A DNA stretch of 64,000 nucleotides, from contig OZ024743.1 of NCBI GenBank assembly GCA_964016885.1, positions 300,762,001 to 300,826,000 of the forward strand, in the 5' to 3' direction. The first letter of the stretch is position 1, and every line of letters begins with the position of its first letter. Origin of the DNA: Eledone cirrhosa (Eukaryota). The translations under genes and the position numbers were made by a program. The notes beneath the pieces were generated by a model. It did not search any database, had not been told where the DNA came from, and was given only the letters and a program-made list of their open reading frames with translations. Below, one piece after another: positions 1 to 64,000 of the stretch.

Positions 1-478
1 AGGATGGGAGAAATTGATACATGGTAGCTATATGTTTATATTACAAATGCATAGGAGAGAACATGCATGATGGAAGCAGGGTAAGAAAATATTATACATG
101 TCAAAGCAATGAGGACATTTACTTACTAGTTTGGACAGTTTAGCTAGGTTAAAGAAATATATGTCGAAGGTGAATAATCCTTTTTGATTTTAAGGTCGGT
201 AGGGTGATTACATTCTGATAAGAATGTGCTATTGTTATCAATGTGCTATTTTTATGAATGTGCTAATAGAGTAAACTATACAAAATCCAGTTAAGTTAGC
301 CCAAGTGGATGTAAGCGTGAGCGCCTCTAAAGCACGAATGAGACACGTGATATTAAACTGGAAAGCTTTATGAAGCCTATGACATAAAAATATCGACTAT
401 ATTTATTTCCAACTTTAACATAACACCTAATTCCATTAACTGCAATATGTCTCGCATATCATTATTCGATATGTGCTA

Positions 479-662
479 GGCTGGTGAATTGGCAGTACCG
501 GTAGAAAGTCGTGTTTTGTAGCATAGATTTACGGCCGTTTACGGTCTGAGTTCAAATCCCACCGAAGTTAAAATGAAGCACCAGTAACGTACTGGGTCGA
601 TTTAATTGACTTTCCCTTCAGCCCAACTTACTGGTTTTGTGCCTATAGTAGAAATCATTATT
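479..662 (+). mobile_element. tRNA-derived SINE, internally deleted copy
   Basis: A-box-like TGGCAGTACCGG, B-box GAGTTCAAATCC, then body ...CCAGTAACGTACTGGGTCGAT...TTGTGCCTATAGTAGAAA shared with other copies in the window. Confidence 0.7.
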
Positions 663-1421
663 CAATATGAGCACTTTTAAAGAATGTGTTATAAGTATTG
701 GGGATGAAGGTATTAATAATCCTTGTAGATTGAACGACCACTCAGAAATCGCATGCTGCTTTGTTAAATTTGTATCTAATATAAAAAAAACACTTGGAAT
801 AATGTTTAGGTTCTGAGTTCAAGTCCCGATTGAGGGCGAATTTGAAAATGGATTTTTTTTTTTTTTTGACATAATTGTTATATAGGTACCGCAATTACAT
901 TGTGTGAAGTAAACACATCTTCCAATGTATTATATCTACGATAATTACTAATCGCCTTTGGCTATATGATTTTTAATAGAGGAAAACGAAAGAGATGAAA
1001 ATCCCTCAGACAATATTAATGTAACCTATCTAAAATACATATGTACATATAAATATGTACATTCTAAAATACAGAGTAAGCTCATTAAACATATTCTGGA
1101 TGTTATAGATAAAGTTATGAAATCATGATTCTTTGATATTGAAAAGGAAATATAAAGATAATAATAGAAGAATAAATAAGCAAAAATATATATTAAAATA
1201 TAAACATGACGCACGGGGCTTTAATAATATAGTGTAGAAAAACATATAGTATTATGAAAATAAATCCAGGTGATCTTTATCTGAACATTTCCGAGCACCA
1301 TAAATAAAATTCCATTGACCGGAAAACACATGTAAGTCGAAGGTTGGATCCATAGGAAATAAAGATCTTGGAACGTTTTATCTATAGATATTACTACATG
1401 GTTTTGTTATTTTCATCAGCC

Positions 1422-1468
<47 letters not shown>

Positions 1469-1472
<4 letters not shown>

Positions 1473-2165
1473 TAAGTGAGGGTTTTTTTACAAATTGAAA
1501 ATTAACCGAGGTGTCCTACACGAGTGAAAGTATAAAGAAAAAGAGATGAAATCGAAAATGCATATCTTTGCTGTCTTTATTCAATAGAAAATCTGAATTC
1601 TGACACCCCAGCGAACTAACAATATTCACTGAACCAGAACAATTCTCCCATCCCTTTCTCTTGACCATTATCTTTCACTTATCATAAAATTCTCTAAAAA
1701 GGCTACAGAATGGATTTCCAAATAAGGGCACGAAAATTTAATGAAAACTTGGTCACGTGACAGCCATAATTTCATTTATAACCAAGCCCAAAAAAGCCTT
1801 CGTGAGCCCCTTTTTTCAAGTAAAAAGAAATTCAAACACCCATATATGAAAAAACAACCTGTGACAACCCCCCCCCCCCCTTTATTTGAAGAACTATTGT
1901 AACGCGAACTGGCGCGAAATCTATTATAATTATTGACAAACCAATCAAATTACTTCTCGAAAAACCTGGCATTTCGAGCCACTTTTTCCATTTAAAACAA
2001 GTAACATTCAGAGACCAACCAGATGTGAGAAAAACCACAGACCCTCCATCTCAACTCACCTTTTGAAAAGCAGAAGAACTGCGAAACCGGTAAAGGAACC
2101 AAATAAATATATATATTTTAAAAAAAAATAAGACTCCAGTGGCATTTTCGATTTCATCTCTTTTT

Positions 2166-2170
<5 letters not shown>
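1469..2170 (+). mobile_element. Solo PLE 3' tail (pLTR-like) with HHR and a short inverted tail fragment, inserted in (TA)n
   Basis: 1590-2170 closely matches 52180-52770, the tail of the PLE at 49.7-52.8 kb; 1538-1561 is the reverse complement of 2142-2165; (TA)n on both sides. Confidence 0.75.
2059..2096 (+). ncRNA. Type I hammerhead motif, U3-A8 variant (family A)
   Basis: cctt-TTGAAAA-gcag aagaa ctgc-GAAA-CCGG-TA^aagg; stems I and II pair; stem III is the palindrome ACCGGT; second copy near 52655-52692 with weaker stem I. Confidence 0.7.
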
Positions 2171-2210
<40 letters not shown>

Positions 2211-2553
2211 TCAAAATGTTAACAAATGAAAAATATTCGCATAATCAAAATATATACTTTATTATATATATTTCAAAGGTACTGTGTTGTTTTTTCAGAA
2301 CGTCCTCATTAGACAAAATATATGAGTTGATATATGACATACCGCTACGGTCTTGATTATTCAATTCACATATTGGCAATATGACTGCCAATATATGAAT
2401 TGAATAATCAAGACCGTAGCGGTATGTCATATATCAAATCATATAGTTTGTCTGATGAGGACGTACTGGGAAAACAACACAGTACCTTTGAAATATATAT
2501 AATAAAGTATATATTTTGATTATGCGAATATTTTTCATTTGTTAACATTTTGA
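2211..2553. repeat. 343-bp near-perfect palindrome (foldback) with mirrored HHRs
   Basis: Arms are reverse complements around centre ttggcaatatgactgccaa (~2382); abuts (TA)n. Confidence 0.9.
2447..2506 (+). ncRNA. Type I hammerhead motif, intact core (family B)
   Basis: tttgt-CTGATGA-ggacgtactg...cagtaccttt-GAAA-tatata-TA^ataaa; mirror copy 2258-2317(-) has CTAATGA. Confidence 0.75.
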
Positions 2554-2661
2554 ATAATATTAAAATTCCAGGAAAACTTTATTGTTGAGTGCTTCTAATC
2601 TATTGTAAAACTATATTCGTTGAGTAATCAACGAACCATATTATTCTGTGGTTATATATAT

Positions 2662-2769
<108 letters not shown>

Positions 2770-3511
2770 ACGGATTTAGCCTCGAGCATAGCTGTATACA
2801 GATATGTATTGGAACTTCGTATTTATAAGAAATAAGGTTTGTTTATAAATACACATTTAGAAAGCCGTAGCTATCAAACAATTCCGGAGGCTATCGCCAA
2901 CTGGCTGTCTCCAGTTGTGTGTCTCCAGTTGTGTGAGTATGTGTATATATAAATACAAATATATTTTATGTCCAATGTCTCTATAATATCTATCCTCAAA
3001 TATTCTCAAGTATAGTTGAAGAAAATGTCTACTGATTTAACGTAGTAACATTTCACCTATACAAGTATTCACTTTATGTTAGGTGGTTTCACTATTAGAT
3101 TGTTCGATTCATTCCAACTGGCAGACGGCAACGCGTTATGAAAGTAGTAACGTTATGCGTATAATCCTACATAGATGTGGTATCTCTTGTTTTTGGTACA
3201 TGTACGGAGTTAAATATTTCAATGAAAATAGGCCTGATACTAATATGTTCCTGTAATGCTGCACACTTATATCATATGTATTTATAAGGCAAACTAATGC
3301 CAACAGACCATCATGCAAGACAGTCGTCTATGTCATCAAATGTAATGAACATACAAGATTTAGTTCAGTAATCCCTACTGTTTTACAGCAGAACATAAAC
3401 AAATTGCTACGGAGGTGGCCAGATTAGCGATACAATCACTACGACTAACTGTCTATATGCATGTATATATATATATATATTTGCCTAACTCTCACACATA
3501 TATATTTACAA

Positions 3512-3557
<46 letters not shown>

Positions 3558-3803
3558 ATGTGTGTGTACGCGTGTGTGTTTGTGTGTGTGTATTTGTGTG
3601 TTTGTGTCTGTGTATGTGTGTGTGTTTTTGCGTATGTGTGTATATAAAGAATGATGTACACATCCACGGCGGTACTATAAAATAGTTTATAAAATAGGGA
3701 TAATATCCTTTTAATGACGAAAAAGTAGTTGCCACTGGATATATAATATTTATATATATATATGTGTGTATCTGTAAGTGCCTGTGTATGTGTGTGTGTG
3801 TGT

Positions 3804-3863
<60 letters not shown>

Positions 3864-4379
3864 AAGTGTTTGCATGTGTCTGTATCTGTATGTATGCACG
3901 TGAGTGTGTATATATATATATATATATATAAATATATATATATATAGAGAGAGAAAAGGTGAAGTTGGAAATAGCACAGAAAATATATTTAAGGGACTGT
4001 TCTTCTTTTTTTTATCCTTTCTTTGATTCGTGAAAGTGACATTATTGAAAAGATGACATTAATGAAAAGATGAGAGGGAAATTCTTTAAAAAAAAGTATT
4101 ATAAAGTATATAAAGTATATAAAGTAAGTGTGTGTATGCGTGTGTAAGTGTCTGTGTGGGTGTTTTTGTGCCTGTCTGCACAGTCAAGATTAATCCGCTA
4201 CAATCACTGTGTACATATCGATCTTTTTTCGTAAAACATATTTAGTGATATAATTTATATCTCATAAACGATAAATATTCACCGCTAAATTCATGTTGAA
4301 AACATTTCTTCTTTATTGTTCTGTATATATTATATTATTTGATAACCATTTTAGATGCAATATTTAATATATTTCCTAC

Positions 4380-4591
4380 CTCTGATTTAACAACTTCTCC
4401 GCAAGGCCGCAGGAAACAAATTCTGGTTTGTTGTACATCTTCACACTCAAGATTATCGTTGGTCATTCGAACTGACATACCGACACCGCAACTGGCAGAA
4501 CAGGCTGACCATTTTGATTTTACAATTGCACAAGGTGGACGGATGGGAGATGTCGTAGTTAACGGTAGCTGCGTCAATGTTGAAGGTCTGG
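4380..4591 (-). CDS. Internal exon encoding the TSP1 domain of a CCN-family (CTGF/CYR61/WISP-like) protein
   Basis: Translation ...PCAIVKSKWSACSASCGVGMSVRMTNDNLECEDVQQTRICFLRPCGEVVKSE fits the CCN TSP1 pattern WSxCSxSCGxGxSxRxTNxNxxC...RxCxxRPC; acceptor ttttattctcttctgcag (phase 1) and donor GAG|gtagga (phase 0), the phases known for the CCN TSP1 exon. Confidence 0.88.
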
Positions 4592-4912
4592 CTGCAGAAG
4601 AGAATAAAATGTTCAAGAAAGATGATTTAATCATCTATGATGATGATGATGCACATTAAGCAGGGTACAATACAAAAGTGTGGTTTTATAGAAAACGCGT
4701 TATCAATCACGTAATGAAAAAAAGAAAAAAAGAGATAACAATCAAATTCAATCTTGCAACATAACATGGTCACCCTGACATCTCGTGCCTTCTCCCTTTT
4801 GCCTTCATCCAGTCATGTCAGATGTCCCTGTGAGTACACGGGAGAAATATCAGAATAACCAGAGTGAAAGTTGGCGTTAATAAATATTATTCATATAAAT
4901 ATATATATATAA

Positions 4913-4958
<46 letters not shown>

Positions 4959-4987
4959 ATTGTTCTATATTTTTGAGACGAGGAATT

Positions 4988-5200
4988 ATTTACATGATAT
5001 ATATTGGACGGATAGGTGTCCTCATCTTGTTTTGTTGTTAACGTTTCGGCTGATGTACTCTCCAGCCTTCATCAAATGTCCTACTGATGTTATTATTAAC
5101 GTTTGTTCAGGTCACTGCCTAGAATTCTAGGCAGTGACTTGAAAACATGTTAATAATAACATCACTAAGACACCTAACCGTCCAATGTATATAATGTATA
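4988..5200. repeat. Small foldback element with a decayed HHR (family C, 5039-5075 on -)
   Basis: Palindrome centred on ctagaattctag (~5124); minus strand TTGATGA-A-ggctg...cagcc-GAAACGTT, stem I partner missing. Confidence 0.65.
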
Positions 5201-5235
5201 TATTTATAAATATATATATATATATATATATACAT

Positions 5236-5330
<95 letters not shown>

Positions 5331-5334
<4 letters not shown>

Positions 5335-6685
5335 GAAGAGAGAAGAAACATTTAGATATAATTAGTAATAAAATGTATCATACCTAAACTGCTCCTAGAT
5401 TCCTCGACTACGTAGTTTCGTGGCATAAAAAAAAACAATACATCATAAAGATATAGAGTCCTTGCGAGGTCTGCCGACTTATCAGGAGGATAACTCATTT
5501 TACTAGTCTCAAGAACGCGTCTACACAACGTGAGAAAGAATTTCAAAAGGTGGAGGGGGAGATAGTCACGCGATATAACGGTCGAGAAACAGAGCTAAGC
5601 CTCTTATAACCCCGAAGAAAATACCACGGAGGCGGAGGGGGTATTTATATCGAAGCCGTAGAAGAGGTGGTGAAGGAGGCGAGAGGTATGAGTAATGGAA
5701 GCTTTCCAGCAGTCCCCACACCTCAAAGATTGCTCGACCAGAGGGAGTTATTAACAATATATTTAGAAACATCCTCTTGATAAGTCGGCAGACCTCGCAA
5801 GGACTCTATATCTTTATGATGTATTGTTTTTGTTTATGCCACGAAACTACGTAGTCGAGGAATCTAGGAGCAGTTTAGGTATGATACATTTTATTACTAA
5901 TTATATCTAAATGTTTCTTCTCTCTTCATAATGTATTTTTAACTCTGATACTGGTTCAGTCTAGTTCAACCGGATTGGTCTGTCCCAGACATTCATTGAG
6001 CAACATCGGTGAAGTTGGCACCCTTAACTCACGGTTGGGCGCGGATGCATTCATGTATATGTGTGTGTCCGCATGTATCTGTGTGTTTCTAAATATATTG
6101 TTAATAACTCCCTCTGGTCGAGCAATCTTTGAGGTGTGGGGACTGCTGGAAAGCTTCCATTACTCATACTTCTCGTCCCCTTCACCACCTCTTCTACGGC
6201 TTCGATATAAATACCCCCTCCGCCTCCGTGGTATTTTCTTCGGGGTTATAAGAGGCTTAGCTCTGTTTCTCGACCGTTATATCGCGTGACTATCTCCCCC
6301 TCCGCCTTTTGGGATTCTTTCTCACGTCGTGTAGACGCGTTCTTGAGACTAGTAAAATGAGGTATCTTCTTGATAAGTCGGTAGACCTCGCAAGGACTCT
6401 ATATCTTTATGATGTATTGTTTTTGTTTATGCAATGAAACTACGTAGTCGAGGAATCTAGGAGCAGTTTAGGTATGATACATTTTATTACTAATTATATC
6501 TAAATGTTTCTTCTCTCTTCATAATGTATTTTTAACTCTGATACTGGTTCAGTCTAGTTCAACCGGATTGGTCTGTCCCAGACATTCATTGAGCAACATC
6601 GGTGAAGTTGGCACCCTTAACTCACGGTTGGGTGCGGATGCATTCATGTATATGTGTGTGTCCGCATGTATCTCTGTGTTTCTAA

Positions 6686-6690
<5 letters not shown>
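5331..6690. mobile_element. ORF-less HHR repeat (family D): about 1.5 direct units of ~593 bp plus an inverted partial unit, in (TA)n
   Basis: 5772-6097 repeats at 6365-6690; 5331-5771 is the reverse complement of ~6081-6523; HHRs at 5401-5490(-), 5772-5861(+), 6365-6454(+). Confidence 0.85.
5772..5861 (+). ncRNA. Type I hammerhead motif, U3-A8 variant with long stem II loop (family D)
   Basis: tcctc-TTGATAA-gtcggca...tgccac-GAAAC-tacgta-GTC^gagga; stem III palindrome ACTACGTAGT. Confidence 0.75.
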
Positions 6691-6720
<30 letters not shown>

Positions 6721-6724
<4 letters not shown>

Positions 6725-7685
6725 GGAAAAGAATGAAACGAAATTCCATTCCTTACTCTTATTACGGCTGGTACTTAAATGTGAGTGTGTATGTATACGT
6801 ACATACTTATATGTATACAGACGTACAGTTATTTATATATATATATATACATAAATGCAGAAATATATATATATATATATGTACGTATGGGTTTACCGAA
6901 CATTTATTATAATATTCGGTTTGTTTGTTTGAAAACAAAAAAAAAAAAAGCCCGAATTATGCCGTACTGTGTTCAGGCAACCATCGTCACCTTTTTGTTC
7001 AACACTGACACAGGCACGATGTACTAGTTCCAAGCTATCGTCAGTATCGTATACCTTTCTGTCAGATGGTTAAACGTCTGAAAGTATATACTTTCCTGAT
7101 GCATATTAACTGCTGAACAGCCTAATTTGCATATCGAGTGAGTTAGTCGGCCGGGCGCACCAAAAACGATAAATGGAAAAGAATGAAACGAAATTTCATT
7201 TATCACTCTTAGTACGGCTGGTACTTAAATGTAAGTATTTATGTATACATACATATATGTATACAAACGTACATTAGAATGTATACATATACCTACATGT
7301 ACATATATATACATGTACGTATGGGTTTACCGAACATTATTATAATGCTCGGTTTGTTTGTACACAAAAAAACAGCCCGAATTATGCCGTACATCGTTCA
7401 GGCAACCATCGTCACCTTTTTGTTCAACACTGACACAGGCACGATGTACTAGTTTCAAGCGTATTAGCTATCGTCAGCATCGTATACCTTTCTGTCAGAT
7501 GGTTGAACGTCTGAAAGTATATACTTTCCTCATGCATATTAACGATTGAGCCGCCTAATTTACATATCGAGTGAGTTAGTCGACCGGGCGCACCGAAAGC
7601 GATAAATGGAAAAGAATGAAACGAAATTTCATTTCTCACTCTTAGTACGGCTGGTACTTACATTTAAGTATGTATGTATACGCAT
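6721..7685 (-). mobile_element. ORF-less tandem HHR repeat (family E), ~435-450 bp units, retrozyme-like
   Basis: aaatggaaaagaatgaaacgaaatt recurs at ~6721, 7171, 7605; one HHR per unit; related copies at 17645-17775 and 58438-59175. Confidence 0.8.
7441..7483 (-). ncRNA. Type I hammerhead motif, intact core (family E)
   Basis: acgatg-CTGACGA-tagc taatac gctt-GAAAC-TA-GTA^catcgt; 6-bp stem I; palindromic stem III ACTAGT; decayed copy 7016-7050. Confidence 0.85.
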
Positions 7686-7741
7686 ATATATATATATATA
7701 TATATATGCGTTTGTGTGTGTGTGTATGTCTGCGGGTATAT

Positions 7742-7814
7742 ACGTGTGTGTGTGTGCGTGTGTGTGTGCGTGTGTGTGTGAGTGTATGTGTGTGTGTGTG
7801 TGTATGTGTGTGTG

Positions 7815-7900
<86 letters not shown>
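7742..7900. repeat. (GT)n microsatellite
   Basis: Visible dinucleotide run. Confidence 0.97.
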
Positions 7901-7902
<2 letters not shown>

Positions 7903-8269
7903 CGGGCATATGTGTGTGTACATATGTGTTACTTCATACAGAAATGAGTTTTATTTCAGAAGAGGAAAATGATGACAAATCATGAACGGCGTAGATACAT
8001 ACACGAACTTATTTATGTTCCCTGGGAGAAAGACTTCACTCCCTGACTCAAAATCTCATTGGCTCATTTGTTGCTCTTTTTATGTAGCTAATCATAATAT
8101 AAATACTATTAAGATATATATACTTCAATTTAGCATTTCCACCTTGCTGCTAATTACTACTTACGTTCAACATATTTTAGAGAACAACATTTGATTTTGA
8201 AGAAATGGGCATATCTTCTTGCAACAGTCAATATATAGTTATAGTCTCGAAGTTTGACGCCGAGGGCTG

Positions 8270-9013
8270 CATGGCTGGAATGAAAAGCAGCGCTGTAAAA
8301 ACTGAGGCACATGTCCTCTACAGGAAGCCTGCGCAGTTTATTTTGCATATGAATATAGTTCCACTAAAGTAAATGAAGAGATTCACGTACATCGGGGCTG
8401 TTTTCAGAATTAAGTACACGAAGTGGATGCGCTGGTGCAGTAATGTACCAGCTTCACCATTCGATCATCAGAAGAAGGGAGGTACGTATAAAAGCCAAAC
8501 ACGCGATCTTTAATTCAGTATTCGTGCCAACCCTTGATAATGAATCTTAAGTAATGACCGAAGATATAAGATCGCGAATAAAAGCGGCCGAAAGGGGCTT
8601 CCTCCGAAGAGTCTTTGGAGTAACATTTCTCGATAAAGTCCGTAGCTCTTTGGAGAAGTAACTGCTCAGTTTGAGCAGTTACTTCTCCAAATTAAGAGAT
8701 CAATGTTCTGATACTATGAATATTCGGTTTGAATGTCTATGAAATTATCGCTGTACAGATGAGACCCAGTGTTACACCTTGATCATGATGGATTGATAAC
8801 ATCAATGAGCCTGTTTCGTCTCGTTTGAGGATCCTACCGAATTTGTTTGAGTCACTTGTTTCTGATAGGGCACGCCCGAAGTGTGGCAGGACTCTACCCC
8901 CACAACATCGAAGAAGAAGAAGAAGAAGAAGAAGAAGAAGAAGAAGAAGAAGAAGAAGAAGAAGAAGAAGAAGAAGAAGAAGAAGAAGAAGAAGAAGAAG
9001 AAGAAGAAGAAGA
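8270..9013 (+). mobile_element. Decayed RTE-clade LINE 3' fragment followed by (GAA)n
   Basis: Translation KAKHAIFNSVFVPTL..ES*VMTEDIRSRIKAAERGFLRRVFGVTFLDKVRSS resembles the RTE post-RT region; (GAA)n at 8910-9013. Confidence 0.7.
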
Positions 9014-11379
9014 ACCGCATACGTAATAAATTCATTACAACACTTAATCTGTAATGTTATAGCATAATTTCACACATAAATCTATGTAAGCATAGTGGTT
9101 CATTTTTGTAAGATTCACGTCATCAAATCCTTTCTCTGATATATACAGAATTGTACAGATGTTACGAGGCCGTTCTTCCATTAAACCGTTCTTCTAACAT
9201 ATGCATGCACAATCAATGAACATAGTACTTATATTTTTACAGTAGAATAATCAATGTTTACATCCCAGCAATTTATTCTATTGCTTTTGAGACTCTCTAA
9301 AGATATTTTATTGTTATTCTCTGACTCGAGGGATTTGTAGTGTTTTCTTTGCAACCTTTGAAGATAATGGTTCGTCCATTAGAAGTTAGATTTAGCTTGA
9401 AGAATTGTCATGTAAAATTAATATATAGTATCCGATCGGTTTTGCTATTTTACTTGGAAACAGATGCATTGGACCACAGAGTAAACAGATTAGATGCTCT
9501 GTGCCAACTATTTTCACAGATTCAAATTATGCCTTGGACAGACAGTAAATAATGAGAAAGTAGTATAATAGGATTTATTAATACAATTATCCACGATTAG
9601 AGCATGTAGAAAAGTCTTGTGCCATGTGCATATATAAAATGTAACAAGTCCTGTGTTTAAAGTTTCGCTTTCTACAAGTTAACAATGATAACATAAAACC
9701 TGGTGTAATTACTGGCAATCAAATTTACTATGAATTCTTCTTGCCCGACGAATTGTTCGTTCTGAATAGTTACTATGAAGTCACGGCATTTATATTGTGA
9801 TGGTTACTGCTAAAATATGATACAAAGAGATAAAGTGTTATTTCATTTGATGTGAATAACACCAGAGCAACTATATTACTAACAGAAATCGGTTATCTGT
9901 ATGAGTGAAATCGGATAGATGTTATGTTTAATGATACTTCATGTCATACAATTCTGTATACTATATGTTTGGATTTGTTTATTTTTTGATTTTGATTAAA
10001 TATACAATTTGTTGTCCATCGGCAAATGTAATGCTTTCATTCAAAATATTACGATTCATAGGAAAATAAATATTGATTGACATTTTAATAATATGCGAAG
10101 TGCTTTGACGTGTGTGTAATTTGTAATTGATGTACATGTTAACGTAGCATTATACGAAGAATGAAATACATAATTTCCGCGCATCTATTAATGATGCTTA
10201 GCGTAGAATATAGCGAATGATTGAGAAATCTTATGTTACATCTTATTAATTTGAAGACACAAAATGATAATATAAACACGTTTTGTGAAGCTGAAGTAAA
10301 TACTTATATAAGCGGCTCATTTCTCCTGTTGATACAAAAGGCTATAGCTATTATATGACGTAGCAGAGAAAGGAAGCAGAATGTGTAATGTTATGATAAT
10401 TTGATATTTCCCTGCCATGTGTTTATATGTTCGAACTAATCCAAGTAGTCCTTAAATAAAAAAAATTGTTATTGTAAATTAAGCTTGATTATTTTCTTTA
10501 TGGAGATTACCAATGTAAAATTGGTCTATAATAATCAGAAAAGGTAGAGAAGCCATTAAAAGTGGAGATAAGAAAACAAAATAGAAATACGTAGTATCAT
10601 CGGAATAAACATTAGGTCGAGCAAAAAACATAATCTATTGCAGTAATATTGAATAAATGAAGATTTAGAAAGTTTCAACAAATAAAAATGATTAACAAAT
10701 TCATGACATTGAATGCAAAAGAGAATCAACATTTTGATATAATTTAAAGCTTGTCGATTATATATTACTTGACAGGGTGGGGCTTCTTTATATCCTATGC
10801 TATTTGCCAACGTTAAATGATTTACAACAATGAAATAGTGTCTCTCTATAGAGCAGAACGAAGCAAACTGACCAAATTTCATTTGCAGTTCGGTATCAGA
10901 CTTGGGGTAATTCATGTCACACAATATTATTATTATGATACTTCAAACGAAATACTTGTCATAAAAATACCGAAATATGTGTTTCAATGGAAAACAAAAT
11001 AAAAACGATAATAATAAAAAGAATAAATAGATAAACAAAAAAAGAGAGATACAGTGAATTCCAAATAATATGTATAGCAGAAAATTTCACGCGATATATA
11101 ATAATTAGCTAATGCCGTTGTTCTGTCATATATTCAATAAGGACGTATGAAAGGCGCATCGATAACGACGCAATGTCAATGGCTACGTAAATTTAGATCA
11201 ATAATAGAATAATCTATATCTATAGCCGCTCACCTTCTGCTCTACAATAAGCTGCTTTTTTTCTCTGGGAAAATATATTCAACGAGTATTTACGTATGAA
11301 TATATATTTTGTATGAGACAAGCACAGAGCAAATATATACAAACACATACATGCACACGCAAACATATTCACACATGCT

Positions 11380-11450
<71 letters not shown>

Positions 11451-12029
11451 GAGGAGGTTATAGTTCACTTGAAGCATTGTGTAATGAGGTATTAACGTTA
11501 GAATCTGTGTAATAAGGCCAAGACAATGCAGATATGGACATAGAAAAAAGAATGCAATAGTGAGAGATATTGATGAGAATTCGTCTTTCACCTTGAATTT
11601 ATTTAAATGTCCTTAATTTTCGAGATAACTTCGTCGGAGCTACTGACATGTCCGGGGAAAGGTGGAGAGTAGAGGCTTGAGGACCTGGGAGAGAAGCCAG
11701 GAAATTTTGTATAGGGGTCCTTCTATGCTAGAGACGATGGGTCTTATATGCGTCTTAGTGCTATTCTTGGGGTCTTGATGAGGTGGTAGAAAGTGGGCAG
11801 TCTGCTATTTCTAGTGGTGTAGTTGAGTTTAATTTTATTCGGGAGTTGTCTTCTCCTACAGATATCGAACCAAATGGAGTTGGTCTGCTTTTCGATTTGG
11901 GCTGCAGTCATGTCCGGGATCACTGTGTACAGTTCACTGTCGCTTAGGTGTTCGAAGGCTAGGTTATTGTATGTGGCTTGAGAGATGACGCAGAACTCTT
12001 TACCTTTGTCGGATGGTAAGTAAATAAGT

Positions 12030-13324
12030 TCCCCGGACATGTCAGTAGCTCCGACGAGGTTATACGTAGATTACACCAAATCCAGCCAGAACAACTTAAA
12101 CTTAATAAATACGCTTTTAGCCTCGACGTTGTCTCCCTCTACACTACAGTCCCCGCTCACCCAGCTGTCGATTTATTGACGGACTGCGTGGTCGCAGAGA
12201 ACATCCACTGCTACGGCCTCCACCCGACGGACATACACCAACTTTTGTCCTTCACAGTAGACAACACGTACTTCACCTTCCACCACCACACATACAGACA
12301 GACAACAGGATTACCCATGGGATCCAGCCTATCGGGCCTGCTGGCCATCACTTACATGAACCAGCTAGAATGCCGAGCCCTCGACACCTGCCATTCCCAT
12401 GCCTTCTTCACCCGATATGTAGATGACATACTCATCCTTACATCATCCCGTGAAGAGGCAGATAAAATATACACAACATTCTCCAGCATGGACGCCAGTA
12501 TAAAGTTCAGCATAGAACACCCCGATGACCGCGGATCCCTATCCCTGCTGGACTTCCAACTCAGGGTAACAGAGGAAGGCAACATCCACACCTGCTTCTA
12601 TAAAAAATCCGCCAGCAGGGACCTGTTCGTACATTTCAGATCGGCCCTCCCACTCGGTGCCAAGTTCGGATACATAAAGAACGAACTGGCACGTATCAAG
12701 AACAAATGCACCGACGCCAGAGACCGAGACACACACACCACACATTTCCTGGAAGTACTCAAACTGAACGGATACACGACATCCACCACAAACCGTGCCA
12801 GAAAGAACAGAGGACACCACACCCGAGGCACTAACACTTGCTTCCTGAAGCTCCCACACTTCAGTGAAGAAACAACAACAGCCATCCGCAGAGCCATCAG
12901 ACGAGAAGGTCTGGATATTCAACTGGCCCATTCGGGTCCTTCTTTGCGTGGACGGCTAGCTAAGAGACACTCCACCAGACATGACAACTGCTGCAGACTA
13001 GCCAACTGCCCCATCAACGACACAGACCTATGCCACCAGGCTTACGTAGTTTACAGACTAGAGTGTGACAAATGCAACAACTTCTACGTAGGTAGCACCA
13101 CCAGACCACTCCACATAAGAATAAAAGAACACCTCAATACTAACGCTTCCTCATTTAAGAAACACCTAGTTAAATGCAAAAACACTGATAAAAACATAAC
13201 AGTTAGGATAGAAACTAAAGAAAGAAACCTCGGCAATCTTAGAATCAAGGAAGCACTCATTATAGATAGAATACATCCACCAATCAATAATAGACTAGAG
13301 CTCAACACCCAATTTATAACCTGA
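12030..13324 (+). CDS. PLE reverse transcriptase core plus GIY-YIG endonuclease (5'-truncated, open)
   Basis: SLDVVSLYTTVP, QTTGLPMGSSLS, RYVDD, LSLLD, VVYRLECDKCNNFYVGST, RIKEH, KEAL, INNRLE. Confidence 0.92.
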
Positions 13325-13699
13325 TAGGGCCTCTAGCCCCACTTTACACACCCCACACACACGCACGCGCACACCTCCACTTATTCTCTCTCACACATAC
13401 ACACACAAAACCAGTTCTAACACCAGATAACACCTACCCCCCACTTTTACGATTAGACCTATCTTCCCACACTCACACACACACATACCTACACCTTCAT
13501 GCTTTCTCCCACGCACATATACAGGCACGCATATAAAATTTAAAAAACACAACAAAACATAAACAAACCCCTCTTAAAGGGAGACTACTCTTTACCCACC
13601 TAATTTTAATTCTTTGATATTAAAGTTAGAACTCTATACTATTTCCGGTCAGCATGGCTTCATTGGAAATTTAAGACGCTGGTCTGAGACTTTTACTTC

Positions 13700-13734
13700 C
13701 CTCCGAAGAAGAGATATTATCTCGAAAATTAAGG
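13700..13734 (+). ncRNA. Minimal hammerhead-like motif in PLE tail (family F)
   Basis: cct-CCGAAGA-A-gagat att atctc-GAAAATTA^agg; U4 to C change; only AATT as stem III. Confidence 0.5.
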
Positions 13735-13849
13735 ACATTTAAATAAATTCAAGGTGAAACTACGAATTCTCATCAATATCTCTCACTATTGCATTCTTTT
13801 TTCTATGTCCATATCTGCATTGTCTTGGCCTTATTACACATATTCTAAC

Positions 13850-13894
<45 letters not shown>

Positions 13895-14299
13895 CATATA
13901 TTACAACTGAAACATACTATCGGGTATACTGCAATATTTCGAAAGACATTTACGTCCCGATACGATCGCGAACACACACACAAAACCCATTCGTCACTTG
14001 CTCCCATGGAATTTCTAAGATTTCGCAACTGGAATAATAGAGGCGTTCCACCACACAACATTCTTTATTAACCTTGTAAGTATAAAATGAAAACTGGACT
14101 TCGGGTTGATTTGAAACCATAATTTGGCACATCGGCGGAACATTTATCCTCCATCCATTGACTTTGCCATATATAGTTATGTATCCTATGTGAAACACTA
14201 GCCAAATGAAGAGAGATAAGAATCGGTAAAACAATGCATATTGACGTATTATCTATGTACTATGATGTGAAAAAAAGAGAAATATACAGATATTTCTGA

Positions 14300-14940
14300 C
14301 AGATATTTCTGACATATGTCCTTTGCAAGATAGATGGGAAAATGGCAGGGAGGATGCGAGCGAACTGCTGAGAACAAGGAATATATTATTAAAGGAATAC
14401 GCGTATGAGCATTGTAAGTATATGATGGGGTTATTACACTGGGAATTTTACAAATCCCTCATCACATGCAATGGTGTAGACGTTGGGATTCAAAATTCAA
14501 TATGAAAAGGACTAATGTAGTGTTTTTATGGTGTCAGTGGTTTAGACGGATTATGTATGATATGAGAAAGTGAGCCTGCCTTAGTTCAGATGGCACAAAA
14601 CTTGTCAAATCCGCATAAGATCATCCAAATAATATCATCAGTATTGGGGAATATTTGCAGGTTTCGGCCTTCAGGGTTCTATCTGTGTGTTGTTCGAGTT
14701 TAGCAAGGAATAAAATTAGATATGTGTAGAACTTGGGCTGTTGAAAATGAAGAGATCAGAAATAATTCAACTGGAGGGCATATTTCATGTATCTATTCAG
14801 AATAACCGTGTAGATATCAACAATAGGTCTGCATGACGCATGAATGCCGACAAAATTGCGGGAATAAAGATTGATATCATCTTCGTATGTTTTGACATTG
14901 AGGAATGCAAATAGAAGCTGTTTATTGAACATTAGAGAGG
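14300..14940 (+). mobile_element. Heavily decayed non-LTR retrotransposon 3' fragment, possibly RLE/R4-like
   Basis: Remnant ...LLKEYAYEH...LLHWEF... resembles the post-CCHC region of RLE elements; many stops. Confidence 0.3.
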
Positions 14941-15029
14941 AACGTTCGGGAAAAAAATGGAATCGTTAAATACACCAGAGATGTGTGAGTAATATGTTAA
15001 CCTAAATGAAGGCCAGCGATATGAGAGAA

Positions 15030-15412
15030 ATAATTGTTTCTACTTTTAGCACAAGGCCAGCAATTACCCAGTACATTACTGGTACTTTATTTTATCGACC
15101 CCGTAAGGATGAAAGGCAAAGTTAACCACGGCGGGATTCGAACTCAGTCCATAAAGGGACGTAATTCTGTGCTACAAAGCATGGCGTCTAACCCTGTACA
15201 GACACTGCCAATCCACGAGACATAATTGTTTCTACTTTAGGCACAAGGCCAGCAATTAACCAGTGCATTACTGGTACTTTATTTTATCGACCCCGTAAGG
15301 ATGAAATTCAAAGTTCAACCTCGGCGGGATTTGAACTCAGATCGTAAAGGGACGTAACTATGCTGTAAAGCATGGCGTCCGACCCTCTATCGATACTGCC
15401 AATCCAACGAGA
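15030..15412 (-). mobile_element. Two tandem tRNA-derived SINE copies
   Basis: Two ~190-bp units, each ACTGGTACTT..TTTATCGACCCCGTAAGGATGAAA...GGCGGGATT(C/T)GAACTCAG...CTGCCAAT. Confidence 0.8.
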
Positions 15413-15933
15413 AATAATATCTATAGGATAGTAACTGAGAGCTTGAGAATGATTAACTATTAGGAAATGGCCGAGATGCATCCAAACGTAGTTACATATA
15501 TTTAGAGAAAATCTAGCGATCATGTGATCAAGATTTCGTTTAGTAGCACTGTTGGCCCAATTAGTTTGAAGTGGTCGGATGTTCTTTCGCACATGCCATG
15601 TAAATGCTCATATTAGTGATCCAAGAAAAGTAGAAGCTGAATTTCATTTACATTATCAAATGTGTGTAGTGTGTAGTTTGAAGCAAATTGCGCAAGAAAT
15701 TTGGTGGCGAATATATGTGTAGGAATTAAAGTAAAAAAAACAAAACATAAGTTATGAATTTATTTTCACTCAGTACCAAATGATTAATGTCACCGACGAT
15801 GAATTTCTCGTACAGTTACTGAAATAACCGGTATATTATAACTGCTTAAAATGTTCATAGCAAATATCTTGAATTCTTAATATACATAATCATTTCTACA
15901 CAGCTTCATATTATATATATACACACACACACA

Positions 15934-16012
<79 letters not shown>

Positions 16013-16027
16013 GCGTGTGTGTGTGTA

Positions 16028-16060
<33 letters not shown>

Positions 16061-17412
16061 ATGTATGTATGTATGTATGTATGTATGTATGTGAGTGTGT
16101 TTTCTTAAAAACGAGTTCTATAATTGTACATATAATTCTTGAAATTCCTGAATACAATCGTTTACCTAGGAGTGACAACAGTACCTTGATCGTTGGATGA
16201 TCAGCATTCGGGATGAAAAATATAGTTTTCAATGCGAAATGGTGACCAAAACAGATAGAGTGTAGAAGAAGAAATAAAAGAGAATATAAGAATGCAAATC
16301 TCTTTTTGTGTTGGAGAAATGGGAGGCAATACAGTTTAAAATAGGGATAGAAGCCCAAATGTTCACGTAGACTTAATGGTTAGTGATTATATATATCTCT
16401 GTTTTAGATATAATTATTTATTTTCGGGCACATATGTCCTATCAAAGTCACACTCATATACATATGTACATAAACAGACACTTGAATTCATGCTTAAGCG
16501 CGTCAGCTCATAAGCCAATACATGGGCATATGAATATTTATACAAGTGCATAGATCCGATGTATAATTTTAATTTGGTGTTCAAGAATTTACTAATGCTG
16601 CAACGATTTTTGCGAAGGCAAAAATATCCGCGAACACAGCACTATTACAATGATACATATTTTGAGGGGGAGTATATGATGATTTAGAAACGCTCGTAGA
16701 CTAATGGATTTTTCCCAAATCTGATAACCCTATACAATAAAGAGATATGCATTATGTCCTATGCAATTAATCATTTTATTGAGGTTAAGTAGTGAGTCGG
16801 TTTACTCTGGAGTTTCACCCGTTTATCATAGAATCAACATATGAGACTGTGATAATCAGGCGAAATTCTAGTGTAGAAATACCCACTATTTAGCATTAAT
16901 AACTTCGTCCTCTCTCTCCTCTCGGTTACTTATTTACTTGCGCTATTGTCTCGTGTTTCGCCGCTTCTATCGGTATGTCTTCCTTTTCTCTTTCTTTTTG
17001 TTTCTTTTTCTTTCTTTCTCCCTCTTCGCTATCACTTCTTTCCTTCATAGCGTTTTGACAGATAGAAATGTATGGGCGTGCTATGGATAGTTGTATTATC
17101 TATAATCTGCTGAATATCTGTGACCCGTAGTAGACACCTGATTATGGGAAAATGACCGTCTCTTGTTTGGGTTTCTTTACCTTCTAACACTCGTTATCAT
17201 TAAAAACACAGCCTCGTCCCTCTCAATCCATATTTATGTATTTACTGCTGTTACCTCCCCTCCATCCTCTCTATCTATCTCGCTCGGTGTTGATGTTCAT
17301 GGCGGACTCATGACTTAAAACTTTTGGGATCAACTATTTTTTCCTTTCTCTCCATTACTCTCTCTCTCTCACTCTGCCTTCTTTCAGTAACCACACAGCT
17401 TCGTCCCCCCTA

Positions 17413-17495
<83 letters not shown>

Positions 17496-17510
17496 TTATC
17501 TATGTATGTA

Positions 17511-17647
<137 letters not shown>

Positions 17648-17949
17648 ATGTATGTATATATATATACATACTACTGTATGGCTGTATACATATATGTATG
17701 TACGTATACATACTTATATTTAAGTAACAGCCGTACTAAGAGTGGGAAATGAAATTTCGTTTCATTTTTTCAGTTTATATATATATATATATATACATTT
17801 GGAGTATATGTTGGTTGTATACCAACACCTCAGTATGCAAATTGGAGCACTCGACGAAGTACGCAGGTTGGTTTGGTTACTCCGAGTAATGTAAAATAAA
17901 ATAAAATAAAATAAATAAGTGAAATGTTTAAAATTTGGCTTTGTTTATT

Positions 17950-18004
17950 ACTGCTATATATATTTCGGTGACAGCCATCTTTGGCTGTGACCTTTTCAGG
18001 CAGT
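17950..18004 (-). ncRNA. Type I hammerhead motif (family G), G8 to A
   Basis: actgc-CTGAAAA-ggtcacagcc aaagat ggctgtcacc-GAAA-tatata-TA^gcagt. Confidence 0.75.
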
Positions 18005-21000
18005 CCGAATTAGTGTGGTAGAGACGAGTACACATGTTTTTGAGGTGTTTAACTTTGACAATACTCTGATATGCCCAGTTCCTCGTTGGGTTGTTGTTTC
18101 ATTGAGGAACTTGAATCATATGAATTTAAACAAACGAATTTCAGCGTCAAAGGATATCTTCTCTCATTGGTCAGTTGTGAGAACATTCCTCAGTCAAAAG
18201 ACTATAGAAAATCATTCTGTAGTGGTTTTTCTTGATATTGCTAAGTACATCTGACCTCTACTATTGTGTTGGTAGTGGTGTTGATGTTAGAGTCAGCTAA
18301 AGAAAAATGTAAAATGGTACAAGGAATAACGTGGTAGAGGAACCATATAAAATAAGCAAATAAAATGTATGTGTGTTATACCTAATCTCAATGTTATAAA
18401 AATGTGTAAATTCACTCCTCCCATTGGTTAGTTTTGAGAGCATTCCTCAGTCAAAAGTCTATAGAAATTCTTTCTTAGGTGAGATTCCCTGTAATGTTTG
18501 TTTTTGTTATTGTTAAGTACATCTGACCTCTACCCTTAATTTGGTAGTGGTGTTGGTGTCGTGGTCAGCCTAGGTATTGCTGCTGTTGACAATTATAAAT
18601 ATCTGTGTGGATTTCTTCTTCCATCCTGACACCATCTATGGTGGTGGGGGGGGGGGGGGGGCATGTATATGAAGAAATAGAAGGCAATACAATGAAGAAA
18701 ACAGAAAATAAATAATAAGTAGAAAATAAATGAAAAATTAATTAATGAAAAATGAAAAATAGAGACATGAAAAATGAAAATGGAAATTGAAAAATGAAAA
18801 ATTAAATATGAAAATGAAAAGTGGAAAATAGAAGTGAAGATTCAAATAAAATAAAATGAGTGTGTGCTATAACCAATCTCAAGGTCAGAAAGATGTTGGA
18901 TAAAGTGGTAGGAGGAACAAGATGGTAAAAGAATGAAACGAAATAAGATAATTAAATTAACATTTTGTGTGTTATAACCATTCTCAACTTAAGGTGAAGA
19001 AAACAAAACAAATGAAAAATCAAGTTAAATAAAATATGTGGGTGTTATAATGATGTTGGCCAAATTAGAAAGGCTGTGTCAGAATCAATATCTAGGCTAT
19101 CATCGTGTCTGTTCATCCTGGGTGGGTCCCTATGGCTTCAGGTGAGTTCCCAAACTTTGGTGTTGTTACTGCCCATATAGCTTGAGGGAGGTCTGGCCGA
19201 GAGGTGTCTACATATTCTGGAGAAGCCCCTATAGCTTGAGGGGTGTTCACATCTCAGTCTGTTGCTACTGTCCATATAGCTTGAGAAACGTTCCGGCCCA
19301 GAGGTGTCTGCATGTCCCGAAAAAGTCGTTTCTGAGGTTTATCTGGCGGCTTCCACCTCTTTGTATCTCAAGGGTTTCGGTCAGACATAGTTTGCATATG
19401 CCAGATCCCCCTTTATCGGGTTGTACCTTCCTGATTATGGACCAGGCCAGATAGTACGGGGTCCTGTCAAGCTTCAGCTTCCAGATCAGATCGGAAAGAG
19501 CCGTACTTTTCCGTTTGACCTCCTTGTTGAAGGAATGGCAATGGTTATACCAACGGTCTTTAACGCTCGTTGATGTGGCTCCTATGTAGAGATGTTCGGA
19601 GGTGTGGGTTTTAACCCTACATCCGTATATTATGTTCTTCTTAAGGTCTTCATTGCTAAGGGGTCATGTTTCGGGGTTTCTGCAGTTGCAGAGGGTGGTC
19701 GACCTCTCCGTGCCTAGTGTGTGGTTCCCGTTACGTGTTGCATGGTGGTCTTACTCCGGGCACGGTGGGGGTGGGGTATCTCCGCGTATGTTTGAGTTTC
19801 TTGGGTGGGCACTGGGTCCCCCGCCTCCCTCCTTCCACATGGTTCTGCTGGGTGATTATATTGCCATCTTTTGGTTGTGTGTGTTTTTTAAGCCTACGCC
19901 TTTTGATGCTAGCTATGTGTTGGGCCAGATTTCTCGTGGTGGAATACTAGAGCTTCACAGTGTGTCTGTTGAAAATCTTGTGGTATCTATGGTCCCGCGG
20001 GAAGCATTTATCAAGTGCTCCAAAGAATTATCGGGCCAAGCTGTTCTTTAGGGCCGCTGAGTAGGGTGGGTTGTACCACGTGATTTTTCTGCGTCTACTC
20101 CTATATGGGCGGGTTGAGGGTGTCGTGAGTTGTTGGAGAGTTATTGGGTTGGTGGTGGTTCCCGCATTGTTGCTTCCCCTTTGGGTGCTATGCGCTTTGC
20201 TATCTCCACGGCCCGAATCTGTGGAGTAGTCGTTGCCCACGCTGGGAGATCCACTGTGGGGAGGTCCCCCGTTAACCCACCCGCACGTGTCCTGCAGTTG
20301 TCGTCGTCGGGCCCGGGGTGGTTATCATCACCCCTAAGACTGATACTCATATTGGGTTTCATCTCATGGTTATGGGTACTCGTCACCATCGCCCGTGTGG
20401 TGGTGTCAGGCTCATGGTGCTTATTTGTTTCTGTTCTGCCTGTATTGTTAGGGTTCGTCTCCTCCCGGACAACTTGGGTGTGGGTGTCCGTTGAGCCATC
20501 CCCATCCCAGCGTTTCGGACTATATGTTATATTTTGGCCATGTGCCGCCTTATTTAGAGCTGCATTGTAATATTCCGTGTTGTTATCAAAGATTTCCTTA
20601 TTAGCGGACAGGCTGGAGATCCTGTCAGAGACACTCTTCACCACGGCCTTGGTTATGGATCTAGGGTGGTTTGACTTGGCGTTAACATACACAAGTTGTT
20701 ATTTGGTTCCTCTGCCACCTTATTCCTTCTACCACTTTATCATTTTTTTGACCTGATTCTAACATCAACACCACTACCAACATAAAAGTAGAGGTCAGAT
20801 GTACTTAGCAATAACAAGAAAAAACACTACAGATTGCCTTGCCTCAGGATGCATTTCTATAGTCTTTTGAATGAGGTATGTTCTCACAACTGACCAATGA
20901 CAGGAGAAGATGTCCTTTGGCGCTGAAATTCGTTTGGTTAAATTCATATGATTCCAGTTCCTCAATGAAACAACAACCCCCCAGGAACTCGGCATATCAG

Positions 21001-21045
21001 AGTATTGACAAAGTTAAACACCCCGTCTCTACCACACTAATTCGG

Positions 21046-21100
21046 ACTGCCTGAAGAGGTTACAGCCAAAGATGGCTGTCACCGAATTATATATAGCAGT
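21046..21100 (+). ncRNA. Type I hammerhead motif (family G), A15.1 to T
   Basis: actgc-CTGAAGA-ggttacagcc aaagat ggctgtcacc-GAAT-tatata-TA^gcagt. Confidence 0.75.
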
Positions 21101-21146
21101 AATAAACGAAGCCAAATTTTAAACATTTCACTTATTTATTTTATTT

Positions 21147-21206
<60 letters not shown>

Positions 21207-22312
21207 GTGTGTGTGTTTGTGTGTGCGTGCGTGTGCGTGTGTGAGTATGTGTATGATTAAGTATGAGTCTGATGAGATGCCGATACGTAACTTAATTCGT
21301 TTTTTTACATTTGTGATCAGAATATGAAATATATTAACAATTCTTCATAGAACATTGCTTTCCAAATATCTACAGTCATTTGATCTTCCAAGAAAGCGTC
21401 TACAGAAGTGGCACGACCTGCTAGATTGACCACACATAGTTTTCAACTCAAAACATATTATCTTAACATCCTGCATAGATATTGTGTAATGTAGTCAGAG
21501 AATGCTTATACTAGAAAAACATAGGATGGGCATAACATTCAAGATCTTTGTTCTTGCACATGACCTAAGGGTGAATGCAAAACGCTTCCGCAATCATTTC
21601 TTTATTTATTATTGCATTTGAATTTAACACTTGGAATGCCATACCAATAAGCCAGTATACGCATCACCAAATAGACCTGCTATCCGAAAACCGGTTTCCC
21701 TCTATATTCCCACCCCCCTTATTGCTCTTCTTTCTCTCCCCTAACTCTGTTTTTCTCCCCTCTCTTCTCCTCTCACTCTCCATCTGATTTCTCTTTCTCT
21801 CTCTGTATTTCCCTTTCCATCACCCCACTATCCTCCTCTTACTACTTTTCTCTCTTTCACTCGTTCTACTAATATAGATAATAATACTAACAATGTTCTA
21901 ACCTTAATAAATAATTACTATTTCTCTTACTATTGCAATTAATCTAGCATCATTTTTAACCTAAGAACCAATACTACCATAACCAATCACATTCTTACCA
22001 GATTATTGGCTATCGTGTCCTCTTCGAAGAAGAAGAATAAACATATTAGAAAATAAACAGTACACGTCTTATCAATCAACTAGTTCGGTTAACTCATTAT
22101 GTCTCTTCTTCCTGCTGTTATTTAATATTTACTCTTTAATATTGCGTTGACTAAAATTGAAGAAGAAAGCAAGCAGAAGCAATATTAAAGCCGGCACTAA
22201 TAAATTTATCTTTGTACACACGAATAACATTCATAGATTACAAGAAGAATAAAAAAAAACACTCACATACATAGACACATACACATACTAACACACACAC
22301 ACACACACACAC

Positions 22313-22353
<41 letters not shown>

Positions 22354-22460
22354 TTTAAATATATATGTGTGTGAGTACGTGTGTGTGTGTGTATGAGCAT
22401 ATGTGTTTGTAGCTATATATTTATGTGTTCATATGTATGTATGCTTGTATATAATATGAT

Positions 22461-22537
<77 letters not shown>

Positions 22538-22575
22538 TATATATTTTATATATATATATATATATACATATATGT

Positions 22576-22634
<59 letters not shown>

Positions 22635-23249
22635 GTGTATATACGTATTATTAATTTCTCGCTTCCTGGTCAATTTTCGTATGCGTTACTGGTCTACGAT
22701 AGCTGTAAATTAGGATTACTTCTAATAAAGTGTATTGTGAATGAAGCATAAAAAATGTTTTTCTATGGAAGCGATTTACTTTTCAACAGTCCATAGATTT
22801 GACATTGTAGAGAATTGGTAACAGCGCAATAGATGAAAACATATTGCAGGAGAGAGTAGATGTGTAAACAGATAAAGAACGTAAAGCAAGAAACGAGGAT
22901 TAGAAAGCATATGGTATTAGAGGATATTGAAATTGAAAGCATGTTATTAGTATGTGGTTGCTGTAGTAGAATAACCCACAAGGCAAAACAATATATCGTT
23001 TGCTGTTAAATGAATAAATTTGATGTGTATGAATTACTGCAATATATTTCCATCTAAATTATGCAAGTTGTAAGGATGGTTATATCCGTTTTGCTATTGC
23101 TCTTTATTTCTAACTAAAACTCAAGTTAGATGTAATGGTTTCTCAATTCTCAATTAAATTTGCAATATGCCGAAATCACTAATACGTTTCCTTTTCTCTC
23201 AGACGTTGTCAAATTTCTCTTTATTTAATATGTTCTATTGGCACCATCT

Positions 23250-23850
23250 TCAATCCAAGAAAAGAACACATTCGGCATGCTATTCTTAAGGAATTTTGAA
23301 AGCGTAATTGTGCGAGTGTAGCAGCAAATGACTCCAAACTCATATAGATGACATAATGATTTAAATAACATGAGAATGGTTGCATAATGGTTGCTGGATG
23401 AATAAAAAACGGTGCCCAAGAGGACTGAGTTTTAATGAATTACAAAACATATTTGATGCAAATCCGACCATTAAACTTCGGGAAATGAGCACGGACTTCA
23501 ATGTGAGCCATATCACCATCCAGCGTGAATTAAAATAAGCTTGGTAAATTGTGAAAGTTTGAAAACTTGCTTCTGCAGAATCTCTCTGTAGACAATCTTA
23601 TACAACGTATTGACTGCTGTGCATCGTTGCGTCCTTGTTAGCTGCACATGACTCTTCTAAACAGAGACATTACTGGAGAGGAGAAATGGCTACAATTATG
23701 GTAAACGTAGACGTCAGTAGCTCAGTGGTGAAGATTCTTCTTGATGTGTGGTGGTATATGTGGGAAATAATTAATCACGAGCTGAGAGTCAATAATCCAT
23801 TAATATCAGCCAAAGCTTGTTTTATTGAGCCTTAACAATTGGGAAGGAGT
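23250..23850 (+). mobile_element. Decayed Tc1/mariner transposase relic
   Basis: Fragments KEHIRHAILKEF, REMSTDFNVSHITIQREL, QRIDCCASL, LNRDITGEEKW, KILLDVWWYMWEIINHEL; many stops. Confidence 0.8.
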
Positions 23851-23872
23851 TTTATTACAAACTGATTTACAG

Positions 23873-23939
<67 letters not shown>

Positions 23940-24131
23940 GTATAGGATTATCCAAGATGCAGTGATGGTTAATTACTACACTGGATATGGTTGACGTACG
24001 GTAAGAGGTTACTCTACGAGTTATGGAAGAATTGTTCAAGAAACTTAGTTCCTGATCCTTCAGTATTCCGGAGTGTATATAAAGAATGAATAATAACAGG
24101 TAGACATCATAAAAAGGTAGTTTATTCCGTG

Positions 24132-24243
24132 TGCTTACAAGTGTTTCCACGGTGGTACTGCAGCCTAGTTCCGCTACGTGCAAATTCACAAGTATTTGCA
24201 GAACTCGAATATCCAATGCTGTGACCACTGTTTCCTCAGAGCA
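24132..24243 (-). ncRNA. Type I hammerhead motif with long stem II insertion (family H)
   Basis: Mirror of 27907-28018; intact core. Confidence 0.75.
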
Positions 24244-24736
24244 GAATGGTAAATATACAATGTAAAAACCCTTAAGTGGGGTTGTTGGGGAAGATAGAGT
24301 GGAACAGGAAGAGAGAAAAGTAGGGAAGATGGAGAGAGAAGGAAAGATATGCAGGGGTTGGAGAAGTAGGAGAGAGTGGCTTGTAGATATCTTAATCAAA
24401 ATGTTATGGTAGGGGTTTTATTAGTTACTTTTGGAGAGATGCGTAGATAGTTGAGGTCGGAATTATTTATTGCCCCAGAGGTCAAGTTCATAGATGTTGA
24501 GAGGGAGGTAGGTCAAAGGTGAGAGAGAGAGAGTGTAATGGATGTAGAGAGAGATATATAGGTAGAGAGGGGACAGATAAAGTATATGTGGTGAGTGAAC
24601 TTTTGGTTTTGTAGTAGTAATCTAGGAATTGTACTGAGTTACCATGTATAGTGATAAGCAGTGTATTGTCTTGTAGTGTGGGGGAGAAGAGAAGGTTGTT
24701 AGCTAGAAAGTGGTGTTGTAGTTACGGGTTCGAATG

Positions 24737-26940
24737 TTAAGTTATTTTATAGTGAGAGAATTTAGCTTTTAGTTTGTGGTTGCAGTATAATGATCGTTCA
24801 ATTCTATCGTTAAGTAGTTTGTTTTTGGATTTTAGTATGTAAAATAGCTCAAGGTTACATAACCTGCAGTACTTCAAACCACTCCGATATGCATTTGCGC
24901 TGGAAAGTATATCCCATTTTAAGGTGAACTGTTGGTTGTGTTCACGGAGTTGCCAGGTCTTGTTGGCGAGCGTGGTCACAAAACGGTGATTCTGATGTTT
25001 GATTGAGAATCGATGACGGTACCAGCGAGATTTAAACGATGTGGTGGTAGATCCGATATAATACCATTTCTGGTCGTCCGATTCAACCGTGCATTGGTAA
25101 ACAATGATGGACTTTAGGCATTCATTCTGCAATGGACATCTTTCAGGTAGATGGCAGTTACATGCTTTGTTGTGGGTAGCGGGTATACCATGGATAGGTT
25201 GTGATAGCGGTACAGGTGGGTTGAGCAATACCCGTCTCCCATTTAGTGGTTGGGAGGCAGATATTGCGTTCTGCCCATCTGTTACTAAAATGTTTTGTTT
25301 TGTAGAGTTGTTTAATTGCCTTAAGTTAAGTTTGTTTATGTATGCTTCAAGGTTTGGTGCCGTGGAGTATGATAGTCTAATAGTTTTGGAGTTCAGAATT
25401 TTGCTGTACTTATGGGAACTAGGGAAGTGTTTATTGATTAATTTAAAGAATGAAAGAGATAGTTTTGTACTAATCGAGGCATTAAAAATAGAATTATACC
25501 AGATATACTTTCTACAACGTGATTTATTTGGTGGTGATCTTCTATTATTAGTATGTCTGGTAGTATAGTGTGTGTGTGCTTGTGTTTTAGTCCCCCGGTT
25601 ACGTATACCTTGATTACGTGTAGAGCTATGTGTGTTGTGGAAATTACTATCGATGTATTCTATTGTATCCCGGTGGTCAGCATTCCTTAATGCATTATTG
25701 TAGTATTCAGCATGTTCGCTAAAAATATCAGAGTTAGACGATAGGCGAGAGATTCTAAGAGAAATACTCCGGGGAACTGATTTGATCATGGAGAGTGGGT
25801 GGTTAGAGTTAAAGTCAATACACGTAAGGTTCTCATTTACCTTGTGGAAGGGTCGTATCTGTCCGGTATTTAAATTAAGAGTTACGTCCAGAAAGTTTAC
25901 TACCTTAAGATTGTATTCGTATTTTATTTTTAGGCCCAGTTCACTAAAAGATTTTCTAATATTTTTCCGTAGCCTTTCAAGATTTTGGTTATTCAAGTTA
26001 TTAACTAATAAGAGTCCGTCATCTCTATATATCCCCCCCTGTAGATTACTAAATCTACTACGTAATATGTGGGCTATGTAAATTCACACGAGATCCGTGA
26101 CCTCCGCCGAGTCGTTGGAACCCATGGTAATATCGAAATTTGTGGGTCTGTCCTTACGTTCCCAGTAGCAGTTATCGAACTTAATAATGGTTTTTCTAGC
26201 CTCGAGAATAATATTAATTTCGTCCTCCGTTAGGTCGGAATTGGCCTTAGCAAACGATAGGGCCTTACGTAAAGTGCTTGGTGAGATGGAAGAGTAGTAT
26301 TCGTCTATGTCAAATTGTATAAACTTAGATTTTTTCTTATTCTTAACATTATTAAACCAGCGAATTGCTTCGCTAGTGTTGCCCCATAATTTAATTTCAA
26401 TTTTCTTTTTCACTTGAGTTATTACTCTGTCAAGTATATGTTTACTAATTTTCCCTATGTCTGATTTAGAAGGGCATATAAGTCTAATCTTAGGGTTAGA
26501 GTCAACATTTACCTTATGGTCCTTCAGGTTGAAGGAGGGGGTAGCGGGTATAATCGGCTCAGTTCTATCGTCTATCTTGAGATTCTTTACCACTTTGTAT
26601 GCCTCGTTGTTAATATTTGCTAGCGTAGTTTCATTTGTTTTTCTATATTTTTTGTGTAGTTCGTTGCGTATGAAGTTATTATACGTATCGATATCCATGG
26701 TATACACGTTAGAAGTCTTGTCAGCTTTCACAACAATTCCATTGGTATTTTGCAATCTTCGGAGTAGTGCTTTCATGTTGTTCTGCAGCTCATTATTTCT
26801 ATGTCTGTTGAACTTAATGTTCATGGTAGTTTTCAATAAGTCCTGTTCGAAAGCTTCGAGGTGAGGGTTTGTAGGTGGGTTTTTACATGATTTAAAACCA
26901 TATGATTCAGACGAGTGATTGGCGCGTCCTTTATCGAAGT
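24737..26940 (-). pseudogene. PLE RT plus GIY-YIG ORF, 5'-truncated, one in-frame stop (26084-26086)
   Basis: VKADKTSN, QFDIDEYY, MGSNDSAEVTDLV*IY, IYRDDGL, VNFLDVTL, SNHP, IVYQC..YYIGST, RWYRH, CRLCNLE; the two listed ORFs share one frame. Confidence 0.92.
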
Positions 26941-27906
26941 GTACCGCTATCACAACCTATCCATGGTATACCCGCTACCCACAACAAAGCATGTAACTGC
27001 CATCTACCTGAAAGATGTCCATTGCAGAATGAATGCCTAAAGTCCAACATTGTTTACCAATGCACGGTTGAATCGGACGACCAGAAATGGTATTATATCG
27101 GATCTACCACCACATCGTTTAAATCTCGCTGGTACCGTCATCGATTCTCAATCAAACATCAGAATCACCGTTTTGTGACCACGCTCGCCAACAAGACCTG
27201 GCAACTCCGTGAACACAACCAACAGTTCACCTTAAAATGGGATATACTTTCCAGCGCAAATGCATATCGGAGTGGTTTGAAGTACTGCAGGTTATGTAAC
27301 CTTGAGCTATTTTACATACTAAAATCCAAAAACAAACTACTTAACGATAGAATTGAACGATCATTATACTGCAACCACAAACTAAAAGCTAAATTCTCTC
27401 ACTATAAAATAACTTAACATTCGAACCCGTAACTACAACACCACTTTCTAGCTAACAACCTTCTCTTCTCCCCCACACTACAAGACAATACACTGCTTAT
27501 CACTATACATGGTAACTCAGTACAATTCCTAGATTACTACTACAAAACCAAAAGTTCACTCACCACATATACTTTATCTGTCCCCTCTCTACCTATATAT
27601 CTCTCTCTACATCCATTACACTCTCTCTCACCTTTGACCTACCTCCCTCTCAACATCTATGAACTTGACCTCTGGGGCAATAAATAATTCCGACCTCAAC
27701 TATCTACGCATCTCTCCAAAAGTAACTAATAAAACCCCTACCATAACATTTTGATTAAGATATCTACAAGCCACTCTCTCCTACTTCTCCAACCCCTGCA
27801 TATCTTTCCTTCTCTCTCCATCTTCCCTACTTTTCTCTCTTCCTGTTCCACTCTATCTTCCCCAACAACCCCACTTAAGGGTTTTTACATTGTATATTTA
27901 CCATTC

Positions 27907-28018
27907 TGCTCTGAGGAAACAGTGGTCACAGCATTGGATAATCGAGTTCTGCAAATACTTGTGAATTTGCACGTAGCGGAACTAGGCTGCAGTACCACCG
28001 TGGAAACACTTGTAAGCA
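27907..28018 (+). ncRNA. Type I hammerhead motif with long stem II insertion (family H)
   Basis: tgct-CTGAGGA-aacagtggt...accaccgtg-GAAAC-actt-GTA^agca. Confidence 0.75.
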
Positions 28019-28065
28019 CACGGAATAAACTACCTTTTTATGATGTCTACCTGTTATTATTCATT

Positions 28066-28146
<81 letters not shown>

Positions 28147-28424
28147 TATTTTTCTTTTCAAGGTCATTGATATGAAATCGTGTTTCGAAACAAATATGGT
28201 TATACTTGGGGAGTGTCATATTGTTGTAATAATATTGCCAGTAATAATTACAGAACACACTCACTGTTTGGTCGGTTTTCGCTTCTGTATCATTTATATC
28301 TCCATAGTTCATTTATTTGGCAATCAATGTTTATCAACGATTGACCAATGATTAAAAATACAGATATAGAAATATATATATAGTCTATTAAAGTTCTTTC
28401 GTTGCACATCTGCAACAACATCAG

Positions 28425-28567
28425 TGGTACTATTATTATGTCATATCTGAGTTCAAATCCCGCCGAGGTTAACTTTGCCTTTCATCATTACGGGGTCGAT
28501 ACAATAAAGTACCAGTAATGTACTGGGTAGTTGCTGGCCTTGTGCCAAAAGTAGAAACAATTATTAT
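28425..28567 (+). mobile_element. tRNA-derived SINE
   Basis: CTGAGTTCAAATCCCGCCGAGGTTAACTTTGCCTTTCATC..GGGGTCGAT..AAGTACCAGT..GGCCTTGTGCCAAAAGTAGAAACAATTATT. Confidence 0.8.
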
Positions 28568-28799
28568 GTCATTTCTACGCCATTTTTATTTTATTTATTT
28601 ATTTATTTATTTATTTATTCTTGTTTCCATCTATGTGAATGCGTTTGCGTGTATGTATAATGTTTGGTGTGTGTGTTCGCGTTACAGTGTATGTGTTTTA
28701 ATTTTTGTATTCTACCTTTGTTTACTAGTGTGTGTTTATATGGGTTTGTTGTTATTGTACTTGTGTATATATATATATATTTTTTTATATTTCACTTAA

Positions 28800-29200
28800 G
28801 ATTAAAATGGTAGAAAAGCCAGGAACTACCATAACATCCCAGATCAGCAAAACGTATCCCTTTAAGAAAACCCACTGTAATAATGTGTTATATGTAGAAT
28901 AAACGCCCAGATAAACTGTAAAACTAGAAATGTAGTCATAGGATGTACATAGGGTACTTGCAGAAACATGACAACGACAATCATAGGAGAAACAGTAGAC
29001 CAACACTGGGGGACTAAAAAGAAAAAGAAAAGGGTTCAGTACTATACGAACACGCCAGACAAATACATGACGGTAATATAGACAACATAGAAATTAAAAT
29101 AATATCTAAACATAGAAATGACTCAACAAGTAGGCAAATCAGAGAAGCTACTGAGCTAGGGCTTAGAAAACCAAATTTAAACAGTAAAAATGAATGGAAT
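28800..29200 (+). mobile_element. Decayed PLE GIY-YIG fragment
   Basis: KMVEKPGTTITSQI...NCKTRNVV..C..TC.....IIGET remnants. Confidence 0.5.
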
Positions 29201-30049
29201 AAAAACAACAACCATACCCAAACAAACAATACTGACTTAAGGGAAATATAAATATATAAATATATACACAAGTACAATAACAACAAACACATACTATGTA
29301 GAATAGACTCACTCAGTAATGCACAAAACCATCTACCTCCTTGATATTTCATTTACTTTTACTGTCCCCGGTTGTGATACTCAAATAAGCATTAATATCC
29401 TGAGTTCCTTGAACATTCTAACAGCAAGAACTCACTTTCTTTCCTTACTGCACTTACCCTTGTTTTTATCTAATCACCGACACAAAATGTTATTGTTTAA
29501 TATGCGCTTCTGATTTTATCTTTTCTTATAAAATTTAACACACATTTAAATCATAAAAAATCAGACTACAAAAAGTAGCAGAAATAATCCGAAAATTCTC
29601 TTATGTGTACAACCAAAAACGAACGTTAACCATTATATTTCTAAATATAGACCATGGACCAGTGTTGTGATATAAAACAAGTTGGCTATAAAATTAGCAA
29701 TATGTATAGGCTGGTATTGTGAAACTGATAGCGCTCCATACAATTGATATGACTACATGGACGTCTTGTCATTAAACATATTCATTCTATTTTCATTTTA
29801 AGTATATTACACAAAAAGAATATTCTTTAGATTCACTTCTTCAGCATTTCAAAAGTGTACAATTGTTTTCTTCATTGTTATAGTTACCCGACCTCGTTCA
29901 ATATCATCATTACCATCATCATCATCGCTACAACCATCATGACCAGCGACAGAGATTCCATCATCAACACCATTGTCATGGTCATTATCATCATCAACAT
30001 CACTATCATCATCATAATCAACATCATCTTAATCACTGACATCATTTGT

Positions 30050-30127
30050 TTCTTCTTCTTCTTCTTCTTCTTCTTCTTCTTCTTCTTCTTCTTCTTCTTC
30101 TTCTTCTTCTTCTTCTTCTTCTTCTTC
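30050..30127. repeat. (TTC)n microsatellite
   Basis: Visible trinucleotide run. Confidence 0.97.
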
Positions 30128-30900
30128 TATCCGATGGTGAACACGTAATTTCGGAATGTATTATCGCCCACGTTTTACTTAACGTCGTAATTGTCATCAG
30201 TAACATCTTTCTATTCCAACTGCTCCCATTTCACCCATCTTCTTCTCCTCCATTTTCTTTCTCATCCGCTTCATTATCATAACCATCGTCATTATCGTGA
30301 TTAGTTCAATCGAATTTTTTATCCACCTTTGCATTTGAACCTACCCCTTTTATAGTTTTATGTATTATTGCTGCTCGTGTTCTCAATGTTGTCTTCACTT
30401 TATATATTTATTGTATTTTTCTTTCTGTTTCGTTGTTTAATACACCTCTTTCAGCTCTTTTCACTCGTTTCCAAGCTATTTCCTCATTTTTCTGAATTTG
30501 TTCTACTTCTGCCTCAGCTAACAGCTCACATTTTTTTCCTCTTCAATTGTTTCATTTCCCAACTAAACCCATCATTTTATTTCACTCTGTTCCGCCATCT
30601 TATCCTGACTAGTTTTATCACATTCAAGTTCTCATATGGAAGCTCAATACATCTATTGTTATGAATAAAATAGGTAAGCATCCAAACTCTACCCCATCTC
30701 CATATATTCAAGACATTGAAAGGCAATCGATCTCACTAGAGTCTTCTGGCAAAAGCCAAACTCTCATTAAAATTATCAAAGAATTTTCACAGCAATATAC
30801 ATGTAAAATTATTATTATCAATGTTTTATTATTATCATCATTATTATTATTATGGTTATAAATGTTGTTGCAATTGTCGTTGTAGTTATGATTATAATTA

Positions 30901-30925
30901 CAACATAACAACAACAACAACAACA

Positions 30926-30986
<61 letters not shown>

Positions 30987-30992
30987 GTAGTA

Positions 30993-31027
<35 letters not shown>
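30901..31027. repeat. Compound (ACA)n(CTA)n(ATA)n microsatellite
   Basis: Visible trinucleotide runs. Confidence 0.95.
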
Positions 31028-31028
<1 letters not shown>

Positions 31029-31281
31029 TTTCCATCATCATCATCGGCGTTAAATTTGATTTTTCACTTTTATCGTTGATACTTTATATTTTTGATTATA
31101 TTGTAGATACTGTGACTTGATTAATATTTCGCATTATCACCAAGATTTCTTTGAACACTATGCAGAAACTATTTCACTCTCATAAAACTCATTATGTACA
31201 TGCATGTAAAAAAGAAAATAACAGAGGGATGTTTGAGAATACATATATACATAAACACACACACACACACACACACACACC

Positions 31282-31363
<82 letters not shown>

Positions 31364-31638
31364 TATTTATATGTATATGTGTATGATTACATATGATATA
31401 GATATATATAGTCATAGATGTATACATGCATATATATAGCTATATACAGATGTTGTCTGTATTAGAATATATGAATATGTATGTATATATATATGTACGT
31501 GTCTGTCTGTTTGTTTCTTTGTGTGTGCGTGTTTGCGTCAGTGTAGGAGTGTAGGCGTGTTAGTACAATCATTTCAGCACGTGCACGCGTCTACACACAC
31601 GCACACACACACACACAAAAACACACACACACACAAAC

Positions 31639-31669
<31 letters not shown>

Positions 31670-31761
31670 ATATGTCCTTGTATAAATAAATGCAAATGAA
31701 ATAAAGTATATATTCAATTTTAGACTACATCTTGTTACATAATACACATACTTGTTAATAT

Positions 31762-31922
<161 letters not shown>

Positions 31923-32087
31923 TATTTGCACATGAATATATTTGCATTAATTAAGCCAAATTATGTACATGATATTATTCGTGTAATTTTGAAAATATAC
32001 ATTACATAACGCACACACATATACGTACGCACACACCACACACAGGCACAACCACAAACACAAATATATATATATACATATATACAT

Positions 32088-32126
<39 letters not shown>

Positions 32127-32164
32127 TACATACAAATATATATATATATATACATATATATAAT

Positions 32165-32574
32165 TTATCGCGGGTTCAATCGGAGGTAACCATAGTAAGT
32201 AAGGTACTCAATACAAAGCAGAATATAAATATCTAATATAGAAAGGCTTCTACGGAACTAAAACTTTTTCATTCAGGACAAATCATCAGGGAGTAGCTTT
32301 ACAAGTAATATGGTGGTGTTTGTATCTTTTCTGGTGGTAGGAAAGGGTGGTTTTAGGGATGGCTGGTGATCATTGGTTGATAGGTTTAAAGAAAGGGAAT
32401 TATTTAAACACTATATTTAGAATAAGAAAGGCAGAAGAATTCTATAGACAGGTTCACTCAGGGGATGTCACTCTTGACTTTTACGGTTCACTTAAACTAA
32501 CATTGCCTTTATCAGGTGTTCACACACATATAAGGTCCCCACTCACACACACTCGCAAAACACACACTCTTATA

Positions 32575-32575
<1 letters not shown>
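32165..32575 (-). mobile_element. Probable PLE tail fragment; related partly inverted copy at 52772-52968
   Basis: Shared CTGATGATTT...GTAGAAGCC.TTTCTATATTA...TGAGTACCT.ACTTACT.TGGTTACC; flanked by (TA)n. Confidence 0.5.
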
Positions 32576-32626
<51 letters not shown>

Positions 32627-32636
32627 TATATATATA

Positions 32637-32990
32637 GAAAAGGTAACACACCAGAGAGAGAGAGAGACAGTGCGTCATCAGTCAAACAGGGATGAACCAC
32701 CAGTGTATGGAATCTATAGCTCTTGGAAGACAAAGTGGACACAATAATTAAAAGTATAAATCAAAATGCAAACACATACCTTGATTATCTAACACACTTG
32801 TACAGATCCTTTTGGATTTGTACGTGTGTGTTAGATAGTTATCAAGGTATGTGATGGCACTTTGATTGACACATTTAATTATTGTGTGTCTAATTTGCCT
32901 TCCAAGGGCTATGGATTCCATACACTGGTGGTTTTTCCCTGTCTGACTGATGCCGCAATGTCTCTCTCTGTGGTGTGTTATCTATTCTAC
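32637..32990. repeat. ~350-bp diverged palindrome next to (TA)n
   Basis: Arms reverse-complementary around gatccttttggatt (~32811). Confidence 0.85.
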
Positions 32991-33085
32991 ATATTGTATT
33001 ATATAGGGCTCGGGATTCCTTCTCCTTTTTGAGCACATTAATGACAGGGAATAGAGAGAGTCTATGGTTCCGTTAATTTGTCGTA

Positions 33086-33820
<735 letters not shown>

Positions 33821-33914
33821 ATATATATATACATATATATATATACACACATAAACATATATATATATATATATATATATATACACTCACACACACACAC
33901 ACACACACATATAT

Positions 33915-35699
<1,785 letters not shown>

Positions 35700-35705
35700 T
35701 GGTAA

Positions 35706-35743
35706 CGAGCTGAGGATCCGCTAAGGTGAAACAATTGTTCTCG
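35706..35743 (+). ncRNA. Compact type I hammerhead motif (family J)
   Basis: cgag-CTGAGGA-tcc gctaa ggt-GAAAC-aatt-GTT^ctcg; palindromic stem III ACAATTGT. Confidence 0.75.
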
Positions 35744-35920
35744 GTATGCTGAACTAACTGTTGTGTTACCACAAATACTTAACTCATCTCATGGACTGAG
35801 TGATCTAACACTACTGATATTACATTCCATTGTTCCATCTCTCTCTGCATCCCTATATATATATACTCACATACATATATACATACGAATATACACACAC
35901 ATAAACATACACACATATAC

Positions 35921-35999
<79 letters not shown>

Positions 36000-36202
36000 T
36001 ATATGTATAAATATTTCGTATCTCCAAAGAAATACTGTTTTAGGAAGCCGTAGCTATGCAAGTACAGGGGCGCTAACGCCCTCTGGTGATGTCCAGCAGA
36101 AGCAAGGGGGACAAACCGTCTATGCATTTCAGGCTTAACTGGCCTTCGTCGGGACGGCCCCTCCCACCGCTTGCGAATGCTGGATTAGATGACAGGCGAG
36201 AA

Positions 36203-36253
36203 TATATACTTTTCTCGTCTGTGTAATTGAGGTGATTAATCTCATTTGCATAT
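36203..36253 (-). promoter_or_regulatory. Candidate octamer plus TATA promoter upstream of HHR
   Basis: Minus strand ATATGCAAATGAG (octamer 36244-36251), then about 35 nt later AAAGTATATA (TATATA 36203-36208); same layout in family E. Confidence 0.45.
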
Positions 36254-36438
36254 GAAGCTGCATAAGTTGGCTGAACGTATAATAAAAAAGAAATAGGATT
36301 TCGCTACAAGCATAGCTTTATACAATATGTATAAATATTTCGTATCTCCAAAGAAATACCGTTTTAGCAAGCCGTGGCTATGCAAACACTTGGGGGCTAA
36401 CGCCCTCTGGTGATGTCCAGCAGTAGCAAGGGGGACAA

Positions 36439-36480
36439 CCATCTATGCATTTCAGGCTTAGAAGGCCTTCGTCAGGACGG
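36439..36480 (-). ncRNA. Type I hammerhead motif, intact core (family K)
   Basis: ccgtc-CTGACGA-aggc cttctaa gcct-GAAA-tgca-TA^gatgg; palindromic stem III ATGCAT; sister copy has CCGACGA. Confidence 0.88.
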
Positions 36481-36769
36481 TCCCCCCCCCCCCGCTTGCG
36501 ACTGCTGAACTAGAAGACAGGCGAGAATATATACTTTTCTCGTCTTTGTAAATGAGGTGATTAATCTCATTTTCATATGAAGCTGCATAAGTTGGCTCAA
36601 CTTATAATAAAAAAGAAATACGATTTCGCTCCAAGCATAGCTTTATACAATATGTATAAATAGTTCGTATCTCCAAAGAAATACGGTTTTAGGAAGTCGT
36701 ATCTCTGCAAACACCGGGGGGCTAAAGCCCTCTGCTGATGCCCAGCAGAAGCAAGGAGGACAACCTCAT

Positions 36770-36880
36770 TTGAGTTCAAATTCCGCCGATGTTAATTTTG
36801 CCTTTCATCCTTACGTGGTCGATAAATAAAGTACCAGTAATGCACTGGGTTATTGCTGGCCAAAAATACAAACAATTATG
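36770..36880 (+). mobile_element. tRNA-derived SINE, 5'-truncated
   Basis: GAGTTCAAATTCCGCCGATGTTAATTTTGCCTTTCATCC..GGTCGATAAATAAAGTACCAGT. Confidence 0.75.
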
Positions 36881-36939
36881 TATTGTCTAAAAGCGGACAA
36901 TTATGTATTTAATTAGGTATATATTTGTTATTGTGTTAG

Positions 36940-37745
36940 TTTTCTGCTTGTATTCTCTCTGTGTGTGTAGAAGACTCACAGCACTTGCAAATGGGGTAAA
37001 TTTTGAAGTTGGGTAAGTCCAATGCTGCACATGTTTCAATGCGGCGAATTATGGGGATTTATGTCGTCTTTCCATCACAGATTTGTTGGTATTGTATGGC
37101 AACTCATTTATGTAATGATACACCCGTCCTTCCTGTGTAATTTTGCAAATACCCACAGCATATAACCACATAGATTAAGTTTTACGAGCTGCAGATGTAA
37201 TTTTACATTATTCTGAATGTTTTTTACATCCTTACATTTAACCTCTGGTATTTCAATTAGACATAAGCAGGGTACCCATTTTATAACAGTGGGGTTGGGG
37301 ATTTGTTCGTGTGTTTTCCTGCAGTAAGTTTATGTTTTAATATATTGGGTTGTCAATAATTTTTAATGATTTAATGGGTTTCAATAATTGGTTTTATTTT
37401 TTCATGCTTATATACGGAATATTTCTGCGAAGGAGGCCAAGTATTTGACTGTTGACATGTTTGGCAAGTGTTTTCCGTGGTTGTCTATTTATTTACCTGA
37501 GCTCTTAAAAATCTGTGTTTTCACTTTCCCATTCTATTGGTGGGTATGCTCTGTGGGAAGGCACTTTGAATAAGTTTATTTCTGAGTTCACACGTCATTT
37601 CTCGAGTGTGATATGTTGAATAGTATTGTAGATATTCCTTTTGCTAGTTGAAAAGGAATGTTCAATTTCGTGTGTTTTGGATGGCTTCTATGTATAATGT
37701 ATATAATGTTTCTTGCTGCTGTGGATGCACCTATGCTTTCCCTCT
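36940..37745 (-). mobile_element. Decayed PLE fragment related to the 49.7-kb element
   Basis: SHPKHTKLNIPFQLAKGISTI compares with SNHPKHKKTNIPFNLARRICTI; degraded endonuclease region downstream. Confidence 0.65.
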
Positions 37746-37772
37746 TTCTTATATATATATATATATATATAT

Positions 37773-38790
37773 ATATTAATAAGAGGTATTCCAACTTTGT
37801 CTGATTTACTCGTTTTATTGACAATCCTTTTAAATTTATAATGGTATTATAATGAGATAGTATGATAGAATATTAAATTCTAAGTGTTAATTGAACAAGT
37901 ACTATCATGCTTTCGCAATCTTCAGGTTCATGATATGTGGTGACAGTCAAGTTTGCAATTTTCAATTGTAATGAGATGGGTCAATTCTGTACCTTATATA
38001 CAGTGAAAAGTGGCTCCAGAATGCTAAATCTTGCAAACTGTATTTCGACCAATCGGTGCGAAGTTTCACTGAATTACTAAAGCTGATTGGTTTAAGCGTC
38101 ACGGCTGGTTGAGTATGTCTAACGACCAATAATTAATTCTATCCAAAGCATCAATTGTTTTGCTATTTTTAAAAATGATGAAAATAGCATTTTCTAGTAA
38201 TCATCACCATCAACATCACTTTTATTATTATTATTGTTGTTGTTGTTGTTGTTGTTGTTGTTAGTGGTCGTAGTCGACATGGTCGTAGTCATAGTCATAG
38301 TAGAAGTAACAACTACAACAACAACAGTAATAATAATAATAAAAGCGATGTGATGGTGATGATTACTAGAAAATGCTATTTTCATCATTTCTAAAAATAG
38401 CAAAACAAGTGATGCTTTGGATAGAATCAATTATTGGTCGTTAGTCATGCTCAACCAGCCGTGACGCTTAAACCAATCAGCTTTAGTAATTCAGTGAAAC
38501 TACACACCGATTGGTCGAAATACAGTTTGCAAGATTTAGCATTCTGGAGCCACTTTTCACTGTATATAAGGTACAAAATTTACCCATCTCATTACAGTTT
38601 AAAATAGCAAACTTGACTGTCACCACATATCATGAACCTGAAGATTGCGAAAGCATGAAAGTACTTGTTCAATTAACACTTAGAATTTAATATTCTATCA
38701 TACTATTTCATTATAATACCATTTTAAATTTTAAAGGATTGTAAATAAAACGAGTAAATCAGACAAAGTTGGAATTCCTCTTATTAATAT
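37773..38790. repeat. ~1-kb foldback palindrome
   Basis: 37773-38260 is the high-identity reverse complement of ~38307-38790. Confidence 0.92.
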
Positions 38791-38826
38791 AATCTTCTAT
38801 ACACAATCATACACACCAGTGTATAT

Positions 38827-38827
<1 letters not shown>

Positions 38828-38884
<57 letters not shown>

Positions 38885-38885
38885 G

Positions 38886-38921
<36 letters not shown>
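38828..38921. repeat. (TCTA)n microsatellite 5' of the LINE
   Basis: Visible tetranucleotide run; resumes at 44728. Confidence 0.95.
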
Positions 38922-38922
<1 letters not shown>

Positions 38923-39142
38923 ATATAATCTAGCTGTCGTCTGTTCTACAGTGTGGATGTCATTCACTTCGCACAGAAGTTTTGTTCAAATTTATTGAGG
39001 AAATTTTGTGAGTTCAAACTTAATTTTGATAAAATTGTGTAGCTTGACCCTCCGTCTGAACTGTCAGGCGGGGGGTCAGCTCATATTTACCCTTCCTAGA
39101 GGTGAAAAACCTGTTTTTAAAAATTTCAATCGTCTAACAGAA

Positions 39143-41038
39143 ATGTTAAACGCAGCGAACGAAAATAGTGGTGGGGGGACAGCGGTAAGAGTTGTAAGCT
39201 CGCACGCTTTAGTCCCCCCTTCCTTCCCAACTAACGTCATAGAGAAGGAAGGAAAAATTAAAATAAAAACAGACGAATCTGCGGAGAAAAAAAATGACGA
39301 AAACACAAATCTGGACATGGATTCCAACAACGAAAAAAAAAAAATTTGAAAAATTGCATGACAATACTAATAACACAAACAAAGACACAACAAACACAAA
39401 AATAACATTTGAAAATAACACCATAACAGAAAGCAAAGCAGACGACAAGATTTCATTTGCACAGAAAACAAAGAAATCTTTGACTTATATAGCGGAAAAT
39501 ATTTCAGATGTGGCACGAAGGATCACAGACGCCAAACAATACATAAGTGAAGGAGAGAATGGTATTTTATCGGTAAAAATGCCTCAAGAATTCACCAAAG
39601 ACATTGAAAGCCGAACGGTCAAGTTTCGGACCATCAACAACAGTACAAAACAACCTGAACAGCCTTCTCAAGCAGATATCAAAACAGTACTCACAGAAGT
39701 ACTTAATGAAACCACTTTCATAAGAAAAGACAGATTGTATGGAAGCCTAGCAATTATCATGAAGAACGAATCCGCGGCAAAAAAATGTGCTTTGTCACCG
39801 ATTCGTTCGAATAATTTCACCTTTTATCCATCTTATATGGGGAAAAGAACTCAACGCATATGGCTGGATGCAATGATGCCAGATGTGGACTACTGCTGGC
39901 TCATAGCTGGCTTCATCGATCCAGTCAATGACAACGTGATTTCCATTGGGAAAACCACAGGCAATGCGTTCAGTGCAACAGGTATAGAGCTGGTAGTGCA
40001 AATGAAGCCTGAACGCATCGCCCAAATACCCGACAGAATCCTATTAGAGGACCACGGGTATATAAACATTAGCGTGGAGGGGAGAAGGCCGTCTTGCCAT
40101 ATCTGTGCAGGCAGAGGGCACCTGAAGGCCTCTTGTCCCCAACTCAACAAAAAGAAAACCCTGCTACCAACACCAGCTCCACCACCACCACCACAACAGA
40201 TAAACAAACAACAAAACTCAGTCCCACCCAACCCGTCCCTCAGTAAAACCACAACACCACCACAACACAAACAGTCACAACACATAACCCCAAAACAAAA
40301 TACAGGCCCACCCAACCTCTCAATAAAACAACACAACCACCGCAGACACAACACAAAACACAGTCTAACATAGTGACATCCATCTCCCCCACAAAGAAAA
40401 CCAACACGGAAACATTAGCAGCAAACATACCTCTTCCCTCCAACACTGAAGATAACCCAACGAATTCGGAGGAAGAACGGAGTCCTTCAGACAGATTAAA
40501 AGGAAAAAAAGAAAACATGTGCAAAACACACAAGGCCAAACAATCCCCACCCAAATCTCAACACAATCCAACAAAACAGGAAACACCCCTCCAGCAACAA
40601 ACAAAACCAAACCTGCCCCTCCCCTCTTCGAAACACTCACACCATCCGAAAAAAAGAAAATTACACTATACTTACATCAACAGAAACAATAATAAATTAA
40701 ATGGACTCATATACAATAATCCTTCGGTACAAACCGAAGGTGTAAACTTTGTTTCGTCAGAAAACTACCCACATTTAAAATTAATAAAGATCCCAATGAA
40801 CCTCTACCAAAGACTAAACAAGGATTTTAAGGAGGACGTAGGACCACCCTCTGTCAAACCCATAAACCGCGTCCTACTAAAAAGCTTTCCCCCTCCCCTT
40901 CCCCTCCCCAACACAACTCCAAACACCCCAACCCCACCACACACTGACGACCCCACACAACCACAAGACACCCCTTCACCCAACACCCCCGACCCCATGG
41001 AAGTCGTGCAATCCGAACCCCGGGAAGCGGAAAGGTAG
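39143..41038 (+). pseudogene. LINE ORF1 (gag-like, CCHC knuckle), frameshift in A-run near 39340 and stop at 40371
   Basis: VEGRRPSCHICAGRGHLKASCP followed by a long P/T/Q-rich tail. Confidence 0.8.
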
Positions 41039-41071
41039 GTCTCTACACTCTCCTTTGGCTCTGCCGCCCAC

Positions 41072-44000
41072 ATGGATGTGTTAAGAGTAGGATGTTTGAA
41101 TGCACGTGGCCTGGGCTCAACTTGGAAGCAAGCAAAGCTTCTAAATGACCTCAGGTCATGTAGTATAAATGTAATGGTTATCTGTGAGACTCGAATCAGC
41201 GTCGTGCGGCAGCTGGCCCCCACCTTCGATGACTTTGAGGTGATTGCATCTCTCTGTTAACCTGGAGGTGGGGGTGGGGTTGTCGTACTGCTGCAAAAAC
41301 ACCTGGGTCTTGCCGTACAGGTTGTGCACTCGGACCCGGAGGGTCGTTTGTTGGTGCTAGACGTTGGCAGTAGTGAAAGTACGGCCTTGAGACTGGTCGC
41401 CGTCTAATTCCCTTTCGGAGCTGAACGGTCCGACTTCTTCCAGCGTTTGGAGACTTTTCTTGGAACGTCGCGTTCCCTGCTTCTAGCGGGGGATTGGAAT
41501 GACATCCTGGATGCACGTTGGGACTATGCAGGAGCATGTCCTAATAGAGGGGGGGGGGTAACAGCCTGAAGGGGTGACTCGACCGTTTTAACTTGGTCGA
41601 TAGATATCGACTAGATTTTCCAACTGTGCCTACCTGGACTTGGAGAAACCACAGTGGTCAATCTAGATCGTACTTAGATAGATTCTTAGTTAGAAGTAAG
41701 GATAGGGACATATTAAGCTGTCCAGAAATGCGCACGGTTGGCTACACGGATCACAAATTAGTGACCTGCGTGGTCAATATCGAGAAAACACATAATCAGG
41801 GTCCCGTTTACTGGAAACTTAATTTGTCTTTACCGGCAAACGAGACTTACAGAAACCGGATTAGCAGATTAGTTAAGGAGAGGTTGACGGGTACAATCGT
41901 CAACAACCGATGGTGGGCATCTCTCAAAAGAGAGATTAGAACAGAATCAATAAGTTATAGCAAGACGTTAGCTGCCGATAGGAATAGAAACGAGAAAGAA
42001 TTAACAGGTAAATTAGAAGAGGCAATCAAGAGCGAAGATGTGGCCAGAGTACTGACATCGAGGACGGCCTTGAACCAGTTTTTCGATGCAAAGCACGAAG
42101 GCTGCGTCATTCGAAGTAAAATACGTGCTCTAGGTAATGAGGGGGCCAAAGCCGTTGGATGGGCCCGCGTGACAGAAGCTAAGAGTGGAAATCGATCCAC
42201 CATCCGGTCGTTGCAAGACGAAGATGGACGGGTGATCCGGGAGCCTAAGAAGATGTGCGAGGCCTTTCAAAGGCACTTTGCCCGATTGTTCGGGGGAGGC
42301 GAGGGTCCGGGCGGGGGCGTGGATTTCGGTCCATACCTCGACGGCCTGCCGCATCTCTCGAGCGAAGAGGCAGAGTCCTGCGAGGGACCAATCTCGGCTG
42401 ATGAGATCGGAGATGCGCTGAGCCAATGCAGCAGACGCAAATCTCCAGGTCTCGATGGTATACCTTACGAACTTTATTTAGCAATGCCGGTCTTCTTCTC
42501 CGAACTCCTCGAAGCGGTCTACTGCAATTGGCAGCAGAACGGGAGAATTCCTTGTACTGTAGCAAAGGGCGTAGTCACGCTGGTGAGGAAGGACGAGAAC
42601 AAGGGGGATAGTATAAATAATTTTCGGCCCATAACCCTGCTAAACACAGAGTTAAAGATTTTGGCCAAGGTGTTAGCAAAGAGGTTGGCGCTTGTCGTGG
42701 GTGGCCTGGTGGGAGATGCGCAGACATGTGCTATCCCATCCAGGTCCATTCACGATAACCTCCACCTCATGCGATACATCATAGAGAGGGTTGGCAACAA
42801 ACCCGGCTTCGGTGGGGCCCTGATCAACTTGGATCAGTCTAAGGCCTTCGATGGGGTCGACCATGGTTACCTGGATGCAGTGCTAGCGGTGGCTGGGTTC
42901 GGTCCTGTTTTCAGAGGCTGGATAACTGCCTTACATAGCAACCACATCTGTTCTAGGATCAAGGTGAACGGCTACCTTTCGAAGCCGTTCGAAATCACAC
43001 GATCCATTCGACAGGGGTGCCCTCTCTCCTCCCTTCTGTACGTATTGACTCTCGAGCCTTTACTGAGGAAGTTGGAGTTGTTGCAGGGTATCCCCCTGGA
43101 ACCAGGATTGAGCAAAGCGGTGTCGGCCTACGCCGATGACGTAACAGTAATGGTATCGACCGACTCGGAGATCGAGGCGATCGGTACCTTACTGGAGTAG
43201 TACGAAAGGTTGTCAGGAGCGAAACTGAACCGGGAAAAATCCATCGGGCTGCAACTCGGAACGTGGAGAGGCAGACCGATGCCTCCTGACGGTGTCGTCG
43301 GACACTGGACGGAGGGCCCGGTAAAGTTGCTTGGGGTCTGGTTTGGACCGGACCGCCAGGTGGAAAAGAACTGGAACGAGGTTACGAACAAGGTGGTTGC
43401 ACTAACCCAGAAATGGGCCAAGTGTAAGCTGTCCCTAAAAGGCCGGGCGGAGGTGGCGAACATTTGCATAGCGTCCGTCACTTACTACCGCCTGACTGTC
43501 GTGCCTTGCCCTAAGGAAACACTCACCACCATGGAACGCATGCTCTTCCAATTTCTTTGGAAGAAGCGCCCTCCTATGGTGAGAAGATCCATCTGCTGCC
43601 AACAACCTTCGAAATGAGGGCTGGGGATGCCGTGGTTGATGATGCGTAGGCACGCATTAAGGCTACGGCACGTACAGGTATTCCTCACTGGTCAACCGGT
43701 GTGGGCTCCGTTCGTGAAAAGAGCCTTTCCGAGACTCGTCTCGCTCACCGAGCTACAGTCCTGGGTCAAGCAAAGATCCGGAAAACTGGGAGACTGGCAC
43801 ACTGAGTGTGCTCAGGCGCTCAGGGCTCTCTGGCAAGCGGGACAGGCCATCGGTGGAGAATCCACCTCATCATTCTATAGAGGGCTGGTGGCTAGCTGGG
43901 GCGATGACACCCTTGGAGAGTCGCTGGACATGGAAGAAGACGAACTGGCCAGCCTGTTCGGTAGGACTTTCGGCCCAGGACCAACGGACAACTTCCAGAA

Positions 44001-44511
44001 GTCACTGGCCTGGCAGTGCTACCGGGGGGCTCTACCCGTTCGAGATAGGCTCTACAGACACGGGCGCCCGGGCAGGGATCCCTCAAAAAAGATTTGCCCT
44101 AGATGCGTGCGTCACGAAGAAACCGTTGCGCACGCATTGGTGCAATGTCCGGGCGTGGCTGATCTGTGGGGCTACGCCGAACGACTGCTGTCGCGGGTGG
44201 CGCCGATTAAATTGACCGCCGAGTCCGTGATGACAATCAAACCGCCTCCCCTCTTCACAAAGGAAGCAAAGGCGGTTTTTCTGTGCGTAATAGCCATGTT
44301 GAAAGAGTTTGTTTGGTGGACACGATTGAAAGGTCTGAGGTCAGGCAACTTCCTCTCTGGCCATAGTCTGGTCTACTTCTTCCGATATCACTTCGGAAGA
44401 AGGATAAGAATGGAGAGAGAGGTGCTTGGCCACAGGCAGTTTTATGAAAGGTGGGTGATAGTGGCGAGAATGGCTCGTGTAAATGGGTCTTCTCTGTATA
44501 TCATCCTGTAG
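41072..44511 (+). pseudogene. LINE ORF2 (AP endonuclease, RT, C-terminal zinc finger), disrupted
   Basis: CLNARGL, ICETR, LAGDWN, SYLDRF, TDHK, KSPGLDG, FRPITLLN, LDQSKAFD, IRQGCPLS, AYADD, CPRC..ETVAHALVQC; stops at 41258, ~41405, 43198, 43615 and a frameshift near the G-run at ~41530. Confidence 0.92.
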
Positions 44512-44724
44512 GTAACGAAGAAAAGGAGAGGGGAGCACCTTCTCCATGTGCTCCCCGGGCAAAGGATTGCACACTTTTTCGGGGGTGTGTGCAACCCCCA
44601 TCACGTCCCCTCCCTTTTGAGGTTATTTTCGATTATTTTCATGTTACACCCTTTTTACTCGATTATATGTAAACTCCCCCTTTGTATTTGTCCCTTCTTT
44701 TTATGCCTTTATGGTAAATAAATA

Positions 44725-44799
<75 letters not shown>

Positions 44800-45749
44800 A
44801 ATAATATGTCTCACTAATTAATCATCGAATGTCCAATGAGATATACGATTTAGTACGAGCTATCAAACGATGCGGCGGCACATTAAGCGGTATACATTTA
44901 TTGGGGATAAGCGTGTATGTTATGCTATCAACGGCTTAGCCGCTACCGTTATTGTATCTTATATTTTTATTTCTATTCTCATACAAACGTGTATATGGCA
45001 CAACTGAATCCACATTTTAAGATGTAATCTACCAAAACTAAGTATGCCGCACTACAGTTATTACAGTTACCCAGATAAACACACCCACTCACAAACACAC
45101 ATAATAGACAACCAGACACATATATATATACATACATATCCATAATTTACAATGTTTTTATGAAGTGATTTGAAATGCAAATTATGCAGCTACATAAGCA
45201 TATAATTCAAGCAGGGATTCTATCTATATATAGGAAGAATATATATATTTTGGAAGAAAATGTGGAACAACCTGACAGACCATTAATCAGAGTTAATCAA
45301 TCTTACATCGATTGAGCGATAGGAAAGAGAAATCTGTGTGCGCTTGTGCGTGTGTGTGGAGTGAGAGAAAGTAGAGCAAAAGAGAGTGAGGGTGAGGCCA
45401 AATTAATCATAATTCTGTAAAAATCCCATGCCTTTATTTATTTGATTAATTCATCAAAATTCTCCATATATGTACGGTTATGTAAATTATAACGGACTAG
45501 TTGAGCTCTCTCCATGGACATGAAGTGGACATTACTTCTCAAGTCAAGCTCTGTGAATGTTAAAATATAATCAGATTGATTTTCTATCATTTACGCACGG
45601 ATGCATAAACCTGTAGTGTAACCACACACATTAATTCACAAAGCGAACAAAATGCTACGTGTTTATTAAACGGTACCAATTAGGTTTCAATTTTATACGG
45701 AGTAATGTAGCAGGATAATATATACAACAACCTCTATATATTATATATT

Positions 45750-47043
45750 TACTTCTAGGCGCCTGAAAGGTAGATCACAAGTGAACTTGTACGCGATAAT
45801 AATTCTGAGTCCCGAGAAAAATATATACTAATGCTAACTCTAAAAGATCTAAAACAAGCTACATGAAAGTTCGTACGAAGTAAAGGTAGAAAACGGAAAA
45901 ATAAATTCAGAATCCAACCCGCCCAAAAGAAAAGCGAGGAAAGAAATACTGAAACGAAAGAATAAGGCATAAGTGCCACTAAGAAATATAGAGGGCACAG
46001 AGAATAGTGGGAGCGGTCGGAAAAAGGGGACAAGTATCCGGGGTCTAAACCAACTGCTATAAAGGGCGGAGTCCGCCAAATCTATCATAGACTAGGGGAG
46101 GGGGTGGGGGTCCTAAGGCTACAAGGGGCCAAAGGGCAGCCTCGGGTGGGCGAGAAAAGACGCCGACAAAGGAGAAGAGCTGGGGTAGAAGGACTAAGGA
46201 GAGAGGGGGGAAGGAAATAAAGGAAGCGATAAAAGAATACAAAGAAGATCTTACGTCTCCCTTGGCAAGCAGGGGTTACCCATTGCAAAATCGGCAAGTG
46301 GGGTGTTATAGCCCTAGTCTACCCCCGCCCCGGGTCATTATGGGGTTTGAGGGCGAGGTAAGTCCTACGCAATCTATGTTTACATGCAGTAACCAGTTCA
46401 TCTTTCTTGTTTAGGAGTTGGTCCGTCGAAAACAGCATTAGTAAAGTTTCCTCCGAGCATAAATTGCACGGACGGCGTCCTCCCGTGTAAGAATTGGCTC
46501 TGGACAGTAATCTCCAAGTGAGATCATAGGTGATGTTGTTGTCCTTGAGGTCCCATATGCGGCCCGAAAGTGTAGTGGCGTGACGCCGGGCCGGGTTTCG
46601 GAAGGTATGTCTATGTTGGTATAGCCGGGTCTTGAAGTCACATGCGGTAAGTCCTATATAGGCTATGTTGGAGATATCCGTCCTCACGTTGCACTGGTAG
46701 ATCACATTACGGTCTCTGCATCTATTGTCGAGTGGGCAAATAGATCTATCCGGGCAGTTACACCTCCTGGTCGGTTCTCCACTGCTATTTAGGTTATTTC
46801 TGCCATCGGGGTTGAGTTTTTTGTTGTTAGAGGAGACGATGTTTTGTGCGAAGTTTGGTGTAGTGCTGTAAGAGAGTTTGATGGTATTTTTGTTAATTAT
46901 GTTGTGGTAGCGGTGTTGTAATGGAAAGTGTTATTCAATGAGCCTAAATAATAGTTTCCCGATGGGAGTTGTCACCTCTGCGTTGTGGGGAGGATTGAAC
47001 CATGTTACAATGCGTGAGCGGCGGTGTCTCCTGCTGGTTCCGC
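45750..47043 (-). mobile_element. 5'-truncated PLE (linker, GIY-YIG, tail)
   Basis: VTWFNPPH...IKLSYST, CNC..CP..CR, VIYQCNV..AYIGLT..RLYQH..CNLCSEE..LLNKKDE (ORF ends 46319). Confidence 0.88.
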
Positions 47044-47089
<46 letters not shown>

Positions 47090-47255
47090 AATATATATAT
47101 AATTTATTCCTCTTTATAAACGGAACAGAAGAGATAACTAAGTTTTCAAGTCCCAATATAAAACATATCACATTTATATATATATATATACACCCATATA
47201 TATATATATATATATATATACACCCATATATATATATATATATATATATATACAC

Positions 47256-47778
<523 letters not shown>

Positions 47779-48120
47779 GTGTATATATATATATAAACAT
47801 ATATATATATATAGTGCTATTTGGACGGGAACAAAACGTATATATATATATATATATCTTTTTTTTCGTCTATGGGTATGAGATTATACGTAAACCAAAT
47901 ACACATATTTTATGTATTCTTGTACTTATTCACATGTATACAATTTCGAATTTGCTTTGTTACCAGATACAAGAACTCCAATTGTAGTTCGGAAGATTTA
48001 TGTCAAGGTGTGAAACATAGGTAACTGGATCACTATGAATATTTCTATAATGCCGCTGAAAAGATTAACTCAATTTTATGTTAAACTCTCTGATAAAGAG
48101 ACATGTATACATACAGCATA

Positions 48121-48216
<96 letters not shown>

Positions 48217-48509
48217 GTATAAATCGATGCTGTAGCCGCAATAGAGCAGATACTAATCGAATTCTTTCAGACCATTCACAAAGCCTTCGATGATATGAAA
48301 ATATAATATATTTTCGTCCAGTAGGTGGTTTTTCATGTGTGCCTACATGAAAAACCACAAACTGCGTATGGCCATACGTTTGCGATAACCACGATAAAGA
48401 AAAACACAAACACACAGACACACACTAGACATATATATATATAGATATATATGTATATATATATATATATGTATATATGTATATATATATATATATATAT
48501 AAATATATC

Positions 48510-49705
<1,196 letters not shown>

Positions 49706-49734
49706 CTGTGTGCCTGTGTGTGTGTGTGTATATA

Positions 49735-52700
49735 AACCAAGAACTAAAAAACAATACGGACATAATAATTAAGGAAGCGGACAAGGGATGTACTGTTGTC
49801 ATTATGGATGCTGAAAAATATAAAATTTCTATGTTCTCTCTCTTACAAAATACTAATTAATATGAAAGAGTAAAAAACTAAAAAACTAACAGCAATCAAA
49901 AACAATGACCAGATTAAACACACTGATTTGTCGATACCAGTAAGACTTAACTAAAAAGGAACGCGATCATTTAACACATGTTGAATACAAAACCAGCAAC
50001 CTTTACGGGCTTCCGAAGATCCACACGTGTAAAATAATTAACGATGCATGTAAACAATCCACCTCACCCTGTGTGAACACACAATACCCCACAGACCTTA
50101 AATTAAGACCAATTGTATCGGGCCCACAATGTGAAACACACAGACTGAGCAACTTTATAGACATCCTACTAAAACTAATTCTCAAACAAATACCAAACCT
50201 TGTAAGAGACGATCTGGACCTCTTAAACCACCTCCCCAAACATGTCAACGACGACACTGTTATTGTGTCTTTCGATGTAGTGAATCTCTATACGACGATC
50301 CCACACCAATACGGACTAGAAGCAATAGGATTCTGGCTAGAGAAATATCCCAATGAGATACCTGGCAGAATAGAAAAAAGCTTCATCACCGAGGGATTAA
50401 AATTCATCTAACAGAACAACTTTTGTATTTCGATGGCAGTACTTTCAAGCAAATATCGGGGACTGTGATGAATACAAAATCCGCTCCGACTTATGCCAAC
50501 TTAGTCATAGCATACTTAGAAGTCCAGATATATGAAAAGTCCAAATCAAAATACGGATTGAACTTCCACAAATAGTTACCAGAGAATTCGAAACGCTACT
50601 TGGATGATTGTCTCATTCTTTGGTCCAGCATACGCGACCAACTGAATGCTTTCAAAAACGTAATAAACGGCATCAATAACCACATCCAATTCACAATGGA
50701 ATACAACCAAGATCAACTCCCATTTCTGGACATCTTAATCTTAAAAACAGACACAAATATTGAAACTGACATACACTACAAACCAACAGATTCCAAGCAA
50801 TACCTGCTATTCACCTCCAACCATCCAAAGCACAAGAAGACAAACATTCCTTTTAACCTAGCAAGAAGAATTTGCACAATTGTCTACAATTATGAAACGC
50901 GAAATAAAAGACTTCAAGAATTAAAGGAAATTCTACTCGAAAGAGAATACCCACCATTACTAATAAATAATGGAATAGAAAGGGCTAAAGCAATAGGCAT
51001 TGATGAATTATGAAAGCAGAAACAAATTCAAGGTACGTCCAATATTCTATCTTATATCTCAACACACAACCCAAGAAATGCGGAAGCTTACAACACTATT
51101 CACAAGAACATCCCACTACTAAAACAAGACCCAATAATGAAAAAAGACCTTGAAACACACAAAGTAATCAAAAGCAAAAGACAACCGAAATCACTGAAAC
51201 CATTACTCACCAATGCCAAATTACCTACCACAAAACCACAACCAACTGTCAAAAAATGTGGTCGCTCTAATTGTGGAAGCTGCACTCACCTCATTGAAGG
51301 CAACACGTATACATTTAAATCAGGACAACATTTTGCTGTAAAAAATCACTTCACATGCTCATCATAAAATCTGCTTTATGCCATTAAATGTAAAGGATGC
51401 AATGAAGTTGATATACGTCAAACTAAACTCACACTCATAAACAGAATAACAGTTCATCGAGAACAATTACGAGATCCAACCACGAGACATATACCACTAA
51501 GCGCACATCTAGACATATGCGCAAGTAATAAGACACCCAAATTCCAAGTCTTCCCATTTTACCTTTGCGCTAACAATACAACAGAACAAATACGAATAAA
51601 TAAGGAAAATATGTTTATTCAACAATATAGACCAGCATTAAATATGGTGTCAACACCATAACATGCTAACCATCCAAAATGACACATACACACACACACA
51701 TAACACCTGCTACTTTAGAAAATAAAAACCCGAACTAAATAAACCTTAACATACGTTTGCGCTGACAATACAACAGAACAGATACGAATAAGTAAGGAAA
51801 ATATGTTCATTCAAAAATATTCCTACTAAAGGAATCATTTTCCTACACACACACACACAACATAGATATATATTCTCTTCATCTTAACATGCAAACCATA
51901 CGCCCACACACACATAAACCTATACATACACATAACAAATCACACACAACTCCCTCCTCATTTCTTCTAATAGATTCACTTTCCTACACACATATATAGA
52001 CACACACACAATATATATATTCTCTCCATCTTAACATACCCCCCCCCACACACACATAACACACATATACACACACACATAACTTCCTCCCCCATTTCTA
52101 CTAATAGAATCATCATCCAATACAACCCACACACACACACAAGCACAGAAATAAACATACATATCTTTACTTTCAATACAAAATCTGAATTCTGACACCC
52201 CAGCTATCTAACCATATTCACTGAACCAGAATAATTCTCCCATCCCATTTCTCTTGACCATTATCTTTTGCTTGTCATAAAATTCTCTAAGAAGGCTACA
52301 GAATCGATTTCAAAATAAGGGCACGAAATTTAATGAAAACTTGTTCACGTGACATCCATAATTTCATTTATAACCAATCAAATTACGTTTATTAAAAAAA
52401 AGCCTTCGTGAGCCCCCTTTTTTTAAGTAAAAAGAAATTCAGACACTCATATATGAAAAAACAACCTGAGCCCCTATGTTTGTGAAGAACTTTGTAACGC
52501 AAACTGGCGCGAAATTTATTATAATTATTGACCAACTAATCAAATTACTTCTCTAAAAACCTGGCCTTTTGAGCCACTTTTGTCAATATAAAACAAGTAA
52601 CATTCAAAGACCAACCAGTTGTAAGAAAAACCACAGACCCTCCATCTCAACTCTACTTTTGAAAAGCAGAAGAACTGCGAAACCGGTAACGGAACCCAAT

Positions 52701-52770
52701 AAATATATAAATATTTTTAAAAAATAAGACTCCAGTTGCATTTTCGATTTCATCTTTTTTTCTTTATATA
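49735..52770 (+). mobile_element. Decayed PLE: RT plus GIY-YIG (49737-51660) and 3' tail with family-A HHR
   Basis: IIIKEADKG, YGLPKIH, LRPIVSG, SFDVVNLYTTIP, RYLDD, LPFLDIL, SNHPKH, KCGRSNCGSC, LLYAIKCKGC; several stops and frameshifts. Confidence 0.9.
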
Positions 52771-52992
52771 TATATGGGTTCTACAGAAGTAGAACTGCTT
52801 CATTTGGAGGAAATCATCAGGAAACCATCAGCAAATCATCAAGGCTTTCCCGATTTTTTCCTCCGAATTAAAACAGTTCAAGTCCTGTAGAAGCCATTTC
52901 TATATTAAATAATTATATTCTGCTATGTACTGAGTACCTCACTTACTGTGGTTACCCCGTATTAAATACAGGATGTATATATATATATATAT

Positions 52993-53041
<49 letters not shown>

Positions 53042-53329
53042 ACGGTACCGATAGAGTGAGTGAGAGAGAGATAGAGAGATAGAGAGAGAGGGGTGGAATG
53101 AGGAAATGAAGTAGATGCATAGATAGATAGAAAGAGGAACACATAGGTAGATATATTTATTTATTTTTATATAGGCATATAGAAAGAAAATTACTAATCA
53201 ATTAATCTGTATTTATAGATATTTATAAATTTGTGAGGTTTTCGGGCTGTAGTGAATCTCCACGGTTTCCCTCACGTCTGAATATCTTTACAGTTACAGT
53301 ATTGATACACTGCTGATCTCCTAAATCCT

Positions 53330-53830
53330 ATCATGTAAGCAACTTCTGATGAATCTAAATTGCATCTAGAAGCGATTACTATCCTTAAGGAGTCTGAGGT
53401 CATCAGAGGAATTAAATAGCTCCAAAGAAACAACGGCTCTAGGGTCGATAACATTCTACCCGTGATGTTTAAAACCTAAAATTAAGAATTTTACTCTCAC
53501 TGACTCGCATGTGCTTGGTAGGTCTCAGAAAAGTAAATAAGGCTTGTAAAAATAGACACATTATCGAATTATATATATAAGGGCACAGTACAGTGCAGGT
53601 TAATTATACTATGGCGCTAAGTAAAATTGTTAACAATCTTAACCTTGTTCTCGTTGATGAGGATGGAAGGTTCCTCGTAACATTTACCAGGTACTGGTTG
53701 AAACATGAGAGTGAATTTATACAAACTGATTATCTGAACAAAGCTTTGATTTACTCTGACAATTTGCCAGTGAAAGACTGCGTAGCAATGCCAGTGTTTG
53801 AGACCAGCTCAAAGACATCGACGTAGAGGA
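53330..53830 (+). mobile_element. Decayed LINE ORF2 fragment
   Basis: ILKESEVIRGIK*LQRNNGSRVDNILPVMFK resembles the pre-RT EV..AI..L...K..G.D motif. Confidence 0.4.
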
Positions 53831-53973
53831 GATCGTACATAAGATCTTAATGTACTTTTTGAACGTGCTTTAAATATCATGTATGTATTTTTTTCTGTTT
53901 AATGTACAACTGCACTGTAATTCAGTAATAATCCAGACAGAGATATGCGAGTTATATCTGGACATATTTTACA

Positions 53974-54042
<69 letters not shown>

Positions 54043-54044
54043 TA

Positions 54045-54175
<131 letters not shown>

Positions 54176-54617
54176 GTAATCTGAGTTTTTCGAATATAAA
54201 TTATAATATTTGATTCGTTTTCAATTGTGCAGTGACGCCTCTTTTAAGCCATGTCAGTAGAATGAGTCCCTCATTCTTGCTCTTTTTTAGTAATTATTTA
54301 TTATATATATACTGTGTGTGTATATATGTATGGGCGGTATAATTGTGAAGGAAAAGATAAGATGACTTGATTATGGTTAGATTTGAAAGAGAGAGAACGT
54401 GTAAGGATATATAAGTCAGATAGAGATATAAAGAAACAAAAGCACATCGGGGATATTTTAGAGCATCTGAATTCAAAAGTGAGAAATGCATGATAGTCTG
54501 AATATATACTATGCCAAAGGAGTTAAGCAAAATCACTTAAAGTAAAGGCAAATATGAACAAGAGCAACCAAATATGGTGAACAGAAAACATGGATATATA
54601 CGCACACGCACAGACAG

Positions 54618-54654
<37 letters not shown>

Positions 54655-54744
54655 AAATATATATTTATATGTATATATATATATATATGTATATATATAA
54701 ATTATATATATATATGTAAATATATATATATATATATATAAATA

Positions 54745-54775
<31 letters not shown>

Positions 54776-54806
54776 TGTATATATATAAATAATATATATA
54801 TATATG

Positions 54807-54837
<31 letters not shown>

Positions 54838-54924
54838 GTATATATATAAATAATATATATATATATGTATATATATAAATAATATATATATATATGTATA
54901 TATATATATGTATATATATATATT

Positions 54925-55091
<167 letters not shown>

Positions 55092-55139
55092 CGTTTCTGA
55101 ATTTGTTTAGCAAGATTCTTTATCTGAAAACGTGTGTTG

Positions 55140-55835
55140 AAACCGATATTGTTATACTTTTGGAGGGTCATGTTGCCAATAAGAAACACCCGCACCATTT
55201 GCTTTCATTCAATTTATTATAATAAATTTATAAGTTTAGCAATTTATAAATTTCCGATTGGTTGGTTGGTTCCACAACCAGATGGTTGTTTATATATTGT
55301 CAAAGTTATTTCGTCACACATTCTGTGTGTTTTCATTTTGTCCTTAATTGGAATTTGTGATGTTGCTGTTCCACTCATGTTTTCTATTTAATTTTGGTTG
55401 TAATTCATTTATCTTTATTGCCTCTGTGATTTGTCTAAACATTGCGTCTTTTCTGTGTATATATTCTATTTTTATTTCTATGTTCTCTAATTTACCCTTA
55501 TGTTCTATTTTAGCATGGTGGTAGAGTACAGATGATTATTTACTATCTTGAAGCCCTCACCAGTGTTCATTTATCCATTCCCCTATACTACGAGCTGTCT
55601 CACCTATGTACCCTATATTTTTATCTCTACATTGTCCTTCAGTCAATGAAGAGATCACAGAATGTGTGACGAAAGAACTTTGACAATATATAAACAACCA
55701 TCTGGTTGTGGAACCAACCAACCAACCGGAAATTTATAAATTCCTAAATTTATAAATTTATTATAATAAATTGAAGTGACAACTGGTGCGGGTGTTTCTT
55801 ATTGGCAACATGACCCTCCCAAAGTATAACAATAT
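55140..55835. repeat. Foldback element with ~190-bp inverted arms and HHR-like motif (family M, 55642-55684 +)
   Basis: 55146-55327 inverted to 55655-55834; gtca-ATGAAGA-gatcaca gaatg tgtgac-GAAA-gaac-TT^tgac. Confidence 0.75.
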
Positions 55836-55851
55836 ATATATATTTATACAG

Positions 55852-56410
55852 AGAGATATCCACGGTAAGTTGTAAGGTCTAGTCTGCATGAAGAACTCAA
55901 TGTAATCCATATGTTGAAAATGCTGTAGGTTAAAATAAATCCCGGAAAACAATAAAACACTAAAAGGAAAACAGAGTCATGATATAAGTTAAAACAATGA
56001 AATAAAAAATCCATTGTGATGCAGGAATTACATAAAAAAAGACCTCAACTAAATATTATAATCAATTATGAAAAAATATATTGATTATAATATTTAGTTG
56101 AGCTCATTTTTTATCTAATTCCTGCATCACAATGAATTATTTATTTAATTGTTTTAACTTATATTATGACTATGTTTTCCTTTTAATGTTTTATTGTTTT
56201 CCGGGATTTATTTTAACCTACAATATTTTCAACATATGGATTACATTGAGTTCTTCATACAGACTAGATCCCACAATATACCGTTGATATCTCTATGCAT
56301 TTTGCTCCTTCAATATATTTTTTCATAATTGATTATAATATTTAGTTGAGCTCTTTTTTTATCTAATTTCTGCATCACAATGAATTTTTTTTATTTCATT
56401 GATTTAATTT
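55852..56410. repeat. Palindrome of a ~245-bp unit plus a partial tandem copy
   Basis: 55852-56065 inverted to 56081-56294; 56329-56410 repeats 56081-56162. Confidence 0.85.
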
Positions 56411-56534
56411 ATATATATATATTCGACGGCTATTTTTGGACGTCCAGAAAAAGCCGTCGAAACGGATTGAGCTCTGCCTTCGGGGTCCTGAATATTTTCT
56501 TATATATATATATATATATATAAAACTTTATTAG

Positions 56535-56597
<63 letters not shown>

Positions 56598-57128
56598 CGT
56601 TATTAGATTCAATAAACGCACACAAAGAGACATTTAGACACACATGTATACAGACACACGGATACTCACACGGACAGACCCACATATACTAATTTATCAT
56701 TGAAGAAAAATAACATAATTTATTTAATTCTGTTTATGTATATCCAACGATTGATTATATTGACTTCATGCGAAGTTAATCTATTGAATATATTTCCAGA
56801 CCTATTCACAATTTGCTTTATTTATTGTAATATAAAGCATAATATTCTGTAATTTGAGGGATATCATTGTTATGTTTAAATTATATATTTCTGTGTAATA
56901 TAATTCATGCATAGCAATGTTTGCAAATTCATGCATGCGTGCATATATTAACAGTATGGCCTCTATGATTTCTGATGTATATACTCACGCAATAATTTCC
57001 CTGTATCAGTATGCATTCTGTATCCGTATAATCAACATAGAATATTCTGAAAGGTCATATCACAAATTCCTTGGAGTGGAGTTTAACACCGAATTAATTT
57101 TATTACCTATTCGATGTCCTTTCCTGAT

Positions 57129-57199
<71 letters not shown>

Positions 57200-57218
57200 A
57201 AATCATATATATATGTAA

Positions 57219-57249
<31 letters not shown>

Positions 57250-57255
<6 letters not shown>

Positions 57256-57354
57256 TGCGGATACGAGTGTGTGTTTGTGTTTTGTATATGAGTCAGAATG
57301 TTTCTGCGTGTGTAAAAATTGTAATTTGCGATATTCGTATTTTATAAAATCATA

Positions 57355-57411
<57 letters not shown>

Positions 57412-57432
57412 AAATCATAAATATATGTAAAT

Positions 57433-57503
<71 letters not shown>

Positions 57504-57613
57504 GTGTGTATGTATATGACTTTATAAATTACAAATATCGCAAATTACAATTTCTACACGCGCAGATACATTCTGATTCATATACAAAACACAAACAAAC
57601 ACTCGTATACGCA

Positions 57614-57620
<7 letters not shown>
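57250..57620. repeat. ~110-bp inverted arms around a (TA)n spacer
   Basis: 57252-57360 is the reverse complement of 57508-57617. Confidence 0.8.
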
Positions 57621-58437
<817 letters not shown>

Positions 58438-58438
<1 letters not shown>

Positions 58439-59175
58439 AATGGAATAGAATGAAACGAAATTTAATTTCTCACTCTCAGGTCGGCACTTACTTAAATGTA
58501 AGTATGTATGTATACGTACATACATATATGTATACAGACGTACAGTAGCATGTATATATATACATACAGGCACACATATATATATGCACGTATCAGTTTA
58601 CCGAACATTTATTATAATGCTCGGTTTGTTCATTTGTAATATATATATGTGTGTCTGTATATATATATATATATACATGCTACTGTACGTCTAATTACAT
58701 ATATGTATGTACGTATACATACATACTTACATTTAAGTAAGTGCCGTACTAAGAGTGAGAAATGAAATTTCGTTTCATTCCATTCCATTTATCGTTTTCG
58801 GTGCGCCTGTCCGACTGAACTCACTCGATATGCAAATTAGGCTGCTCCGCCGTTAATTTTCATAAGGAAAGTATATACTTTCGGACGTTCAACCATCTGG
58901 CAGAAAGGTATACGGTGCTGACGATAGCTAATAAGCTTGAAACTAGTACATCATTCCTGTGTCAGTGTTGAACAAAAAGGTGACGTGGTTGCCTAAACAC
59001 TGTACGGCGTAATTCAGGCTGTTTGTTTGTTTACAAACGAACAAACCGAGCATTATAATAAATGTTCGGTAAACGGATACGTGCATATATATATGTGTGC
59101 ATGTATGTATATATATACATGCTACTGTACGTCTGTATACATATATGTATGTACGTATACATACATACTTACATT
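58438..59175 (+). mobile_element. Family E HHR element with inverted partial copy (58438-58640)
   Basis: Reverse complement of the 6.7-7.7 kb repeat; HHR 58914-58952 ggtg-CTGACGA-tagctaataagctt-GAAACTAGTA^catc. Confidence 0.85.
58828..58877 (+). promoter_or_regulatory. Candidate octamer plus TATA promoter upstream of HHR
   Basis: ATATGCAAATTAG (octamer 58830-58837), AAAGTATATA (TATATA 58872-58877), HHR from 58914. Confidence 0.45.
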
Positions 59176-59203
59176 TATATATATTTATATATATTTCTTC
59201 CAT

Positions 59204-59366
59204 GTACGGTTAGCGGTTACGGCGCTCGACCAGCATAATTCCTACCAATGATGGCCACTTTTTTCCGTCAATAACAGCACATTACCCGATTTTCTCAGGC
59301 AAAGGGCGGTGCCCCAGCATGGCCTCAGCCGGATGGCTGAAACAGGTAAAAGAGTAAAAGAGTAAA
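59204..59366 (+). mobile_element. Short SINE-like element of a second family with (GTAAAAGA)n tail
   Basis: tRNA-like 5' GGTTAGCGGTTACGGCGCTCGAC; 3' GCCCCAGCATGGCC..GCTGAAACAGGTAAAAGAGTAAAAGAGTAAA. Confidence 0.55.
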
Positions 59367-59762
59367 TTATTAATTAATGATAGAATGTTATAATTATTCC
59401 CTGCATTTGTATTCCCACATTTCAAATCTTGAAACTTCCAAGCGTTTCATTAAACCATAGGAATTGCTTACTTTCGGCTCTTGCTAAAATCAGTTAAGTA
59501 AATCAATTTAAATGGTACTGCCTACATTGTTAGCCGTCCCTTCATGTAATGATCAACGCGTTTGGACGGAGTTCGATTCTGGGTAGCACATGCTGGCCGC
59601 TTTTTAATGACCCGAAGTTTTTCTTACATGTCTTTTTAACCCGATCATTAATTTCATCTATTTAATATTATAACAGTTATTTTCTGATTTTCGATTTCCA
59701 CATTTCTCATTCATATATATGAACATTTGAATTTCTTCAAAGCTAAAGATAGAGTCACTAAA

Positions 59763-59936
59763 ATAATAATTGTTTCTACTGTTGGCACAACGCCAGGAAT
59801 TATCCAGTACATTACTGATACTTTATTTTATCGACCCCCGAATGGATGAAAGGCAAAGTTAACCTCGGCGGCATTTGAACTCAGATTATAAAGGGACGTA
59901 ACTATGCTGGAAAGCATGTCCGAGCCTCTACCGATG
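59763..59936 (-). mobile_element. tRNA-derived SINE
   Basis: Same body as the 15030-15412 copies. Confidence 0.78.
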
Positions 59937-60119
59937 CATAATAACGTTATATAAGCGGTAGAAACAACTTTAATGACAGAAACATATGTGTAGAGGTGCA
60001 TGCGCACGCTTGTTTCTGTTTGTGTTTCTGTGGAAGTGGCGGTGGGTGTGTAGTATATCTTTTCTAACATGATTTTCTGTGAGATTAAATGCTCCACTTT
60101 GCCGCACACTTAATTTAAT

Positions 60120-60733
60120 AAAAGCAAGTTTCGAATTATTATTAGGAATCTTAATATTACACAGAGAATTAGTTAAAGCATTTATAGTTCATGAAACCAT
60201 CTTTACATTAATGATGGCTAAGCAAAGCAGTAAACGCATCTCTGCAATTTCATACACGTAAAGTATACAATATAATTGTGTGAGTGTATATATATACAAG
60301 CAAAAGGGATATTCGATTTGTTGGAATTTCAACAAATATAAATGTTTATAACTGATTAAAGCACTCGACATTTTTCTGGAGTATAATATGCAATGATGTT
60401 AAATAAATGGAAACTATATTTATAAAACCATATTTATTCTATTATATATGTTTCAAGGATACCAAAACTTTGGTACGCCCTCATCAGATAAAATACAAAG
60501 ATTGTTTTATAAATATTGACATAACCAGGAAAGAAGAACATAATGATTCAAGTGTTTTCTGGGTAGTCAGGTAAAACTTGAACCGTTCAGTTCTTCTTTA
60601 CTGGTTATGTCAATATTTACAAATCAAACTTGGTATTTCATCTGATGAAGGCGTACCAAAGTGTTGGTACCCTTGAACTATATATAATAGAATAACTATT
60701 GTTTTATAAATATAGTTTCCATTTATTTAATAT

Positions 60734-60813
<80 letters not shown>

Positions 60814-60839
60814 GTGGGTGTGGGTGTGTGTGGTGTATA

Positions 60840-60904
<65 letters not shown>

Positions 60905-61262
60905 ATATTAAATAAATGGAAACTATATTTATAAAACTATATTTTTTCTATTATATATATTTCAAGGGTACCAAAACTTTGGTACACCCTCATCAGATGA
61001 AATACCAAGTTTGTTTTATAAATATTGATATATATAATATTGTGGCAAATATTGTGATAAATATTGTGTATATATATATACACACATACAATTATATTAT
61101 ATACTTTACGTGTATGAAATTGCAGAGATGCGTTTAATGCTTTGCATTTTTACATTAATGATGGTTAACTTCATAAATGTAAACATTTTTTCACGAATTA
61201 TAAATGCTTTAACTAATTCTCTATGTAATATTAAGATACCTAATAATAATTCCAAACTTGCT
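60120..61262. repeat. Nested foldback structure with three family-B-like HHR copies
   Basis: Outer arms 60120-60300 / 61065-61262; inner arms 60388-60527 / 60600-60740; third copy 60899-61030; CTGATGA-ggg.gtaccaaa..tttggtaccctt-GAAA-tatata-TA. Confidence 0.85.
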
Positions 61263-61277
61263 TTATATATATATATA

Positions 61278-62177
61278 CTAGCAGTGGTGCCCGGTGTTGT
61301 ACGGAATTGTGTATTTTGGAACGCGGCACTCCAACAGACCTAATCGTTGAAAAACTACATGCCTCGACAATATGTAAAGAAAATAAACCGAATATTCTGA
61401 TGGATAGATAATCTTTAAGATTTTCCTATATGAAGCACGAACAATGCAGGTTTTCACCTAATGTGGACCCTAGGGCATCAAGAAAATTAATTCTTTTTAT
61501 GTGCATAATATGCCTTGAAATTTCGGGAAAATTGGCTAGAGGTAACGTCTAAAAAAGGCCCTAAAAGCTGAAAAAATGAAGTTTTTCACCTAATCTGGGC
61601 CCTAGTCCATAACAAGTTGGATTTTCTTTGCTCAGGGTAAGAAGAAGCGACTGACTAATACATAGTTACAATTTCAAGGAAATCGGCCTGGCGTAACGCC
61701 TCGAAATACCCCTAAAAACCTGGAAAAACGCAGTTTATCACCAAATGCGGGGATCAAAAGGTTGAAATTTGTATGTGCATAACACTCCCTGAAACATAAC
61801 GTGGGCCGCCAACACACCTACTCGTGGAAAAACTGCATGCCTGGACAATATGTTAAAGAAAATAAACCGAATACTCTGATGCAATTAGTATTAGGTATGC
61901 TTCTCCTTCCACGTGGAGAAAATCGGCTAGGTTCTTTTGTACTTTAATAAAGTGGCATGAGTCAGCAGGATAGATCTCACTACTTATGTCCGAGGAAAGT
62001 CTGCAATGCTTGAGCAAGGCATGCCGTGCAATCGGACAGCATTTGGAGCCTTTTCGAAGGAGTGTACCACACCTTAGTAAGTAAACGCAACTGGACAAAC
62101 GTTTACGAAACTGTGGGTGCTTCTCGAGTTTTAAGCATTCAAACTCTCACACATACACAGACAGACATCCTCAGTTT

Positions 62178-62221
<44 letters not shown>
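61278..62221 (-). mobile_element. Non-autonomous Helitron-like element
   Basis: Minus strand begins A|TC(TA)n..AAAACTGAGG and ends ccgtacaacaccggg-caccactg-CTAG|T, i.e. 5'-TC, subterminal hairpin, 3'-CTAG at an AT site; internal ~55-bp duplication (61349 / 61826). Confidence 0.7.
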
Positions 62222-62231
62222 TATATATATT

Positions 62232-62520
62232 ATAATAATAATTTGTCCTAAAGGTAAAAATATATCGTTGCAAATACAAATGAGAAATTATGCTGGGTGC
62301 TTCAATTTCATTCCGAGCTATTTCATCAGGATTGTTGTTATAAATGGTTTGAAAGTTGGAGACAGTGAAGATTACTGTGATGAAATCAAAGGAGATATAT
62401 AGAAACAATAAAAAAAGAATAGTGACGAAATGGTTACAGTCACATAAATGCTGAGAATGAAATGGATTTGGGGCACTCAATAGCTCATTAACAGTGTGGT
62501 GAAACACCAGCACAAACCTG
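62232..62520 (-). mobile_element. Decayed PLE RT fragment
   Basis: HLCDCNHFV...ISFDF...YLQRYIFTFRTNYY resembles the PLE RT SFD...YFTF..YY region. Confidence 0.45.
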
Positions 62521-62556
62521 GATTATGACTAACAATATCTGTATACTTATCTATAC

Positions 62557-62608
<52 letters not shown>

Positions 62609-62702
62609 CCCCAGATTCCCTTACGTACGCACATGCACGTACCACCGCACAGAAACATCACACAGATTGAACCCCTCCCCGCAAATATATATATATATAT
62701 AT

Positions 62703-64000
62703 TTTAAAGTTGCGACGGTAAACAGAAAGCAGAAAATCGTGGAAGCGAAAAAGCAGTACAAAAGTTATTATTAGTTTCACGCTTGAGAGTGGGGGTGGGG
62801 GACGACGTTTCGGGTATAAGCCCTTCATCAGGAGAAAAGTGGGGAGGAAGGGAGTTCTGAGGATGTGTGGTGGAGTGGTAGAGAGACATTACAAAAAAAA
62901 TTAGTTTAAAAAGGGGGGGGGGTACGGGAGGAAAAGGAAGTGTTTGGAGAGTTAAACAATTAAAATTAAAAGAAACAAGTGGTGAAAGGGTGTGAGGCGG
63001 GTAGGGGTAGTGGTGGCTGAAGGGGTGTCGAGGGGAGAGGGAGACGGGGGAGGGCTGAAAGTGGTGTGTGTATATGTGTGTAGGTATACGTGTGTGTATG
63101 TGTATGTGGAAGTGAATGCGTGAGTTTGGGGAAAAAAAACCATGTAACATGTTCGGATAATAGGGAAACCGGTGTATACATGGGGTGGGGTGTGAGTATG
63201 TGTGTGTGCGTGTGGATGGAGAGGGGTCAGAGGTGGTGTCAGTTGTGGAGTGCGGAGGCTGAGCGTGTGTATGTAGAGATACGCACTTGTGCGTGTGCGT
63301 TTATATGTGGTGTGGGTGTATGGTGGGGTGATGCGAAAATAGTGTAAGTGTTTGTGTGTGTGTGTGTTGCTGGGGTTTTTCCGCTGATTGTGTGATCAGA
63401 TGTTGGAGATTCGGGTTGTTGCAGGATGGATGGCTCGAGCGTTGGGACAGTGGTATAAAATCCTGGCATGGTACTATAGAAGTGGAGAGCTGTGGGGTGG
63501 GCGCGCAACAGGAAGTGGTCAGAGGGTCAGGCAGGGCGCAGGAGGCGGGAGGAGCAGCGGCAGTAGTGTGGAGGCTGACAGGTAAAGAGAGGTCTGTATG
63601 TGGCGGGGAATGTGTGTATGTGTGTACGGTGAACAGGGGAGGGATGGGTAGGTGTGAAAATGGAGGCAAAGGCTGGCAGTGTGGGGGGTCGGTGTGTATA
63701 TTAGTGGAGGTGTTAGTAGGAGTGGGGGTGCTAGTAGAGCGTGGATAGAGAGGGGAGAGAAGGTATTGGGGACGTTAGGAGAGAGTGTAGTGTACTGGTG
63801 TGTGTATGTGTGTGTGGTAGCGTGGGTGTTGCTATTACTGGTGCTGGGGGAGGGGTTGAATGCGGGTTGCGAGTGGGTGTTAGTGGTGGTAGTGTGTGGT
63901 GGAGTGGGTGGTGTATAGGTGAGTACGTAGATGTGGGTGTGTGCTCCCACCTAGAATAGTGACTTCTAGGAGATGGTTCATCTTCTACCTGACTGTAAAA
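62703..64000 (-). mobile_element. Probable PLE 3' tail running off the window, with HHR-like core at 62804-62831 (family N)
   Basis: CA/C-rich tail ending in (TA)n; CTGATGA-A-ggg cttata ccc-GAAACGTC; stem I weak. Confidence 0.6.

Follow-up and report, generated by a model that had tools for sequence, protein, structure and literature searches.

Two families of tandem repeats in one stretch of octopus DNA carry the same motifs, an octamer, a TATA box and a hammerhead ribozyme, in the same order and orientation, and this raises the question of what the shared cassette is and where it came from. The stretch, hereafter the window, comprises 64,000 nucleotides of Eledone cirrhosa (contig OZ024743.1, positions 300,762,001 to 300,826,000), and it was analysed as a whole. 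An earlier note on this DNA had read the cassette as a compact promoter just upstream of the ribozyme, present in two unrelated repeats (here families K and E), and had proposed it as an undescribed system.

The cassette in families K and E

Families K and E consist of non-coding units (323-325 bp in K, 425-492 bp in E) that are dispersed through the genome as 1-7-mers, with thousands of candidates. Each unit contains a type I hammerhead, identified by descriptor and folds, whose loop 3 is short and palindromic (TGCA or CTAG), and stems I and II show compensatory changes across families. Judged from these sequence features, K and E are almost certainly non-LTR retrozymes. An Rfam scan of the window returned 147 matches, nearly all to microsatellite-driven miRNA models, with no hammerhead at E values up to 1. 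The family K array has a period of 325 with 90% matches in the window (TRF), and the best 41 places matched in the genome are 91-100% identical to it (40 of 2,055 candidates scored). Its features are as follows.

36001..36765, minus strand: family K retrozyme insertion, 2.4 tandem copies of a unit of about 325 bp, with the 3' end at a (TA)n tract
36566..36577, minus strand: 12-nt box of the upstream copy, with one substitution, TATGAAAATGAG
36528..36533, minus strand: TATA box of the upstream copy
36438..36481, minus strand: upstream type I hammerhead with intact core and palindromic loop TGCA (descriptor scan and fold), predicted cleavage after 36444
36284..36289, minus strand: T6 run past the hammerhead and ahead of the next box, predicted Pol III terminator
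36241..36252, minus strand: exact 12-nt box of the downstream copy, TATGCAAATGAG
36203..36208, minus strand: TATA box of the downstream copy, with the octamer 35 nt before it and a predicted start at 36178 (TATA+30)
36115..36158, minus strand: downstream type I hammerhead, core at 36152 with the variant CCGACGA for CTGACGA, predicted cleavage after 36121

Family E occurs as two insertions.

58640..59177, plus strand: family E retrozyme arm, identified by BLAST against a natural E unit and containing one hammerhead, predicted start at 58902
58436..58593, minus strand: second, 5'-truncated E arm in inverted orientation, meeting the main arm head-to-head in a Penelope-style insertion
58829..58840, plus strand: exact box, TATGCAAATTAG
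58872..58877, plus strand: TATA box within a 16-bp palindrome, with the octamer 34 nt before it
58912..58954, plus strand: type I hammerhead with palindromic loop CTAG and U-U at the stem II base (descriptor and fold), core at 58918, predicted cleavage after 58948
6719..7700, minus strand: second E insertion, about 2.2 copies
7566-7555, minus strand: variant box in the first copy of the second insertion, with an intact hammerhead core at 7477
7133-7122, minus strand: exact box in the other copy, with a TATA box at 7090-7085 and a degraded hammerhead core at 7044

The motifs lie where they had been placed: in K, the octamer ATGCAAAT at 36251-36244 and TATATA at 36208-36203 (minus strand), with the hammerhead core at 36152; in E, the octamer at 58830-58837 and TATATA at 58872-58877 (plus strand), with a second octamer at 7132-7125 (minus strand). 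Sister units with one-base octamer variants were likewise found in K (ATGAAAAT at 36576-36569) and E (ATGTAAAT at 7565-7558), as were palindromes around the TATA box in both families. Three of the 11 exact octamers in the window are cassette octamers of K or E. The window copies are decayed, and no insertion there combines an exact upstream box with two intact hammerheads; in the hammerhead that follows the octamer at 7132, stem II has a 7-nt deletion and GAAA is replaced by GGAA. Source arrays are likely to lie elsewhere in the genome, for example at locus L330, where seven near-identical tandem E units occur, the first four of them 99.8-100% identical.

Three further hammerhead families, which lack the box, were observed in the window at 35710 (plus), 38638 (plus) and 60487 (minus); they recur in the genome census described below, often as inverted pairs. 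The second E insertion is adjoined by a tandem duplication of about 590 bp at 5885-6700, with two frames beginning YILLLIISK.

The box of host small-RNA genes

The octamer is part of a 12-nt box, TATGCWAATKAG. Of 30 host U6 loci, 22 have this box at -76 to -80 together with a TATA box at about -30; six of the remainder have a SINE-like insertion at this place and two simply lack the box. It is also present in the MRP gene (1 of 1), in both tRNA-Sec loci examined and, as TATGGAAATTAG, in the best U6atac locus (the other seven of eight are without it). RNase P has no box, and none is found at that position in 25 U1, 25 U2, 15 U5, 6 U3 and 1 U12 loci. The U1, U2, U5 and U12 genes share YCAG at -55 to -58, AATTA near -90 and a TATA-like box at -30. 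The split of such genes into Pol III and Pol II classes is established knowledge. The downstream K box, TATGCAAATGAG, is identical to the boxes of one host U6 gene and the MRP gene, and the E box, TATGCAAATTAG, to those of one host U6 gene and both tRNA-Sec genes. The claim of an snRNA-type promoter site is borne out by this identity. The accompanying analogy with histone H2B is not: among the host small-RNA genes, which the comparison covered, the match is to the U6-type upstream box.

TATA-like boxes at -30 are seen throughout the host Pol II snRNA genes (U1, U2, U5, U12 and U3; L126-L175, L370-L384, L386-L392); vertebrate Pol II snRNA genes are not known to have such boxes. One tandem U6 array (C19, L063-L090) has units of about 1.8 kb and a variant U6 5' sequence, and in 6 of the 26 loci examined a SINE-like insertion replaces the box just upstream of the TATA box. 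As a by-product, the comparison gives the architecture of the host U6 and U1 promoters, which is useful for guide-RNA and circular-RNA expression tools.

Abundance and conservation of the cassette

The host genome is 3.0 Gb in size and rich in microsatellites. The pattern octamer-N30-40-TATATA-N25-55-CTGANGA has 25,348 matches genome-wide versus 9 for the reversed pattern, and a stricter version with the 12-nt box has 18,423 versus 0 for the control. Among copies picked by BLAST and not by motif, the exact octamer is present in 35 of 44 K and 34 of 37 E copies, and an indel between the octamer and the TATA box in 3 of 44 and 0 of 37, respectively. The order of the motifs and the fixed octamer-TATA spacing (35 in K, 34 in E) are upheld by the family consensus. 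The consensus retains all elements, the opposite of the missing octamer or TATA box and the variable spacing that the earlier note had named in advance as evidence against its proposal.

A motif-blind census of 80 evenly chosen 10-kb stretches (800 kb in total) yielded 45 hammerheads, with 0 in the reversed sequence. The box, at one mismatch or fewer, accompanies 16 of the 45, from 8 stretches and families E, E-sub, W and Y; the same match occurs at 33 of 20,000 random positions. Four more hammerheads are from related families and have lost the upstream part, and the other 25, without the box, represent different families or chance. The cassette marks about one third of the hammerheads, not all of them.

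Across K, E, W and Y, the box is identical at 11-12 of 12 positions, and the ungapped flanks at 5-12 of 30 and 4-11 of 25. This evidence is limited to these four families. The box pattern itself had led to K2, K3, X, X2, Z2, M2 and M3, and the octamer pattern to Z and M, and pattern-found families were left out as non-independent. Within families, the suggestion that the cassette is more conserved than its neighbouring bases holds for E by mismatch rate and fails for K. In 48 motif-blind E copies, mismatches amount to 1.2% in the box and 1.0% in the TATA box versus 2.9-8.0% in other regions; subfamily-variable columns (0 of 22 versus 22 of 187, p=0.075) do not differ significantly. In K, conservation of the box (0.958) shows no excess over the flanks (0.944-0.979). 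AT-rich, CpG-free motifs mutate slowly anyway.

A 226-nt contig of low depth and uncertain origin, from a second organism, matches window positions 58828-59057 and spans the box, TATA box and hammerhead; none of its 10 differences is listed in the box or the TATA box. Contigs of unknown kind from three sequencing runs cover the elements at uneven depth, greater over the hammerhead in one run (X4); this was given no weight as a sign of expression, since contigs yield neither start sites nor transcript levels. A pattern scan of metagenomes gave 21 matches, none with a hammerhead fold. Two metagenome contigs (L399 and L401) contain the same 12-nt box followed by a TATA box, again with no hammerhead fold, and possibly represent a small-RNA gene of the host animal.

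Relations among the families

As had been stated, direct comparison of K with E gives no alignment beyond the motifs (z no higher than 1.2 with the window E copy and 3.1 with one E subfamily), but the two are probably not unrelated. Similarity outside the motifs runs from K to E through the intermediates K3 and X, with z values of 14-17 for K-K3 upstream, 7.3-7.9 upstream and 3.6-5.9 in the leader for K3-X, and 8-16 for X-E, and the families of this chain are colinear from box to ribozyme. The bridging families came from the box-pattern search. K and E are probably distant relatives by common descent, which is the simpler reading.

Family M (L187:1500-1800, L235-L264) has no alignment link to K or E. 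It is old (76-82% identity to the query copy), with a unit of about 330 bp, and has spread as 1.4-mers. Its box-TATA spacing is 39, the spacing of U6, and its predicted start, T|G, is also as in U6. The 30-copy consensus contains an extended hammerhead with T6 directly after it, and the stretch between predicted start and T-run has almost exactly the length of one ribozyme. Family M possibly makes a short Pol III ribozyme RNA.

Insertion pattern and Penelope-like elements

The published work cited in this and the following sections is represented by excerpts, and statements about it apply to those. The 3' ends of K and E copies are fixed at 25-92 nt before the box and joined to (TA)n, with none at the cleavage site. 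In K they fall at unit positions 252 (17 of 63 arms) and 299 (11), and in E at 397 (39 of 108 arms) and 340 (13). The 5' ends are scattered, and most arms comprise 1-1.5 units. Head-to-head inverted arms are found at 24 of 39 K loci and 20 of 82 E loci. Fixed 3' ends with inverted 5'-truncated arms constitute the insertion pattern of Penelope elements (PMC8557442). Ends away from the cleavage site would fit a circular or multimeric template. 5' truncation points near the predicted start form a weak signal in K, where 5 of 68 fall at 74-77 amid generally elevated counts, and no peak is present there in E (1 of 124). A peak of E 5' ends at 241-247 was rejected as a start signal, as it reflects an alignment break at an internal TA repeat.

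Of 200 arms, four abut one Penelope-like family (three of 132 in E, one of 68 in K), with no intervening microsatellite at two of the E junctions. This family shows a weak Pfam match to reverse transcriptase (RT; E=0.012) and, by eye, a GIY-YIG-like motif. The junction at L308, with a 5-nt microhomology, suggests a template switch. Since the abutting family is common and has the same (TA)n target, the junctions are only a lead to a helper. Direct junctions of E with one Penelope-like family are located at L308:5050-5060, L348:8367-8390 and L347:6000-10000; at L347, the E unit lies between inverted arms that are 99.5% identical. Unlike Penelope pseudo-LTRs, E and K units do not form the 3' end of an RT-GIY-YIG reading frame, and no autonomous element ending in E or K was found among the loci examined, where a Penelope-like match on the same strand precedes none of 89 E copies and one of 41 K copies, at a distance of 1.3 kb.

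The window contains Penelope-like fragments at 12020-13324 (with Pfam RT and GIY-YIG matches), 19265-20698, 24737-27417 (with an inverted duplication), 46319-46930 and 49944-51013. A LINE-like element at 39267-44511 has an ORF1-like frame and a stop-broken RT frame (Pfam RVT_1, E=4.6e-22).

A candidate internal promoter

The reading that we favour, with a probability of about 0.6, is that K and E are retrozymes that carry the U6-type box of their host and a TATA box as an internal snRNA-type promoter, likely read by Pol II. That the cassette works as a promoter is very probable in itself, although we infer its activity. In a dimer or longer array, transcription would start about 30 nt past the TATA box, 16-26 nt before the ribozyme core, and run through the next unit. 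The two hammerheads, probably dimerised via their palindromic loops, would cut and free a unit-length RNA that holds the next promoter. The box and TATA box do lie within the cleavage-to-cleavage monomer, in agreement with the earlier proposal that such a unit contains the next cassette, and this monomer is predicted to fold as a compact circle. Cleavage and circularisation of the transcript are steps that we infer; a Penelope-like reverse transcriptase would then copy the unit RNA, always from the same start, and the copies would be inserted as 1-2.5 units into (TA)n. Monomers would be dead ends, and the sources would be arrays with two intact hammerheads.

The same elements could serve the RNA. 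In one alternative, which we consider unlikely, a captured U6-type promoter is now kept as an RNA hairpin or a docking site for reverse transcriptase in the circle, and transcription is host read-through, as a review proposes for retrozymes (PMC7761336). Consistent with such a role, E, E-sub and W have an inverted copy of the box farther downstream, with which the box pairs at 11 of 12 bases, the sequence upstream of the predicted start pairs with sequence past the ribozyme, and all 3' ends fall just before the box. However, the box itself is fixed while its pairing partner varies by 1-6 mismatches, which points to a factor that reads sequence, and the TATA box and its distance are fixed too. 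Moreover, the 3' region of the abutting Penelope-like family has no sense-strand box near its ribozyme.

If the cassette is a promoter, it is quite probably read by Pol II. All 7 box-bearing Pol III promoter types examined in the host have an octamer-TATA spacing of 38-40, and the spacing in K (35) and E (34) is 4-5 nt below this, half a helical turn. K and E thus have the host box and TATA box of a type-3 Pol III promoter, and the host spacing is found in M only. Their products are also not free of internal T-runs. All 27 complete E units have a run of T4 or longer before the next box, as do 25 of 29 K copies; the run is T6 or longer in 18 of the E units and 17 of the K copies. At such runs Pol III would terminate without reaching the next promoter and ribozyme; together with the shorter spacing, they therefore favour Pol II.

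The details of the cassette resemble Pol II snRNA genes in part. Five bases past the box, a YCA lies 27 nt (K) or 26 nt (E) before the TATA box; the YCAG-TATA distance is 25-27 in U1, U2, U5 and U12, and 32 in RNase P. The predicted +1 is the A of GC|AG in K and E, and U1 starts GC|A. In a scan with a U1/U2/U5 matrix, absolute scores are low, and the YCAG site takes first place in 8 of 13 representatives with short spacing, which are related to one another. Its rank is 15 in K, 5 in the window E copy and 69 in W, and it is not first in K3 or Z either. No AATTA near -90 is apparent in K or E. Against Pol II, the box is Pol III-specific in the host, the hybrid that Pol II would require is present in no examined host gene, and in E, W and others the box forms one arm of an RNA hairpin in which TCAG is partly paired. 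In insects, the polymerase choice of snRNA genes is set by the sequence of the proximal element and a conserved spacing (PMC1761439).

About as unlikely as the hairpin, or slightly more so, is a type-3 Pol III promoter that tolerates the spacing of K and E and would give mostly short hammerhead RNAs ending at T-runs, with rare read-through to unit-length circles. The box occurs only at host Pol III-type genes, 9 of 27 E units have only T4, and the schistosome hammerhead satellite is cited as a Pol III transcript (PMC2220036). Family M, with its spacing of 39, predicted G start and T6 just past the ribozyme, also points this way; M has spread nonetheless, so spacing and T-runs are no clean predictor of the polymerase. 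Set against these points are the spacing of 38-40 in every box-bearing host type, half a helical turn more than in K and E, and the T6 or longer runs before the next hammerhead in most E units and K copies.

An internal promoter read by Pol II could be extended to a fuller history, which as a whole is rather doubtful. A retrozyme superfamily would have captured a U6-type promoter, shortened it by half a helical turn and thereby switched from Pol III to Pol II, so that transcription passes the T-runs and carries the next promoter into the circle. M would keep the older Pol III geometry, and one Penelope-like family would supply the reverse transcriptase, leaving template-switch junctions.

It is very unlikely that the cassette is an mRNA-type octamer and TATA promoter for Pol II that arose independently in unrelated repeats, as the earlier note implied. 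Octamer and TATA Pol II promoters occur in histone H2B and immunoglobulin genes, the octamer here is exact, direct alignment of K with E fails, and M cannot be aligned to either. Nevertheless, the match reaches 12 nt and is the U6/MRP/tRNA-Sec box among the host small-RNA genes compared, and K and E are linked by intermediates (K3-X, z 7.3-7.9 upstream; X-E, z 8-16). Chance occurrence of AT-rich motifs in two repeats is effectively refuted: copy number alone inflates counts and TATATA is very common in the genome, but the 12-nt box stands at a fixed place in at least four families that were found box-blind or were already in the window, and the same box is present in host genes.

Comparison with known systems

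K and E correspond at the sequence level to the definition of metazoan non-LTR retrozymes (PMC7229834). In agreement with the excerpts of that study, they are short, tandem, non-coding, low-GC repeats with one type I hammerhead per unit and a palindromic loop 3, and they coexist with Penelope-like elements; the U-U at the stem II base of one family here also occurs in axolotl HHR_Amex2 (PMC7229834). The E units, at 430-490 bp, are slightly above the 170-400 nt of metazoan retrozymes, for which the excerpts describe no promoter (PMC7229834). The box may already be visible in the published mussel and axolotl units (supplement of PMC7229834). Retrozymes seem promoter-less according to the excerpts of a 2020 review, which assumes that transcription in animals is by read-through (PMC7761336), and a Penelope helper has been argued from co-occurrence and phylogeny. 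A 2026 preprint describes animal retrozymes as non-autonomous Penelope derivatives that arose from pseudo-LTRs, with promoters unmentioned in its excerpts (bioRxiv 10.64898/2026.07.22.740005). K and E resemble Penelope-like pseudo-LTRs in their partial tandems, inverted 5'-truncated copies, (TA)n targeting and type I hammerhead (PMC8557442, bioRxiv 10.64898/2026.07.22.740005).

Against this background, the genome offers a mutable promoter candidate with about 25,000 copies, several families and a predicted start site. Its two natural spacing classes provide test material for polymerase choice, and the genomic junctions name a candidate helper. The host type-3 Pol III promoters (U6, U6atac, MRP and tRNA-Sec) share the 12-nt box and the TATA box at -30 with K and E, and differ in spacing (38-40 versus 34-35), with M keeping 39.

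Other hammerhead retroelements have promoters of their own, as proposed here for K and E. The Schistosoma satellite Sm-alpha is said to use gene-internal Pol III boxes. Its promoter is cited as a Pol III promoter (Ferbeyre 1998, cited in PMC2220036). In the plant LTR retrozyme NbRZ1, a promoter has been mapped in the LTR and the hammerhead is of type III, in both respects unlike K and E (PMC12029980). Beyond the newt and schistosome citations, a literature search of partial coverage found nothing on an octamer-TATA-hammerhead cassette or on animal-retrozyme promoters, and the cassette is absent from the excerpts of PMC6155905, PMC6962438, PMC10886601 and PMC11722881.

The closest parallel is satellite 2 of the newt, a hammerhead tandem repeat with an snRNA promoter read by Pol II (Coats, Zhang and Epstein 1994, cited in PMC2220036). 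K and E are likewise hammerhead tandem repeats, with an internal snRNA-type promoter that is predicted here. The newt promoter reportedly combines an octamer with a PSE and starts transcription about 47 nt ahead of the cut. The predicted distance from start to cleavage site is likewise 47 nt in E, and it is 58 nt in K. Unlike the newt repeat, K and E have a host Pol III-gene box directly upstream of the TATA box, and they belong to many families with two spacing classes and dispersed 1-7-mers. If our reading is true, the newt result is extended to an invertebrate. With K and E as non-LTR retrozymes, and an snRNA promoter for Pol II reported in a newt hammerhead satellite (PMC2220036), the cassette is not the undescribed system that had been proposed but a large, testable variant of self-promoting hammerhead retroelements, in which a U6-type box likely lets ribozyme repeats transcribe themselves much as newt satellite 2 does.
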